From NCBI GenBank assembly GCA_049513715.1, contig JBEKVV010000001.1, forward strand, positions 1 to 64,000: a stretch of 64,000 nt of DNA. The letters run 5' to 3'. The DNA comes from Candidatus Bathyarchaeia archaeon (GTDB taxonomy: Archaea > Thermoproteota > Bathyarchaeia > 40CM-2-53-6). Shown piece after piece: positions 1 through 64,000 of the stretch. The notes beneath the pieces are model-generated. The model did not search any database. It had not been told where the DNA came from and worked only from the letters and a program-made list of their open reading frames with translations. A program made the position numbers and the translations under genes. Within the stretch, counting starts at the first letter, position 1. Every line of letters starts with the position of its first letter.

Positions 1-123
1 CTTCTTCTCAGCCACCAGGATCGCAATCATCGTCTTCCCTAAACCTGTGGGTAACACTACGAGCGTGTTTGCCTTCGATGCGACCCCTGAAATGCGTAGC
101 TGATATTCCCGGCTCTCCATCAT
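1..123 (-). CDS. hef: Hef/ERCC4-like DEAD/DEAH-box helicase, N-terminus (continues off the left edge)
   Basis: Manual translation MMESREYQLRISGVASKANTLVVLPTGLGKTMIAILVAEKK: Q-motif REYQ and Walker A LPTGLGKT typical of Hef/MPH1. Confidence 0.85.
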   Translation of the reverse strand, partial: MMESREYQLRISGVASKANTLVVLPTGLGKTMIAILVAEKK

Positions 124-456
124 ACCCACGTTCACAGAGACAACACACAGCACACGTTGGCCGATCAGTCAGACCTCTCTTGATCTGGTCCCCTATTCAC
201 ACTTTCCGAATAGGAGGAATCCATATGCGTCGGTAAATTGGGGTCAAAATCCCCTGACCCGTCCCTGGAGTAAGTCAGCATATCTTAGAAGGCGCCGACG
301 ATTCAAACGCCAATCACTCCCTAGACAATACTAAGTCACGTTGAGTTGTTGCCTTCGTACAATAGCCATTTCTTGATAAGCCTCGAATCGTCCGCCGTCA
401 TGCCACGCCCTGTTCGGCATCCATATGGTTCAAGAAGCCGTTTGTGACTCATCAAA

Positions 457-936
457 ATGCATTTGATTGTGGCTGGTGGGCACAGGATGGAGATGAACTT
501 CAGGCCGCTCAAGCATACTGACTATCCAGAACTGAAAAGGATGATCCATGCGCTTTACGTTGAAGACCCAGTCAACGAACCGATTACAGACAAGAAGATT
601 TCGAAAACAGTCACAGAATTACGCAAGAAGCCGTGCAAAGGTAAAATAATCATCTTCGAAAAAGACAACGTGACAATTGGGTACTCAATCCTGATTTTCT
701 ACTGGAGCAACGAATACGGAGGAGACATATTACACATCGATGAGTTGTATGTCAAACCGGAACATAGAGAACGTGGCGCGGCCACCTGCTTCTTCAAGCA
801 TATTGCTCAGACACACAGGGACAAGGTTGTGGCAGTCCAGCTTGAAGTAAGCCCATCGAACATCAGGGCCATGAACTACTACCAGAAATTGGGATTCAAG
901 AAAGCGAGAAATGTGCACCTGACTCGCACAAGATGA
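457..936 (+). CDS. GNAT family N-acetyltransferase
   Basis: IDELYVKPEHRERG motif A, N..A..YYQKLGF motif B; true start probably a downstream Met. Confidence 0.85.
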   Translation: MHLIVAGGHRMEMNFRPLKHTDYPELKRMIHALYVEDPVNEPITDKKISKTVTELRKKPCKGKIIIFEKDNVTIGYSILIFYWSNEYGGDILHIDELYVKPEHRERGAATCFFKHIAQTHRDKVVAVQLEVSPSNIRAMNYYQKLGFKKARNVHLTRTR

Positions 937-1064
937 TTTACTAAGTTTTTCTTGTGTGTGTGCGCACCATGGGTACACACACCTTTCAGAGATCTACAGT
1001 CTGCTCCAGACGCGGAACTCCTCAAGTGGGAAAACCATCATATCTCAAAGTCCTTTTCGTTCTT

Positions 1065-3416
1065 CTAGCCTAGGCTTGCGACGGTGAGTTGTAGGGTGGT
1101 GGACGCGGTGCTGCCGCCGATCAATGTTCCAGTGATCGATATGGGGTATGTCCCCAGAGGAGTGTCGGCTGAGGAGTTTATGGTCAGGGTTAATGTGGCA
1201 GTTGGCGTGACCGTGTTGCTGCTAAGGGTGTAGGTTACGCCTTGTGGTAGGCCTGAGACGCTGAGCAGAACGGGCTCCGGTGTGCCGCCGGTCGCGATCA
1301 CGGTCACTATGAAGGATCCCTGTCCTCCCCGGTCTATCGCATAGCTTGATGGTGTGACGGATAATGTGAACGTGAATGGGGTGGGCTGCTGCGAGCTAAC
1401 GATATTGACGCCTACGCTGGTGGTTCCTTTGACTCCTGCAAGGTTGGCTGCGGAGAGCGTGACCGTGGCCGGTCCTAGAAAAGTCAAACCTACGGTAGCG
1501 TCGCAGTAACCTGTCTGCTGATAGGTTGAATCTTCTGTGGGGTTGGCTATCACGGTTGAACCGTCGGAGAGGGTGACCTGGAACTGCATATGGCTACAGG
1601 GCACCCAGCCGAGTTCGGATGTGTCGGTGCTGTGTGCATATCCAATCAGCGTATTATCGCCGGCGTTGAGTGAGGCTCCGTATACTGGCGAAACGATTGT
1701 TGGGAGTGGGGCAACTGAGGGTTCGATTATGAGTTGGTAACCTGCGGTATTGCTCAGCTGAGGTAGCCCCCCTGACGCAGGCGGCACCGCGTTCGGAGGT
1801 GGGGTGCCCGTGATTGAGAGATCGTAGGTGCCCGACGATGCGGTCGCGAGGGTATGTATATTCATGGTGCTGATGCACCTACTCCCAGGTTGGAGTGGAA
1901 GACTGAACCCGCATGTTTGACCTGAGAGGTCCTCGGTTCCGAGAGAGGATAGTCCGTCAACGTGCATCGTTATCGGCCCCACCTGCACGCCGTTTACCGA
2001 AATCACATCAACCGTCGCGCTCAAATCGTAGCCCGGATGCACTCCTCCTCCGGTAGGGTCTACGTTGACAGTAAAGAGCATCATATTGCGATCGGGCCCG
2101 AGGGCTTCTCCGTAATTGACGAACTGTGTGCAACCCGGCCCATGTATGTCTTGGCCGAAAGCGGGGTTGCAGCCGGATGCTGAGGAGATCCACCAGTGAG
2201 TGTACGAGTAGTAGCTGGTCATCGACTCGTCGTACTGCGTCAGAGCGCTGCTCTCGCCGGTATCCGCCTCCCGGACGTAGTCATCCGCAGATATGGGTTG
2301 TCCACCACAATCCCGCCACAAGGATGCACCCCCGTTTACCTGGTTAGGGCAGGAGTTTACACCGATGTCTGTCTGCAGCAAGGTATCTTGAAAGTTGGCC
2401 ACCGAGCTTCCACCCGCGCCCATTATTCCCCCGCTTGCTTCACTCCAGCCAAATGCCAGACCGTACGTGTCGGGAGCGACCACATTGAAAATGTGCCCGT
2501 CTAGGAAGGCTACCAATTCCAGGTTTCCATTTGCCCTCACAAATCCCACGATAACAGTCTCCCATGGCGAAGGGTCCTTCTTGGACAGGGGCACGTCGCC
2601 TGGGCCTACGCATGTGGGGTAGTATCCGTCTTGGTTCTTTGTTTGCTTGGCGATGGTTATGTCGACGTTCCATATACAGAGGCGACTTCTATCTTCACAA
2701 CTATATCCAACCACGCCACCATGGAAGCCACAATAGTCTTGGTAGACGAACTGCACCCAGTCAGTGTGCCCGTTGTTTCCGAAGAATGTGTTCGTGTTCA
2801 GTTGAATACTATACGCGCCATCACGAAGGGAACTATCCCACTCCGAACCAAAGTTATGAATATTCACCATAACTAAGCCGTATGTCAGGAGCGTCGGGTG
2901 GCCGGACGGATTACCGGCGTTATTGCTGCCAATGCCTAGAAAGTGGCCTGGAAGGTGCCCGTACTTTAGAACCTCCTCCGAAGAGAGGCAAGTAGCGTTC
3001 GCGAACCCGGCTTGACCATAATCGTAGCATCCAACAGCAGTGGGCGAATTTGGTAGGCTAGAGAAGACTGAAGAAGGCGCGACCATGAAGCTCGAAGCAC
3101 TCGAACTCGTTTCTGCAATCGATGCAATGTTACTCGTCTCAGCGGAGACTCGGCTTGTTGTCACGACTGTCGACGTGCCCGTTGACTGCGACGGCAACGA
3201 CAGCGGTGACTTGGAGAGCAGTTGCTGAATCAGTCCGCTCCCAAACAGGCCTGCGAGAACGAGAAGGGTAATCGTTGCAGCTGCTAACATTCTAGTCCGC
3301 GAAGAACCCACGCTGGACGTAGGACGCTGGACGTAGGGCCTCTTCTGAACAGCACCACACTTTCCGCAATACGTGTCCGTATCTGAGATTTCCGCTCCAC
3401 ACTTCCCACAATACAT
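1065..3416 (-). CDS. Membrane-anchored protein: N-terminal double Zn ribbon, TM helix, Ser-rich linker, putative thermopsin-like domain, Ig-like (NEW3/COG1470-like) repeats
   Basis: MYCGKC...YCGKC, hydrophobic helix, YSIQLNTN...WVQFVY, two GLP.G..T.TLT..G.Y.ISITG repeats; ATG at 3416 just past the upstream gene's stop. Confidence 0.75.
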   Translation of the reverse strand: MYCGKCGAEISDTDTYCGKCGAVQKRPYVQRPTSSVGSSRTRMLAAATITLLVLAGLFGSGLIQQLLSKSPLSLPSQSTGTSTVVTTSRVSAETSNIASIAETSSSASSFMVAPSSVFSSLPNSPTAVGCYDYGQAGFANATCLSSEEVLKYGHLPGHFLGIGSNNAGNPSGHPTLLTYGLVMVNIHNFGSEWDSSLRDGAYSIQLNTNTFFGNNGHTDWVQFVYQDYCGFHGGVVGYSCEDRSRLCIWNVDITIAKQTKNQDGYYPTCVGPGDVPLSKKDPSPWETVIVGFVRANGNLELVAFLDGHIFNVVAPDTYGLAFGWSEASGGIMGAGGSSVANFQDTLLQTDIGVNSCPNQVNGGASLWRDCGGQPISADDYVREADTGESSALTQYDESMTSYYSYTHWWISSASGCNPAFGQDIHGPGCTQFVNYGEALGPDRNMMLFTVNVDPTGGGVHPGYDLSATVDVISVNGVQVGPITMHVDGLSSLGTEDLSGQTCGFSLPLQPGSRCISTMNIHTLATASSGTYDLSITGTPPPNAVPPASGGLPQLSNTAGYQLIIEPSVAPLPTIVSPVYGASLNAGDNTLIGYAHSTDTSELGWVPCSHMQFQVTLSDGSTVIANPTEDSTYQQTGYCDATVGLTFLGPATVTLSAANLAGVKGTTSVGVNIVSSQQPTPFTFTLSVTPSSYAIDRGGQGSFIVTVIATGGTPEPVLLSVSGLPQGVTYTLSSNTVTPTATLTLTINSSADTPLGTYPISITGTLIGGSTASTTLQLTVASLG

Positions 3417-3417
3417 G

Positions 3418-4587
3418 CTAAGCGCCCTCCCGAAGTTTTGCGCCACACTTTCTGCAATAACTATTCGTGGGGGGGTTTTGGGTTCCGCAGTGGGGGCAGT
3501 AGGTTACGTTAGCGGTTTGTGGTTGAGTCTGCGCGGCTGGACCTGTGCTTCTTCGTCGACCACTAAGCAATACCGCTGCTAAAGCTATCACCAGGATGGC
3601 GATTATGAGGAGGCTGTTCTGTTGAAGCAGGCCGATTACGTCGCTCGAAGTGGTCTGCGTGTTGCTTATGGAACTCTCCGTGCTTGTTGGACTGGACTGA
3701 ACTGTTGCTGTTTGAGTTACGACGCTCGTGACGGTGGCTACGAGGCTCGAGGTAGTAGTGGTGGGTGGGGTGGTTATGGTGACAGGTGCCGTGCTAACAC
3801 TATTTGATTGAGTCACAATGAGAGTCCCACCAGTCTGATGCGTGACACCCGAAACCGATCCGATTATGGTGAACGGGTAGCTTCCCGTAGGAGTCGTAGG
3901 GGAAGTCGTGATGGTTAAAGCTCCGTTCTGCGAGAGACCATAATCTATCCCCGGCCCAAGTCCCGTCAACTGAACGTTGATCATTGTTCCAGCATACGAG
4001 GGATCGCTATACATCACCTCAACAGCGTAGGTGGCTGTTCCACCCTGCACCACCGAGACGGTGGAAGGGGAAACCGACAGCGCAAAGTCGAACCCAGGAC
4101 CCGAAGGTAGGGACCAAGTTGGAGTTGGTGTTATTGAAGTTGTTCTGGACACAAAAGTCATAATGGTCGCCATGGTTGGCATTGAAGTAGTGGTAGTTGT
4201 AGCATAGTTCCCGGGTAGGGGAGTCCACCAACTCTCCTCGTTTCCGTCTGCTTCCGCGCCATTAGGACAATTCAAGGGGTCTGGTCCCCAACACCCTATT
4301 ATCATGTCCCCGTAACCATGGTCTTGTGTTAGACCAGTGACAACGCATGACACGTCTACAGGACCAGCGTCTGCGGACCTCTCGCCAGTGCAGCCGACCG
4401 GTATCCACGTTTGTGAGCCCTCCTCGTCATGCATCATAATAACCCACCAAGTATCCTGCCCATTCGGGTTAACATATGCACTTAGGTGAGCACCGGTAGG
4501 ACCGGGATCGACCGAGTACGTCTTAACGATCGGTTGCGCGTAGGCAATCCTAACAGTCGGGAGCAGAACCAGAAGAGGAACAAGCAT
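3418..4587 (-). CDS. Secreted/membrane protein with Ig-like domain, Thr/Ser-rich stalk, C-terminal TM and cytoplasmic double Zn ribbon
   Basis: Signal-like N-terminus, DFALSVSPSTVSVVQG domain, TM followed by RRR, YCPHCG..YCRKCG. Confidence 0.75.
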   Translation of the reverse strand: MLVPLLVLLPTVRIAYAQPIVKTYSVDPGPTGAHLSAYVNPNGQDTWWVIMMHDEEGSQTWIPVGCTGERSADAGPVDVSCVVTGLTQDHGYGDMIIGCWGPDPLNCPNGAEADGNEESWWTPLPGNYATTTTTSMPTMATIMTFVSRTTSITPTPTWSLPSGPGFDFALSVSPSTVSVVQGGTATYAVEVMYSDPSYAGTMINVQLTGLGPGIDYGLSQNGALTITTSPTTPTGSYPFTIIGSVSGVTHQTGGTLIVTQSNSVSTAPVTITTPPTTTTSSLVATVTSVVTQTATVQSSPTSTESSISNTQTTSSDVIGLLQQNSLLIIAILVIALAAVLLSGRRRSTGPAAQTQPQTANVTYCPHCGTQNPPTNSYCRKCGAKLREGA

Positions 4588-5342
4588 CAGGAGGACGACT
4601 ACGCAGATTCTTGTCTTCGCATAGAAAGAACGTTGCGAGAGGAAACCTCTATGATACAGTAACTAGCCCCTTCTGCATGATTTGCAATATGCTGTCATAC
4701 CGTCTATTGCGGTTTGCGCCTATTCATGAAACATCAAGTTAAGAGCGCTCCAACCGCGTGAGATGCAAAGGTCAACCGTCGTTCAGGCTTCGATTTGTGT
4801 GTGGGTCTACTGGTGCGCACACACGGGTACATCTTCATCTTTTCTGGCAACGGAAAGACCATGTCGGTTCAAACAAATCATTGTAGAATTCGTTAGGGTC
4901 CCTGTTTCACACCTTGCAAACGTAGGCGCTTATGTACCGGTAAATTGGGGCTGAAATCCCCTTCCCCATCTCTGAACGGAATCTTCCGCAAGTACCGAAT
5001 CATGAAGATGATCCGTTATGCGGAAGTATGCGAGGTTCATGGAGTTTTCAGGAACTTTGTAGTTCTTTCCAGTAACGCTCACCCCAGTATTCCCTCACCG
5101 CTCCCACGTAGAAAGCAACACGAATACTGCCCTGCCGTTGATGTCCCCAGGTTTGTGACCACGTAGTCGATCACGTTTTTCACACTGCTCATCCCTTTCC
5201 CTCTTCTTCGTTTGGCCAGCAATTTGATTCAGTTCTTTAATGACGGGAAGAGTAGCAGATGATTACGGACATGACCAAGAAAAGTTCTTGGATGGCTTCA
5301 TGGTATAGTCGCATAGGTTTGTCTAAATCGTAACTGGGGCAT

Positions 5343-5912
5343 GTGAGGATGAGGGTCAATCGAGCGGACTGCGCTCTTCTCGTCGTCGACGTTCAGGATC
5401 GAATAATCGACACCATAGCCGAACACGAAGCGGTTGTGCAGAACATCAAATCGCTCATCAAAACGTCCGAAGCCTTGAACGTCCCAATATTGTCGACGGA
5501 ACAGGAGAAACTCGGCGAAACCGTACCTGAACTTAAGAAGCTCTTACCGAACCCCGCGGTCCGGAAGGTGAACTTCAGCTGTTGCGGGAATGCAGATTTC
5601 ATGAAGAAACTCACCGAGACCCGCAAGCGGGTCGTCATTGTTTGCGGCATCGAAACCCACATTTGCGTATTGCAGACAGCGCTTGATCTGCTTGAGCATC
5701 GTTATCGCGTTCTGATCGTAAGGGACGCCACTTCATCACATGCCGTCCTGGATCGGGAAACGGCCTTGAACAGAATGGCAGATTCCGGTGCCACAATCAC
5801 AACCACTGAAGCAGCAATCTACGAGTTGACTGAGAAGGCCGGTACAGACGAGTTCAGAAAAATACTTGAGATCGTCAAAGACGAAAGAGCAGCGCACTCA
5901 AAATCACCCTAG
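5343..5912 (+). CDS. Isochorismatase-family hydrolase (YcaC/ISOC-like)
   Basis: ALLVVDVQ, TEQ..LG.TV, K.FSCC, CGIETHICVLQTALDL. Confidence 0.92.
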   Translation: MRMRVNRADCALLVVDVQDRIIDTIAEHEAVVQNIKSLIKTSEALNVPILSTEQEKLGETVPELKKLLPNPAVRKVNFSCCGNADFMKKLTETRKRVVIVCGIETHICVLQTALDLLEHRYRVLIVRDATSSHAVLDRETALNRMADSGATITTTEAAIYELTEKAGTDEFRKILEIVKDERAAHSKSP

Positions 5913-6073
5913 AGCCGCTCTGCCACAGCTTCCAACGTACTCTAACTTCGAAAGTTGTTGGTTACTGCTTTGTGCCCTTCGGTTTAGCGACCTTTCCGGC
6001 GATCTTTGAGGAACCGGAGATGAAAACCCTCTTCGAGCTGAGCGAAGAACTCAAGCTCGGCGCGCAGCATTCC

Positions 6074-6496
6074 TCAAGTGGGAATGATTGGCTGCTTGAG
6101 GTCAAATTCGTTTCCATCAGAGTCTTGGAACTCACATAGCCATTCTCCCCAGTCCATCTTTCTTGGCGGGTAGTTGAAACGGACGCCCTTCGCAATCATG
6201 CGCGCATAAGCTCCGTTGATGTCGTTGGTTAGGAAGGTAATGCCCGTAGGCCCCGGCTCAGTTTTGTGATCGGACAGTTCGCAGAGATGGATCCTTGTCA
6301 AAGGTCTTGTTGGTCCGAGCTCGATCCAGTGGCCTGGATTCTCAGGGGACCCTTGCACATTAGAGTCACTGTTAGGCTCGGGTGGGCCGACGTAAGCCAC
6401 CGGCACTCCAAGCACGTCACGGTACCACTCAATGGCCTTTCTACGGTCCGAGACAACGATGGCTACTGTATCGACTCCCAATATTGCCATGCCCAA
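6074..6496 (-). CDS. VOC/glyoxalase family protein
   Basis: VAIVVSDRRKAIEWYRDVLG and F.DSDGNEF motifs. Confidence 0.9.
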   Translation of the reverse strand: MGMAILGVDTVAIVVSDRRKAIEWYRDVLGVPVAYVGPPEPNSDSNVQGSPENPGHWIELGPTRPLTRIHLCELSDHKTEPGPTGITFLTNDINGAYARMIAKGVRFNYPPRKMDWGEWLCEFQDSDGNEFDLKQPIIPT

Positions 6497-6587
6497 TGTT
6501 CCCCAATACGCAAGCTCAAGCGCATTGAGACATCAAGCTAACTTTAGAAACCATCTATGCCCCTGCTAGGGTAGCTTTGGCAGGCGC

Positions 6588-6890
6588 TTGCCACAGAACT
6601 GTTCAAAATGCCTACCTACCACATTACTGGAACCGGTTCAGGATCCGCCGCAGGGGGGCCCGAGCTTGAAGGAACACCTACACGAATACGACGACAACTG
6701 GAAGTGCAAATGCGGACAAAAACTGGTAGTCGATGTCCTAGAGGGCAAAATCACCATCAAAGGGTTCATGACCCCAGACGGGAAATTCGTCCCATTATCT
6801 GAAGCTCAGGGACCAGCTGAAAGTAAACGCGCCAAAGGGACCAGTGAAGCGAAAAAGAGCGACGGCGATGATTCGCTTGAAGAAGAGTGA
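6588..6890 (+). CDS. Small putative Zn-binding protein
   Basis: CSKC, HLH, CKC and acidic tail; TTG start. Confidence 0.55.
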   Translation: MPQNCSKCLPTTLLEPVQDPPQGGPSLKEHLHEYDDNWKCKCGQKLVVDVLEGKITIKGFMTPDGKFVPLSEAQGPAESKRAKGTSEAKKSDGDDSLEEE

Positions 6891-6932
6891 GTAAGCAACG
6901 ACCAAAAGCGTTGCTTAGGTTGGTTCACGATT

Positions 6933-7223
6933 TTAGAGAGTGCTTGTTTCGATTTCTTCCAGGAAGAACACGGTAGGCTGGTCTAGGACACCTGCTTTCT
7001 TCATCACTTCTGCCAAGGCAGGGTCGGAGAACATCGGTTTAGCTTTGTCCAGGTCTTCGCATTCGAAGATTATGACGAGTTCGCTCTTGTCATTCTTGTT
7101 GCGCGTTAGATGCCAGCTAGTGAAACCTGATTCTCGTTGCCGTTTCGCGTCGGCGACGAAAAATGGCTTCCACGCGTTGATGTCTCGGACCTTGTGGCGA
7201 ACAATAACTTTTCCTTTGCTCAT
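6933..7223 (-). CDS. Small dimeric alpha/beta-barrel (ABM/cyclase-like) protein
   Basis: IVRHKVRD..WKP.F ... MKKAGVLDQP pattern. Confidence 0.75.
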   Translation of the reverse strand: MSKGKVIVRHKVRDINAWKPFFVADAKRQRESGFTSWHLTRNKNDKSELVIIFECEDLDKAKPMFSDPALAEVMKKAGVLDQPTVFFLEEIETSTL

Positions 7224-7246
7224 TCGAAGAACCTCAATTGTGCCCT

Positions 7247-7540
7247 CTATTTGGCGGAGAAGATTGCGTGGGTTGGGTAGATTTCAACTTGGGGTTCGCT
7301 TTTGATTCCTAGTTGCTGAACTCCAGGCATCAGCCTGCTTTTAGTGAAGTTGTCGAAATCGTTCGCTGAATCCCAAACATCCACTGCTCGTATTCCTTCT
7401 TTGTCGAATGCTGCGACGTGAGATTGGAGTCCCTTTGGTTTGTTTCCTTCCCAGTTGACGATTTTCCTCAATTGTTCGTAGTGTTCGGGGGTAACCCCTT
7501 TCCACTTCATCATCATTACGATGGGCATTTGCTCATGCAC
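7247..7540 (-). CDS. Small dimeric alpha/beta-barrel protein
   Basis: GVTPEHYE..P.GL.SHVA..G.R.VDVWDS..F..F..RL.P pattern. Confidence 0.75.
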   Translation of the reverse strand: MHEQMPIVMMMKWKGVTPEHYEQLRKIVNWEGNKPKGLQSHVAAFDKEGIRAVDVWDSANDFDNFTKSRLMPGVQQLGIKSEPQVEIYPTHAIFSAK

Positions 7541-7556
7541 CTTCTATCGATTGGGC

Positions 7557-7973
7557 TTACTTGAATTTCTTCAGGGCCGCGTTGTCTTCGTTGAAGGTTT
7601 CCTCGAGGAAACCGAGGGCCGCTTTCTTGGTTGCTTCGTCGTTTAGTCCCTGCATTTTGAATTCTCCTGCGACCTCTACCTTGGTCTTGTCTCCCATCGG
7701 GGTATAGGTGTGGGTGTGTTTCGTTCCAACTTGGGGGCCTGCTAGGATTTCCATGTCGAAGCTTTTCGGCGGGTTAAAGGTGAACTTCGCTGTTCCCTTG
7801 TACGTTTTTCCGTCGGGGCCGGTCATCTCACTCTCCGCAACCATGTGTTTGTCGGATTGTTCAAGGATTTTTGAGAACCGGACCGATCGGTGTTCATGTG
7901 TTTGGTCATTCAGGAAACGCCATATCTTATCCACTGGGGCGTCGAAAACGCCTTCGTCTTTTAGGTATACCAT
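7557..7973 (-). CDS. SRPBCC/START-fold protein
   Basis: FDAPVDKIW N-terminal motif, C-terminal helix; ATG at 7973. Confidence 0.75.
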   Translation of the reverse strand: MVYLKDEGVFDAPVDKIWRFLNDQTHEHRSVRFSKILEQSDKHMVAESEMTGPDGKTYKGTAKFTFNPPKSFDMEILAGPQVGTKHTHTYTPMGDKTKVEVAGEFKMQGLNDEATKKAALGFLEETFNEDNAALKKFK

Positions 7974-8134
7974 AACAATCACATTCCATACGTCATAATG
8001 CTATTATTAAACATAAAAAACTTCGCGGATGACCCGGCTCAGAAGCGCTCTGAAGGGTACCCCCACACATCGGGTCTACCCAATCTTGTGGCCCTTACCC
8101 GCATCCAGTGGTAGCTGCCACCCTGACTGGCAGG

Positions 8135-8313
8135 GGGATGTCTGACACCCAACGTTTGGATGTCAGACACCCTGACAAGGAACGGATGGTGATGTCACCT
8201 CACCCGCAGGTGATGTCCCCCCTATGGGGGGGGGTCTCGCATCGAAAGTTTCAGCCGTGATGCTGCCTGCCCCACGAAGTGGCATTACTTTCTACGCCAA
8301 GTGGGACTACTTT
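8135..8313. repeat. Array of phased imperfect palindromes/direct repeats (4x GATGTC core, 2x AAGTGGNNNTACTTT) with a G9 run
   Basis: GATGTC at 8137, 8159, 8191, 8212; AAGTGG..TACTTT at 8277 and 8299; G-run 8226-8234. Confidence 0.7.
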
Positions 8314-8868
8314 GCTGGGTAAGCGTAGAGGAAGGCGGCAACGTAGACGGGTTACTGGCCACTTAACGGGATTTGTGGCCTGCTGCTAGCGTCCTTGGTA
8401 TTCTAGGGGGCTGCCCCCACTGTTGGTGGATTAGTTTTCGGTCCCAGAACGACATGATGCTGGTTGGTCTGTTTACCAGAAGATGTACCCCAGGTACTGC
8501 GGCGTTTGAGTTCCGTTAGCTTATTGATTCGTTACCCGCTATTCACGTCATTTCTCATGCGTCCGTCGAGAGGGCAGAGAAAAGGATGTCTTATGTGAGC
8601 ATATGCTAGAATTTTCTCTGTTCTAGCGTTTCTGCACACATGACATGCCCACATGCCACGCCTCGTGGAGGCTGGATTCTACGAGAACACCGCGGAAGCG
8701 ATCTGCGCCGGAATACATGTACTCACCCACGAACTACCGCAAGAAGCCAAAGCTCTCTTTTTTCCTTCGTTTTAGTCAGAGTGACTGACGGCTGTGTCGA
8801 GTACAATAGTTGCATGCCCCTGTCGAAAGTTATCGTAGTGCTGTTTTTATTCCATCACACATCTTGTT

Positions 8869-9246
8869 GTGGGTATGGCAATAGACCGCGAGCTCTTGAA
8901 GCATATCTTGGAGCATTACAAACACAGATTGGATGAGTTCCTTCAGGAAGAGAACATAAGACCGGTTGCCAGCGGACACTTCAGCAAACACATAAACGAT
9001 CTGAAGCTCAGAGTCGACGAAGCTCTATCCGCATTAGATTCACTCAAATCCGACATAGACACCGAAGCCAAGAGTTGGGGAAGAAGCTATAGCGATATTC
9101 TGAAACCAGCCGTATCACAATACGAGAAAGACGCAAAACAATTTCTGACCGAAGCGAATGCGAAATTGTCCAAACCTGATCTTCACCAATTGGAGATTGA
9201 GTTGGCAAGAATAGCCGCGGAAATAGTTACACTCCTAAACCTGTAG
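8869..9246 (+). CDS. Hypothetical helical protein
   Basis: 125-aa ORF with amphipathic helical composition. Confidence 0.55.
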   Translation: MGMAIDRELLKHILEHYKHRLDEFLQEENIRPVASGHFSKHINDLKLRVDEALSALDSLKSDIDTEAKSWGRSYSDILKPAVSQYEKDAKQFLTEANAKLSKPDLHQLEIELARIAAEIVTLLNL

Positions 9247-9327
9247 GAGGAGGAACACGGCGATTCACAAGTCCGTGACTTGTGAGGTCTGCGCCGAAAT
9301 CAAGACCGCAATGGCAACTACCAATGG

Positions 9328-9456
9328 TCAGACGGAGACTCTCACCTGAACCTCATGTGGCTTTGGTCTGATAACCCAATCTTGGTTGCAAGTTCGACAG
9401 TAGTAGCGGTCTAAGATAAGACGCATCAAATCATTCGCACACGTAGGACACTTCAT
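9328..9456 (-). CDS. Small Zn-ribbon protein (42 aa)
   Basis: MKCPTC...YYCRTC from ATG 9456. Confidence 0.55.
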   Translation of the reverse strand: MKCPTCANDLMRLILDRYYCRTCNQDWVIRPKPHEVQVRVSV

Positions 9457-9600
9457 GATCAACCTATAGTCGCAACCGAGTCTTACAGTTATGGGCCCAG
9501 TTTCGGTCCATGGAAAGAGTGACTTTTTTTCTTTTTTCTCAGTTCTCAATTAGCTCCTGGATCTTCCCTTCTGGGACGCCAAGCGACTTGAGCCCAAGAG

Positions 9601-9840
9601 CTAGGTCAAGTCGTTAAGCCCTTTCCTACATTCTCCCACTGCTGTCTTTGGATCGTCAACGATCTTGTAACAAAACGTGTATTGTCCATGTTTTCCTAGA
9701 TCATTATGGCCATGTTCAACTTCGATGAGCCATGCGTTTTCGATCTTCTTGCTTAGCGGATTGGGATGTGGAATAATGGCGCGAGTACACTCATGACCCA
9801 TTCTCAAAAGCGCATAGAAGATGGCATCGTCTTTCTCCAA
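9601..9840 (-). CDS. Hypothetical protein
   Basis: 79-aa ORF in a cluster of small ORFs. Confidence 0.4.
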   Translation of the reverse strand: MEKDDAIFYALLRMGHECTRAIIPHPNPLSKKIENAWLIEVEHGHNDLGKHGQYTFCYKIVDDPKTAVGECRKGLNDLT

Positions 9841-9911
9841 AGTAGACCACTATTATGACTGCCCGCCTCAGAGCTTAATAGGTAAACCGTCGAACGATGT
9901 TTTGGTTGCGC

Positions 9912-10048
9912 TTGACTGGAAAAATTCTCCCAGAAGACGCATGTTCAGCCTGCAAAGGGAAGGGGAGGTTCCCAGTTTGAACGTGAGGGCGTTTCAGGAA
10001 TGGACTTGCCAAGAATGCAACGGAACAGGGAAAAAGTCTCAAGCCTAG
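9912..10048 (+). pseudogene. DnaJ-type CxxCxGxG Zn-finger mini-protein split by a 1-nt frameshift
   Basis: TTG..CSACKGKG in one frame and CQECNGTGK in the adjacent frame, junction in GGGAAGGGGAGG. Confidence 0.55.
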
Positions 10049-10502
10049 CCTTCAAGCAGCTTTCGTGTACTCGGTGGCCCGGGTCCAAATGCTTGCGACC
10101 TGGTAAAATCAACCCATCCACTGGCAGTTAGCGGAGAAATCGCCGAATTGTTTTGCGCCATGAGTAACGCGCACCAGCAGGCCCACCACGAGCTTTCGGA
10201 GTAGAGATATCGTGTCTCTGTACTCACGTTCTGTGATTTCTTCCCTCCTCCGGAGTCACAGTGGCTGCTTACTTTGACTGTTACATCGTCCTCTAGGTTT
10301 TGTTGAATCCAGCGCCACGGTTCATCACCGCGCCTGCATATTCTGGAATCCTTGTTCGAAACGTCCGGCCATATCAGTGTTATCAGCCAGTCCAGAGACC
10401 ACAAAAGGCCCATGCCATTCAAGCCATGCTGTTTCCATAGTTGCACTTGCTGAGTCTCGCCACGCTAAAGTACCCGATCCGAAGAAAGGTTTCTTGGGAA
10501 GG

Positions 10503-11612
10503 TTGCTCGGGCACTACATCTCCGACACTTGGCGTGACCAGACGGTAAGAGAAAGGCTGTCTTGGTACTATGACGTACTACGGGATCTAAGGCCATCAAA
10601 GTTCCTAATCTGCAAGGAAATCGCCTGCGAACATGACCCCGGCCTCATGACAGAGACGCAATTATGGCAGGAACACGACAGGCTGCGACTGGAATTTCTC
10701 AACAGATTGAGAGAGTTAAGAGAGAGCGAAATTCCTTCCGACAGATCTCAGAAACCGCAGTTCAGTTTCTTAGATGTCAAAGTCGAACTTCTGAATCGTA
10801 TTCTTCGAAAATGTGTGTTCTGCGAGTGGCGATGTAAGGTCGACCGCGTCGAAGGCAAAAGGAAAGGCGCTTGCCACCTAGATAGCACGGCCAGAGTTGC
10901 AACCTTCTTTCGGCATTTCGGGGAGGAACCTCCATTAGTGGATCGGCATGGCTCAGGAACAATCTTCTTCACGTCATGCACCTTCAGGTGCGCTTTCTGT
11001 CAGAACTATGATATCTCCCAGGACCCTACGGCAGGGGCTGCGGTTTCACCTGGAAACCTCTCCCTGATAATCAAGTCGTTGAGAAGTGAGGGGGCGGCGA
11101 ATATCAATTTCGTTGGAGGCGAACCGACGCCGAATCTTCACATAATCATAGAAGCCCTGAACCTCACCTCTGTAAATGTGCCAATCCTATGGAACAGCAA
11201 CATGTACCTGACCTCGGAAGCCATGCAAATCTTGGCGGATGTCGTGGATATTTGGCTGCCCGACTTCAAGTGGGGCAACGACCGTTGCGCCGTCAAATAC
11301 TCGCGGGTAGTCAGATACTTCGATGCGGTCTCTCGAAACCACGCCATGGCCCGCGAAAATGGCGATATGATAGTCAGGCATCTTGTTATGCCCGGCCATG
11401 TAGAATGCTGCACCAAACCTATTCTCGACTGGATGGCAGAAAATTGTCCACGTGCTCTAGTCAACGTAATGAGTCAATACAGGCCTGAACATCTCGTTCT
11501 CAGGGAACCAGAGAAATACCGAGAGATCGCTCGCTGCCCTAGCACGCAGGAAATAAGGGAGGCGCGCGCCTACGCTGACCAGCTTGGCCTCGTCTGGAAG
11601 CCAGTGTCCTGA
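10503..11612 (+). CDS. Radical SAM protein, PflX-like (PFL-activating enzyme family)
   Basis: CVFCEWRC..GAC N-terminal motif, HFGEE, CTFRCAFCQN, GGEPTP, RHLVMPGH; start uncertain (ORF open from 10377). Confidence 0.9.
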   Translation: MLGHYISDTWRDQTVRERLSWYYDVLRDLRPSKFLICKEIACEHDPGLMTETQLWQEHDRLRLEFLNRLRELRESEIPSDRSQKPQFSFLDVKVELLNRILRKCVFCEWRCKVDRVEGKRKGACHLDSTARVATFFRHFGEEPPLVDRHGSGTIFFTSCTFRCAFCQNYDISQDPTAGAAVSPGNLSLIIKSLRSEGAANINFVGGEPTPNLHIIIEALNLTSVNVPILWNSNMYLTSEAMQILADVVDIWLPDFKWGNDRCAVKYSRVVRYFDAVSRNHAMARENGDMIVRHLVMPGHVECCTKPILDWMAENCPRALVNVMSQYRPEHLVLREPEKYREIARCPSTQEIREARAYADQLGLVWKPVS

Positions 11613-11829
11613 GAAGAATAATCGTGACCACGAACTTCGAACTGCAAATTAGAAAGTCATGTCAAGTTGATTGTGGCGTTCGTCCGATCCCGCCGGGGTT
11701 TGAACCCACTTTGTGATATACGAGCGCTCTGACTCTTGCACCTGTTCTAAGACATGTTGTCTTCGGTGGGATACCTTCTTGCTATTACCCTGTCCATCGC
11801 AATTACAAATATCCGGCCGATCTATAATG

Positions 11830-13254
11830 TCATTCACGGTATTTGTAGTGGCCTTCGAAAATGTCCTTGGTCTTGCGGGTTTCTTCTTCGTAGTATTCGT
11901 CGTCGTATGCGGGTGTTGTGAGTGATGCGGAGAAGTCGTAGATGCCGGACCATTTGAGGTCGACGATTCGTCGGATTCTCTTCGCGACATCGGGAACTGG
12001 GATGCGTTCGATTAGTGGCTCAAAGAACCCGACTATGATGAGCTTCTTGGCTTCGTCTTCTGATAGGCCTCGGGCCATGAGGTAGAAGATCTGCTCGTCG
12101 TTGATCTGTGAGACCGAGGCTGAGTGGGTGGCTTTCACCTCGTTCGTCTCAATCTCCAACCCAGGAATAGCGTCAGCCAAGGCATCTTTGCCTAGAATCA
12201 TGCCGTGCTCGGCTAGGTAGGCGCGTGAGTTCTTTGCGGTCTTCTCGATTCGAATCATGCCCTTGAACAACGACCTAGCCTTGTCTTTCACCACACCCTT
12301 TGAGATGGCGTGGCCGCTCGTGTTCTCACCAATATGAGTAATGTTTGACACCGCGTCGAACCTTTGCGTCCCCGCTCCGAAGACAACCTCCACGTTCTCA
12401 GACGACGCTCCACGCCCTGTCATCGCGCTCTCAAGCCGCGACCTCGTATACGCACCACCAAGCAGCCCAGACGACCAAACAATCTTACTATCGCGTTCCC
12501 CGATGGATTTCTTGTTCATGAAGATGTTGACGTTAGGGGCAAGGTTGTTGATGCTCGCGTACGTAACCTCCGCTCCGTCACGCAGGTGTACCTCGGAGAG
12601 GCCACTGTACGCTGATTTTTTCACTTGGCCAGTCAACCGTGTTGAGTAGAGCTCCTCTAGAACTGTGAACTTACTTCTGGGCTCTGCCATGACCAAGTTC
12701 TGCGCGAAGAGTCCGCCGCCTTCTGAATCCAGTATCGTCACTTGCCTAAATGGGAGGGTCACCTCGATGCCCTTAGGGACATGCAGGAAGATTCCTGAAG
12801 TGAAGAGAGCGTTATTCAAAGCCGCGAACTTGTCAGCTTCCGGCAGAATTGCCTTCTCCAGGAAATAGCGCCTAAAGTACTCAGGGTCCTTGCGAATCAC
12901 TGTCCCAATATCGGTGAAGGCCAAGCCCTCTTTCTGAAGAGGAGCTGGTACTTCGGGTAGAATGGTTTTCGATTCAATTTGGTAAATCGTGAGCGCCCTT
13001 TCTGTTTTGAGTTTGCTTACGATGTCTTCAGTGGTCGTCTTTGTAGGCTCGGGTAACTTGAGGTTGAGTGATTCTAGGTCAAGGCCTGTGAGGTCGACGT
13101 ATTTGGTGTAAAGGCTTGATAGCTCGGGTGCTAGGTTATGGAAGAGGTTTAGGGATTTGATTCGAAATTCCTGCAGCCACTCGGGTTCCTGCCTGGATTT
13201 AGAGAGCGTTCTAACGAACTCTTCGCTCGCTTGGGTCAGTGTCAACTCAGACAT
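11830..13254 (-). CDS. sufD: Fe-S cluster assembly protein SufD (SufB/D family)
   Basis: DKFAALNNA, IPGLEIETNEVKATHSASV, FYLMARG; follows sufB. Confidence 0.92.
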   Translation of the reverse strand: MSELTLTQASEEFVRTLSKSRQEPEWLQEFRIKSLNLFHNLAPELSSLYTKYVDLTGLDLESLNLKLPEPTKTTTEDIVSKLKTERALTIYQIESKTILPEVPAPLQKEGLAFTDIGTVIRKDPEYFRRYFLEKAILPEADKFAALNNALFTSGIFLHVPKGIEVTLPFRQVTILDSEGGGLFAQNLVMAEPRSKFTVLEELYSTRLTGQVKKSAYSGLSEVHLRDGAEVTYASINNLAPNVNIFMNKKSIGERDSKIVWSSGLLGGAYTRSRLESAMTGRGASSENVEVVFGAGTQRFDAVSNITHIGENTSGHAISKGVVKDKARSLFKGMIRIEKTAKNSRAYLAEHGMILGKDALADAIPGLEIETNEVKATHSASVSQINDEQIFYLMARGLSEDEAKKLIIVGFFEPLIERIPVPDVAKRIRRIVDLKWSGIYDFSASLTTPAYDDEYYEEETRKTKDIFEGHYKYRE

Positions 13255-13302
13255 CGTTGCACACGCTCGCTCGGTATAGGTGTGGATGGAGTGAAAAAGG
13301 GT

Positions 13303-14706
13303 TTAGCCGACTGAGCCGGCCATTTCCATCTGAATCAGCCTGTTCAGCTCGATCGCGTACTCCATCGGCAATTCCTTTGTGAACGGTTCCATGAACCCCA
13401 TGACTATCATGCTGAGTGCATCTTGCTCTGATAGCCCTCGGGACATCAGGTAGAAGAGTTGATCTTCGCCAATCTTGCCGACAGTGGCCTCGTGGGTTGT
13501 GGTGGCGTCGTCTTCGTTAATCTCATTGTACGGGTAAGTGTCAGTTCGTGAGTATTCATCAAGCAATAGCGCGTCACATCTTACCGTTGACTTGACGCCT
13601 TTTGCTCCTTTCGCTACATGCAATAATCCTCGGTAGGTTGTTCTGCCGCCATCCTTTGAAACTGATTTTGAGGTGATTCTGGAGGTTGTGTTGGGAGCAA
13701 GGTGGACAACTTTGCCGCCTGCGTCTTGGTGCTGGCCTTTGCCTGCGAATGCGACTGAGAGGATCTCGCCTTTCGCGCCTGGGCCGAGCAGGTAGATTGA
13801 GGGATATTTCATGGTGAGTTTGCTGCCGAGGTTGCCGTCCACCCATTCCACGGTGGCGTTCTCGTAAGCGTACGCACGCTTCGTGACGAGGTTGTAGACG
13901 TCGTTCGACCAGTTCTGGATTGTCGTGTATCGGACGTGGGCTCCCGCTTTTGCGATAATCTCAACAACAGCAGAATGCAATGAATCCGTAGAGTAGATTG
14001 GTGCTGTGCAGCCTTCTATGTAGTGAAGGCGGCTGTTCTTATCGGCTATGATGAGTGTCCGTTCGAATTGTCCCATGTTTTGCGTGTTGATTCTGAAGTA
14101 TGCTTGGAGTGGGACATCGACCGTAACCCCTTCGGGAACATAGATGAAGCTTCCACCGCTCCAAACGGCACTGTTCAGCGCCGCGAACTTGTTGTCCTCT
14201 GGAGGTACAACGGTGCTAAAATATTTCTTGAAAATCTCAGGGTACTCCCTAAGCGCGGTGTCTGTGTCAGTGAATATGATGCCTTTCTTCGCGAGGTCTT
14301 CCCTCAGGCTGTGGTAGACCACTTCAGACTCGTATTGGGCTCCGACTCCACCGAGGAATTTCCGCTCGGCTTCAGGAATCCCCAGCTTGTCGAACGTATC
14401 CTTGATGTAGCTTGGAACGTCGTCCCATGAGCGGCTTTTTCGTTCGGTAGAGCTTGCGTAGTAAACCATCTCGTCAAACTTCAGTGTATTTAGGTCGCCG
14501 CCCCATTGGGGTAGTTTACGCTTCATGAAATGATCGTATGAGCGTAGCCTGAACTGACGCATCCAGTCAGGTTCCTTCTTGATTCTGGAGATATGCTCGA
14601 CAACTTCCCTGGTTAGGCCCTTCGGGAACTTGTACTCGTAGCCCGCGTCGGAGTCTCGGAAATTGTACTTGGTATAGTCTATGTCCAGAACCTGTTTGGT
14701 TGCCAT
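13303..14706 (-). CDS. sufB: Fe-S cluster assembly protein SufB
   Basis: [44 protein letters not shown]. Confidence 0.98.
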
Positions 14707-14727
14707 CGGTTGTCGAGGCCTCCTCAG

Positions 14728-14743
14728 TATGACATACGTATTA
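14728..14743. promoter_or_regulatory. Putative operator (TATGAC-ATAC-GTATTA) overlapping an internal sufB promoter
   Basis: Same motif and near-identical offset from the start codon (22 bp) as the copy before the Cys-rich HTH gene (23 bp). Confidence 0.55.
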
Positions 14744-14752
14744 ATGTTCCTT

Positions 14753-15550
14753 TCAATTCGCTACAGGCGTAGCTTTGTGCTCAATCCACTCGTAGCCTTT
14801 CTCCTCAAGCATCTGAGCCAGTTCTGGCCCGCCTGACTGGAAGATTTTTCCATCCGCCATAATGTGAACGAATTGTGGTTTGATGTACTGAAGGATCCGC
14901 TGGTAGTGAGTAATCAGCAATACACCCATCTTCGGTCCCGCCATCTTCGCCACCACTTCCGCAACCTTCCGCACCGCATCAATATCTAACCCAGAATCAG
15001 TTTCGTCCATGATTGCGATCGCGGGCTCTAGAATCGCCATCTGGAGAACTTCCGCGCGTTTCTTCTCCCCACCAGAGAACCCTTCGTTCAAGTAGCGTTT
15101 CGAGAACGCTGGGTCCATGTCAACCTCCTTCAACTTCTCCTCCAGTTTCTTCTTGAAAGCGAGGGCTGAGATCATCTCGCCGCCAACGCCTTTCTCGTCA
15201 GGCTTCTGCGTTGCGTTCCCGTGCACTGACCTGTATGCGGAGCGAAGGAATTGGGCGAGTGGTACTCCTGAGATTTCAAGCGGGTACTGGAAGGCAAGGA
15301 AGAGGCCTTTCTTTGCGCGAAGGTCTGGAGATAGGCCGACGATGCTTTCTCCGTTAACGAGGATGTCGCCGCTGTCAACCTTGTATTTCGGGTGGCCCAT
15401 CAGCGTGTTCGCTAAAGTGCTCTTTCCGGAGCCGTTGGGTCCCATAATGGCATGAATTTCACCTTGGGAGACTTTCAGGTTCACGCCTTTCAAAATCTGT
15501 TTAGATTCAATACTAACGTGTAGGTCTTTGATTTCCAACGTGGTCGGCAT
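14753..15550 (-). CDS. sufC: Fe-S cluster assembly ABC ATPase SufC
   Basis: [37 protein letters not shown]. Confidence 0.98.
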
Positions 15551-15595
15551 TATTCTTCCCTAGTGGAATGGATTTGCGCGCTAACACTCTTTTGT

Positions 15596-15622
15596 GTTTA
15601 TATAAGTATGACGTACGTTATG
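15596..15622 (-). promoter_or_regulatory. sufC promoter: TATA box plus adjacent palindrome TATGAC-GTAC-GTTATG
   Basis: Minus-strand CTTATATAAAC at 15596-15606; palindrome at 15607-15622. Confidence 0.65.
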
Positions 15623-15628
15623 AAAATC

Positions 15629-15739
15629 TCAGAACCCTACTGGTAACGGAGACGACTTTCGGTAGGGGCCGCGCTTCCGCTTGCGGGCTTTATTTCTCAG
15701 ATGAATTTCCCGCTCGATCTCATCATCAACCTCAGGCAT
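15629..15739 (-). CDS. Small basic protein (36 aa) with RKRKRGPYRKS motif
   Basis: Manual translation MPEVDDEIEREIHLRNKARKRKRGPYRKSSPLPVGF; GGAG upstream; below the ORF-track cutoff. Confidence 0.55.
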   Translation of the reverse strand: MPEVDDEIEREIHLRNKARKRKRGPYRKSSPLPVGF

Positions 15740-15789
15740 TTTGACCAGGCTCCACTAAGCGCAAACCGCAATTTCAATGTTCAAGAACA

Positions 15790-16269
15790 CTACTTTGCTT
15801 TCTGGTCCTTGTTCACGGGCTCATAGGTTACGCCCGTAGAACCCTTGTCGCCATGGAAGACTGAGTGGTATTCGCCGATGTTCGTTGCTGGCCTTGAGAG
15901 GCGTTCTGGGCTCCACAGAAGCAAATCACGATCGTACTCAGCCAACTCGTAATCGGGCGTGTAATCCAACGCTCCAGTCGGACAGTAGTCTGTGCAAAAA
16001 TGACAAAAACAGCAGCGAGCGTACCAGTATTGGGGGAAACGGCCTTCAGGGTTCTGTGGGTACTCTTTCTTTTCTGTGGGCGGGACGAGTGTGATGCATT
16101 TTTCCGGGCAGATCCAGGCGCAGATGCCGCAACCTGTGCACTTGGCCATGTAGAGTTGGTGGCGTCCGCGGAATCCCTTGGGAAGCTGGAGCTTCTGGTA
16201 GGGATATTTCATTGTGAGTGTGTGCTTGAACATGGTCTTCACGCCCTCGTACATTTCGCTAAGTATCAT
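15790..16269 (-). CDS. nuoI: Complex I-like subunit I (2x[4Fe-4S])
   Basis: T..YP, FRGRH, CTGCGICAWICP and CCFCHFCTDYCP. Confidence 0.95.
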   Translation of the reverse strand: MILSEMYEGVKTMFKHTLTMKYPYQKLQLPKGFRGRHQLYMAKCTGCGICAWICPEKCITLVPPTEKKEYPQNPEGRFPQYWYARCCFCHFCTDYCPTGALDYTPDYELAEYDRDLLLWSPERLSRPATNIGEYHSVFHGDKGSTGVTYEPVNKDQKAK

Positions 16270-16288
16270 GGCTCTCCATGGCCTCCGT

Positions 16289-17437
16289 TCAGCGGTCTGC
16301 CTCTACGGGCCAGTAGTCCAAACTGCCGTAGATAATTGGCATGTCGGCCACGTGGACGTTGCGGATTAGGATTGGGAGTGCGATTAGGTTTCTGAAGGAG
16401 CCGTTCATTATTTTGACGCGGTATGGTTTGTCGCTGTTGTCACCCATAACCATCACAGTATACTCCCCCCGGGATGATTCCACGCGGCCTACTGCTTCAC
16501 CTTCAGGTGCAACCAATGGTGCCTTTCGGGCTATGGGGCCAATCGGAATCTTCTCAAGGGCTTGTCTGATGATTTTGATGCTTTGTTTCATTTCGTCGAA
16601 TCTTACCATGAAGCGTGCGTACGAGTCTCCTTCTTCGTAGGTGGGGATTTCGAAATCCAGGTCGGCGTAGGCTCCGTAAGGTTCCACCTTTCGCACGTCG
16701 TACTTGACGCCTGAGGCCCGGAGCACGGGGCCTGTGACCCCCAGTTTGATAGCGTCCTCTCGTTTCAATACGCCGATTCCTTTCGCGCGGGCTATGACGA
16801 GTGGGTTGTGGAAAAAGATGCGGGTATACTCGACGAGTCTCTTTTCGAAGTAGTCGAGTAGTTTGGCGAGTTTCCCCTCGAACCCTGATGGGAGGTCGCG
16901 CCTCGGCCCGCCGGGTGGGAGGAACGAGTACGTTAGGCGAGCACCCGTCAACATTTCAGCGAGTTCGATGAAGAGGTCGCGGTCGGCGAAGGCCCACATG
17001 AAAATGGTTGTGTGCCCTGAGAAGACGCCTGCGTTAATCGCTAACCAATAGAGGTGGCTCATGATGCGGTTCATTTCGGCGGCGATGGTTGCGATGTATT
17101 GGCCTCTTGGTGGAACCACCACGCCTTGCAGCTCTTCGATTGGCAGCACGTAGGCCCAGTTCAAGTGAATCGCATCAATGATGCATGGCCTCTCGAGATG
17201 GGGAATGTTGCTGACGTAGTTGCGGTACTCTGCGATCTTTTCGCAGCCCCGGTGAACGTACCCGATGTCGGGGTCCACGCTGAGTATGTAATCCCCATCG
17301 ACCCGAATCAGTAAACGGACATGGCCCGAGCCGGGGTGTTGCGGGCCCACGGACACGTCTAGTGTTGAAGGTTCATTGGTTTTGGAGATTGATATGACTG
17401 GGGTTGGCGGTTTCTCCTGTGCCGGAGGTGTTGTCAA
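16289..17437 (-). CDS. nuoD: Complex I-like subunit D
   Basis: GPQHPGSGH, GYVHRG.EK, GVTGPVLRASG, YWPVEADR; TTG start overlapping the nuoC stop. Confidence 0.95.
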   Translation of the reverse strand: MTTPPAQEKPPTPVISISKTNEPSTLDVSVGPQHPGSGHVRLLIRVDGDYILSVDPDIGYVHRGCEKIAEYRNYVSNIPHLERPCIIDAIHLNWAYVLPIEELQGVVVPPRGQYIATIAAEMNRIMSHLYWLAINAGVFSGHTTIFMWAFADRDLFIELAEMLTGARLTYSFLPPGGPRRDLPSGFEGKLAKLLDYFEKRLVEYTRIFFHNPLVIARAKGIGVLKREDAIKLGVTGPVLRASGVKYDVRKVEPYGAYADLDFEIPTYEEGDSYARFMVRFDEMKQSIKIIRQALEKIPIGPIARKAPLVAPEGEAVGRVESSRGEYTVMVMGDNSDKPYRVKIMNGSFRNLIALPILIRNVHVADMPIIYGSLDYWPVEADR

Positions 17438-17928
17438 CGTTGGCCCATCTCCGGGAACTTGAGGTCTTTCAACATAGGAGGGGGCCCGTCCCAATTATCA
17501 AGCGTCAAGAGCTTCCTCAGGTCTGGGTGCCCTTCGAAATTGACGCCAAACATTTCGAAGGTTTCGCGTTCATGGAAATGTGCGCTCTCCCAAACCGAGA
17601 CAACTGATTGAATTGCGGGATTTTCTCGAGGTAATTCCGCTTTCAGAATCACAAGCAGATCCTGCAGTTCCGGTTTTGAGAATGTACCCGTGAAGTAGAG
17701 GACTTCTATTTTCTTGTGCGTTGGGAAATCGATGCCCGCGACTCCCTTCAAATGGTCGAAGCCGAGTTCGTCGCGCATGAACCCTGCAATTTCCAGGACT
17801 TTGTCTTTGTCGAACGTAATCGACACGCGGCCTGCGCGGTCTATCTTGTTCTCCTTGATGGCTTCGGGGAAGCGAGCTTTCAGTTGGCTGATGATGCCTT
17901 CTTCCCTAGACAGCGCAACTTGGCTCAC
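17434..17928 (-). CDS. nuoC: Complex I-like subunit C
   Basis: A.FHERETFEMFGVNFEGHPDLRKLL. Confidence 0.95.
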   Translation of the reverse strand: MSQVALSREEGIISQLKARFPEAIKENKIDRAGRVSITFDKDKVLEIAGFMRDELGFDHLKGVAGIDFPTHKKIEVLYFTGTFSKPELQDLLVILKAELPRENPAIQSVVSVWESAHFHERETFEMFGVNFEGHPDLRKLLTLDNWDGPPPMLKDLKFPEMGQR

Positions 17929-18446
17929 TAGGCGAATACCTCTTCTCTGCGAATCTTCTCACGCAGCTTCACAATTGCGCTTAGGAGTGCCTCCGGCCTG
18001 GGGGGGCATCCTGGGACGTAGACATCTATCGGGAAGATCTTGTGAACGTCATTTACGATGCTGTAGGAGTCGTGGAAGAGGCCGCCCGAGCAGGCGCAGT
18101 CACCCATCGCTATAACGTAGCGTGGGTGGGGCATTTGCTCGTAGACGATTTTGAGGCGCTTGGCCATCTTCTTCGTAACCGTGCCCTCCACAATTAGGAG
18201 GTCGCATTGCCTGAGTCCACCAGCCACGGCTTGCATTCCAAACCTTTCCGGATCCAAGCGTGGGCCCATCATGGCGCCGAATTCCGCGCTGCAGCATGCG
18301 GTTGTGATATGAACCGGCCAGAGGGCATACATGCGGCTCCAGTTGATGAGGTATTTGACGGGGCCCGTACCTGTGATGGCCTGTACCACTTCACTCATTT
18401 TGCCAAGCCACGCTCCCGCAAAATCTTGCAGAAACCCTTGGCTCAT
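17928..18446 (-). CDS. nuoB: Complex I-like subunit B
   Basis: TACCSAE, MGDCACSGG, DVYVPGCPPRPE. Confidence 0.96.
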   Translation of the reverse strand: MSQGFLQDFAGAWLGKMSEVVQAITGTGPVKYLINWSRMYALWPVHITTACCSAEFGAMMGPRLDPERFGMQAVAGGLRQCDLLIVEGTVTKKMAKRLKIVYEQMPHPRYVIAMGDCACSGGLFHDSYSIVNDVHKIFPIDVYVPGCPPRPEALLSAIVKLREKIRREEVFA

Positions 18447-18593
18447 GGGCCTGAATCACGCTCCTATGGTCGGTTGATTACGGACACGGGAATAACCTAT
18501 CATTGAAAAAGTTTGTCAGGTGGCATTTGGGCCTGTCTCAGCAACAACAGACAAACCCAGCGCTCCTGGAGCATCTAGCGGATGAGCTTGCCT

Positions 18594-19052
18594 CTATTGA
18601 AGTCCTTTGAGCGCCGCTTCCACTTCGGCAGTATGCACCGAGACGTCGACCTTAGGAAACACTTTCACGATTTTGCCCTTCTTGTCTATGATGAAGGTAA
18701 CTCGGTTCGTTGATGTTCCGGTATCCTTGATGACGCCGTATGCGGTGGCGATTCTCTTGTTTTTGTCGCTGATAAGGGGGAAGGGGAGTTCATATTTCTC
18801 CATGAATCTTCTGTGGTCTTCGATGCTGTCCAAGCTGACTCCGATGATTTCGGCGCCCATTCTTCTTAGCGGTTCTATATTATCCCTGAAACTACAAGCC
18901 TCTCTCGTGCAACCTGGAGTATCGTCCTTCGGATAGAAGTAGAGAACGACGTTCTTCTTTCCGATGAAGTCCCTGAGGCCGAGGCGTGATCCGTCCGACG
19001 TTGGGCCTTCAAAATCTGGGGCCTGTTCTCCGACTTTGACTTTGATTTCCAT
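18594..19052 (-). CDS. bcp: Peroxiredoxin, BCP/PrxQ family
   Basis: LYFYPKDDTPGCTREACSFRD. Confidence 0.95.
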   Translation of the reverse strand: MEIKVKVGEQAPDFEGPTSDGSRLGLRDFIGKKNVVLYFYPKDDTPGCTREACSFRDNIEPLRRMGAEIIGVSLDSIEDHRRFMEKYELPFPLISDKNKRIATAYGVIKDTGTSTNRVTFIIDKKGKIVKVFPKVDVSVHTAEVEAALKGLQ

Positions 19053-19093
19053 TGGCGAGACCGGCCCCAATGTACGCGCATGGGCGGATTAGG

Positions 19094-19477
19094 TTATTGC
19101 TCGCAGACGTGGCAGGAGTTCACATCAATCCCAGGTTCGAGGCGTTTGTGCAAGTCGCACATGTACCTGTTCTTTCTGACGTATTCGCAGGCAGCCTCGA
19201 TTCTGCTCATGACCTCGACTGGTTTCACTTTCCTTGATGATACCATTTTGGCAATGCTGGTTGTGGCTTCATCGATCTCCTTGATCCCGTTGAGTCGAAT
19301 TGCTGCGCCACGTTTCTCGTGCAGGTATTTGCTCACGGCGGGTTGCGTGACTCCGAGAAGCTGAGCTGCTTCCTGCTGGGTCATTCCGTGGTCATCGACA
19401 AGTCTCTTTACAATGAGTGCCCGAAGTGCAGGAATGACGGACTTGGATGTCAACTCTTCAGGCAGTATCATGGGCAT
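19094..19477 (-). CDS. HTH transcriptional regulator (COG2522-like) with C-terminal Cys/His cluster
   Basis: MTQQEAAQLLGVTQPAVSKYL HTH; C-x9-C-x2-H-x11-C-x2-C tail. Confidence 0.85.
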   Translation of the reverse strand: MPMILPEELTSKSVIPALRALIVKRLVDDHGMTQQEAAQLLGVTQPAVSKYLHEKRGAAIRLNGIKEIDEATTSIAKMVSSRKVKPVEVMSRIEAACEYVRKNRYMCDLHKRLEPGIDVNSCHVCEQ

Positions 19478-19499
19478 GAGGAAATTCCACTTCTACGAG

Positions 19500-19520
19500 T
19501 ATGACGCAGGTTATATAAAC
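19500..19520 (-). promoter_or_regulatory. Promoter of HTH-bcp with palindrome TATGAC-GCAG-GTTATA overlapping the TATA box
   Basis: Palindrome 19500-19515; TTATATAAAC 19511-19520. Confidence 0.65.
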
Positions 19521-19552
19521 GTGCTATGCCCGTTTTCTTAAACCAATTGCGC

Positions 19553-21028
19553 TTACGTTCTTTCCTGCGTCTCGCTTGGTAGGAGAATGTCGTGCGGCCT
19601 AGCTTCCTCTGCGCCAGATGGGCTTAGGACTGCAAGTCGGGCTTTGGTCCAGAGTTCGTGAATGTTGCCCGCGCCTGCGTATCCCATTGAGGCTCGCAAT
19701 CCTGACACAAGTTCGTCCAGGACGATGTTGACTTCGCCCTTGTACGGGACCCATCCCTCCACGCCCTCAGGAACTCCTTTGGAGGGCATACTGTACCGGT
19801 CCAACGAGTACCGCTTAGCTCGTGCCGTTTGGCTTCCCATTCCGCGGTATTGTTTGTAGTACCGACCGCCAATCGTGATCAGTGTCCCAGGAGATTCACT
19901 GCATCGGGCGAACAGGTTTCCGATCATGACGGCTGAAGCACCTACAGCCAGCGCAATTGCAATGTCTCCGGGTGTGCGAATTCCACCATCAGCAATGACG
20001 GGTATGTCCGCCCCGTACTTGGCAACCGCATCAGAAACCTGAGCGGCAGCGAACAAAGTGGGTGCACTTGCCTTAGTCACCTCAGAAGTTGTGCAGATTG
20101 ACCCGGAACCAATCCCCACCCGAAATCCGCTGACCCCGTCGAGTTCAGCGATGGCGTCCTCTGCAGCTTGGTAGGTCCCGATGTTGCCGACGATTACTTC
20201 AGCAGAAACCTCCGCCATCATTTTCTTGGTGGCTCTGAAGACGTTTGAGTTGTGAAAATGCGAAACGTCGGTGACCAGTATGTCGGCATACTCGTCGAGT
20301 TTCTTCGCCCTATCCAAATCGAAAGGTGAAACAGCTGCGGCGCAAAGTAGCTGCCCGTTCTCATCACGGGCCGCCTCCGGGTACTTTCCCCTAAGCAGTA
20401 TATCTTTGAAGGTGATTAGGCCGGCGAGCTCACCGGCTTTGTTAACGATAGGTAATTTCTCGATTTTATGATCCCGAAGCAACCTCTGGGCCTCGTCGAT
20501 ACTAGTGCCCTCCTCGGCTTTGACGACGCTCTTGGTCATCACCTGCCTAACGAGGAGGCTGGCTTGGGCGAAACGAACATCGCGGCCGGTCACGATGCCA
20601 GCAAGCTTGGTTCCTTCAACCACGGGAAGGCCTGAGATGTTGTGCTTTTCCATGAGGGCTAATGCTTGGCCCACGGTATCGTCCGGGGTCACCGTAATGA
20701 CGTCGCGGATTACAAGGGCCTCCGCCCTCTTCACTCGCTTAGCCATATCCACTTGTTCTTCCACAGAGCAGTTCCTGTGAATAACTCCAAGCCCACCGTG
20801 CCTTGCCAAAGCAATCCCCATGTCGCTCTCAGTCACGGTGTCCATTGGGGAAGAAACGAATGGGACGTTGAGCCGACGCTTCTTAGTCACACGGCTACGC
20901 ACGTCTACCTCGCTTGGTTCAATTTCCGCGCGGCCGGGGAGTATTACGACGTCACGGAACGTGAGTGCGACTTGGATGTCTTTCAATTTCTCAAGAAAGG
21001 ATTGTCTTGGGGTTTCTTGGGCCTTCAA
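19553..21028 (-). CDS. guaB: IMP dehydrogenase (with CBS pair)
   Basis: SSPMDTVTE, GIGSGSICTT, IADGGI, YRGMGS, PEGVEG. Confidence 0.97.
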   Translation of the reverse strand: MKAQETPRQSFLEKLKDIQVALTFRDVVILPGRAEIEPSEVDVRSRVTKKRRLNVPFVSSPMDTVTESDMGIALARHGGLGVIHRNCSVEEQVDMAKRVKRAEALVIRDVITVTPDDTVGQALALMEKHNISGLPVVEGTKLAGIVTGRDVRFAQASLLVRQVMTKSVVKAEEGTSIDEAQRLLRDHKIEKLPIVNKAGELAGLITFKDILLRGKYPEAARDENGQLLCAAAVSPFDLDRAKKLDEYADILVTDVSHFHNSNVFRATKKMMAEVSAEVIVGNIGTYQAAEDAIAELDGVSGFRVGIGSGSICTTSEVTKASAPTLFAAAQVSDAVAKYGADIPVIADGGIRTPGDIAIALAVGASAVMIGNLFARCSESPGTLITIGGRYYKQYRGMGSQTARAKRYSLDRYSMPSKGVPEGVEGWVPYKGEVNIVLDELVSGLRASMGYAGAGNIHELWTKARLAVLSPSGAEEARPHDILLPSETQERT

Positions 21029-21094
21029 TAATTGGACCCGCTATTGCAGAAGATAGGGCGGCTTTGAATTTAAGCTCAATTAATCTCGGCGCCG

Positions 21095-21841
21095 TCAGAT
21101 TTCAACGGACAACAGGTCGGTTCCAATGGTGACGGTTTTTCCATATTCTCCAGATGTCTCTGCTTGAAACTCGTTTTCTCGATGTTCGTTTGGGGGCGGT
21201 ATGTGAAACAGAACGAGGCCTTTGGCCCTGGAATCTTTCCCTGCGCGTCCCGCCATCCTCGCAGTTGAATGCGTAGTCAGCTCTGCGATGGCCAGCTGGT
21301 CTTCGAGAAAGGTCGCCTCATGCAGAAGCAAGTCCACATCTCGGGCTAACTCCACGACTGCTGGGCAGTAGCCCGTGTCGGCCGTGTAGCAGAACGACTT
21401 ACCGTTCGAATTGACCCTGAAGGCCAGGGTTGGTATCGCGTGGGCCGATCGGCATGTGGAAACCTTGCCAACCTTCTGCCCAAATTCGAGCTCTGTGACG
21501 GATAGGGGGAATTCGAAGAAATCTTTCGGGGTGTTCGTGCATTCAAAGAGTTTCTGCAGTGTGGTTCTGAAGTTTGGCGGGCCGTAGATGTGCAGCGGAG
21601 TCTGTCGCCCATCTATCTGTATGGCCCAAAGGAATGGAACTAGGTCTGAGATATGGTCGGCGTGAGCGTGAGAGATGAAAACCGAAGTCAAATGGTCAAG
21701 TGTGATTTGCGAAACCCTGAGGTTCTTCAGGCTTCCTGGGCCAAGGTCGAAAACAATCGAATCGTCCACTACGAAGCAGGGGCAGGCGCGTTTTGCGCTT
21801 ACCGCTGAGCCTCCCGAGCCAAGAATTGTCAGCTTCATCAT
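21095..21841 (-). CDS. MBL-fold hydrolase, RNase Z/ElaC-AtsA-like
   Basis: LGSGG, DLGPG, SHAHADH, YTADTG, HEATF, HST. Confidence 0.85.
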   Translation of the reverse strand: MMKLTILGSGGSAVSAKRACPCFVVDDSIVFDLGPGSLKNLRVSQITLDHLTSVFISHAHADHISDLVPFLWAIQIDGRQTPLHIYGPPNFRTTLQKLFECTNTPKDFFEFPLSVTELEFGQKVGKVSTCRSAHAIPTLAFRVNSNGKSFCYTADTGYCPAVVELARDVDLLLHEATFLEDQLAIAELTTHSTARMAGRAGKDSRAKGLVLFHIPPPNEHRENEFQAETSGEYGKTVTIGTDLLSVEI

Positions 21842-21995
21842 TCAATCTACTTTCGAGTCTTCTTCGCTCGCTTCTTTGCTCGGCGCCTCGTTGGAGGCGG
21901 ATAGATTGGGCTGGACACCTCGTCGCTCATGTTGCCATATCTCCCAGTTGGCCTGTATGATCTCCGAGTATTGAAGTAGTTTATTGGAAGCGAAC

Positions 21996-22949
21996 TCAAC
22001 GCAGTTGCGGGATGACTTCATCGCGGAAGGTTTCAAGTGGATGTATTGAGGTGTCGCCTGAGAAGATTAGGAAGATTTGGTTGATTCCGATCTCTTTGAA
22101 TCGCCTAAGTTGCTCTACACAGTCGTCGGCCTCACCTATGACGAAGCCATGCTCGACGACGCTCTTGCGAAACTCCGCTGCTGATTGATTCCGTTCCTTT
22201 GCTTGTTCCCCAACCAGCTTGTCGACCTCTGATGTGTTTCGTCCAATGATTATGAAGCATTGCCAGGAGCGAATCAAATCCTCCATATTCCTTCCGTAAC
22301 GTTCAGATTGCTCTCGAATCGCCCTCATTATTGCTTCGCATTCCTGTAATGAACTGGTCGGAGTGTTGAAGCCGTCTGCATACTCGACCGCCAAGCGTGG
22401 CATCGCCCGTTTTCCCCGCGTTATGCCAACAAGCATTTTTGGTGAGGGCTTCTGTTTCGGTTTTGGCATGCTGATCGCATCGGTCAGTGAGTAGTGTTGG
22501 CCTTTGAATGTGGTCTTCTCTTCGGTCCAGAGTTTTCGGATCACAATTAGCGCTTCCTTCAGTTGCTGGACTCGAATTCGCTGGTCTGGGAATTCGTAGC
22601 CGTAGGCGGTGTACTCCTTCTCGTACCAGCCCGCGCCTAAGCCAAGGATTAGCCTCCCGTTGCTGACGATGTCGACCGTGGTCGCCATCTTTGCTAGTAG
22701 CGATGGATGCCTGTAAGAGACTGCGGTGACCAATGTTCCGCTGCTGAGTTTTTTGGTTGCGGCCGCTAGTGCAGCCAGCGTTGTCCACGCTTCGAGGCAT
22801 GGATCCCCCTCATCTCCTAGGGCATGGAAATGGTCGCATAACCAAGCTGAGTCGTAGCCAAGCTCCTCCGCTGCTGTCCAGACTTGCTTCAACTCGTCGT
22901 ATGTGTATCCGCCTTGTCCCGTTTTGACCCCGAACTTGACATTGTTCAT
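21996..22949 (-). CDS. LLM-class (probably F420-dependent) oxidoreductase
   Basis: AEELGYDSAWLCDHF, EAWTTLAALA, S.GRLILGLGAGW. Confidence 0.93.
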   Translation of the reverse strand: MNNVKFGVKTGQGGYTYDELKQVWTAAEELGYDSAWLCDHFHALGDEGDPCLEAWTTLAALAAATKKLSSGTLVTAVSYRHPSLLAKMATTVDIVSNGRLILGLGAGWYEKEYTAYGYEFPDQRIRVQQLKEALIVIRKLWTEEKTTFKGQHYSLTDAISMPKPKQKPSPKMLVGITRGKRAMPRLAVEYADGFNTPTSSLQECEAIMRAIREQSERYGRNMEDLIRSWQCFIIIGRNTSEVDKLVGEQAKERNQSAAEFRKSVVEHGFVIGEADDCVEQLRRFKEIGINQIFLIFSGDTSIHPLETFRDEVIPQLR

Positions 22950-23048
22950 GGACAGCCGACATGGGCTTTCGCGAATATAGGCTGAAAATTGACCTGGGGA
23001 ACTTAAAATCTAATATGCGTCGAGCCGCGTCATTCAGATTGATTGGAT

Positions 23049-23228
23049 ATGAGGTTCCATTTCTGGCCGCTATTGATAGGAGTACTCATCCTGATTTGGG
23101 GAGTAGCGACTCTTGCCGGGCAGGTTTTCGGTGTCAAATTCGACATATCGTGGTGGGCAGTAATCGCGGTGATCATCGGTCTCTACATCTTGTCGCATGC
23201 CATGCGTAGAGGCAGTGAACCAGCATAG
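23049..23228 (+). CDS. Small two-TM membrane protein
   Basis: Two hydrophobic segments, WW..I.V.IGL.IL pattern; TATA-like CTTAAAA upstream. Confidence 0.65.
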   Translation: MRFHFWPLLIGVLILIWGVATLAGQVFGVKFDISWWAVIAVIIGLYILSHAMRRGSEPA

Positions 23229-23305
23229 CCTTGTCCGCGCGGAGCGAATCTGACTACCCAATCAGCAGATTTTCAGCATCTAGTGATTCTCGCACACGAG
23301 GAGAA

Positions 23306-24265
23306 TCATGAAGGTCTGGGTAGTGAGCCCTCTGTTCGCTTTAGTACTCTCAATGCCGTGAGAGTAATCATTTTGCTTGGTTCGCCAGGCCGCTCTAATG
23401 AAAAAGGTGTTGGAGGGCGTTTCTTGTACCAATTGGCGTATGCGCCCTCAAGGTCGGGATGCACCGCATCCAAGTTCCATCTACCGTCTGGTCTTCTCTT
23501 TTCTTTCAGCAACTTGGTTGCATAACCTAGCCTACTGTCATCGCCATATCCCAGTGCTGTTAGAAAGTCTAGGCCGACGAGTAGGTCATAGTAGTAGTGA
23601 GTTGGATAGTGGAAGCGGAACCAGGGACCATACCGCGTCCCCTGCCTGTATAGTTCTCTTTCCAAGAAGAACTCAGCTCCCCTCTCGATTGCTCTCCTGA
23701 TGCTTCTCGTCCACTCTTGCTTAGGGTACACGGCGAATGCGCTCATTCCCTCCCAGGCATCGAGAACTCCATTCTTCCCCCAACAATGCCATCCGCCATT
23801 CTCCTTCTGCTCCCTAACTAACCAGCCAAACGCTCTCTTCACCTTAGGATGATCAGCATAGCCGAACCGAATTAACGCTCGTGCGGTATTACCTACCAAA
23901 CACAGTTCGCTCTTCCTCATGTCGTCAGTGCCAAACCCGCCGTCCGACTTTGCGAACCGCTCAATCCAAAGCTCACACGCTCTTTTGATGCGTGGCTCTG
24001 ATCGGCTCACACTCAAATCAGCGAGAACGAGGAGCATCCAATTAGACGCCATGTATTTCGGCCGGTAGAGACTCTCGTTAGTGACCCACCAGCCATCCTC
24101 AGACTGTTTGCACAGAATATCAGCGGCCCAACCCATGTTCGCTATCATATCATGGGCCGATTTGACGTCTGCGTCGTTCTCAGGCTTGTCAAGAAGCCGC
24201 GTCAAAGTAAGATACCGGATGGAAGGCTGGTCTTCCTCAAGCAACCACTCCACAACATCATTCAT
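23306..24265 (-). CDS. Prenyltransferase/squalene-cyclase (QW) repeat protein
   Basis: WLLEEDQPSIRY, QSEDGWW, QKENGGW, FHYPTHYYYDLL, RRPDGRW. Confidence 0.85.
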   Translation of the reverse strand: MNDVVEWLLEEDQPSIRYLTLTRLLDKPENDADVKSAHDMIANMGWAADILCKQSEDGWWVTNESLYRPKYMASNWMLLVLADLSVSRSEPRIKRACELWIERFAKSDGGFGTDDMRKSELCLVGNTARALIRFGYADHPKVKRAFGWLVREQKENGGWHCWGKNGVLDAWEGMSAFAVYPKQEWTRSIRRAIERGAEFFLERELYRQGTRYGPWFRFHYPTHYYYDLLVGLDFLTALGYGDDSRLGYATKLLKEKRRPDGRWNLDAVHPDLEGAYANWYKKRPPTPFSLERPGEPSKMITLTALRVLKRTEGSLPRPS

Positions 24266-24421
24266 AGATTCTCGTCTCTAGGTTAGTAAGATAGTGAATG
24301 GTTGGAGGAATCGATACTCACCAGTTCTTCGTCTGCAAGTTTAGTGGCGCTGGCACACTAAAATGAACCGAAAATTCAATTTCAGCAAAAATGGGAGGGG
24401 GTACTAACGCTGTCTGAAGGT

Positions 24422-24763
24422 CTAGTGTTTGGGCGGTTGGTACCCAGCCGTCGAAGCCTTCTTCATGGCTTCAAGGGACTCCTCGGCAGTTAGAAGCGGG
24501 GTAGTGTTCACTTTCTTAACGGCTCCTCCGGCCGAGAAAGCCATTGACAGGGCCATCGCGTTCACGTTGCTAGGCATCTCCACAATCAATACAGCGTCGT
24601 ATTTCCCGAACGAATACCAGCCCGAATTCAGTTTTCCTCCCAGCTTTTCAATAGCCGGTCGGACTAGTTCTATTCTGTTCTGAGGTTTTTCTACGATGGC
24701 GGCGCTTCCTGCAGATGAGTAGGCCACTTGTACTAGGTAATGTTGCATTTTCGGATTCTCCAA
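24422..24763 (-). CDS. GYD-domain protein
   Basis: GGKL...YSFGKYDAVLIVEMP, TTPLLT. Confidence 0.9.
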   Translation of the reverse strand: MENPKMQHYLVQVAYSSAGSAAIVEKPQNRIELVRPAIEKLGGKLNSGWYSFGKYDAVLIVEMPSNVNAMALSMAFSAGGAVKKVNTTPLLTAEESLEAMKKASTAGYQPPKH

Positions 24764-25310
24764 CCAGCATTAAATGACGTTTTGGTTATAACAATTTCCT
24801 GTTTGCATTGGCACGAGTCACTGGAGTTCCGTCCTCCTGCAACCAGTCAAGAACGTCGATCACAGGAAATCGTGTCCCCCTTGAGCATATTGATGGTCAG
24901 GAGGAAGCGGCGGCATCATCGAACACATCGTCTTCACAACTACTCCCATATTCTTCACTTTGGCAACGCTCCCAGAGATAACTGTGCAAGGATTGATGTT
25001 CGGATATCTACTGTTGCTATGGGAGCGGCGGTCTCATCGCACATGAATTGCCGATTTGAACCAGTCAGGTTTTCGCGTGTGTGTGCGCAGCCTACCCAGT
25101 CTACGGTTGCGTTCATCATGCGTACCACGCATTCTGGTATCATCGCGATAATTCTGTCGGCTGTAACATCTCTCCTATTTCCAATGATCGTTGCTGTTTG
25201 TGGTGTGGTTTCTGACAGGGAGCTTGTTTTGTGCTGGAATTGCGTTTGTAGCCGCAGCAGTATTACAATTAATAGTGAGCTGAGGCTGAGAAGGTGGTCA
25301 GGATCTGTTT

Positions 25311-25610
25311 GTGTTGAAGATCTCTATGGCAACTGTATTCGGTCTCCTGTTTGGTGTTGCAATCGGGCTAATCGGCATGGGTGGGGCCAATGTTTCGTTC
25401 AGTCCGCAGGTTGTAGGAATGCTTGGTCGATATGCTTGGTGGATTGTTTTTCTGAGTATGCTGGTTCCGTTGGCGGATTACTTGAGCGGTGTGCGCACGA
25501 CGTTGACTGGTGTTCTCACTGGCCACCCGTTTCGTCATGTGGCAGGATTCTTCACTGGCCTCGCCGTAGGTTTAGCATTCCTTCTCCTTCTTGCGTCGAG
25601 ACTATTCTGA
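25311..25610 (+). CDS. Membrane protein (possibly a truncated DUF2085-like remnant)
   Basis: Three hydrophobic segments; RHVAGFFTG; upstream hydrophobic frames broken by stops. Confidence 0.4.
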   Translation: MLKISMATVFGLLFGVAIGLIGMGGANVSFSPQVVGMLGRYAWWIVFLSMLVPLADYLSGVRTTLTGVLTGHPFRHVAGFFTGLAVGLAFLLLLASRLF

Positions 25611-25714
25611 AGACAATTCCTATCCGCGATGAGGGATACTGGCTTCTTGTGAGCTAAACGTGCTTTGAGATGAGGCCTAGGAGTCCGCCCGCGTTAGGAT
25701 GTGTGTGGATCTAG

Positions 25715-25745
25715 TGGTGCGAGCAGCCAGATTTGAACCGGCGTG
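25715..25745 (-). other. Orphan tRNA 3' fragment (T-arm, acceptor 3' strand, ACCA)
   Basis: Minus strand CAC-GCCGG-TTCAAAT-CTGGC-TGCTCGC-A-CCA; no canonical 5' half adjacent. Confidence 0.65.
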
Positions 25746-25850
25746 AGTCATCGAGGCAATCACTAAACGGCGAGCCAGAACCTAACCGCCAAACACATAT
25801 AGCGCACTCTGAAGGTTGAATCTCATTAATCCGAAGAAGATGTGGTATGT

Positions 25851-26288
25851 TTGAGTAAAGGCGCATGTGGATTACTGGCTGCGAGAAAGACCACTAAAGA
25901 TCGTAACCGTTTCAGGTGGCATTACCGGCCCTACAAACGCCGAATGCTTGGGCTCGACTATAAAGCAGACCCGCTAGCGGGAGCACCACAGGGCCGAGGG
26001 ATCGTTCTTGAGAAGGTGGGTGTTGAATCAAGGCAGCCAAACAGTGCAGTGCGCAAAGCGGTTCGGGTTCAACTGATCAGGAATGGGAAGGTTATTACTG
26101 CTTTCGTTCCGGGGGATGGAGCACTCAACTTCATTGACGAACACGACGAGGTTTTGATCGAGGGTATTGGTGGCGCCGAAGGCAAAGCCATGGGCGACAT
26201 CCCCGGAATCCGGTACAAAGTCTATGCCATCAACTCCGTCTCGCTCGACGCTTTGATGAAGGGCAAGAAAGAGAAACCCAGACGCTAA
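25851..26288 (+). CDS. rps12: 30S ribosomal protein uS12 (archaeal S12/S23)
   Basis: [41 protein letters not shown]. Confidence 0.98.
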
Positions 26289-26336
26289 ACCATTACCTTA
26301 CGTTCGTTCACTTATGCCCGTTTAGTTCCAAGGCTT

Positions 26337-27392
26337 TTACTGGTTCAGCCGCGCCGCAATGGTCCCCGATAATCGGAGCATTATGAGCGCTCCGAGGGCC
26401 AGAGAACTCAATACAAGTGCCGCAGAACTCATGATCATCAACAGCCCAATTTGCAGGACTTCAGCCGCGACTAACCCCGCAATGGACAATGCGGTACCAA
26501 GAATCACGTGCCCACCTCGAAGTCGAGTCGCCCTTTTCTTGGACGCAGTGAGCCTCGAGAACAGGATTGCTAATGGGCCTGCGTATACGAAACCGATGGC
26601 TATGCCCGCAAAGATTCCAGTGATGGCGACCGCGAGTTCCGTGTTGAATGATAGTGCGGCGAAGAGCCGGTCCGCGACGTACAGGATGCTGATGAGTGGA
26701 TAAAGTACGGCTTTCATCAGAGTTCTGAGGGGAGCGTAAGATGTGATGTAGGATGCGACTTGTGGACTGAAGCTGTAGTAGAGTGCGTTGAAGGCTGTCA
26801 TGAAGTTGCTTCCTGCGTAGGTTTTGAGAATCTCGGTGTCCCGGAAGTTGCGTAGTAGAGTGACTTCGGGGCTGAGTTCTGAGCCGTAGGTGGCTGTGGC
26901 GATGAAGCATTTGCTTGGTTGTTGCTGGGTTGATGACGAACTTGTCTGGGATGATGTTGAGGATGATGAGGTTGTGGTTGAGGCTGGTTGTCCTGCCACT
27001 GTGAATTTGGTTTGTGCCTGTCCATTATTGTAACCGGCTTTGTTGGCGGTAACGTAGATCGTGTATTGACCAGAGGCCGAAGTTGGTGCTAGCGTAAACG
27101 ATAATGAATAGGCTCCAGATGGATCAGAAGACACTGATTGTGCGTATATCGGACCCTTAGTGTCGTCAACCTCGATGGAAACAGTGGCTCCACTAACAGG
27201 ATTGCTCTGATCGTCCTGAACCTTGCCCGAAACGCTCACTACATCCCCTGGTGAGTACTGCTGCTTGTTGGTGGCGGCTGTGACGGATAGGTTACCGATC
27301 GAGTAGGCGGTTGGAATGAAGAGGAGTAGGGCTAGTAGAGCAATGAGTGTGAGTTTTTGTGGGAAAATCAGCCAGCTCACCAGCTGGCGCAA
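26337..27392 (-). CDS. Surface protein with MG2/carboxypeptidase-regulatory-like domain and CFI-box-CTERM domain
   Basis: KCFIATATYGSELSPEVTLLRNFRD...YYSFSP, followed by several TM helices. Confidence 0.88.
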   Translation of the reverse strand: MRQLVSWLIFPQKLTLIALLALLLFIPTAYSIGNLSVTAATNKQQYSPGDVVSVSGKVQDDQSNPVSGATVSIEVDDTKGPIYAQSVSSDPSGAYSLSFTLAPTSASGQYTIYVTANKAGYNNGQAQTKFTVAGQPASTTTSSSSTSSQTSSSSTQQQPSKCFIATATYGSELSPEVTLLRNFRDTEILKTYAGSNFMTAFNALYYSFSPQVASYITSYAPLRTLMKAVLYPLISILYVADRLFAALSFNTELAVAITGIFAGIAIGFVYAGPLAILFSRLTASKKRATRLRGGHVILGTALSIAGLVAAEVLQIGLLMIMSSAALVLSSLALGALIMLRLSGTIAARLNQ

Positions 27393-27447
27393 GAAGCAGT
27401 CTGGTTACAAATTAACTTGTCCGTGGTTATGAATTCGGTTGGTGGAA

Positions 27448-28488
27448 CTATTCTAGCAGTTCGAGGATTGTGTCGTCTGCGATTTCCCCGTTCGTCCCGT
27501 TCAATACAACTTCACGGGGAACGAGGCCTTTCTGTACGGAGATTCGTATGAATGGTACGTAGATGCGTTTCAGCTCTAGGATCTGCAATCGATTGCTGAG
27601 TATCTGCTTGAACCGTTCCGGCATGTGGATCACCTGCTCCCGAAACTTGTCCAGCAGCGTTTGTTTCGTGAAGGTTGCTTCTCTGATCCGAGTTCTCGCG
27701 CCGCGAACTTTGAGGTCTGAATCGTCAAATACTCGCTTGTTGCGCCACGAGGTGAGCCTCAACTCCTCATCTTGGGACAGGGTTTTTCCGGTACCTGTCA
27801 TGATGAGTTCTGCCTCAGATTTCTTGGTTGCCAGCTCCAGTGCATCACTGACAAGGAAGTACTTTGATTCGTTTGAGAGGAACGACCCAAGTTTCTGGAA
27901 GCGGTCAAAAATCGCTGAGGGAATGAAGCTGCGATGTTTTCTTTCAAGTATTAGATCCCTACTCGTTCCTTCCACGTCAACGGCGACGACGTCGTTCTTG
28001 ACGCTGACCTTGTACGAGTTTGTTCTGAGGTAGTAACATTCGTGGAAGCCTTTGACTTTCCAGAGCGGGACGAATTCTACGGTCGGTGGTTCTACGATCT
28101 TTGATTCCTCACGTTGCCTTTTCAGTTTGTTTGAGATGCGGTTTCTTAGTGACCTGTCTGATGAGAGTGCTATCTCTGTGGCCCGTTTCATTGATATTGG
28201 TTCTATTTTGAATACAAGTTCGGTGACCTGATCGGGGTTCCAGCCATTACCTGTCTGTAGGCCCTTAACTTGTCGCCTTTCGGGTGTGATCTCACCAATC
28301 TGCTCCAACCTGCTGGCCAAATACGCTTCCAGCGCGAGTGAATTCGTGTCTTCGTCTGGGGGAGGCGAGTCCTTCGTATCCTCCACTCTGCTCGAGTTCG
28401 ATGCTTGAAATGTGTCTTCTAGTTCTTCGCGTATGTTGTTGAGGTTTGAGATGATGTGGTCTAGGCTATCGTCTTTGATGCCAGACAT
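27448..28488 (-). CDS. Conserved-looking hypothetical cytoplasmic protein
   Basis: 346 aa; FVPLW ... YVPF ... NGTNGEI pattern. Confidence 0.7.
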   Translation of the reverse strand: MSGIKDDSLDHIISNLNNIREELEDTFQASNSSRVEDTKDSPPPDEDTNSLALEAYLASRLEQIGEITPERRQVKGLQTGNGWNPDQVTELVFKIEPISMKRATEIALSSDRSLRNRISNKLKRQREESKIVEPPTVEFVPLWKVKGFHECYYLRTNSYKVSVKNDVVAVDVEGTSRDLILERKHRSFIPSAIFDRFQKLGSFLSNESKYFLVSDALELATKKSEAELIMTGTGKTLSQDEELRLTSWRNKRVFDDSDLKVRGARTRIREATFTKQTLLDKFREQVIHMPERFKQILSNRLQILELKRIYVPFIRISVQKGLVPREVVLNGTNGEIADDTILELLE

Positions 28489-28501
28489 GGTTTCATCATC
28501 T

Positions 28502-30112
28502 TCAGTCTGTCACGGCGAAATCTGTGTTGGCGCTTGTGAGGAATGTTCCGCCTTGGGAGATCAGTTTGTCCGACACGAGCGCGTTGACCGTGTACAGTCC
28601 TCGGGTTGGCTGTGATAGGAAGGTGAAGCCGAAGCCGTCTTTGATGGTTTCGCCTGTGTTCATGGTGGAGATGCGGATTTGGATGGAGACTGGTATGCCG
28701 TTGGGGTCACGGATTTGAACCCAGAGAACTCCTTGGAATGTAGCCCCAATGTTCTGCACCACGACCCAAACGTAGACTACGGATCCCGGTGCGAAGGTTG
28801 TGGTTGGGTTGCCTGCGCTGTCGCCAACGTAGACCATTTGAATGTTAACGCTGGGGGTTGTGGATTGGCCCACCACGAAAGTTGTGTGCGTCGTAGCGCT
28901 TACGTAACCAGCTTTGCTGGTTGACGCGAAGGCAGTGTAAGTTCCTACTGCGCTGTTTGCGGGCAGTTGGAAGCTGTCCTGAAATGTTCCGGCGGCGTCG
29001 GTGGTTATGGTTTTGCTGCCAGATGAGCTGACCTCAACGCCAAATGGGCCATCAACTTGCGCAACTACATTCGCATTCGGAACTGCGCCACCTGAACTGT
29101 CTGTAACGTAGCCCTGTAGGGTCACGGTTGAGTTGGGCTGGTAGAGGGGTTGGCTCGTGGTTAGGGTTATTGAAAGCCCCAAGCTTGCAGAAGCTGTAGC
29201 CGAGACGGAGCTTGCTGTGCTCGTTGAGACTGAAGAAGAACCTGTTACCACCAAGGCGACTTGTGAATCGTACTCCTGCCCATCGACAATCGCCACGACC
29301 GTGAGGCCATATGTTCCAGTTGGAGTGCCATCCGAGGTGAGCACAGTCATGGTAGAGTGAAACTCGGGCCCGGCCGTTCCCGTGTTACGAGAAAAAATCA
29401 CGATACTGCGTGGCGGAAGGTCCTTCACGACTAGAAGAACTTGGCCGTTCGTGTTGTCCACGATATGAATTTCGAATTTCGCGTAAGCGCCTGCGCTTAT
29501 GGAGGAGAGGTTGGGGTCGACTTGGAAGCTCACTTGCTCACTGTTGCTAGTTACGACGGTTTGGGAGGAAGCTGTTTGGGTCGTGGATTGGGTCTCAGTT
29601 TCGGATCGTGTCTCAGTTGATGATTGAGTTTGGGTCGTGGACGTGGTGGAGACGGTTGCAGATACTGAGGTTGACGCTGAGGCCGAGGCTGTTACTCCAA
29701 CGCTGAATGTTACGGAGGCTGAGGTGAATTGAAGCGAACCTGTTCTCAGGAGCTCGAAGATTCCCACGTAGGCTCCGGATTTCAAGGAGAGTTGGAGCTG
29801 GCCCTCGCCATTGTTGTCTGTGGTTAGAACGCCGAGTTGGATGTTGCCTGAGCTTGATGCGAATATGGCTTGGTAGGTGGAGCTGGGCGTGGCATGGTGG
29901 AGTTGGATGTTAACTTGGCCGTTATCATTGACCTCCACTGTTCCTGATGCGGTTAGTGGCTCGGTGCTGCTGAGGGCTCGGGTAAGTTGGATTGATGTGC
30001 TATCGGCTGATACCTGGCTGGGCATGATGCCGACGGCTTGTGCGGCTGAGAGTGCCGCGATGAGTGATAACATTAGGGCGATTGCGGTTCGGCTGCGTGA
30101 GTGTACATACAT
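28502..30112 (-). CDS. Secreted Ser/Thr-rich multi-Ig-domain surface protein
   Basis: Signal peptide, S/T linkers, NEW3-like and MG2-like beta domains. Confidence 0.8.
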   Translation of the reverse strand: MYVHSRSRTAIALMLSLIAALSAAQAVGIMPSQVSADSTSIQLTRALSSTEPLTASGTVEVNDNGQVNIQLHHATPSSTYQAIFASSSGNIQLGVLTTDNNGEGQLQLSLKSGAYVGIFELLRTGSLQFTSASVTFSVGVTASASASTSVSATVSTTSTTQTQSSTETRSETETQSTTQTASSQTVVTSNSEQVSFQVDPNLSSISAGAYAKFEIHIVDNTNGQVLLVVKDLPPRSIVIFSRNTGTAGPEFHSTMTVLTSDGTPTGTYGLTVVAIVDGQEYDSQVALVVTGSSSVSTSTASSVSATASASLGLSITLTTSQPLYQPNSTVTLQGYVTDSSGGAVPNANVVAQVDGPFGVEVSSSGSKTITTDAAGTFQDSFQLPANSAVGTYTAFASTSKAGYVSATTHTTFVVGQSTTPSVNIQMVYVGDSAGNPTTTFAPGSVVYVWVVVQNIGATFQGVLWVQIRDPNGIPVSIQIRISTMNTGETIKDGFGFTFLSQPTRGLYTVNALVSDKLISQGGTFLTSANTDFAVTD

Positions 30113-30253
30113 TTCGCTTATGCGCCTCGAAGAGTATTAGTAGGGGAGTGGGTAGGAAGGTATTTAAGAGTTGTTGTGTAGCACATATCTACAATAGGGC
30201 AGTGTCTACGCGTGGCGCTTACAAACTTTCATATAGTCAGCAACAAGCGGAAT

Positions 30254-30646
30254 ATGTCACGGGGTATTCCCGTGAGCTCAAGGGCCGCAGACTCACTTCT
30301 CGTAGACCTACTGAGAAAGCTGAACCGCAACATGGAAGTTTTCTCTAGGAAATTGGATAAGCTGATCGAACTCCAACGACCAGGACAGGGGCCGGGTATA
30401 CACCCGCAAGGGAACATGCCCGAAAACCTACCCATGGACGTGACCACACTCCTCTCATTGCCCGACCACCTGCGCAAGTCCGCATTGTCCTTGGCAACAT
30501 TGGGGGAGGGGACGGCGACTGATATTTCAAAGGAAACGGGGCGAGTCAGGGCGGTGGAGAGTGATTACCTGAACCAGTTGGTCTCGATGGGTTTAATCAA
30601 GAAGAAGCGGAAGGGTAGGGACGTTTACTTCTACATCGAATCATAA
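30254..30646 (+). CDS. Coiled-coil plus C-terminal winged-helix DNA-binding protein
   Basis: TLLSLPDHLRKS...TATDISKETGRVRAVESDYLNQLVSMG..KKRKGRDVYF; start ATG 30254 or GTG 30272. Confidence 0.8.
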   Translation: MSRGIPVSSRAADSLLVDLLRKLNRNMEVFSRKLDKLIELQRPGQGPGIHPQGNMPENLPMDVTTLLSLPDHLRKSALSLATLGEGTATDISKETGRVRAVESDYLNQLVSMGLIKKKRKGRDVYFYIES

Positions 30647-30660
30647 TGGAGGATTGAGTC

Positions 30661-31434
30661 ATGACTAAGACTATGGCGTTTCATTCGTACAAGGGTGGAA
30701 CCGGTAAGACATCAATAGTTGTGAACCTGGGCGCTTTGTACGCTAAGCGGGGAGCCAACGTATGCTTGCTGGACTACGACTTTCGGGCCCCCAGCCTCAA
30801 CGTGCTCTTCAAAGCCAAGCCGGATCACTGGTTGAACGATTACCTGGACGGAAACTGCGGAATCGTGGATACTTTGGTTGATGAATCGAAGCGATTCAAC
30901 CTGCCCGGCAAGTTGTGGGTTGGCTTCTCTAACCCCTCCTTGGAAGCGTTGAAAGACATCATGATCAAGGACAGGAAATGGGAGGTCAAAGCCCTCACTA
31001 AGACGCTTGCGGGAAAGAAGGAGATCATCGAGAACAAGCAAATTGACTACCTACTCTTCGACACAAGCCCCGGCGCTCAATACTCATCCATCAACGCCCT
31101 AGCCGGAGCGGACCTGGTGTCCCTGGTCATGAAGGCAGATGAATTCGACCTAGAAGGCACCAAGGAACTGTCGAAAGGCGTCTATGAAGCGTTAGGGAGA
31201 AAGTCCGGCGTCTTGCTGAACAAGATCCCAATGGAGCAGATAGCTGCTGGCGGCGGCGCGGAGAAATTCGGCAAGCAGATAGAATCAGACGTGGGCCTAC
31301 CGTTGCTCGGAATGATCCCGTGCATGTGCGAACTTATGGCCATGGGTGGAAAAACAATCTATACGCTCGAGAAACCCGACCACACATTCACCAGATGCAT
31401 AACCGAAATCTCGGAAACCCTCAAGAAAACCTAG
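30661..31434 (+). CDS. MinD/ParA-family ATPase
   Basis: Deviant Walker A KGGTGKT, DYDFRAPSL, DTSPG, LNKIP; GGAGG RBS. Confidence 0.92.
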   Translation: MTKTMAFHSYKGGTGKTSIVVNLGALYAKRGANVCLLDYDFRAPSLNVLFKAKPDHWLNDYLDGNCGIVDTLVDESKRFNLPGKLWVGFSNPSLEALKDIMIKDRKWEVKALTKTLAGKKEIIENKQIDYLLFDTSPGAQYSSINALAGADLVSLVMKADEFDLEGTKELSKGVYEALGRKSGVLLNKIPMEQIAAGGGAEKFGKQIESDVGLPLLGMIPCMCELMAMGGKTIYTLEKPDHTFTRCITEISETLKKT

Positions 31435-31505
31435 ACCAATGCGGCCGGCTTCGTCGCAGAGTTGCAACGCTTAAGGGATTTGTTCAGTTGCGTTTAGCGA
31501 GCCAA

Positions 31506-31865
31506 ATGAGAATGCTACGCTATCTGGCGTCGGCCCTCTTCTGTGGAGTTGCCCTTGTCGGCCTGGGTGTTTCCTCGGACACGTCGGCATTGCAGGACGC
31601 AGGTTTGGTTCAGTTCCTAGAACCTGCGAATGTTACGGTCAACTGGCTGGAATCCAAGGCTTGCTTGGCTCTGCCACCTGACAATTACCTTACGAACTGC
31701 ACATACTTCGCGAGCATCAGGGCTCTCGAGGCTTTGACTGCTCTGCTCCTTGTGGTTCTGGTGGCTTATGGTGTGTTGCGGCGGAGGGCTGCAATCGCGA
31801 ATCGCAGGTCGGTTCATGTGGAACGTTCTAAACGTTTCTCGTACTCTTTCCTTAGGCTTTGGTAG
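31506..31865 (+). CDS. Hypothetical membrane protein
   Basis: Signal-like N-terminus, Cys pair, C-terminal TM followed by RRR; overlaps the end of the convergent gene. Confidence 0.5.
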   Translation: MRMLRYLASALFCGVALVGLGVSSDTSALQDAGLVQFLEPANVTVNWLESKACLALPPDNYLTNCTYFASIRALEALTALLLVVLVAYGVLRRRAAIANRRSVHVERSKRFSYSFLRLW

Positions 31866-32809
31866 GTTGACTCATCCACCTTGCCCATGCCACGCAATTC
31901 CTCAAGGCGTGCTATGACGCGGGCTGTGGCAACGTAGCCTGTGTCGGCTGACCCCTGCTTGAGTAGTTCATCCAAAACCTCCTCTCTCTGCGTTCGCTTC
32001 CTGGAGCGGAGGACAAGAGCGACCGCGACGATGATGACGATTGCTATCCCCACTAAGGCTGGCAGTAGCCATGATCGGGTTGATGGGCCGGCGGTCACGG
32101 TGACTTGCAGTGGCACCTTATGGTTCAACGAGCCTGATACGGCTAGGAGTGATACCGTGTAGTTCCCGGCATGGACGGTGCTAGAGACTAGGAGGGTGAC
32201 GCTTGCGCTGCCGCTGGGCACGACGGAAGCGGGGCTGAATTGGAATGTGACACCTGTTGGTGCGTCTAGGGCTGTGAGGTTGACGGCTTGGTTGAAGCCC
32301 CGCAGTGAGAGGAAGGTAAGGCTAAGCGAGGCGCTTTGTCCTTGTTGAATGGACACCGCGGTCACCGATGCTTCTACTGAGAAGTCGGGGGATGAATAGG
32401 CGAAGACTAAGCTCTGGCGTGCCGTAATGTACCCTGGTTTATCCGCGACTAAGAAGACCGTGTAGTTCCCTCCAGGAGAATCTGGCGAGATTTGAAACGA
32501 GTCTTGGAATATGCCGGCCAGGTTGGTGTAGGATATTGCGACGTGGATGCTGGTTCCTTGAGGGTTGTTGACTTGGATGGAGATTACGGCGTTTGGAACG
32601 GACTGGTTGTAGGTTTCGAAGACTCGCCCTATGATTATGACTGACACTCCCCGGTCAGTCTGGGATCGGTTGAAGGAGGTTTGTATGAGCATGTTCCGCT
32701 GCGCCAAAACTTGAAGGGGTGAGGCTATGGCTAGAATGACCAGAATGGCTGTTGCGCCATAAAGAAGTGGCGAGCGCAAACCCGATAGCCTCAACTTAGT
32801 AAGCCGCAA
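31814..32809 (-). CDS. Membrane-anchored surface protein (MG2-like and NEW3-like Ig domains, TM, SHOCT-like tail)
   Basis: DFSVEASVTAVSIQQG..GFNQAVNL; LEELRGMGKVDESTYQSLRKEY. Confidence 0.8.
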   Translation of the reverse strand: MRLTKLRLSGLRSPLLYGATAILVILAIASPLQVLAQRNMLIQTSFNRSQTDRGVSVIIIGRVFETYNQSVPNAVISIQVNNPQGTSIHVAISYTNLAGIFQDSFQISPDSPGGNYTVFLVADKPGYITARQSLVFAYSSPDFSVEASVTAVSIQQGQSASLSLTFLSLRGFNQAVNLTALDAPTGVTFQFSPASVVPSGSASVTLLVSSTVHAGNYTVSLLAVSGSLNHKVPLQVTVTAGPSTRSWLLPALVGIAIVIIVAVALVLRSRKRTQREEVLDELLKQGSADTGYVATARVIARLEELRGMGKVDESTYQSLRKEYEKRLERST

Positions 32810-32856
32810 CCGAAGCCTATTGTAGTTTGCTTCCAGTCTTGGATTAATCTAAGGAA

Positions 32857-33546
32857 TTGCGGAACTTGACGCTAGTCTTCATTCACGGCGCGGGCAGCAC
32901 TGGTAAAGTCTGGCATCTGCAACTCGCCCACTTCAAAGGGTCATTGGCCGTGGACCTGCCTGGCCACCCAACTGGGTCAGGTTGCACGTCAATCAAGGAC
33001 TATGCAGATTTCGTTGCAGACTACGTTGATAGGAACAGTGTCCAAGACCCAGTTCTTGTTGGGCATTCCATGGGTGGAGCTATTGCGATTGAACTGGCCC
33101 TGCGGGGCACTAAAATGGCTGGGTTGGGTTTGGTGGGAACCGGCGCAAGGCTTCGAGTCCACCCAGACATACTGCGGACGATTTCAGAGAACTACAGTGA
33201 AGCCTGCAAACTGGTTGCCAGATGGTCCGTCTCACAGAAAGCCGACGAGTTAGCAATAGACCAGGTCGCACAAGAAATGCTTAGAGTCCGAGCCGAAGTG
33301 GCCCACGGTGACTTCACCGCTTGCGATAAGTTTGACCGTATGAACGACATCGAGAAAATAGCCACGAAGACGCTCATTGTTTGCGGCGCCGACGACCGGC
33401 TAACCCCATTCAAATACTCGCGGTACTTGCATGACAAGATTCGGAATTCGAGGCTGGCAGTTGTTGCAGACGCTGGACACAGCGTGATGCTTGAGCAGCA
33501 TCGCCAGTTCAACGAGGCGTTTGAGGCTTTGTTGGCCTCACTATGA
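32857..33546 (+). CDS. Alpha/beta hydrolase
   Basis: FIHGAG, DLPGH, GHSMGG, DAGH. Confidence 0.92.
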   Translation: MRNLTLVFIHGAGSTGKVWHLQLAHFKGSLAVDLPGHPTGSGCTSIKDYADFVADYVDRNSVQDPVLVGHSMGGAIAIELALRGTKMAGLGLVGTGARLRVHPDILRTISENYSEACKLVARWSVSQKADELAIDQVAQEMLRVRAEVAHGDFTACDKFDRMNDIEKIATKTLIVCGADDRLTPFKYSRYLHDKIRNSRLAVVADAGHSVMLEQHRQFNEAFEALLASL

Positions 33547-34642
33547 CCCCCTCTTCCTGAAGCTTAGACCTCATTAGGCTGTGGACTCTGTCGAGGTTCT
33601 CCCCAGTCTTGATACTGACTGGGACAATGTCCTCATTGAGGAAGTACCTGCGAATCACCGCGATGGACTCATCCAATCGCTCAGGTGTGACCAAGTCCAT
33701 TTTGTTAGCGCATATGATGGTGGGTGAGGTTATTTCGAGTTCGCTCAAAATCTGAGCACACGACCGCACCTTCCTCTCCAATGGAAATCCTTCGTCGCTT
33801 GCATCGATGAAGAGCAGGACTAGATCGGCGGTGGTCAGTTCACCGAGGGTTGCGTGGAACGCCTTCAAAATGATCGGATGCATATCCTCAATGAATCCAA
33901 TGGAGTCGATGAGAATGTACTCCCCGGACTTCGAGTCGGGGTCGGTGTAGGCTTTGCGGGCGAAAGTGGCTAGGGTTGTGAAGGGGCCAAGGCCTACGGT
34001 TTTGTCTTCGTGTGTGGTGAGGTTGAAGAAGCTGGTTTTCCCGGCTTGTGTGTAGCCAGCTAGCCCGACGATTGGGAAGCCTAGTTCGCGTCTGTGGTCG
34101 CGTTTGAGCATCTTCTTCTTGTAGATGTCATCCAGCTCCGCTTCGATTCTGCTGATTCGACTTCGGGCTGCCCGGTAGTATTCCTGATACGGGTAATCGC
34201 CGGGCCCCATCCAGCCCAACTGTTCGCCCATGATGCCGCGAAGTTTGATGAACTCCCGGCCCCAGGATAACGTGTACTTGAGTTTCGCAAGCCGAATCTG
34301 AAGTTTAGCCTCGCTCGTGAAGGCCCTTTTGTCGAATACTTCTAGGATGAGGAGGTTGCGGTCTATGACGCGGACTTCGCCGCCTAGGAATTGCGTGAGC
34401 TTGAAGACGTGACTACTCGTGAGGGGATTCGCGAAGATTACCGTATCCGCGTCGTTGTCTTCGACCAGGCGTTTGAGGTCATTCAACCGGCCGGGTCCGA
34501 TGGTGTAGGAGTGGTGAACACTTTTGCGCTTCTGAATGAGCGTCCCAACAAGCTTGTAGCCAATGTTCTCCGCCATGGTCTGGGTTTCTTCTCCTAACGG
34601 GGGAAAGGCGGGGAGCTTCAACTCCACGATTACTGCTCGCAA
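33509..34642 (-). CDS. hflX: HflX-family GTPase (divergent motifs)
   Basis: IG.GRL, IDR..LILEVF..RA...EAKLQI.LA.LKY, GYTQAGKT, DSIGFI, NKMD. Confidence 0.88.
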   Translation of the reverse strand: MRAVIVELKLPAFPPLGEETQTMAENIGYKLVGTLIQKRKSVHHSYTIGPGRLNDLKRLVEDNDADTVIFANPLTSSHVFKLTQFLGGEVRVIDRNLLILEVFDKRAFTSEAKLQIRLAKLKYTLSWGREFIKLRGIMGEQLGWMGPGDYPYQEYYRAARSRISRIEAELDDIYKKKMLKRDHRRELGFPIVGLAGYTQAGKTSFFNLTTHEDKTVGLGPFTTLATFARKAYTDPDSKSGEYILIDSIGFIEDMHPIILKAFHATLGELTTADLVLLFIDASDEGFPLERKVRSCAQILSELEITSPTIICANKMDLVTPERLDESIAVIRRYFLNEDIVPVSIKTGENLDRVHSLMRSKLQEEGVIVRPTKPQTPR

Positions 34643-34770
34643 ACTCGCTTAATTCACCGAGACGCTCTTCACTATAGCCATTCGTGGTGCAGTATTTAGA
34701 GTACTCCGAATTCCATCGAGAAACAGTTGATTTTGCGTGAGTCAACATCTGTGAGCGGGCGTTGACAGGC

Positions 34771-35043
34771 ATGAAGTGTAGGGCCCACGTGTTTGTTACT
34801 GGCAGGGTGCAGGGGGTGTTCTTTAGATCTGAGACTGCTGGGCTCGCGCAGAGGCTTGGTTTGACAGGTTGGGTTCGGAACCTGGACGACGGCAGGGTTG
34901 AAGCTGTGTTCGAAGGCGAGAAGGAGGATGTCGAGAAGGCTATAGAATTCTGCAAACACGGCCCCGCTGGAGCACACGTGGAGGATTTAGATGTGAAACT
35001 TGAGGGCTGGAATGGAGAATTCCAAGGCTTCATCATTGAATGA
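34771..35043 (+). CDS. acyP: Acylphosphatase
   Basis: VTGRVQGVFFR, GWVRNL.DG.VE, GP.GA.V. Confidence 0.95.
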   Translation: MKCRAHVFVTGRVQGVFFRSETAGLAQRLGLTGWVRNLDDGRVEAVFEGEKEDVEKAIEFCKHGPAGAHVEDLDVKLEGWNGEFQGFIIE

Positions 35044-35160
35044 TGGCCACGCTTGTAGAGAACCTTGGATTTCGACGTTGTAAGTGTTACAGTTCAATCA
35101 TTGGGGTTGGGGGAGTTTAGATCAGGCCACTGGGAAACAGACGCGTTTCATACGCGGAAG

Positions 35161-35171
35161 AACTTAAAGTA
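35161..35171 (+). promoter_or_regulatory. TATA box of tRNA-Glu
   Basis: Purine-rich BRE followed by CTTAAAGTA about 25-33 nt upstream of the tRNA. Confidence 0.55.
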
Positions 35172-35195
35172 TGGAACCCTCTGCTTTGCTGCTGG

Positions 35196-35317
35196 GCTCC
35201 GGTGGTGTAGCCCGGTTAGCGGAGCGACGTCAAGCTAGACCGAGAGCATACCGGCCTTTCGCGGCACAAGCCAAGGAAAGTCGGTGATCGCGGGTTCGAA
35301 TCCCGCCCGGAGCACCA
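35196..35317 (+). tRNA. tRNA-Glu(UUC) with two BHB introns (35219-35244 in the D-loop; 35262-35278 at 37/38), CCA encoded
   Basis: Spliced cloverleaf GCTCCGG-TG-GTGT-AGCCCGGTTAA-GCAT-A-CCGGC-CTTTCGA-GTCGG-TGATC-GCGGG-TTCGAAT-CCCGC-CCGGAGC-A-CCA. Confidence 0.93.
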
Positions 35318-35344
35318 AACCTTCAAATGCGTGTCGGAGAAATG

Positions 35345-35400
35345 TTCCTGAGGATGTTCCTCTTAGGGGCTAAGAGGTTATCCTCTTAGGGCATCAGGAA
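35345..35400. repeat. Nested inverted repeats downstream of the tRNA
   Basis: CCTCTTAG(35359)/CTAAGAGG(35370)/CCTCTTAG(35382) inside TTCCTGA...TCAGGAA. Confidence 0.7.
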
Positions 35401-35453
35401 TTTTCACGTTGAGCGCAAGCAGCTAATTCTCCGACAGCCATCTTCAACCAAAT

Positions 35454-36452
35454 CTACGACGTCTTGGTAGGCCTACTTGCTAGCTCCTTCCAGCTTGGTA
35501 TGTTCGACATGCTTTGTGCGGCCTTTACACTTCTCACGACAGCCCGTGCTACGCAGCGTGTTGCTGTGTAACCCAATATATCCACCATACGTTTCGACTC
35601 ACGCATTCCTCCTATTCTACCTGTGGAAGCTGCGAACAGCGTGTCGCCGTCGCGGGATAGGTGTATTGGCCTTATCGACATTGCCAACCCATCGTTCGCC
35701 ATTTGTGCGAGTCGAATGAGGTTTTCGTGCGATAGGTCGACGTTTGTCGCCACGACGCCTATCGTGGTCTTGCTCCGCGGGATCTCTTCTTTCAGGTAAT
35801 CTGGAATTAGGTCGTCGAATTCGAGAAATCTTCCTTCTGGAGTTCTTGTTCCGGCGATCGTTTTCGCGTCAGTATCGATGTCGTAAATGTTTCCAACTGA
35901 ATTGGTTACAATCAATGCTCCAACCACTATGTCGTTCGGCAAGCGCACGGCGTATGTTCCGCATCCGCCTTTGCATGCGAAGTTCAAGCCTTTCAGTTTT
36001 CCAACCGTTGCTCCCATCCCCGCCCCCACGTTGCCTTCAGTCACCGGGTTGGAAGAGGCATTCACACTTGCAGAGTATCCCAGCTGGGAGTAGTCGGCTT
36101 CGTGAATTGTGGCGAATTCTAAGTCCCAAATGTTGGCGCCCACGATACCCGGAACCTTCCCGGCTCCGCTTGGCATAGCCAGTTTCTGTTCAAGGAGAAA
36201 CCGCCTTACACCAATTGCCGAGTCAAAACCGAACACGTCTCCCCCAGTCAAGAAAATTGCGTGCTTCTTTACGTATGTTTTCCCTATGTCGATTGAGTGG
36301 GTATCGTAAGTTCCCGGCCAACCTCCACGCGCGTCGCACGCCGTATCAGCTTCAGGATCGAAAAGAATCACCGTACAACCTGTTCGGGCTCGCTCGTCCT
36401 GCGCGTGGCCAACTTTCACGCCGTCCACGACCGTTAGAGTAGTGTTTGTCAC
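35454..36452 (-). CDS. P1/S58 (DmpA-like) peptidase
   Basis: GVKVGHA, TGCTV, RGG.PGT, EGNVGAGMGA, TTIGVVATN, DGDTLF. Confidence 0.92.
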   Translation of the reverse strand: MTNTTLTVVDGVKVGHAQDERARTGCTVILFDPEADTACDARGGWPGTYDTHSIDIGKTYVKKHAIFLTGGDVFGFDSAIGVRRFLLEQKLAMPSGAGKVPGIVGANIWDLEFATIHEADYSQLGYSASVNASSNPVTEGNVGAGMGATVGKLKGLNFACKGGCGTYAVRLPNDIVVGALIVTNSVGNIYDIDTDAKTIAGTRTPEGRFLEFDDLIPDYLKEEIPRSKTTIGVVATNVDLSHENLIRLAQMANDGLAMSIRPIHLSRDGDTLFAASTGRIGGMRESKRMVDILGYTATRCVARAVVRSVKAAQSMSNIPSWKELASRPTKTS

Positions 36453-36698
36453 TCAGTAGCCTCCGTCTTGTGGCCTGTTGACCTTGGACTTCATGCTTCG
36501 CGAAAGTGTACCTTTGGGAAGTATTTGTTTTTCCAACGCTGACATACTGCTCACGTTTTGTCTCTCTTGCCTCTTCTGTCAGACCTGTGGATGAACATTG
36601 CGAACAAAATTGCTCCAAGTACCTGCGCCAATTCGCGGTCAGCATGTATTATTGTATAGCTGTGGCGTAGAAGTTGCGGAGAGCCTCTGTGTTCGATA

Positions 36699-38144
36699 TT
36701 AGAGGCTGACATGTGCTGATGGAATCCGGTCACGCCAAGGCATGGCCTGTTCAAACCTGCTCGCCAGTCGAATCAGAGTGGCTTCCTCTCCAAATCTGGC
36801 CACGAATTGCACGCCGATGGGCAGACCGGAGTTGCTTTGACCGAGAGGCAGCGAGATGGCAGGTTGCCCAGTCACATTGAAGGGGGGCAAGTGCATGTTG
36901 ATTTCGTCGCCGAGCCGCATGAAGTCCACAAAGTCCAGGTCCGTGCGCGTGGTTGCGTATTTCCCAAGTGGTTCCGGGAGTTGCGACAAGGTCGGTGTCA
37001 ACAGCACGTCGTATTCTAGGAAGAATCGTCCGAATGTGCGACGCAACTTGTTTAGGACACGGTCAGCACTTATTATGTCTGCCATGTTCAAGCCCCGTGC
37101 GTAGCGGTAACACGATAGCGTCACCGGTTCCAATGTTTCTTCATTTACCTCTCGCCCCATTCGGGCCGCCAAGGAATCTATCATCACATCAAAGCCAAAT
37201 TCCCAAGGGACACATAGGGCGCGCAGGTATTCTTCATAATCAAAAACGGGCGTGGCCTCGACGACTTGGTGTCCCATCTCGTCACACTTTGCCGCGACTT
37301 GCTCCACAAGTCTTACCACCTCGGGATGCACAACAGTTCCGGGTTGCCATGGCTGCGCCGTCCAAGCGACACGTAACTTGCCTGAGGAGACATTCACTTC
37401 TTGGCGGTAAGGCCGCTGTGGTTGCACTATTACGAAGGGGTCGCCCGGCGCCGGTTGCGACACGGCATCTAGCATCACGGCTATGTCCCTCACAGTCCGG
37501 CTGACAGCAAACTCCTGCACCATTCCATCGAGACGTTCGGCAGAATCAGGCCCCTGCGTTACGCGACCGCGCGAGGGTTTCAGGCCTACGAGGCCGCATG
37601 CACTAGCTGGAATGCGGATTGATCCCGCTCCATCACTGGCATGCGCTATAGGTATGATACCAGCCGCCACACTGGCTGCGGCTCCTCCACTGGAACCACC
37701 AGCCAGCATTTCCAGATTCCAAGGGTTTCGTGTCGCGCCCGTCAAAATAGATTCAGTTGTGCCCGCCAAACCAAATTCCGGTGTAGCGGAGCGCCCTAAG
37801 AGAGTCAAACCCGCCTGCTTGAAACGCGTCGTCAAAAATGAGTCCTTGTCGGCAACGTACCCCTTCATCAAGCGGGAGCCGCATTCCTGCCGCTTCCCGT
37901 TTTCGGTGGCGCCAAGGTCCTTCAGCAAGAATGGCACGCCGGCGAACGGGCCAGTAGGCAGGGGCCTGTCTTTCAGCGCTTCAACGCGTTCCGCGTACGT
38001 CTCGATAACCGCATTGATTTTCGGGTTAACCTTCTCTACGGCTATCAGAAAAAGCCGCCCCAGCTCCTTCGCGGTCACCTGCTTTCTCTTCACCAACTCG
38101 GCCAAACCGACGGCGTCATACTGGGCATATTCTGAAAGATCCAT
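36699..38144 (-). CDS. Amidase signature family enzyme
   Basis: GVPFLLKD, GGSSGG, SDGAGSIRIPASACG, NVTGQPAISLP. Confidence 0.96.
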   Translation of the reverse strand: MDLSEYAQYDAVGLAELVKRKQVTAKELGRLFLIAVEKVNPKINAVIETYAERVEALKDRPLPTGPFAGVPFLLKDLGATENGKRQECGSRLMKGYVADKDSFLTTRFKQAGLTLLGRSATPEFGLAGTTESILTGATRNPWNLEMLAGGSSGGAAASVAAGIIPIAHASDGAGSIRIPASACGLVGLKPSRGRVTQGPDSAERLDGMVQEFAVSRTVRDIAVMLDAVSQPAPGDPFVIVQPQRPYRQEVNVSSGKLRVAWTAQPWQPGTVVHPEVVRLVEQVAAKCDEMGHQVVEATPVFDYEEYLRALCVPWEFGFDVMIDSLAARMGREVNEETLEPVTLSCYRYARGLNMADIISADRVLNKLRRTFGRFFLEYDVLLTPTLSQLPEPLGKYATTRTDLDFVDFMRLGDEINMHLPPFNVTGQPAISLPLGQSNSGLPIGVQFVARFGEEATLIRLASRFEQAMPWRDRIPSAHVSL

Positions 38145-38490
38145 TTCGAACGCCTTGATTGAATCGATTTGAGCGGGTTATGATGAGGCTCACTAAAATC
38201 CTGAACGGTATCTTGTGGTTGAACAGTTGATGGCATCGTCGAGAGTCCTTCGTGGCGCCTCATCAAGAAGGAACAATAATGCGGCCAAACTCTCGTTCGT
38301 CATCATCGCCGGATTAGTCGGTCCAGCAAACTTGCAATCGGGTGATGGCTGGGAATTTCCCTTTCAAGGCTTGTTTGTGTGGCGATGATCTACAGCGTCA
38401 GCACCCCGACTGGGTATATAGTGTATGTGTGAAAGAGCTATACCGCCAGCGCTCACTGTACTGCTTTCTTGAAAATGTCTGGTGATTTAA

Positions 38491-40179
38491 TTGTCTAAAG
38501 TACAGTCTAGAATGCGTCTGATAGTGGCAGCGATCATAGTAGTCATCGTTGTAGTAGGAGCAGGAACGTACTTCTTCTACTCGACGACTCGACCACCACC
38601 ACCTCCACCGGCTCCTAAGATATTGAAAATGGTGACATCAGCTGATTTCACAACTTGGGATCCGAGCGCGTCATATTCAACGGAGGTCTTCTACATGGCT
38701 AACTTCTACGAACCGTTGCTCTATGCGAATCCTCTGGGGAGTGCTGAGCCGATCAAGCCAGCTCTTGCAACAAGTTGGGATGTGTCAGCTGACAGCAAGA
38801 CATGGACTTTCCATCTGAGGAGTGGCGTAAAGTTCCATGACGGAGAACCCTTCAACGCACAAGCAGTAAAGTACTCATTGAATCGGACCCATACTATGGG
38901 CTTAGGCGCCGCTTACCTCTTGGACGTCGTAGATAGCATCGACGTCTTAGACAATCTAACAGTGAGATTGAACTTGAAATGGGCTGCACCACTTACCCGA
39001 GTGTTGAGCGCTGAAGCTGGAATGTGGATTATGAGCCCGAAGAGCGCTGACAAAGGTAAGGATTGGTTCGAGCAAGGTAACGAAGCAGGGACAGGACCTT
39101 GGAAGCTTGAAAGCTACAAACCGCGCGAAGAAGTTGTTATGACACGATTTGAGGATTACTGGGGCGGATGGCAACCGGGGCAGTTCAACAAGGTAGACAT
39201 CAAGATTTCCACCGAAGAATCCGTTGAACGACAGATGCTCGAAAGCGGTGAAGTGGACATCGCCACAAGGGTACCTCTAGAGAGCATACCCGTACTGAAC
39301 GCAACCGCCAACTTAGTCGTGTATGCCTCACCAAGCTTCTACAACTACGTTGCCTTCCTAAACACAAAGAAACCCCCTCTCGACAACGTATTGGTTAGAC
39401 AAGCGATTTCCTACGCCATGCCCTACGATGACATCATCACCGTAGCGGCGAAAGGTTACGCAACGCAATCCAAAGGACCCGTTCCAAAGGGATTGTACCC
39501 CCACCAAGATACCCTCTTCCAATACACGCATGACTTGAACAAGGCAAAGCAGTTGCTCGCGCAGGCAGGTTACCCGAACGGAATCAATCGCACCGTTGTC
39601 TTGACCTACGCCGCTGAGAACCCGAATGAAGAACTCTTTGCACCCTTAATCAAGTTTGAACTTCAGAAGATCGGCATCAATGTTGAGATCAGGTCTATCC
39701 CGTGGGTTGAGCAGTGGGCTTTGGCAAAGAAGGATCCTGCTAGCGCTCAGGACATATTCCTACTTCTCTGGTGGCCATCCCTTAACGATGGATATGACAA
39801 CTTGTTCTCAATGTTCCACAGCGAGACGAGCCCGTTCTTCAATATGGGTTACTGGTACAACAGCACCTTCGATGATCTGATTGACACCGCGTACGCTACC
39901 GAGGCCTTAGATCCAGTGAAAGCTAATGATATGTACTTCAAAGCCCAAAGTATGCTCGTGGAATCTGCTCCGGCTGCTTACCTCTATGATGCTATGAACT
40001 TGGTTCCGATGAGCAAGTCAATTAAAGGGTTCGTTGACAATGCGTACTACCCGTTCGTAATCTTCCTGTACCCACTTACGCAAGAACAAGCTACAGGCGC
40101 TGCGCCTACACCCACAGCCCTAGCCCCGATTCTCCGGCTTCAGCATCTCATGTCGGAAGTGGCGACTAGGGACGTCTAG
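38491..40179 (+). CDS. dppA: Peptide/nickel ABC transporter substrate-binding protein
   Basis: N-terminal TM, LATSW, FHLRSGVKFHDGEPFNA, GTGPW. Confidence 0.93.
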   Translation: MSKVQSRMRLIVAAIIVVIVVVGAGTYFFYSTTRPPPPPPAPKILKMVTSADFTTWDPSASYSTEVFYMANFYEPLLYANPLGSAEPIKPALATSWDVSADSKTWTFHLRSGVKFHDGEPFNAQAVKYSLNRTHTMGLGAAYLLDVVDSIDVLDNLTVRLNLKWAAPLTRVLSAEAGMWIMSPKSADKGKDWFEQGNEAGTGPWKLESYKPREEVVMTRFEDYWGGWQPGQFNKVDIKISTEESVERQMLESGEVDIATRVPLESIPVLNATANLVVYASPSFYNYVAFLNTKKPPLDNVLVRQAISYAMPYDDIITVAAKGYATQSKGPVPKGLYPHQDTLFQYTHDLNKAKQLLAQAGYPNGINRTVVLTYAAENPNEELFAPLIKFELQKIGINVEIRSIPWVEQWALAKKDPASAQDIFLLLWWPSLNDGYDNLFSMFHSETSPFFNMGYWYNSTFDDLIDTAYATEALDPVKANDMYFKAQSMLVESAPAAYLYDAMNLVPMSKSIKGFVDNAYYPFVIFLYPLTQEQATGAAPTPTALAPILRLQHLMSEVATRDV

Positions 40180-40243
40180 GCCCCTGCTCCTTTGTTGTCA
40201 GGGCTCCCCTCTTTTTTTCCTAGTATCTCCCTGGGGTACCTAG

Positions 40244-41266
40244 TTGAGAAGAAGAGAGTACTTTATCCGCCGTGTCAGTTTGACGGCGCTGGTACTCCTT
40301 GGGTTAACTGTTCTGACGTTCGTTCTTGCTAGGGTTGTCCCCTCCGATCCTGCGGCCTTGTACGTTGGTCCCCGTGCTAGGCCTGAGGAAGTTGAGACTG
40401 CCCGCCGTCTACTCGGGTTGGATAAGCCTCTCTACCAGCAGTACTTCATCTATCTATACGATATCATTCATGGAGATTTCGGCATTTCCATCAGGACGAA
40501 ACGTCCCGTTATTGATGATCTTCGATCTGCGCTTCCTGCCTCCATCGAGCTCATAACGGCGTCGCTGATCATAGCCCTCGTAATCGGACTCCCTCTGGGC
40601 ATCGTCTCCGCGAAACGAAAGGACACCATAGTTGACCACGCTTCACGCTTGGTAACTGTGGCCGGCGTAGCAATTCCACCATTCTGGCTGGGTCTCATGT
40701 TGCAGTTGCTTTTCATACGGGAGCTTGGACTATTGCCAGTAGGGGGCCGGATAGATACAGTCGTAAGCATGACCTACCCAGTTAAGCAGATAACAGGTTT
40801 CTACTTTTTCGATACGCTCATAACAGGGAATTGGCCAGCGTTCGTCAGCAGCCTTCAGCACATCATACTTCCAGCCTTCACTCTGTCCGCATACGCCATC
40901 GGCCTGATCGCCAGAATGACTCGTTCCACTATGCTTGAAGTGCTTGGGGAGAACTACATCAGAACGGCAAAAGCTTGGGGCTTCTCCGACAGAGTCATTA
41001 CATACGTATACGCTCTCAAGAACGCAATAGGACCAACCCTAACGGTAGTCGGGCTTACCTTCGCGTTCCTAATCACAGGAACATTCTACGTCGAAGCCAT
41101 CTTCTACTGGCCAGGCTTGGGGAGTTACGCAGCCTCGGCATTATTGAGCCTAGATTTTCCTGTCATAATGGGAGTCACGCTAATTCTCGGGTCCGCTTAT
41201 GTATTGATCAACCTGATACTTGACCTAATTCAGGTGTACTTGGACCCCCGGGTCGTCCTAGGGTGA
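40244..41266 (+). CDS. dppB: Peptide ABC transporter permease
   Basis: GLDKPL..QY, GDFGIS, YIRTAKAWG, WPGLG. Confidence 0.93.
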   Translation: MRRREYFIRRVSLTALVLLGLTVLTFVLARVVPSDPAALYVGPRARPEEVETARRLLGLDKPLYQQYFIYLYDIIHGDFGISIRTKRPVIDDLRSALPASIELITASLIIALVIGLPLGIVSAKRKDTIVDHASRLVTVAGVAIPPFWLGLMLQLLFIRELGLLPVGGRIDTVVSMTYPVKQITGFYFFDTLITGNWPAFVSSLQHIILPAFTLSAYAIGLIARMTRSTMLEVLGENYIRTAKAWGFSDRVITYVYALKNAIGPTLTVVGLTFAFLITGTFYVEAIFYWPGLGSYAASALLSLDFPVIMGVTLILGSAYVLINLILDLIQVYLDPRVVLG

Positions 41267-41272
41267 GCGGCG

Positions 41273-42187
41273 ATGTCCACTGAGAGCCGTGTTGCCCAGA
41301 AGCGTTCCGAGAGCTTGGCAGCGTCTCTCCTTGAATACCGTTTGAGTTTCCACCTTCTTCGAAAGAACCCGATTTCGTTTCTTGGGCTGGTAATCATAGT
41401 TGTCTTCTTCATCACCGCCATTTTCGCACCTTGGCTGGCACCATACCCCGAGCAAGGCCTAGGTGCACCGAATCTAGAAACGCGCTTGGCTCCGCCAAGT
41501 CTCGAGCATCTCTTCGGTACAGATAGCCTTGGACGGGACATCGTGAGCAGAGTAATCATGGGCTCGAGAATTTCGCTGACGGTGTCCATGATCGTTGTCG
41601 CTCTTGCAATCAGCGTAGGGACTCCCCTTGGAGCAGTAGCCGGATACATCGGAGGCATGTGGGACGAGATTATCATGAGAATAACCGACCTCTTTCTTGC
41701 GTTTCCGTCCTTGCTGCTTGCAATGGCGATAGCTGCTGCGCTTGGTCCCAGTTTAGCGAACTCCATGGTGGCTCTGGCACTGTCTTGGTGGCCGTGGTAC
41801 ACCAGGCTTGTAAGATCCCAAGGCGCATCGCTAAGAGAGCGCCCATTCGTAGAAGCAGCGCGAGCAATGGGAGTTCCCGACAAGAACATAATAGCACGTC
41901 ACATATTGCCTAACAGCCTGGCACCCGTCATAGTCCAAGCCACGGTTGACATAGGCACGGTGGTCCTCGCAACTGCCGCCTTGAGTTTCATCGGTCTGGG
42001 TGCTCAGCCACCTGCCCCTGAATGGGGACTCATGGTAAGCTCGGGACGGTCATACATATTCGAGCAGTGGTGGATCTCAGCTTTCCCCGGTCTCGCAATT
42101 TTCGCCACCTCACTGGCCTTCAACCTGGTGGGAGACGGATTGAGAGAGGCGCTGGATCCGAAGGTAAGAAGAAGCAGAAGGGCTTAG
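41273..42187 (+). CDS. dppC: Peptide ABC transporter permease
   Basis: HLFGTDSLGRD, FVEAARAMG, HILPN, PEWG. Confidence 0.93.
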   Translation: MSTESRVAQKRSESLAASLLEYRLSFHLLRKNPISFLGLVIIVVFFITAIFAPWLAPYPEQGLGAPNLETRLAPPSLEHLFGTDSLGRDIVSRVIMGSRISLTVSMIVVALAISVGTPLGAVAGYIGGMWDEIIMRITDLFLAFPSLLLAMAIAAALGPSLANSMVALALSWWPWYTRLVRSQGASLRERPFVEAARAMGVPDKNIIARHILPNSLAPVIVQATVDIGTVVLATAALSFIGLGAQPPAPEWGLMVSSGRSYIFEQWWISAFPGLAIFATSLAFNLVGDGLREALDPKVRRSRRA

Positions 42188-42194
42188 TTGTCTA

Positions 42195-43166
42195 ATGATG
42201 GAAGAAGGTCTATTATCGGTCCGGAATCTCAAAGTTCACTTCGCAACATACGATGGTGTCGTGCAAGCTCTTGATGATGTGAGCTTTCAGATCGAGCGCG
42301 AGCAAATCTTCGGCCTCGTGGGTGAAACGGGTTGCGGCAAGACGGTTACGTCCCTCGCAATCCTTCGACTGTTGCCCGACAACGCCAAGATCCTGAACGG
42401 AGAAATCATCCTGAAAGGAGAAGATCTTCTCAAGAAAACGGAGAATGAATTTCGCAAACTGAGAGGCGGCAATATCTCCATGATTTTCCAAGATCCAGCC
42501 TCCTCCCTCAACCCGGTCTTCACGATAGAACGCCAGCTCCTTCGGGTCATCCAAGAACACAGTCCAACAAGCTATGCTGAGGCAAAGCAGCGTGTCGTGA
42601 AATTACTGGAAGAAGTTGGGTTGCCGGAACCGCACCGAGTCCTCAAACTGTACCCGCACGAACTAAGTGGCGGTATGCAACAACGTGTAATGCTTGCAGC
42701 GGCTTTGTCGTCTGAGCCAGACCTGTTAATTGCGGATGAGCCGACCAGCGCGATCGATGTGACGATCCAAGCTCAGATCTTGGAGCTCCTGAAGCGACTG
42801 AAGAAGGAGAAGGGGCTTGCAGTCCTTCTCATAACTCACAACATGGGCGTAGTTGCCGAAAGCTGCGACAAGGTCGGAGTCATGTACGCGGGCAACATCG
42901 TTGAAACAGGCTCCCTCAGAGATGTCTTGAAGAGCCCTCGCCACCCCTATGTGAGAGCCCTGCTCGCCGCAATACCCAGCCCTTTGTTGCTGGGCAAAAC
43001 GCTTCCGGAGATTAAGGGAGTCGTTCCGAGCCTCCTGAATCCGCCATCAGGTTGCAGATTTCATCCCAGGTGCCCCTATGCTACTAGCATTTGCACAGAG
43101 GCAATTCCTTCTCCCGAGATCCTAACAGGAATGCATCAGGTTTCGTGCTATCATCCACAAGATTAG
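42195..43166 (+). CDS. dppD: Peptide ABC transporter ATPase
   Basis: [29 protein letters not shown]. Confidence 0.93.
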
Positions 43167-43177
43167 GTGCAATATTC

Positions 43178-44170
43178 TTGAAAGAGCATATTCTACAGGT
43201 CAGGCATCTCAAGAAATACTTCCCAATCAAAGCTGGTTTTTGGAAGACGGTCGGACACGTCAAGGCTGTGGACGAGGTGGATTTGGAGATTTCGAAAGGA
43301 GAGATCTTCGGCCTCGTAGGTGAATCAGGCTGCGGAAAGACGACTTTGGGAAGATGCATTTTGAGGCTCATAGAGCCAACCAGCGGAGAGGTCCTGTTCG
43401 ACGGTATCGACCTGCTCAAGGTCAAACGCGGCGAGTTGAACAAGATAAGGAAGAACATGCAGATTGTCTTCCAGAACCCATTCCTCTCGCTCGACCCAAG
43501 GATGAGGATGAGAGACATCGTTGCTGAGCCCCTGAGGACCCATATGAGTCTGAGCAACTCAGCTATGTTCGAACGGGTATTACAGCTTCTCAGGATAGTT
43601 GGACTTGAAGAGGAGCACATGTGGAAATATCCGCACGAACTGAGCGGCGGACAAAACCAGCGAGTGGCCGTCGCAAGAGCCCTCGCGCTCGATCCAAAGT
43701 TCGTCGTACTTGACGAACCGACATCAGCGTTAGATGTTTCAGTGCAAGCTCAAATTCTGAACTTGCTTATGGATCTCAGGAAGAAGCTTGGTCTTTCATA
43801 CCTATTCATATCCCACGACCTCAGCGTCGTGCAACATGTCAGTGACCGCCTCGCTGTTATGTACTTGGGCAAGGTTGTTGAGATAGCTGATTCCGACGAC
43901 ATCTGGAAAAATCCACTTCACCCGTATACGTCTGCCTTGTTTTCTGCGGCCCCAATACCCGACCCTGATCTTGCGCGCCAGCGCGAGCCACTCAAGGGAG
44001 AAGTGCCTGGCCTGATAAATCTGCCAACGGGCTGCCGATTTAGAACACGCTGCGTGTATGCGTTCGACAAGTGTGAGCGAGAGGAACCTGCACTGAGAGA
44101 ACAGTCGCCAACCCGGTCATGTGCCTGTCACATAGTGTCAAACGGGGAACGTCGCCCAGAAGTCATGTAA
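43178..44170 (+). CDS. dppF: Peptide ABC transporter ATPase
   Basis: GESGCGKT, ELSGGQNQR, DEPTSALDVSVQ; TTG start at 43178. Confidence 0.93.
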   Translation: MKEHILQVRHLKKYFPIKAGFWKTVGHVKAVDEVDLEISKGEIFGLVGESGCGKTTLGRCILRLIEPTSGEVLFDGIDLLKVKRGELNKIRKNMQIVFQNPFLSLDPRMRMRDIVAEPLRTHMSLSNSAMFERVLQLLRIVGLEEEHMWKYPHELSGGQNQRVAVARALALDPKFVVLDEPTSALDVSVQAQILNLLMDLRKKLGLSYLFISHDLSVVQHVSDRLAVMYLGKVVEIADSDDIWKNPLHPYTSALFSAAPIPDPDLARQREPLKGEVPGLINLPTGCRFRTRCVYAFDKCEREEPALREQSPTRSCACHIVSNGERRPEVM

Positions 44171-44261
44171 AGAGATTCTTAGAACTTGCCAACGCGAAGC
44201 GATTGTAGAGACGAACGTTCGAAACTTATCCAACCTATGTAATTCCCGGTGGAGATATCTG

Positions 44262-45527
44262 ATGTTCCATGACGAGTTGAAGAAAAAAGTAATCCGAAAG
44301 ATCGAGGAGGACAGAGAGAACGTTGTCGAATTCGCAAGGAAATTAGTTCGGAGTCCAACCACGTTTGGTTTGGAAAAAGACGCTCAGGAAATTGTGGCTA
44401 AGAAACTACGAGAGTCAGGACTGACTGTCGACGTCTGGGAGCCGCGAATTGAAGAACTGCAAAAGAGTCCAGGCTTCATCAAGACCTCCGGTGACTACAG
44501 GAACAGGCCTAATGTCGTGGGCCGAATAACAGGCGATGGAAAGGGAAGATCCCTGATTTTGAACGGCCACATAGACGTCGTGAGCGCTGAGCCTACATCG
44601 GCTTGGAAGTTTGACCCATGGGGCGGTCTCGTACAGAATGGACGCCTTTACGGGAGGGGATCATGTGACATGAAAGGGGGGTTAGCCGCGATGATTTCTG
44701 CAGCGTCAGCAATTAGTGAACTTGAGCTTTCATTACGAGGAGATGTTCTAGTTGAGAGCGTAATCGAGGAGGAAATTGGAGGTCCAGGAGGAACTTTGGC
44801 CACCATAATCAGAGGATACAGAGCAGATGCCGCGATAGTGGGCGAACCGCCGAAGAGCATTTGCATCGAAAGCGCCGGAGTATGTTGGTTCAGGGTGCGA
44901 GTTATCGGGAAAACGCAGCACGCAGGTTTTTCTCATCTCGGAGTCAACGCGATAGGTAAAGCGATGAAGATCTATCAAGGGCTGCTCGACTTGGATTCCT
45001 ACCGCGCTGAGTCAAAACACTATCCGCTAACTGAAAAACACTGGGGACGATCTTGCAACATAAACATCGGGACGATTCGAGGTGGAGATTGGCCTTCAAC
45101 AGTCGCGGGGTGGGCTGAACTAGAATGCAGGATAGGCTGGCAACCTATTGAGACTATGACCCAAGTGAAATCTGAAGTCGAAGAAACTATTCGAAAAGTG
45201 GCCGAATTAGATCCGTGGATGAGAGATCATCCGCCTGTTGTAGAGTGGTTCGGATGGAGTGCAGAAGCATCCGAGACGGATTCGAACTCGCCCATAATAC
45301 AAGTGCTGAGAAAGAATGCCCGCGACATAATGGGCGTTGCGCCAGAAATCATCGGATCGACAGCCGCAGATGATACGCGCTGGTTTGTCCTATGCGCCAA
45401 TATCCCTGCTGTGAGTTTTGGACCTGACGGAGACAACATTCACGGAATCGATGAATACGTGCTGGTGGACGACCTTGTCGCTACAGCAAAAATCTATGCC
45501 CTGACAATTTTGGATTGGTGTGGATAG
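44262..45527 (+). CDS. M20 ArgE/DapE-family deacylase
   Basis: LNGHIDVV, GRGSCDMKGG, EEE, GEP, HGIDEY. Confidence 0.93.
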   Translation: MFHDELKKKVIRKIEEDRENVVEFARKLVRSPTTFGLEKDAQEIVAKKLRESGLTVDVWEPRIEELQKSPGFIKTSGDYRNRPNVVGRITGDGKGRSLILNGHIDVVSAEPTSAWKFDPWGGLVQNGRLYGRGSCDMKGGLAAMISAASAISELELSLRGDVLVESVIEEEIGGPGGTLATIIRGYRADAAIVGEPPKSICIESAGVCWFRVRVIGKTQHAGFSHLGVNAIGKAMKIYQGLLDLDSYRAESKHYPLTEKHWGRSCNINIGTIRGGDWPSTVAGWAELECRIGWQPIETMTQVKSEVEETIRKVAELDPWMRDHPPVVEWFGWSAEASETDSNSPIIQVLRKNARDIMGVAPEIIGSTAADDTRWFVLCANIPAVSFGPDGDNIHGIDEYVLVDDLVATAKIYALTILDWCG

Positions 45528-45560
45528 ACCTGCTGCTGAGAGCTCTGAAGCAACGGAGTA

Positions 45561-46601
45561 TTGCTTGACAGAAAGGGCGTTGGGATGATGCGGCAAAAGA
45601 CTATTGCTGCCGTGATGTTGGCATGTGTACTTACGGTATCTATTGTCTACTTGGTCATTCCATCGACAAGGCCGACCAGTCGATGCCCGATTCAACCAGA
45701 CACGAGGATCGTTATTTATGGAGGTACAAATTCTGGTCAGGCTTGGCCACTTGGAGGTGTCAGCGTGGTGACTTACGGGTGGATCAAGCACTTCTTTGAT
45801 TGGTGGGAATCGTATGACCCAGCGGTGAAATTCGTCTTCTTGAACAGCACCAATCTGAATTCCGACTGCCGCTTGTCAGATTACCCGAATGTGAGGCTAT
45901 ACGTTCAACCTGGCGGTGATGCGTATTACCAACAACTGTCGTTGGGAGTCACTGGGAAATCGAACATCCTTGACTTCCTCGATAAAGATGGAGCATATTT
46001 GGGCATTTGCGCTGGGTGGTACTATGCCGCCAAGGACTACTTCTGGGCGGGCGCCTTCTACAATTGGCCCAACTTATTGGGTAAATTCCCGACCGTTGAG
46101 GGGTCGATAAGTGAGATAGCTGAGTACCCCGATTACAACATGACTCGTATGAGTAATGGGCTCGAAATGATCTACTATGGCGGACCGACACGTGGCTGGA
46201 GACAAACGCCTCATGATGTGCCCGGTACAGTATTAATGACATTTGCAAGCATTCCCGGCAATTTACCTGCTGCTGTGAAGAGCGAGAAGATGCTGCTGAT
46301 TAGCGCTCACCCTGAAGCATACGAGGACTATGGCATCAAGGGATTGACGACAGAACAGAGGATCGCAAACTACGGATGGCTGGCAAGTGCAGTCAACGAT
46401 GTGAGTGGAATGCATTTCCGCGTGCCGCAGTCAACGCTAAGCGGCACACTTGGAAGCTTTGAGCAGGGGTACGGCCCGACACCAAATGTGAGCGATGGAG
46501 AAGGCTTCAAAGGACTAACCCCCAGATTTCCGACGGTGTGGCTAGTCGCAGCCGCATGCCACCTAGTGATACGTCCGCAACCGCGGAAGCAAGTAGCATG
46601 A
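45561..46601 (+). CDS. Exported BPL-N/class I glutamine amidotransferase-like protein
   Basis: N-terminal TM, VQPGG, YLGICAG.Y, YYGG, HPE. Confidence 0.8.
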   Translation: MLDRKGVGMMRQKTIAAVMLACVLTVSIVYLVIPSTRPTSRCPIQPDTRIVIYGGTNSGQAWPLGGVSVVTYGWIKHFFDWWESYDPAVKFVFLNSTNLNSDCRLSDYPNVRLYVQPGGDAYYQQLSLGVTGKSNILDFLDKDGAYLGICAGWYYAAKDYFWAGAFYNWPNLLGKFPTVEGSISEIAEYPDYNMTRMSNGLEMIYYGGPTRGWRQTPHDVPGTVLMTFASIPGNLPAAVKSEKMLLISAHPEAYEDYGIKGLTTEQRIANYGWLASAVNDVSGMHFRVPQSTLSGTLGSFEQGYGPTPNVSDGEGFKGLTPRFPTVWLVAAACHLVIRPQPRKQVA

Positions 46602-46796
46602 TTGGTCCGATGGATCGCTGACGTTTCCGTGATTCACGCATTTGAATCAGGCCTGTGCCCAAAAAACCGTTTCTTCTCACTCTTGAGAGAGCGTTTCAAT
46701 TTGGGTGTCTTGTACAAGGGGAAGCTGCTGAAATGGGACGCCCTCATCGAACAGAAGGCGGGCGAACTTGCGAGGTATATGCTTCGGTTCGACTAG
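46602..46796 (+). pseudogene. cas1: C-terminal fragment of a Cas1-solo/casposase-type endonuclease
   Basis: RWIADVSVIHAFESG and LLRERFN.GV.YKG..LKWD..IEQK..ELARY recall the casposase C-terminal helices; no N-terminus, apparent internal deletion. Confidence 0.6.
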
Positions 46797-47036
46797 AATC
46801 GACTGAAAACATTGTTCCGCAAGCCATAGAGCTTCGCGTCCGTGGCCCCCACCAATATCCGCAACTAAACTTGTTTCCTCAGGATCATTTTCCTGAGCGA
46901 TCTTTCTTGCCACTTCACTTGGTTCCCAACCAACCCTCTTCAACCAGAACTTGGCTCCATCTTCCTCCAAGCCGCGAACGTAAACCAATTTCATGTAATT
47001 CACATTAACCAAGAACCAGCGATGATAGAATTGCAT
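46790..47036 (-). pseudogene. Truncated class I SAM methyltransferase
   Basis: VADIGGGHGREALWLA motif I, then runs into the Cas1 fragment. Confidence 0.55.
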
Positions 47037-47146
47037 GGCGCGTGGCCGTACGTGCTGTCATGTTATCTGTTCATGCTCCTTACGCAAGCAATTCTGATAG
47101 GATATTTAGCTGGCCTATTTGTGCTACGCACGGCCACATTATCAGC

Positions 47147-48340
47147 TCAGACTACCCCTTCATTTCTCAGCTCGGCAATCCGCCTCTTGTCGTAGCCTAG
47201 CAGCTTGCCTAAGACTTCATTCGAATGCTCCCCTAAGGTTGGAGGAGGAGATCTAACCTCCGGATTTGTGTCTGAAAACATCATAGGTATTCCGATCTGG
47301 GTGATCTCTCCCGCAGTAGGATGTTGAATGTGAAGTAGCATTTTTCGCTGTAAGATTTGTGGATCGGAGAAGACCTCTTGCTGGGAGTAGACTGGTCCAG
47401 CAGGCACTCCCTCCTTTGTAAGGATGAGCAACCACTCATCTCTGGGTTTCTGTTTGAACACTTCTTCCAAAATGGGGACTAATTGATCTCTGTTGATGAC
47501 TCGACTTGGATTCGTAGAGAAGTGGTGATCATCTGCGAGTGATTCTCTGCTAATTGCCTTGCAGAAATTTCGGAAGAGTTTGTCGTTTCCAACCGCTAGG
47601 GCAATGAACTGTCCGTCCGAAGCTTCGAAGCACTGGTATGGTACTATGGTTGGATGCGCGGAGCCCATTCTTTCGGGATTTCTCCCGGAAGCGAAAAAGT
47701 TCGCTGCCATATAGGTCATCCACGAGACGGTGCCGTCCAACAACGAAATGTCGATCCATTGTCCTTTATTCGTGCGTGCGCGAGCTGTAAGAGCAGCCAA
47801 GATGGCTATTGCGGCGTACATGCCTGCACCAATATCAGACAACGCGACGCCGATTCGAACGGGCGGTCTGCCGGTCTCTCCTGTGATCCCCATCAGGCCA
47901 CCCATTGCTTGCAGAACAAGATCGTAAGCTAGTCTATCTCTATATGGCCCTGTTTGTCCGTAGCTCGATATGGAGCAGTAGATCAGTCTGGGGTTCTTTT
48001 TGGCCAGCGTCGGGTAATCAACTTGCAGCCTTGTGGTTACTCCCGGCCTGAAGTTCTCAAGGAGAACGTTAGACTTCTCGGCTAAGGCATAGAGTATCTC
48101 TCTACCTTTGTCTTTGCTTAGATCTAGAGTGACGCTCTTCTTATTGCGATTGATTGAGAGAAAGTACGCGCTCTCTCCGTGGATGAAAGGTGGACCCCAC
48201 TGGCGGGTGTCGTCTCCGGTCTTCGGAATTTCGATCTTGATGACTTCCGCCCCTAGGTCTCCGAGGAGCATTGAGCAGAAAGGGCCGGTGAGAACCCTCG
48301 AAAGGTCTAGTACGCGGATGCCATCCAATGGTCCAGCCAT
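47147..48340 (-). CDS. CaiB/BaiF (family III) CoA-transferase
   Basis: PLDGIRVLDLSRVLTGP, NRNKKS, ENFRPG, PPTLGEH. Confidence 0.96.
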   Translation of the reverse strand: MAGPLDGIRVLDLSRVLTGPFCSMLLGDLGAEVIKIEIPKTGDDTRQWGPPFIHGESAYFLSINRNKKSVTLDLSKDKGREILYALAEKSNVLLENFRPGVTTRLQVDYPTLAKKNPRLIYCSISSYGQTGPYRDRLAYDLVLQAMGGLMGITGETGRPPVRIGVALSDIGAGMYAAIAILAALTARARTNKGQWIDISLLDGTVSWMTYMAANFFASGRNPERMGSAHPTIVPYQCFEASDGQFIALAVGNDKLFRNFCKAISRESLADDHHFSTNPSRVINRDQLVPILEEVFKQKPRDEWLLILTKEGVPAGPVYSQQEVFSDPQILQRKMLLHIQHPTAGEITQIGIPMMFSDTNPEVRSPPPTLGEHSNEVLGKLLGYDKRRIAELRNEGVV

Positions 48341-48426
48341 TCAAATCACAGTCATCATTTTGAACACGACGAAGATGGCTTTGGATCCGTATCCGAGGTC
48401 CAGATGACTGACTTGCTTGGTGTGAA

Positions 48427-49638
48427 CTACTTGTATGGGATTGCTACGTCTCCCATGAGTTCTCTGGCGATTATTATTTTCATTATGTTGGCTCCTCCTT
48501 CCGCTCCGACGACGTAGGACATGAGCCCCCGCATGCACATCTCTAATGGGCTTTCTTTGCTGTAGCCAAGAGCTCCGTGGTACATCATCGCATGTTTCAC
48601 AATGTCAAGGCTCATCAAAGGCGCTCTCAACTTGCATATGGCGATTGCTTGGTTGATCTCCTTGTTGCTGAAGCTTCCATCCTTGTAGTGTTGGTCAAGC
48701 ATCCAAGCTCCTCTCACAAGGAAGCTCTTGAGCATCTCGAGTTCCGCAAGATCTTCGGCTATCTCGAATGAGATCCCTTCGAACTTTGCAAGGGGTTTGC
48801 CAAAGAGAACGCGACGTTTCACATAGTCCACTCCTAGTTCAAGACATTTCTCCGCTCCGCCTAGACATGCACTTGCGACCAGAGTTCGGGCGACATTGAA
48901 GCCTTCCATGTTAACGTAGAATCCTCTGTTCTCCTGACCGAGTACGTACCTTGCCGGTATCTTCACATTCTTGTAGGAGAAGCCACCCGTGGACAGCCCC
49001 ATACGCCCCATATCTTGAAAGGTCGTATAGGAGACGCCTTCGAGTCTTGCGGGCACGTAGGCGAACGTCATGCCCTTCGTACCAAGTTGAGGATTTGTTC
49101 GAAACAGAGTTAGATGCCCGCCGCCCCTCTTCGTTGCCTCAATGACGCCGCTAATGTAGGTCTTTTCGCCGTTGATTACATACTCGCCGTTGACCTTCTT
49201 CGCCGTGGTTTTGATATTGGATAGGTCGGAGCCACCTCCCGACTCAGTCGTACAGATTCCGATGAACCATTTCCCTGAAGCTATGTTTGGGAGAAGTTCT
49301 TTCTTGAGTTCCTCAGAGCCGTGCCTGACAACTAAGTAGCTCCACCCGAGATTAAGGAGCGTGTAGACCGGCACCGACATCGATAGCTCCCCTCGAGCGA
49401 TCTCATGGACTGCAATCGTGGCATAGATCATCTCTTCTCCTGGACTAGCGGACCCTCCGTATTGCTCAGGAATTGTTACGCCGAAAATTCCCAGCTCCAC
49501 CATTTCCTTGATAATGTCCTCCGGTATTCCCTCGGCTTTCTGGTCAATCTCCCTGCATCTTGGGAACAATTTCTCGTCACAAAATTCTCTAACGGTTTTC
49601 CTGAACAATTCCTGTTGCGGTGTAAGTCTGAAATCCAA
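48427..49638 (-). CDS. Acyl-CoA dehydrogenase
   Basis: TESGGGSD, NGEKTYIS, R.LFGKPLAKFE, HGALGY, EGG.NIM. Confidence 0.95.
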   Translation of the reverse strand: MDFRLTPQQELFRKTVREFCDEKLFPRCREIDQKAEGIPEDIIKEMVELGIFGVTIPEQYGGSASPGEEMIYATIAVHEIARGELSMSVPVYTLLNLGWSYLVVRHGSEELKKELLPNIASGKWFIGICTTESGGGSDLSNIKTTAKKVNGEYVINGEKTYISGVIEATKRGGGHLTLFRTNPQLGTKGMTFAYVPARLEGVSYTTFQDMGRMGLSTGGFSYKNVKIPARYVLGQENRGFYVNMEGFNVARTLVASACLGGAEKCLELGVDYVKRRVLFGKPLAKFEGISFEIAEDLAELEMLKSFLVRGAWMLDQHYKDGSFSNKEINQAIAICKLRAPLMSLDIVKHAMMYHGALGYSKESPLEMCMRGLMSYVVGAEGGANIMKIIIARELMGDVAIPYK

Positions 49639-50028
49639 AATAGTTCATCCGGCAGATACGAAGCGACTGCAAGGATATGGATTCTTGGTTCATACAGTAC
49701 TGAGATTATGAACTAAACTCAGACTTGCTAACTTTTGGCGCAATAATAGTGCGCGACCGCGTTAGTCAAACCAAGACAAGTCGCTTCGGAGGTTTACAAT
49801 TGAACTGAGTTTGCAAGTGCCCTGAATTGCCTTGAGTCCGCTGCAGTGTCAATGATTGGGGGGGTACATCCTGGCCTGATTCGCCCGTGTCAGGAGTGTG
49901 TGACGAACGAATAATGGGCCTTCGGTGCCCGAGCCCGAGATTTGTCCGGTAGAGCCTTTATTTGGCTTAAGTGGACTTGTCAGACCAAAAAAGCCTTGAC
50001 TTGAGATATGTGATGGAGGCGTCGTGAC

Positions 50029-50679
50029 TTGCATGTCAAAATTGACACAAGATACTTAGAAGGAATGCAGGAGGTGAAGTTTAGGAGCAGATGGCGCAAA
50101 CTCAGCCATTGGTACGAAACGGTGTTGAAAGCCTTCAAATCCAAATTGCCATATGACCCAACAATTTTCGTCACACCATTCTACGTTCACATCGCTTCAC
50201 GAGTAGCGGGCGGTACCATGTTCCTACGGCTCGTTGGTTTGACTTCGATAGATCCCGACGAGCCGCATAAGAAGTGGGCCATTTATATTCCCTATAGCCT
50301 CATCAAGCATGCGTCAAAAGATATCAACATAGCTAACTTGGCACATGAAATCGCACATTTCAATCTCAGAGCGAGGGGCATTAAGCCAGTAACCGCTAAT
50401 GAGATTCTCCGGGCTGTCGAAGAGGCCAAATCCCCGGTTGAGACGTACGAAATGAAGGAGGGCGAGGTCAAAGACCTCGATGACATGTTCGAAGAACCTG
50501 TTCGTTCGATGATTGCTAAAATGAAGAAAGAGCAGGCGAAGCATCCAAGCGTAGTGAGAGATTATCTTGTGGAGGCCCGAGGAATATCACAAGGAGAATT
50601 CTACTATAGGATACTTGGGCCTGCTAGGGCGAAAGAATTCTTAGAAAAAAAGGTCCAAGATATGATGGATCGTCCATGA
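50029..50679 (+). CDS. Hypothetical protein with HExxH zincin-like motif
   Basis: NLAHEIAHF. Confidence 0.55.
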   Translation: MHVKIDTRYLEGMQEVKFRSRWRKLSHWYETVLKAFKSKLPYDPTIFVTPFYVHIASRVAGGTMFLRLVGLTSIDPDEPHKKWAIYIPYSLIKHASKDINIANLAHEIAHFNLRARGIKPVTANEILRAVEEAKSPVETYEMKEGEVKDLDDMFEEPVRSMIAKMKKEQAKHPSVVRDYLVEARGISQGEFYYRILGPARAKEFLEKKVQDMMDRP

Positions 50680-50846
50680 TTGAAGGCAAAGCCTTAAGCT
50701 TGATGTTGTCAGTTGAAGTGATGCAGGCGCTCGGAAAGTGCAAAAACCTCTTCAGAGTATTAGACATTTCATTGAGTCGGGTCTGGCAGATGTAGGTGCA
50801 GCCATTCGCTGAAACCGTTTCACTATCTCCTCCACAAGGGCCGTTC

Positions 50847-51092
50847 CTATGCCCCGCGTTTGATACTCAGATGAACCGAAAGCTGATGGATTACAGGTCT
50901 TGAACCGTCATAGTTCCCCCTAACGACAGCGACCAGTCTTCCGTCCATCTCGCAGACAAGAAAAACGGCGGCGTCGCATGCCTTGACTCTTCTCATAGCC
51001 TCGGGTCCATCGCTCCGAAGCACTCGGCAGTCACAAGAATGACAAGGTCCTCTAGGCTCTTCAAAGCCGGCATAATTCACACTCAAACACAC
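50847..51092 (-). pseudogene. Degraded GNAT acetyltransferase
   Basis: FLVCEMDGRLV..YDGSR..IHQLSVH...RG, truncated. Confidence 0.5.
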
Positions 51093-51242
51093 CTGTTAGC
51101 ATCGGACAAGTGCTTGAGAACGATGCCAGAGGGAAAGTGGCTTGCCTTCAAGCAAGATTCTTAGTGTTCTTAGTGAGGCGAGCTCCAACGCTGGCTTCTC
51201 GCTAGGTAGAATAGCAACTATATGACATATGTACTTTGATCT

Positions 51243-51479
51243 TCAGTCAATAACAACCGCTGTGAGGGTGGAACGTACGCCGTCAAGGCGTCTTATCTTC
51301 CATGTGACGATCTCTTTCAGCGCATCCATCGAGTCCGCTTCGATCCTTGCAATCATGTCGTAGACTCCGTAAACTCGGTGGCACTCTTTCACATTCGGAA
51401 CCTTACGAACCTCGTTCAGTACCTTCTCTTCCGACCCCGGCTCCACGTTCAAAAGAACATAAGATAAGGCCACTGCCAA
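51243..51479 (-). CDS. Stand-alone Lrp/AsnC ligand-binding (RAM) domain protein
   Basis: YVLLNVEPG.E, VYGVYD, IRRLDGVRSTLT. Confidence 0.9.
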   Translation of the reverse strand: MAVALSYVLLNVEPGSEEKVLNEVRKVPNVKECHRVYGVYDMIARIEADSMDALKEIVTWKIRRLDGVRSTLTAVVID

Positions 51480-51618
51480 CAGAACCTCATCAAATCTCCC
51501 ATAGCAAGTGTAAAAGCCTTTGCCCCAAGAACGCCAATGCATGCATCTTCGAAATCTCCGAGGATGAAAGGAATAAAGTGATGGACATTAACGATAACGT
51601 AGGGGGAGAACTGCTGGG

Positions 51619-52833
51619 ATGAAGGTCTTGATACTCGGAGCAGGAGCAATAGGATCTGTGGTGGCGGGGATTCTGAGCAAACGCGATGAGTTTGAAGGAG
51701 TGATTTTGGCCGACCTGAAGAGGGAAACTGCGCAGGCCTCGGTCAATAGGATGAGTGATCCGAAGAACGTGACCCCTGTTTCTGTAAATGCTGATGACGT
51801 GGATGGCATGAAGAAGGACATGAAGAACATTGACTTGGTTATCAACGCAACTTTACCTAGATATTTTCTCAAAATCATGCGCGCCTGTCTCGAGAGCGGT
51901 TCAAACTACTTGGATTTGGCGACTGATCTCGGTTTGGCTGGGAAGGAAAGGGCGGGTCAGAAGGTTGACCGGGTCCCTATCGACCTTCAGTTAGACCAGA
52001 ACGATACATGGAAGGAAGCTGGTCTTGCGGCCATGCTCTGTTGGGGGGCTGACCCAGGTGCTGTGAACGTTTTCGCCCGGTACGCCGCGGACAAGCTTGA
52101 TCATGTCGACCAAGTTTTGGTTAGGGATGGTGATAATTCGGTGATTGAGGGTTTTGATGGATTTGCTTCTTTCTGGTCGCCGGACACTTTCATTGAAGAA
52201 GTAGCCTACATGCAACCACTCACCTGGACCAATGGCCACTTTGAACGGATTCCATCACTTACGAAAAGTGAGCTGTGGGAGTTCCCAGCACCGGTAGGGA
52301 AGTTGAAGGTCTGGGCTGTAGACCATGAAGAACCCGAAACCCTAGGCCGCTATATCAAAGGCTGCAAGGAATGCAACTTCATGCTCTCCCTAGGAGACGA
52401 GACAGTAGAGGTCATGAGAGCACTCACAAAACTAGGCCTCGTGAACCCCGACCCCATAGACGTGAAAGGTGTGAAAGTGATTCCGCGGGACGTTGTGACC
52501 GCGTGCATGCCATCAACGGTGGACGAAAGGTTCCAGGGCAAAGTGAAAGGAAGCACCTGTGTGGGAGTCATGGTCGTCGGCCAGAAAGGTGGCAGGACAG
52601 CCAGTCACTACGTGTACAATATCATGAGCCACGAAGAAGCAAACAGACTGTACAAAGCAACCGCCACAGCGGTCCAAACGGCCCTTCCACCAGCGGTTGC
52701 GGCAACACTATTCGCGCGAGGCACAATCAAAGAGAGGGGGGTCTTCCCGCCTGAGGTCTTGAATCCGGAACCGATTATGAAGGGCTTCACAGAATTCGGA
52801 TTCACCTGGACCGAGAAGACTACGCAGATCTGA
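51619..52833 (+). CDS. Saccharopine dehydrogenase/carboxynorspermidine dehydrogenase-like oxidoreductase
   Basis: GAGAIG, NYLDLA, GADPG..NVFA, HEE, PRDV. Confidence 0.88.
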   Translation: MKVLILGAGAIGSVVAGILSKRDEFEGVILADLKRETAQASVNRMSDPKNVTPVSVNADDVDGMKKDMKNIDLVINATLPRYFLKIMRACLESGSNYLDLATDLGLAGKERAGQKVDRVPIDLQLDQNDTWKEAGLAAMLCWGADPGAVNVFARYAADKLDHVDQVLVRDGDNSVIEGFDGFASFWSPDTFIEEVAYMQPLTWTNGHFERIPSLTKSELWEFPAPVGKLKVWAVDHEEPETLGRYIKGCKECNFMLSLGDETVEVMRALTKLGLVNPDPIDVKGVKVIPRDVVTACMPSTVDERFQGKVKGSTCVGVMVVGQKGGRTASHYVYNIMSHEEANRLYKATATAVQTALPPAVAATLFARGTIKERGVFPPEVLNPEPIMKGFTEFGFTWTEKTTQI

Positions 52834-52874
52834 TTTGGGACTTGAGGCGGATTATGGGTAATGGGAACATTAGG

Positions 52875-53630
52875 TTAGTCGTTTAATTGGCTGAATTTGG
52901 CTTCTGGGTCTCGTCGCATCGCTTCGTAAAGACCCTGGGCCTGCCCTATGATTATCTCGGCTCTGTCAGACTTCATCCCGTCCATGATTGCTGCGGCGAC
53001 TTCCTGGGGGCTGACTCCTCGGTATGACTCCTCCTCTTCCCCAGCAAAACCTCGGTCAAGTTCAGTGTCGGTTGTCGGTGGTGCTGCTTCGAACACTCTG
53101 ATTGGTGTGCTCTTGAGTTGGTGGCGGAGTGAGGTTGTGAATGAATGTATTGCCGCCTTAGTTGCGCAGTAGATTGGAATCGACGCGATTGGTACAAACG
53201 CTAGGCCCGAGGAGACGTTTACGATGGCCGCTGTTTGTTTCTTCAGGAGTTTCGGTGTGAAGAGGGCGCAGAGGCGTATGGTTGAGGCGAGGTTTATGGT
53301 CACCTCGTCGTCTTTGGGTGGGATGGGTTTGGGTGTTCTTGGCGAGGCAAAATTGACCTGCCTTTGAATGCCAGCATTGTTGACCAACATGTTCAGGTTT
53401 GGAAAGTTCGTTGAGGTCCAACGAAGCAGGCTCTGCCTCTGTGATTCCACGGAAATGTCACACTGCTTGACATGAATCGCGGGCAATTTGCGTTTGGCGT
53501 CCTGCAGTTTGGTCTTGCGCCGGCCACACACTAGCACTTCGCTTCCATTCTCCACAAACTTCTCGGCCAACGCAAAGCCGATCCCCGTCGCGCCCCCAGT
53601 AATCAGAACAGTGTTGCCGTCAAGCTTCAA
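52875..53630 (-). CDS. SDR oxidoreductase (DltE-like)
   Basis: TGGATGIG, NNAG, SSGLAF, YCATK. Confidence 0.93.
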   Translation of the reverse strand: MKLDGNTVLITGGATGIGFALAEKFVENGSEVLVCGRRKTKLQDAKRKLPAIHVKQCDISVESQRQSLLRWTSTNFPNLNMLVNNAGIQRQVNFASPRTPKPIPPKDDEVTINLASTIRLCALFTPKLLKKQTAAIVNVSSGLAFVPIASIPIYCATKAAIHSFTTSLRHQLKSTPIRVFEAAPPTTDTELDRGFAGEEEESYRGVSPQEVAAAIMDGMKSDRAEIIIGQAQGLYEAMRRDPEAKFSQLND

Positions 53631-53660
53631 GATGCTCAGCTCGCTATTAGCGAGCAGTTC

Positions 53661-54110
53661 TCAGTACTTTAGGGTTAGGTACAGCAGGATCGCTAGTGCG
53701 ACTGATGTGAATACGTCGGGCAGCATAGCAAATGGGCCCAAGCCCGAGGGGCGGAATCCGAACGCCCATTGGAGGATGGGGTTCGATGTGAGGGCGTCGA
53801 GGAGGAGAACACTGCAGAATATGGTCAACCAGAGAGTAAACTCCACCTTCCGCTTCACATAGATCTCCACGTAGAGAGCCAACAAGAAGACCAGTAATGT
53901 TGCATTCAGCGTCGAGAAAACGGTCTTGAGGATGTAGTAAAGCCCTATGTCTCCAGGAATCCCTTCCGGAGGTGGCCTTGGGGGCTCCATCGGAGACGGT
54001 GGTGGGAAAGGTAGATGTGTTGATGCCCAGGACCATGCGAGCAGCGCTACCGCGATCGATGCGACGACAGCTAAGCCGATTCTCATTTTCATGTTCGAGT
54101 CATCATTCAT
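53661..54110 (-). CDS. Membrane protein with Pro-rich loop, translationally coupled to the ArsR-type wHTH
   Basis: Four hydrophobic segments; overlaps the wHTH stop. Confidence 0.8.
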   Translation of the reverse strand: MNDDSNMKMRIGLAVVASIAVALLAWSWASTHLPFPPPSPMEPPRPPPEGIPGDIGLYYILKTVFSTLNATLLVFLLALYVEIYVKRKVEFTLWLTIFCSVLLLDALTSNPILQWAFGFRPSGLGPFAMLPDVFTSVALAILLYLTLKY

Positions 54111-54462
54111 TCTTGTTGGCCTCGCGTTCTAGAACCTTCTTCGCGATCTCATCAAACATTGAGTAGTTTTCCTCCATCTCTGGAGATAGGAAATAGGTTG
54201 CAGCATACCTGTCGCCGGCAGATATGATGAGCTTGTTCTTCTCAAGCACGCTGAGATGATGCCGGATGGTCCTATAGTCTTTCCCAACAATGTTGGCCAG
54301 CTGGTTTGCGTTTTGCGGGCTTTCTTTCAAGGCGGCTATTATTTTGGCGCGGGTCGCGCCGCCCCTCATTCCCGCGATAAGCCACCCCAGAATATACTTC
54401 AGCGACTGTGGTCGAGCGTACAATTGTACCGTCCCAATTTGACTTAACATTCCCGAGCCCAA
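54103..54462 (-). CDS. ArsR-type winged-helix regulator
   Basis: WLIAG.RGG.TRAKII..LKESPQNANQLA...DYRTIRHHLSVL; start uncertain. Confidence 0.88.
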   Translation of the reverse strand: MGSGMLSQIGTVQLYARPQSLKYILGWLIAGMRGGATRAKIIAALKESPQNANQLANIVGKDYRTIRHHLSVLEKNKLIISAGDRYAATYFLSPEMEENYSMFDEIAKKVLEREANKNE

Positions 54463-54558
54463 TTACTTCAGCGTACCGACCAATCATACCCAAGCTCTGA
54501 TTCGAGAGTTCGTAATTGGACAAGGCTTCCATTCCGTTCCCAGAGGCTCGTACCGACG

Positions 54559-54581
54559 CTATTAGGGATTTTTCAGAATTG
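54559..54581 (-). promoter_or_regulatory. Conserved operator/promoter, copy 1 (CAATTCTGAAAAATCCCTAATAG)
   Basis: Near-identical to copies at 55293-55316 and 55426-55448. Confidence 0.65.
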
Positions 54582-54623
54582 ATAACAAATCCAAACCCGT
54601 GCCAACATGCCGGAACCAAGGCT

Positions 54624-54930
54624 CTAGGGTTTGAAGCCAAAGGCTTGAAGAAAAGCTTCCACTTCTCCGAAACTGTTCATGAATTCGACCCCTTTCTGTG
54701 TGAGGTTGTAGGTTCCCCGATCGGATTCTGATTCCTGAATGACCTCTAAAGCCTTCAACTCCTCAAGATACTTGATCAGCCTATCACGCGATAGGTTGCT
54801 GTCATTGAGCATCCTTGTTGGCTTTGCTCGTCTGCCTTCGTGTTGGATGAGTTCTATAATGTCCACGTAGATGCGAAATCTGGACCTGTACTTCGCCTTT
54901 GGTTTTGCGGAAGGAGATTGCTCATTGGGT
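54624..54930 (-). CDS. Winged-helix (HTH_45-like) protein; start unclear, ORF open to 55238
   Basis: YRSRFRIYVDII...KPTRML..SNLS..RL.KYL..L...YNLTQKG.EF. Confidence 0.7.
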
Positions 54931-55033
54931 ATTGTTCCATGTGCTGCTTTCTGAGTGGTCCTGATTCGTTCGCGTACTGTGGGCTTGAGAGGAAAAAGAA
55001 ATTGTGGGTGAGGTAGTTTTTCTGTTCCAGAAG

Positions 55034-55219
55034 TTAGGGTGTTGTTGTGCTCATTCCTAGGCTTCTTGCGATAGCGCCGTCGCCGGAACGAATGGTCAAT
55101 GTCAGCAACTGGAGCGCCATCAACTGGATCCATAGAAATGGCAGGGCCAAGAACATCCAGAAGAGGCTGCACAACCAAGCGACCAGTCGTCTGAATGCCT
55201 TCCATCCTTGGAAATTCAA
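55034..55219 (-). CDS. Small membrane peptide (61 aa)
   Basis: GGAGGTGA RBS 6 nt before TTG; hydrophobic core; T-rich terminator-like tract after the stop. Confidence 0.45.
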   Translation of the reverse strand: MNFQGWKAFRRLVAWLCSLFWMFLALPFLWIQLMALQLLTLTIRSGDGAIARSLGMSTTTP

Positions 55220-55292
55220 GCTTTCTCACCTCCTTCAACCAACATGCGCCTTATGGTTGCCTGTTACTCAGCAACGCATCATCAGTTGTGAT

Positions 55293-55316
55293 CTATTAGC
55301 GACTTTTTCAGAATTG
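55293..55316 (-). promoter_or_regulatory. Conserved operator/promoter, copy 2 (CAATTCTGAAAAAGTCGCTAATAG)
   Basis: Direct repeat of copy 1. Confidence 0.65.
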
Positions 55317-55425
55317 GGCCAGAATTCGTTACAAATTCCTCCGGCTGCGCCTCGTTCCGTCTCGGACAAAACGCAGGATGCCTCCGACGAAGGTCGCATA
55401 TGGGAATTAGGGAAACATTTGACCT

Positions 55426-55448
55426 CAATTCTGAAAAACCCGCTAATA
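55426..55448 (+). promoter_or_regulatory. Conserved operator/promoter, copy 3 (CAATTCTGAAAAACCCGCTAATA)
   Basis: Inverted relative to copies 1 and 2, about 50 nt upstream of ATG 55497. Confidence 0.65.
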
Positions 55449-55496
55449 ACTCGCCGCGATACTGGCGGTGCTACGCAAAAGCGCAGAGGTGATTCG

Positions 55497-56162
55497 ATGT
55501 ATAGAAAAAGCGGAGGAATGATCCTGCTAGCACTGGTCGCAATTGCGACGGTCGCCGGCATCATGACGCAGACATATGCTGCTTCAAACAACAACATTGT
55601 ACCGAGTAGTTCAACAACGCTGTCCACCCTGAGCGTCTCAAGCACAGAAAACAACTCAACATGCCGATTCCCACCACCGCGGATGGGTAACGAGACAGGC
55701 GCTCCACATATGCCCCCTTGGATGGCCAACCTTACTACCGAGCAAAAACGGACACTGAATGAGACTGTCACGAACATGAAAACATCAGGAGCAACTCAAG
55801 AACAAATCATGAATGCCGTAGACGCGCTGCTCAAACAATGGGGCATACAAGTCCCAACCCACAACGGCCCCCCTCCAACACAACCCCCCAACAATTCCAC
55901 CACGAACACTTCGCGCCCACCGCCCCCAACAATAACCAACTCCACGGACACAACGCACCCACCACCGCCATGGATGACCAATCAGACTGACACTCAACAC
56001 CCGTCACCACCCTGGATGGCCAACCTCACCGCTCAGCAGAAACAAACAATTGATGATACTGTAACAACAATGAAAGCAACAGGAGCGACTCCAGAGCAGA
56101 TCATGAACGCAGTCAACGAACTGCTCAAACAATGGGGGATTGAAATCCCACAATGCCCCTAA
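55497..56162 (+). CDS. Secreted Pro-rich protein with two PPWMANLTxxQ helical repeats
   Basis: GAGGTGA RBS, signal peptide, duplicated ~48-aa unit PPWMANLT.(E/Q)QK.T....V..MK..GAT.EQIMNAV..LLKQWGI. Confidence 0.8.
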   Translation: MYRKSGGMILLALVAIATVAGIMTQTYAASNNNIVPSSSTTLSTLSVSSTENNSTCRFPPPRMGNETGAPHMPPWMANLTTEQKRTLNETVTNMKTSGATQEQIMNAVDALLKQWGIQVPTHNGPPPTQPPNNSTTNTSRPPPPTITNSTDTTHPPPPWMTNQTDTQHPSPPWMANLTAQQKQTIDDTVTTMKATGATPEQIMNAVNELLKQWGIEIPQCP

Positions 56163-56249
56163 CCACATAACTGATCGCGCACGCCAAATACTCTCCCCTT
56201 TTTTTCGGTCTCTTGCCCCAGAATATGTGAAGATCCGCGGCGGCGTAGG

Positions 56250-56777
56250 TCATGGAGTTTTCTCAATTCCCAGAACGACAGAAAGTTGAATCTGCCTCTC
56301 AGGGATTCTCCAATATTCCCTCAACAATCGATCTTTTTCTGGCTGGAGTTTGAATCCGTGTTTTTCGTAGAAGCGAATCGCCCATGTAGCAGCCTGCCAC
56401 GTTCCCACCAGAACCCGTCGAGTGTTCGCTACCTGGATAGTCTGGTTGAGGAGTTGCGATCCTACGCCTCTTCTCTGCTGTTCTGAAAGCACGTACACAT
56501 GCCTGACTAAGGTTACATCCTTGACTTGTTGGTAACCAGCAACCCCCAGCAGCTTTCCCTCTTCCTCGTAACCGAAGAAAGTCATCTTTCCCATCTCGTT
56601 TCGAAGGTCTGGCATAGGCATGTACGGCTCGCTGTAACGATCCTTCGGAATGAGGTCCTTGTATGCCTTGGCAGCCTCGTTGATCACAATGAAAATCGCT
56701 TCGCGATTATCTTCGCCGCATTTTCTAATCAAACAGCTCTCCCTCTCAGGTTGAATGTCGCGGGGTCGAGGGACCAT
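56250..56777 (-). CDS. GNAT family N-acetyltransferase
   Basis: RHVYVL..QQRRGVGS, WAIRFYEKHGF. Confidence 0.9.
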   Translation of the reverse strand: MVPRPRDIQPERESCLIRKCGEDNREAIFIVINEAAKAYKDLIPKDRYSEPYMPMPDLRNEMGKMTFFGYEEEGKLLGVAGYQQVKDVTLVRHVYVLSEQQRRGVGSQLLNQTIQVANTRRVLVGTWQAATWAIRFYEKHGFKLQPEKDRLLREYWRIPERQIQLSVVLGIEKTP

Positions 56778-56821
56778 GATGGTGTCGATTTAGGCGGTCA
56801 AGTCGGGGAACCCGCTTGCTC

Positions 56822-57037
56822 CTACCCCGGGTGCCAACCGGTTACCCCTTTCTCTGTGACTTGTGTGGCTCCACATTGTCTACAGCGTATGCCTCCTGCC
56901 TTCCCGTCTGACGTCGCGAATTGACCGCAGTAAGGGCATTTCACATGCCCCTTCTTCATGTGCTCGACGCATTCATCTCGTAATTCGTAGACGCGGCTAC
57001 AGTATACGCAGCGCCAAACTTGGAGGGGGTCAGGCAT
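56822..57037 (-). CDS. Small C2H2 plus Zn-ribbon protein
   Basis: CVYC..H...H, CPYC, CRQC. Confidence 0.65.
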   Translation of the reverse strand: MPDPLQVWRCVYCSRVYELRDECVEHMKKGHVKCPYCGQFATSDGKAGGIRCRQCGATQVTEKGVTGWHPG

Positions 57038-57205
57038 TTTCTTTCACGTTACCATAAATGAATTCGAGAGTCAAAAAGTCATCACTCCACTTCCGTCAGT
57101 TCCACCTGAAAGGACAAGACAACGGTTGAATCGAGAATCAACAGCACAGAAACGGTGTTGAAACGCACGTTTATTAACAAAAAAATTATGGAGAAATGAA
57201 GAAAA

Positions 57206-57625
57206 ATGGCTATTGAAGCCTAGGTCCGATACCCAACAACAACCGCTTGGCTTGAAGCTAACCCAACCGTCAAATTCTGGTTGAGTGAAGTTGAAAACCT
57301 GAAGACCAAATACGGCTACGGTGAATGATTCCAACGCTTCTCCGAGTGGCATAAAGAATCAGCAGTAACCCTCCTCGCAATCCGCTTCTCACGCGACCAA
57401 GAAACCCTACGAAAATTCCGCGCAGAACATAACCTCCAACAATCCTCCACACCAGAAATGGCAGCAGTAGACGTTGACGGACAATACGTGATCCTTGATC
57501 TTTTACAGAAATTCCTACGAGCAGGCACAGCAGTTGACAAACGCAAGACGGATTCTCACTGTACCGCTGTGACAGCTGCAACTGCTGGTTTGAACAGCAA
57601 ACTGACGGCCAAATCGTTCCTCTGA
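57206..57625 (+). pseudogene. Possible tyrosine-integrase N-terminal remnant with in-frame stops
   Basis: MAIEA*VRYPTTTAWLEANPTVKFWLSEVENLKTKYGYGE*FQRFSEWHKESAVTLL...ILDLLQKFLR; no catalytic domain. Confidence 0.4.
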
Positions 57626-57666
57626 AACTTGACGCCTTCGTGAGGCTTGTCGGAGCGAAATGACAA

Positions 57667-57858
57667 TTGCAGTTCGAAGACAAATTTGCCCGGTGTCCAA
57701 ACTGCCAGAAACCATTAATTTGGATAAGTCACAGCACACGCTGGGAGAAAACCCGCATTCACGAGTTCAACTTCAGCTGCGGATCATGCAACCGCAAGTA
57801 CCAATTCAAAGACAACCAGCTAACCCAGATACAACCTCAAAGAGGCAGCTTGCCATAA
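57667..57858 (+). CDS. Small Zn-ribbon protein
   Basis: CPNC ... CGSC. Confidence 0.6.
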   Translation: MQFEDKFARCPNCQKPLIWISHSTRWEKTRIHEFNFSCGSCNRKYQFKDNQLTQIQPQRGSLP

Positions 57859-57923
57859 ATCGTGGATTAAACTTCCTATTCACAGAAACCATAGTCACTC
57901 CAACTTCAATTTCCATGGATGCA

Positions 57924-59324
57924 CTAACTAGGACGAATAGTCCTTTCGCGGAAGAGCCTCCTGACTTTCGTTCCCTTAGAGAAATATCCTCTGACGTGGG
58001 GGCGACCAAGATACCAAAATATCGCCAATGGAACTGCAATCCCAATCAGAGCTACGAGCGCCAGTGCAACGTACATCAATCCGAGAGTCCCGCCCCAAAA
58101 CGCCCCAAGTAATGACAGCACTGGGGTGAACAGCGCTGCAATGAGCAAGACGATAATGATAACGCTTACGATGCTGAGAGCGGCGAGCACGCGCATGATT
58201 ACACGCGCAATCTCAAGTCCCTTGAACAAACCGTAGGCAAACGCGAGATCAACTATAACCAACATGATTCCTGGAATCATGTAGTATGCTGGATTCAGCA
58301 GATCCCCGAATAGCGGATCCAGTGATCCTAATTGCTGAACGAGCGGAAGAAGTTGAGACTGCAATAGCAAATATAGGGATGCGATACCGACTACGCCCAG
58401 TATTGCTCCTACCAAATATAACAGGCTCAAGAGTGTGACCCCGAAGGGTCTGACTACGCCCGCCTGAGGAAGCAAGATCAGATTCTTTTGAGATTCAAAT
58501 TCTTCCGTCGTTATCACTCCTGAGTCTAGCAGGGACTTTAACCTTGAAAGCTTCTCCGGAGTAGTTGCCGGGGGGAGGGCAGTCACCGATGGAACTGGTG
58601 CTTGCCTTATGGTGGGTTTCGCAGGTTTCTGTTCCTTCTCTGGTTGAGTTTCTCCAACTCTCACACCGCACATGGGGCAGAATTTCGAGTCGTCTCGCAG
58701 CGGGGTGCCGCAGAATTGACAGGTGTTTCTTGCAATCTGCTTGGTGTCAGGTTTCGGCTGAGCTGGGGGCATGACTTGAGGTGTTGTCGGCGCTGTGCCA
58801 AGTTCAGCCTCAATCTTGCGCCGATAAGTTTCAGATGCCGCCTCATAGCTACTCGAAAGTGAACGCAATTTGTCGTTCAGACTGCGAAGGTCTTCCGCTA
58901 GCGATGAAATTACACCATTAAGCTTCTCCTCCGCGTCGATGAGATTCTTTTCCACCCTTGATGAGCTGCCTCTCATATTCGCTTCCGCTCCGGCGAGAAG
59001 CCTCCTGGAAAGTTCACTGAGCCGCAATTCAGCTTCACCGAGGCTTTTCTCCGTGGTGGATGCGAGCCTTGCCTTAGCCTCAGCGAGAAACTGCTCATTA
59101 ATCGCTGTAATGCTAACCCTCAAATCCTCAGCTGTTCCAAGAGGAACTTCAGGCTCGGGAGAAGAAAGCCTGCTGCCACACGTATCACAGAATCTTGACC
59201 CAGCTTTGATACCTGCCCCACACCGTGGACACTGTAGGCGTCCTTGGCCAAGTTCCTTTCCGCACCGCGTGCAGAACCCTCCATCATCCTTATTTGGGTA
59301 ATTACAATTGACGCAAACTCTCAT
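57924..59324 (-). CDS. Multi-Zn-ribbon, coiled-coil, SHOCT and 4-TM membrane protein
   Basis: Six CxxC pairs, helical region, LSRLKSLLDSGVITTEEFESQK, RPFGVTLL, C-terminal TMs. Confidence 0.85.
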   Translation of the reverse strand: MRVCVNCNYPNKDDGGFCTRCGKELGQGRLQCPRCGAGIKAGSRFCDTCGSRLSSPEPEVPLGTAEDLRVSITAINEQFLAEAKARLASTTEKSLGEAELRLSELSRRLLAGAEANMRGSSSRVEKNLIDAEEKLNGVISSLAEDLRSLNDKLRSLSSSYEAASETYRRKIEAELGTAPTTPQVMPPAQPKPDTKQIARNTCQFCGTPLRDDSKFCPMCGVRVGETQPEKEQKPAKPTIRQAPVPSVTALPPATTPEKLSRLKSLLDSGVITTEEFESQKNLILLPQAGVVRPFGVTLLSLLYLVGAILGVVGIASLYLLLQSQLLPLVQQLGSLDPLFGDLLNPAYYMIPGIMLVIVDLAFAYGLFKGLEIARVIMRVLAALSIVSVIIIVLLIAALFTPVLSLLGAFWGGTLGLMYVALALVALIGIAVPLAIFWYLGRPHVRGYFSKGTKVRRLFRERTIRPS

Positions 59325-59626
59325 TCACATCCTCCTCCTTTCCTACCTCGGTTCATAAGTTATACCCAAGTTAATAGGTAGCCCCTCGCGCTTGGCGCTT
59401 TCAAACCAGACACCGTGCAAAAACAAAATCATAATCAAACTCACGGCTAGGAATCCTGCGATAAGGATTGAAGTCAGCAGATCTCTGTGCCATAGCCTTC
59501 TCCGAACATCACTTAATGGTCGGCAAGAGAAACAACTGTACCAGAATTGGTTGTCCGGAACTTTGGGGTTTGAGAACCCATATTTATGGGTGTTCTTGAC
59601 TACGCAGCGTAGTTGGTGCTAGCTGC

Positions 59627-60004
59627 ATGCCTGCTTTGAGCCCATTGCGCGTGATAGTCTTACTGGACGCGCTTCTGATGGCTGTCGGCCACGTTCCGCT
59701 CATCCGAGCCATCTTCTTCTCTCCCTCCATAGGTGGCTACTTCCTGTTCGCCACAGTCGTGTATATCCTTGGAGGCATCTTCGTGGCCGCAGGTAGACTG
59801 TTCAAGCTAGCAAACGTAGGGCTCATAATCATGGCCATAGTGGATAACCTTCTTCTCATCTACACCAGAACTATGCCGAACATTTTCTTCCACAGAATCT
59901 TATCCTGGTCTTATGAGTGGTTTCCACCCGGCACCATGCAAATCCTAATCGGGCAGACAATCCTCATTGTACTCTGTGCAGTCCTGCTCTACAAGCGCGA
60001 GTAG
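59627..60004 (+). CDS. Hypothetical membrane protein
   Basis: Four hydrophobic segments; TATTTAT upstream. Confidence 0.65.
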   Translation: MPALSPLRVIVLLDALLMAVGHVPLIRAIFFSPSIGGYFLFATVVYILGGIFVAAGRLFKLANVGLIIMAIVDNLLLIYTRTMPNIFFHRILSWSYEWFPPGTMQILIGQTILIVLCAVLLYKRE

Positions 60005-60172
60005 GGGAACATTTTCCGTGAAACGAAAGCTGAGCCACGTAGATGAATTTTACTCGATTCCGACTGTCTAGCGGACGAACGCGGACGCTCAGCAAACCAA
60101 TCGCGGATCGGACACCACCTGAGGATAATCACGCGCTGGTAGCTGCAGTTTTGTGGTGACTCCTTTACATTC

Positions 60173-60706
60173 CTACAGATTCAAGTAATAACTGTAGAAC
60201 AGCTCATCTCGCTTCCAGCCTAGGCTTTCATAGAGGCCTTGCGCAGCGGAGTTGTTGATGCCAGTTTGCAGAACCAATCCTTTAGCGCCTGTCACTTTCG
60301 CAAACTCCCTAGACTTCACAAGGAGAGCTTTCCCAACGCCTCGTCCTCTCGCTTGCGTAGCAACGAACAGATCGTTCAGAATCCACAGGGGCTTCATCGA
60401 CTCTGATGAGAATGATGGATACAACTGTACGAATCCGACAGCCTTCTCGTCTTCCAATGCTAGGTATATTACGGACTCTTTTCTGTTCAGTCGTTCAGCT
60501 AGGAACTGTCGAGCCCCTTCCATGTCTCTCGATTGTCCGTAGAACTGCCTGTATGAATCAAACAACGGAACGATGTCGTCAACGTGGTCTATGAGGGCCT
60601 GAATGATATGCAAATTTGCCAACTCTAGTTCGGCACAACCAAGCCTGTCTTCTTGTACATAACGTTCTTCGCGTTCCTCAATATTCGCGGCCTGAGCGCT
60701 TCTCAT
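60173..60706 (-). CDS. GNAT family N-acetyltransferase
   Basis: LFDSYRQFY, GFVQLYP.FSS, WILNDLFV..ARGRGVG, LYESLGW; start probably near 60620. Confidence 0.92.
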   Translation of the reverse strand: MRSAQAANIEEREERYVQEDRLGCAELELANLHIIQALIDHVDDIVPLFDSYRQFYGQSRDMEGARQFLAERLNRKESVIYLALEDEKAVGFVQLYPSFSSESMKPLWILNDLFVATQARGRGVGKALLVKSREFAKVTGAKGLVLQTGINNSAAQGLYESLGWKRDELFYSYYLNL

Positions 60707-60960
60707 TAGTTATGGCAAGAACCCGGGGGTTCCTTGCGTGGAAAGAATAACTAGGGCAACAGGTTTTATCGAAAGGCGGTCTTGCTGGTCGGTAATTGCC
60801 GGGTCGTACACTGGAGTCGGCTTGTTTCCTCTTAAGATTCCGCAGATATCTGCGGCGAACCTAGTTCGTCCTTCGACTTACTTCGTTTTACAGGCTACTG
60901 CTCATTAAGCGGAACCCTAGTTGATTATCAAGCCTGAGTATCCGGAATGGTGCGTGCTCC

Positions 60961-61974
60961 ATGGCAAATGAGTCTCCAGTTGTGAGGGCGCGTGTCCCCG
61001 CATCTATCGCGAATTTGGGGTCTGGTTTCGATGTTCATTCCCTAGCGTTGCAGATGCCAGGGATTGAGATTGAACTCTCAGCAGCGTCCAAGGGTACCCA
61101 CACAATAAGTGTCGAGGGTCCCTTTGGAAAGGACATCACAACTGACACTAGGCTACATGCTTCGGCCAAGGCCCTAGAGGCCGTGAACGAGCATTTCGGG
61201 AAACCGGATGGATATGCTCTGAAAATTGAGGTGAAGATACCGCCACGAAAGGGGCTAGGCCTGTCAGGGGCGGAGGCCGTGGGAGCAGTATTATGCGCTG
61301 ATTCCGCATTTGATCTCAAGTTAAGTAGACAAGCGATTGCTCGCATAGCGGCTGAAGCAGAGCCCTCAGGTCACATGGATAACGTTGCTGCCTCTGCGCT
61401 GGGAGGTTTCAATATAGTCACACATTCACCAATGAACGATATCGCGCAGATCACAACCTTTCCTCCTCCTCCAGACCTTGGCATCTGCATTATGATTCCT
61501 GATATTGAGAAGAGCTCGACGGAGGCTGCTCGAAACTCTTTGCCTCCCGTTGTATCGATGCGGACGCATACGGAGTGCATGGCCTATGCTTCCAAAGTCT
61601 CTGCTGCCTTTGCTGTCCGTGATGTGAACGCGATTCTTGAAACACTCTCGTGGGATCCAGTGGTTGAACCTGCCCGCGCCAATGCTGGGGTCTACGGAAA
61701 AGGAATCAATGCCGATTTTCTGCTGGATGAAAAGAAGCTGCTGCTAGAGAAGTTTCATATCGCTGAAACGGTGTGCGGGGCCGGTCCATCGCGGGCCCTA
61801 TGGTATTCTATTTCAGAGGACCAGAAGGTAAAGAGGAAGAACAAGGTAGGGCTCATCCAACCCGCCAATGAACTCGTGTCGAATCGCCTGGAATCCGTTG
61901 GCCAGAAAGTGCACGCGTTTGCCCTCACAAAGCCAACTGCAAAAGGAGCAACACTCGTACGCTCCCATAACTAG
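60961..61974 (+). CDS. thrB: Homoserine kinase (GHMP family)
   Basis: PASIANLGSGFD, P.KGLGLSGA, HMDNVAASALGG, GAGPS; upstream of thrC. Confidence 0.88.
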   Translation: MANESPVVRARVPASIANLGSGFDVHSLALQMPGIEIELSAASKGTHTISVEGPFGKDITTDTRLHASAKALEAVNEHFGKPDGYALKIEVKIPPRKGLGLSGAEAVGAVLCADSAFDLKLSRQAIARIAAEAEPSGHMDNVAASALGGFNIVTHSPMNDIAQITTFPPPPDLGICIMIPDIEKSSTEAARNSLPPVVSMRTHTECMAYASKVSAAFAVRDVNAILETLSWDPVVEPARANAGVYGKGINADFLLDEKKLLLEKFHIAETVCGAGPSRALWYSISEDQKVKRKNKVGLIQPANELVSNRLESVGQKVHAFALTKPTAKGATLVRSHN

Positions 61975-62026
61975 CTATAATGGATTGTTGGCTTTGGTGT
62001 CACAAAGAAAAGAGTGAGCACGACAA

Positions 62027-63181
62027 ATGTATTTCTTAGAATGCATTGGCTGCCAAACCAAATTCAAACCATCGAACATGTACTCATGCCCGAGCTGCAG
62101 CGATCTTCTCCAGATAAAATACGATTACAAAACCCTCAAACGCAAATTCGAATCTTCACTCGAAGCATCCAATCAGCTTTCCGTCTGGCGCTACAAAGTG
62201 CTCCTGCCAATTTCTGCGAAACACCCAGTGACTATCGGAGAGGGTGGGACCGGGCTGTCGCAGTCGAATCGACTCGCTCGGATGCTTCAGATGCGAGAAG
62301 TCTACTTCAAGAACGATGGGCAAAACCCGACGGGCTCATTCAAAGATCGAGGAATGACGGTCGCAATCACGAGGGCCCTGGAAATCGGATCCAAGTCAGT
62401 TCTCTGTGCTTCGACGGGAAACACGTCGGCATCGATGGCCGCCTACGCAGCCAAGGCAGGCCTCAGGGCAGTTGTGCTGGTTCCGAAGGGTAAGATTGCC
62501 AGAGGCAAATTGTTGCAGGCAGTGGTTCACGGAGCCAAGATCGTCGAGGTAGGTGGGAATTTCGACGAGGCTCTCCGACGGGCGAAAGAGATTGCTGCAA
62601 GGAAGAGCGGCCCCTACCTGGTGAATTCCGTAAACCCATACAGAGTGGAGGGGCAGAAGACGGTGGCTTTTGAGATCTGGGAACAACTTGATCGGAAGGT
62701 TCCTGATTTCTTGTTTGTCCCAGTTGGCAATGCGGGCAATATCAGCGCCATCTGGAAGGGTTTCATAGAGCTCAAAGAGCTCGGGTTGACGAAACGCCTT
62801 CCGAAAATGGTCGGGGTTCAAGCTGCCAAGGCTTCTCCCATTGCCGACGCATACGCGAAAGGGTCAGACACGGTCATTCCATGGAGCCATCCAGACACTG
62901 TAGCAAGCGCAATTCGGATTGGTGCGCCAGCAAGCTGGAAGAAAGCACTCACGGCCGTGCGGGAATCGAATGGAGCAGTGCTGAAAGTTTCTGATAAGGA
63001 AATCAAGCAAGCCCAGCGCCTACTCGCGAACCACGAAGGCATCTTCGCGGAGCCCGCAAGCGCAGCCTCAGTAGCGGGGTTGAGGAAGGCCCGCAAGTCT
63101 CATCTCGTAAAGGCCAATGACCGCGTGGTCTGCATCATCACAGGACACGGGCTCAAGGATCAAGAGGCCGTTGCTCGATAA
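62027..63181 (+). CDS. thrC: Threonine synthase
   Basis: NPTGSFKDRG, CASTGNTSAS, PVGNAGN, EPASAA, TGHGLKD. Confidence 0.96.
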   Translation: MYFLECIGCQTKFKPSNMYSCPSCSDLLQIKYDYKTLKRKFESSLEASNQLSVWRYKVLLPISAKHPVTIGEGGTGLSQSNRLARMLQMREVYFKNDGQNPTGSFKDRGMTVAITRALEIGSKSVLCASTGNTSASMAAYAAKAGLRAVVLVPKGKIARGKLLQAVVHGAKIVEVGGNFDEALRRAKEIAARKSGPYLVNSVNPYRVEGQKTVAFEIWEQLDRKVPDFLFVPVGNAGNISAIWKGFIELKELGLTKRLPKMVGVQAAKASPIADAYAKGSDTVIPWSHPDTVASAIRIGAPASWKKALTAVRESNGAVLKVSDKEIKQAQRLLANHEGIFAEPASAASVAGLRKARKSHLVKANDRVVCIITGHGLKDQEAVAR

Positions 63182-63192
63182 CTACCTGGAGT

Positions 63193-63774
63193 GTGGCTAG
63201 AGGCATGGCTCCAGTTAATATTCACAGGTTATCCCAACCATTAATCCTCTGCTGCATTCTGGTATTCATGCTGCTACTGGCCAATCCTAATTTCGTCTCG
63301 GCTTTCGGCCAGCGTAGTTATGTTACGAGCTCAACGTTCAATCTGACGCTCGATCCCTCGTCAGTTGTGATTAAGGTTGGGCAGAACGCAACCGTTAACC
63401 TGATTCTTGCGAATTCGGGTGCGGCCGGCGAGCAGCTCTGTTTCGGGCAAGAAGGCTTTCCTGATTCAGGTTTTGTCCTGACGTTTCTGCCACAATGTAC
63501 GATGCTAACCCTAGGGTTCCTGAGGGCGTCGTTGAGTGTCGAAGCTACCGCGGCTGCAGCCCCTCAAAGCTTCACCGCCACCATTCTAGCAATAACCGGA
63601 AATCAAACTGCGCAAGCGCCACTGACCGTAACAGTGGTGCCTGGTATCCCAGTTTGGGTGCCATGGCTTATCATCGCGGTTTTTGTCCTTGGTTTGGGCG
63701 CCGCGGTCGTAGTCCAACCGGCGAAGTTATCCCGGTATTTCAAGAGGGCACTCAAACACAAGCGACGACAATGA
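63193..63774 (+). CDS. Membrane-anchored single Ig-like domain protein
   Basis: Signal peptide, FNLTLDPSSVVIKVGQNATV domain, C-terminal TM and basic tail. Confidence 0.7.
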   Translation: MARGMAPVNIHRLSQPLILCCILVFMLLLANPNFVSAFGQRSYVTSSTFNLTLDPSSVVIKVGQNATVNLILANSGAAGEQLCFGQEGFPDSGFVLTFLPQCTMLTLGFLRASLSVEATAAAAPQSFTATILAITGNQTAQAPLTVTVVPGIPVWVPWLIIAVFVLGLGAAVVVQPAKLSRYFKRALKHKRRQ

Positions 63775-63831
63775 CAACTACTGTCATAGTCTGAGCAGTG
63801 GATGTTTAGTCTGTTTACGATTATTGTCGGG

Positions 63832-64000
63832 CTAGGTGGCGTTGGTTATGATTGCGAAGCGCAGGTAATCGTATCTTCGAATCCTAGCCGCGCCCTCTAT
63901 ACCTTCGGCGTACTCGCTTTTCCCGGTTTTGATGTCTCGTGCGGCTTCAAGGACTTCCTTGAGAATGTCCTTCTCAATCCAAGGTTCGTTGTGGCTGGGC
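63832..64000 (-). CDS. C-terminus of a probable MBL-fold hydrolase (partial)
   Basis: Manual translation PSHNEPWIEKDILKEVLEAARDIKTGK...RRYDYLRFAIITNAT*. Confidence 0.55.
   Translation of the reverse strand, partial: PSHNEPWIEKDILKEVLEAARDIKTGKSEYAEGIEGAARIRRYDYLRFAIITNAT

Follow-up and report, generated by a model that had tools for sequence, protein, structure and literature searches.

A widespread archaeal HTH regulator and its putative operator: a candidate control system for iron-sulfur cluster assembly in a genus of Bathyarchaeia

Known regulators of iron-sulfur metabolism

The Fe-S (iron-sulfur) cluster of the bacterial regulator IscR, an Rrf2-family protein of E. coli, is held by three cysteines and one histidine, proteins of the DtxR/IdeR family repress iron uptake genes, and ThiR, an archaeal thiamine regulator, consists of a helix-turn-helix (HTH) domain fused to a ThiN domain. 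IscR is described, in the accessible part of its source, as an autoregulated regulator of Fe-S biogenesis, the operator binding of which is set by the state of its cluster (PMC12594620). SufR (COG2345) of cyanobacteria and actinobacteria is presented, in the accessible part of another source, as a repressor of suf that carries a cysteine domain at its C-terminus and has a palindrome for an operator, its features being a winged HTH, a GRP AT-hook, the ligands C179/C192/E195/C220 and a CAAC-N6-GTTG site; the same text proposes putative archaeal SufR homologues on the basis of gene position (bioRxiv 10.64898/2025.12.26.696629). Searches of the literature on Fe-S regulation yielded bacterial work on IscR and SufR and, for archaea, only those putative homologues. 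A literature search, which did not reach the primary ThiR papers, found no description of an archaeal control system such as the one proposed here, which bears on how the making of Fe-S clusters is adjusted to need in archaea.

Putative operators in the suf region

The window, a 64-kb stretch of DNA from a 2.79-Mb genome that is 99% complete, contains suf genes and a gene for a 127-aa HTH protein (hereafter the regulator). Its relevant features are as follows, operators 1 to 3 being identified by pattern match and by a matrix in relatives, and the TATA-like boxes, which mark putative promoters, by reading of the sequence.

7557..7973, minus strand: SRPBCC (polyketide cyclase-like) gene (PF10604), its ATG 8 bp from operator 4
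7982..7997, no strand: probable operator 4, CATTCC-ATAC-GTCATA, before the SRPBCC gene (matrix score 17.3)
11830..13254, minus strand: sufD (TIGR01981, 244 bits, cut-off 222)
13303..14706, minus strand: sufB (TIGR01980, 723 bits, cut-off 346)
14728..14743, no strand: operator 3, TATGAC-ATAC-GTATTA, in the 46-bp sufC-sufB gap
14753..15550, minus strand: sufC, Fe-S assembly ATPase (TIGR01978, 334.7 bits, cut-off 212.8)
15598..15605, minus strand: TATA-like box TTATATAA of sufC
15607..15622, no strand: operator 2, TATGAC-GTAC-GTTATG, at the sufC promoter
18594..19052, minus strand: bcp peroxiredoxin gene (AhpC-TSA profile match)
19094..19477, minus strand: regulator gene, 127 aa (PF01381, 28.9 bits, cut-off 23)
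19500..19515, no strand: operator 1, TATGAC-GCAG-GTTATA, at the regulator's own promoter
19512..19519, minus strand: TATA-like box TTTATATA of the regulator-bcp unit

An earlier note on this DNA had reported three sites of the form TATGAC-N4-GTWWT, and a pattern search of the window finds exact matches at 14728, 15607 and 19500 only, against an expectation of 0.07 that overstates the significance because the pattern was picked after the fact; none of 100 shuffles reaches three, and the whole 2.79-Mb genome contains nine. Operator 1 shares 4 bp with the regulator's TATA-like box, operator 2 lies 1 bp upstream of the sufC TATA-like box and over the BRE position, and operator 3 overlaps a TATA-like element in the sufC-sufB gap, which may contain an internal sufB promoter. 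The gap measures 46 bp as reported (sufC ends at 14753, sufB starts at 14706), and bcp is directly downstream of the regulator gene, after 41 bp. The sites are close to start codons as claimed, with 22 and 21 intervening bases for operators 1 and 3, the 23 and 22 given previously being coordinate differences; likewise the site at 7982-7997 is present before the SRPBCC gene, but as a full site and not the weaker half-site it was taken for. A sigma-70 scan returned background counts only, the sigma-70 model being ill-suited to archaeal promoters.

Conservation of the sites and extent of the regulon

Sites in related genomes were called at a score of at least 10 with a matrix trained solely on 28 regulator, sufC and sufB sites of relatives. 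Among genomes of the genus, which are kin and not independent samples, the regulator promoter has a site in 20/21 loci, with the TATA-like box offset by -3 or -4 from the site in all 20, which fits the autoregulation suggested earlier; the exception (L020) has a 5-base spacer, and the regulator gene of the same genome is frameshifted. The sufC promoter has a site in 24/24 loci (22 genus genomes and two of other genera), typically with the TATA-like consensus cTTAAta immediately after it, the site being just downstream of the TATA-like box in the two other genera. The sufB promoter has a site in all 22 genus genomes, and a TATA-like sequence starts at offset -2 in 21 of them. The bcp gene follows on the regulator's strand after a gap of 18-49 bp in 20/21 genus loci and is likely co-transcribed with it. 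Upstream of the SRPBCC gene, three of six close homologues have scores of 8.3, 13.6 and 16.6 and the other three have none, nor does a site appear in the six distant paralogues examined; this gene may be a variable member of the regulon, and its site a probable operator.

The earlier proposal that sufCBD and bcp are controlled together fits these results, but the predicted regulon is wider. As an independent test, the matrix also finds conserved sites upstream of genes for a rhodanese (19/19), a ZIP transporter (12/12) and an FTR1 iron permease (3/4), and upstream of sufS-sufU-sod (10/23), in which sod is located after sufS-sufU. Ten matches in the genome score at least 17, compared with a mean of 0.5 (maximum 3) for 20 column-permuted palindromic matrices. 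The palindrome has the consensus YATDAC-N4-GTHATR and overlaps or adjoins the TATA-like boxes of regulator-bcp, sufC, sufB, rhodanese, ZIP, FTR1 and often sufS-sufU-sod.

Bases of the left arm are often part of the TATA-like box as well, as they would be if the sites were a core-promoter feature or chance occurrences and not operators. However, the position of the palindrome varies: at sufC it lies upstream of the box, and elsewhere it overlaps the box or lies downstream. The GTCATA arm, away from the box, is conserved too, and control promoters, including neighbouring ones, largely lack the site (bcp 0/20, nuoB 1/21, hypB 0/5, hemC 0/7). Such an explanation has a negligible probability, being largely refuted by the matrix scan, the site positions and the count of palindromes in the protein family given below.

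The regulon is not uniform: among 21 scored sufS loci of the genus, ten have a clear site, two have a degenerate one, four have a TATA-like box of their own without a site, and the remaining five are 36-54 bp behind a Rieske gene with neither box nor site. The idea of a natural experiment, in which the site is gained whenever sufS leaves the suf operon, holds only partly on these counts, and was set aside. A site at hypB/hypC was rejected as unconserved (0/5 and 0/4 relatives). The second-best genome match (C6:81919) and C6:80433, before TetR and radical SAM genes, were left out because the form TATAACGAACGTTAAA before the radical SAM gene, invariant in 13/17 relatives (two variants, two none), departs from the consensus and could be an operator of the TetR protein itself. 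Matches at C1:571473, C5:97940 and C3:146770 have no clear downstream gene and are unexplained or due to chance.

Palindrome and protein family across archaea

The HTH family is found in 266 of the 301 Thermoproteota genomes searched. A near-perfect palindrome occurs within 170 bp upstream of 45/92 family genes, where 0.46 would be expected, and is missing from 41/92, including all 14 rows of family f20. All 38 sites with a 4-base spacer (N4) fall within one clade of 73 rows (SH-aLRT 95), and six of the seven with a 3-base spacer (N3) fall outside it, which takes two spacer changes on a quick tree of 134 columns; spacer length tracks the protein clade. Among further loci, N3 sites are found in 13/61 (0.33 expected), including Hadarchaeota, Thorarchaeota and Aenigmatarchaeota, the palindrome accompanying the family through unrelated neighbourhoods in several phyla. 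At suf promoters the motif is far above background in the regulator's family. Neither of the two outcomes named earlier as refuting on sequence grounds, a motif unconserved before orthologues or one no commoner than background at suf promoters, is observed. Control of suf by the motif is nevertheless lineage-limited and does not extend over TACK as a whole: phylum-wide, 6/50 sufC promoters have it.

These associations make it very probable that the 127-aa HTH protein binds the palindrome. Were the HTH gene merely a target of some other regulator, the candidates would include the products of three true DtxR-family genes elsewhere in the genome, which carry PF02742, and DtxR regulons typically include iron importers. 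Yet none of the three genes has a palindrome site (best scores 3.6, 2.8 and 5.6), and the palindrome travels with the HTH family across phyla, with a spacer that follows the family tree, which leaves another regulator very unlikely. Neither Fur nor a match to TIGR02702 (SufR) was found in the 99%-complete genome.

Family genes have neighbours that include sufC, sufS/iscS, hcp, flavodiiron-type and hemerythrin-domain genes, and those of the N3 clade are near genes for PALP (cysteine-synthase-like), hexapeptide (serine-acetyltransferase-like), ThiI, ThiF, sulfite reductase and PAPS reductase proteins. The bacterial regulators CymR and CstR respond to sulfur through cysteine or persulfide, and the same repressor and operator might here sense sulfur (cysteine, or persulfide on cysteines), suf being only one among several targets that consume sulfur; the conservation of the rhodanese site, among the best of all targets, and the N3 neighbourhoods agree with this. 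This signal is unlikely, however, as the sulfur genes adjoin members of the N3 clade and not of the regulator's own, and FTR1 and ZIP are not sulfur genes.

The regulator protein and its possible signal

The HTH_3 match (PF01381) at residues 24-56, above the gathering cut-off of 23, marks an XRE-type HTH, and the modelled body is all-helical with no wing strands. Seven Pfam hits at E 0.001 include neither Rrf2 (PF02082) nor a zinc-finger family for the tail, and a profile search of the genome for Rrf2 gave one match below the cut-off, at another gene, and none above it; with the features of SufR also absent, the regulator belongs, as had been supposed, to a family other than those of SufR and IscR. 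The earlier note labels the protein COG2522-like; homologues are named "predicted transcriptional regulator" in JGI, and the ESM Atlas yields only unnamed archaeal HTH clusters. Foldseek returned weak top rows, mostly XRE proteins (C.BclI, ClgR), and no row at E 0.001 or better; fold searches with the whole model including the tail yielded no clear counterpart (best Z 5.2, rmsd 4.6, 88 aligned). Structure searches found no solved relative beyond generic HTH proteins, and a weak match does not signify a new fold.

The C-terminus reads C97-x9-C107-x2-H110-x11-C122-x2-C125, exactly as previously described, but the cysteine-rich tail can be narrowed to a conserved core of C107, H110, C122 and C125 (118, 107, 119 and 117 of 119 family rows), C97 being kept in just 81. 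The tail may resemble a CHC2-type zinc finger. Two family members (L102 and L103) have no tail, yet both head a sufS-iscS-iscU operon with an N3 site. ThiN-bearing proteins of ~315 aa (L135, L146, L155, L159, L191, L199) match the family HMM at their N-terminus and keep the Cys3His set alongside another sensor domain, which suits a structural zinc site and weakens the case for an Fe-S ligand.

A homodimer is predicted (0.75 against 0.00 for the best control, a mark reached by 20/30 known dimers and 1/23 single chains), with contacts agreeing to at least 76% and pLDDT of at least 88; a 4Fe-4S cluster was included in the prediction, unscored. E7, E94 and C97 are predicted to meet at the dimer axis (expected errors 7-7' 0.9 A, 94-6' 1.3 A, 97-7' 1.4 A). 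At these positions 58/119 family rows have an interface set of three cysteines (C7/C94/C97), where this regulator has E/E/C; C7 and C94 covary (58 both, 59 neither, 2 mixed), a pattern rejected as independent evidence because it reflects only two changes on the tree. A structural zinc in the tail, with E7/E94/C97 binding Fe(II) or Mn(II) in the manner of Fur or DtxR, would account for the meeting of these residues across the two-fold axis in the model, for their invariance in 120/120 close homologues and for the iron importers among the targets. Those homologues are, however, all at least 82% identical, the axis varies among genome loci (E/E/S in L016, E/Q/C in L018), and two other genera run the same regulon with a C/C/C form, making a sensor at the axis distinctly unlikely.

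Since the sites touch TATA-like boxes, repression is likely, and given binding it probably occurs by blocking TBP/TFB, although operator 2 lies over the BRE position, a place that an activator could occupy too. Under the proposed mechanism the dimeric protein would occupy the palindrome at target promoters and repress them as long as its metal site is filled, probably by an Fe-S cluster; failure of the iron-sulfur supply would release the repressor from DNA, and a shortage of clusters would elicit more iron import, persulfide sulfur, scaffold, and peroxide and superoxide defence, in a negative feedback loop as with IscR and SufR. Given binding and repression, the odds that the signal is an Fe-S cluster bound by the C-terminal Cys3His residues are somewhat better than even; this signal is favoured on regulon content, because iron importers and sulfur donors are co-regulated and Fe-S and redox genes are among the family's neighbours.

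Alternatively, the tail could be a zinc thiol-redox switch on the same repressor, oxidation freeing both zinc and DNA, whereupon bcp, sod and suf would be induced as a regulon against oxidative stress. The presence of bcp in the regulator's probable transcription unit in 20/21 genus loci, the position of sod after sufS-sufU, the likeness of C-x2-H...C-x2-C to zinc sites and the persistence of the tail in ThiN fusions are consistent with such a switch. It is nonetheless rather unlikely, as FTR1 (3/4) and ZIP (12/12) bear the site, and more iron import under peroxide stress would presumably do harm because of Fenton chemistry.

The reading as a whole, a 127-aa HTH repressor acting at the palindrome with Fe-S status as its signal, stands at about even chances, and the overall interpretation of the earlier note is supported. 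Against it weigh the tail kept in ThiN fusions but absent from L102 and L103, the E/E/C axis of this regulator, the many family genes and sufC promoters that have no motif, the sufS boxes with no site and the BRE position of operator 2. Should it be true, an archaeal regulator family that is very widespread but unannotated would acquire a function, and its motif could serve to read the Fe-S and sulfur regulons of uncultured lineages. With a protein, a 16-bp operator, targets and particular residues now named, the question can be tested on one recombinant 127-aa protein. More tentatively, the HTH family may be the archaeal counterpart of bacterial Rrf2: a scaffold for repressors that sense Fe-S clusters, with two metal sites that are modular, Cys3His at the C-terminus and Cys3 at the dimer axis. 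Its clades would then divide into sulfur-assimilation regulators (3-base spacer) and Fe-S/redox regulators (4-base spacer), the latter acting on suf, hcp and flavodiiron genes. One member, that of this Bathyarchaeia genus with its axis changed to Glu/Glu/Cys, would place iron import, the transfer of sulfur, cluster assembly and defence against oxidants in a single regulon; ThiR would be derived from within the family by the gain of a thiamine sensor.

Comparison with known systems

By sequence, ThiR is the closest characterised relative of the regulator, which differs in having 127 aa and no ThiN domain (PF10120), in being followed by bcp, and in its predicted targets, which are Fe-S, sulfur and iron genes; no palindrome is found upstream of the ThiN fusions (0/6). 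Iron uptake genes as predicted targets of repression recall the DtxR/IdeR family, but a Pfam search finds no Fe_dep_repr_C domain (PF02742) in the regulator. SufR, as far as its source is accessible, is likewise a suf repressor with C-terminal cysteines and a palindromic operator, whereas the regulator has no GRP motif, its cysteines are spaced C-x9-C-x14-C-x2-C and not C-x12-C-x27-C, and its site is YATDAC-N4-GTHATR and not CAAC-N6-GTTG. Compared with IscR, the regulator has an XRE-type HTH, an all-helical body, a C-terminal C-x2-H-x11-C-x2-C and, by inference, an archaeal TATA box at its promoters; like IscR, it has a Cys3His ligand set, with cluster control of DNA binding as a prediction only, and putative operators at its own promoter and at those of Fe-S biogenesis genes.

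Three operators in one gene block

The pattern TATGAC-N4-GTWWT (N4, a four-base spacer) occurs in the window at 14728, 15607 and 19500, just as the earlier note had claimed, and nowhere else there; it has 9 matches genome-wide, and the 0.07 occurrences expected in the window from shuffles are not leaned on because the pattern was chosen after the sites were known. The source genome (99.4% complete, 8.8% contamination) has a single copy of the regulator gene, and homologues are assigned to Candidatus Bathyarchaeia.

Features of the window
14728-14743, operator in the sufC-sufB gap
15607-15622, operator before sufC
19500-19515, operator before the regulator gene
19094-19477, minus strand, HTH regulator gene (127 aa)
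minus strand throughout, bcp, nuoB-C-D-I, sufC, sufB and sufD (nuoC and nuoD named by sequence appearance only)
15790-18446, the four-gene nuoB-C-D-I block, between bcp and sufC

The operator is real and conserved. A palindrome stands upstream of the regulator orthologue in all 21 genus loci (with a 4-base spacer in 20 and a 5-base spacer in one, L020), so that the conservation proposed in the earlier note as a test was found; the site also stands before sufC in 24/24 loci (22 genus genomes and two other genera of the same taxonomic family) and between sufC and sufB in 22/22. These counts, which come from related genomes and are not independent trials, show purifying selection at the three sites. 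The site is retained at both promoters in those two other genera too, although there sufC and the regulator occupy separate contigs. Matrix scores at these sites are circular because the same three classes trained the matrix, and the raw sequences agree with them. Across the phylum, motif-based control of suf is patchy: among 80 genomes searched, 30 of which had no sufC match at threshold, the motif occurs at 6 of 50 sufC promoters, versus 0.24 expected, with none in the four genomes of family f20 or the two of family f34. The sufC promoters of three genomes of family f27 have a site with a 3-base spacer.

A conserved TATA-like element belongs to the nuoB-C-D-I block itself, which is without an operator in the source genome; nuoB adjoins the regulator locus in 21/21 genus loci, and nuoI precedes sufC in 21 of 22 genus genomes. 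In the relative G001 (L017 / L310:9518, G001:C5), the regulator is not followed by bcp, and nuoB has a site at its promoter (score 16.1), as in no other of the 21 genus loci; there nuoBCDI may have entered the regulon.

The wider regulon

A symmetric matrix built from 28 distinct sites, all from relatives, was then applied to the source genome. Ten places scored at least 17, where 20 palindromic matrices with permuted columns averaged 0.5 and never exceeded 3; 14 scored at least 15, versus 2.45 for the permuted matrices; three of the high-scoring places are the window sites. Other matches precede genes of classes absent from the training set.

Genes downstream of matrix matches in the source genome (contig and position), with the frequency of scores of at least 10 among relatives
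C1:144597, tandem rhodanese; 19/19 scorable gcvH-linked loci (two more too short)
C4:214018, ZIP transporter, then a cation-efflux gene; ZIP 12/12
C5:106276, FTR1 iron permease; 3/4
C4:198520, sufS-sufU-sod; sufS 10/23
C4:90080, aldehyde ferredoxin oxidoreductase; the only relative, of 5, with the gene
in the window, SRPBCC gene; 2/6 close homologues, a third at 8.3

Three unlinked rhodanese paralogues scored at most 5.6, and control promoters reached 10 in 0/20 cases for bcp, 1/21 for nuoB, 0/7 for hemC and 0/5 for hypB; the hyp genes were rejected as regulon members, their site not being conserved. Four genus genomes have a separate promoter-like box for sufS without a site, and three high matrix matches have no clear gene downstream, as does a weaker match in the window (51221-51236, score 12.9, TATGACATATGTACTT). 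Sites near a TetR-hemC-hemD block were set aside, as they may be operators of the TetR protein instead. The palindrome TATAACGAACGTTAAA (in the source genome at L056:1434 and L056:2920; G000:C6:80433 and 81919) stands in invariant form before a radical SAM gene in 13/17 relatives, before the adjacent TetR-hemC-hemD genes in the source genome and before the TetR gene in L271, possibly marking a separate TetR regulon for heme synthesis.

The FTR1 gene of the source genome (L061:1795-2693; G000:C5:106294-107192) is in two pieces, with a frameshift and a later stop, and its operator is intact; the gene is whole in three relatives, and the break is either an assembly error or a recent pseudogene. 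The sufS-sufU-sod genes lie on contig C4, apart from sufD, and several relatives have a Rieske ferredoxin gene and msrA between sufD and sufS (L306:1638-3476, L311:1901-2973). The regulated rhodanese has a GcvH-TusA fusion gene (L060:545-1207; G000:C1:143044-143706) as its tail-to-tail neighbour, a linkage present in 21/21 orthologous loci. The genome scan also brought up, as paired matches, a tandem duplication of ~980 bp containing the same 156-aa ORF twice (G000:C1:208154-208760 and 209133-209739). The 16-mer TATAACATATGCTAGA occurs five times, on either strand, outside long ORFs (G000:C1:124753, C2:9025, C2:417985, C5:25900, C6:1992), and probably represents the terminus of a repeated mobile element, not an operator.

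Position at promoters

The regulator gene (offset -3 or -4), sufB (-2) and the rhodanese, ZIP and FTR1 genes (-5) all have the site overlapping a TATA-like box; at sufS it lies a few bases after the box, and at sufC one base before it, over the BRE position. This variation rules out a core promoter element. Archaeal TBP and TFB bind the TATA box and the BRE, and overlap with their sites would imply repression. The geometry at sufC, taken alone, would allow activation as well; against this, the sufC site is downstream of the TATA-like box in the two other genera.

The palindrome and the HTH family

A family profile built from alignment A1 (119 rows) matched in 266 of 301 Thermoproteota genomes (440 matches). 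The 93 family genes examined are a biased sample, mostly the best-scoring of these matches thinned for close kin; among the 92 with enough upstream DNA, a near-perfect palindrome lies within 170 bp in 45 (38 N4 and 7 N3, the latter with a three-base spacer), a weaker one in 6 and none in 41, and shuffles give 0.46. The N4 sites all fall within one 73-row clade (SH-aLRT 95) and six of the seven N3 sites outside it, two changes of spacer length sufficing on a quick tree. In 61 further named loci, N3 sites occur in 13, versus 0.33 expected, from Hadarchaeota, Thorarchaeota, Aenigmatarchaeota and Bathyarchaeia; Methanobacteriales members have no palindrome within 170 bp. Since the motif tracks one gene family across unrelated neighbourhoods and shifts with its clades, the simplest reading is that it is the family's operator, and by this sequence evidence the adjacent HTH protein is very likely what binds the palindrome. 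Binding by another regulator is highly improbable: the source genome has no SufR, Fur or above-cut-off Rrf2 match, and its three DtxR-family genes are all without the site. Many members of the N4 clade have two tandem palindromes in the promoter region (L024:1431-1460, L025:892-921, L132, L134, L141, L182).

The regulator and its signal

Residues 24-56 of the regulator match HTH_3 above cut-off, and its predicted structure consists of helices only (pLDDT 95); structure searches brought up no clear relative among solved structures. Homodimer prediction scored 0.75 (best control 0.00), a mark reached by 20/30 known dimers and 1/23 single chains in a calibration unlike this job; at least 76% of contacts agree between runs, with pLDDT of at least 88. 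Within the Cys-rich tail described in the earlier note, C107/H110/C122/C125 form a near-invariant candidate metal site (118, 107 plus 9 Cys, 119 and 117 of 119 rows), whereas the note's first Cys, C97, belongs instead to a candidate axis site: positions 7, 94 and 97, which come together across the axis of the modelled dimer, are C/C/C in 58/119 rows and E/E/C in the regulator and 120/120 close homologues, the loss requiring only two changes on the tree. Direct Fe(II) sensing at this axis site is quite unlikely. A cluster put into the dimer model was unscored and is uninformative on the ligand; a Zn-thiol redox switch is a doubtful alternative.

The regulator is a predicted repressor of an Fe-S supply regulon, and that it acts by sensing an Fe-S cluster is about an even chance. 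In favour, genes for iron import, sulfur mobilisation and cluster assembly share a single operator; family members that keep the tail and lack the triad adjoin sufC (L181) and hcp (L174, L175, L177), and others adjoin flavodiiron-type and hemerythrin-domain genes, all of the kind controlled by bacterial Fe-S sensors. However, ThiN-fused relatives retain the tail, two tail-less members still head sufS-iscS-iscU, and the N3 clade lies among cysteine, sulfite/PAPS reductase, ThiI and ThiF genes, neighbours that would suit sulfur sensing, itself unlikely.

Comparison with known systems

The family is undescribed in the searchable literature: neither the regulator nor the motif was found in the sources searched, though an earlier description may exist in the two ThiR papers and their supplements, in RegPrecise or in subscription journals. 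The sole mention of COG2522 found is a passing annotation in an excerpt of PMC12856327, and SufR, IscR and DtxR are unmentioned in that of PMC8351635; the comparison also cites excerpts of PMC12594620, PMC10746257, PMC2946596 and PMC12029414. Archaeal SufR homologues, of a different family from the regulator, are proposed upstream of suf operons in the available part of bioRxiv 10.64898/2025.12.26.696629. A stand-alone member of the HTH family has a ThiR-like HTH-ThiN gene as its immediate neighbour in the taxonomic family f27 (L135, L146, L155, L159, L191). ThiR is the nearest characterised kin, but the regulator is without its ThiN domain. The regulator would work like IscR and SufR, yet it has the defining sequence features of neither, in keeping with the earlier note's view of an analogue from a different family.
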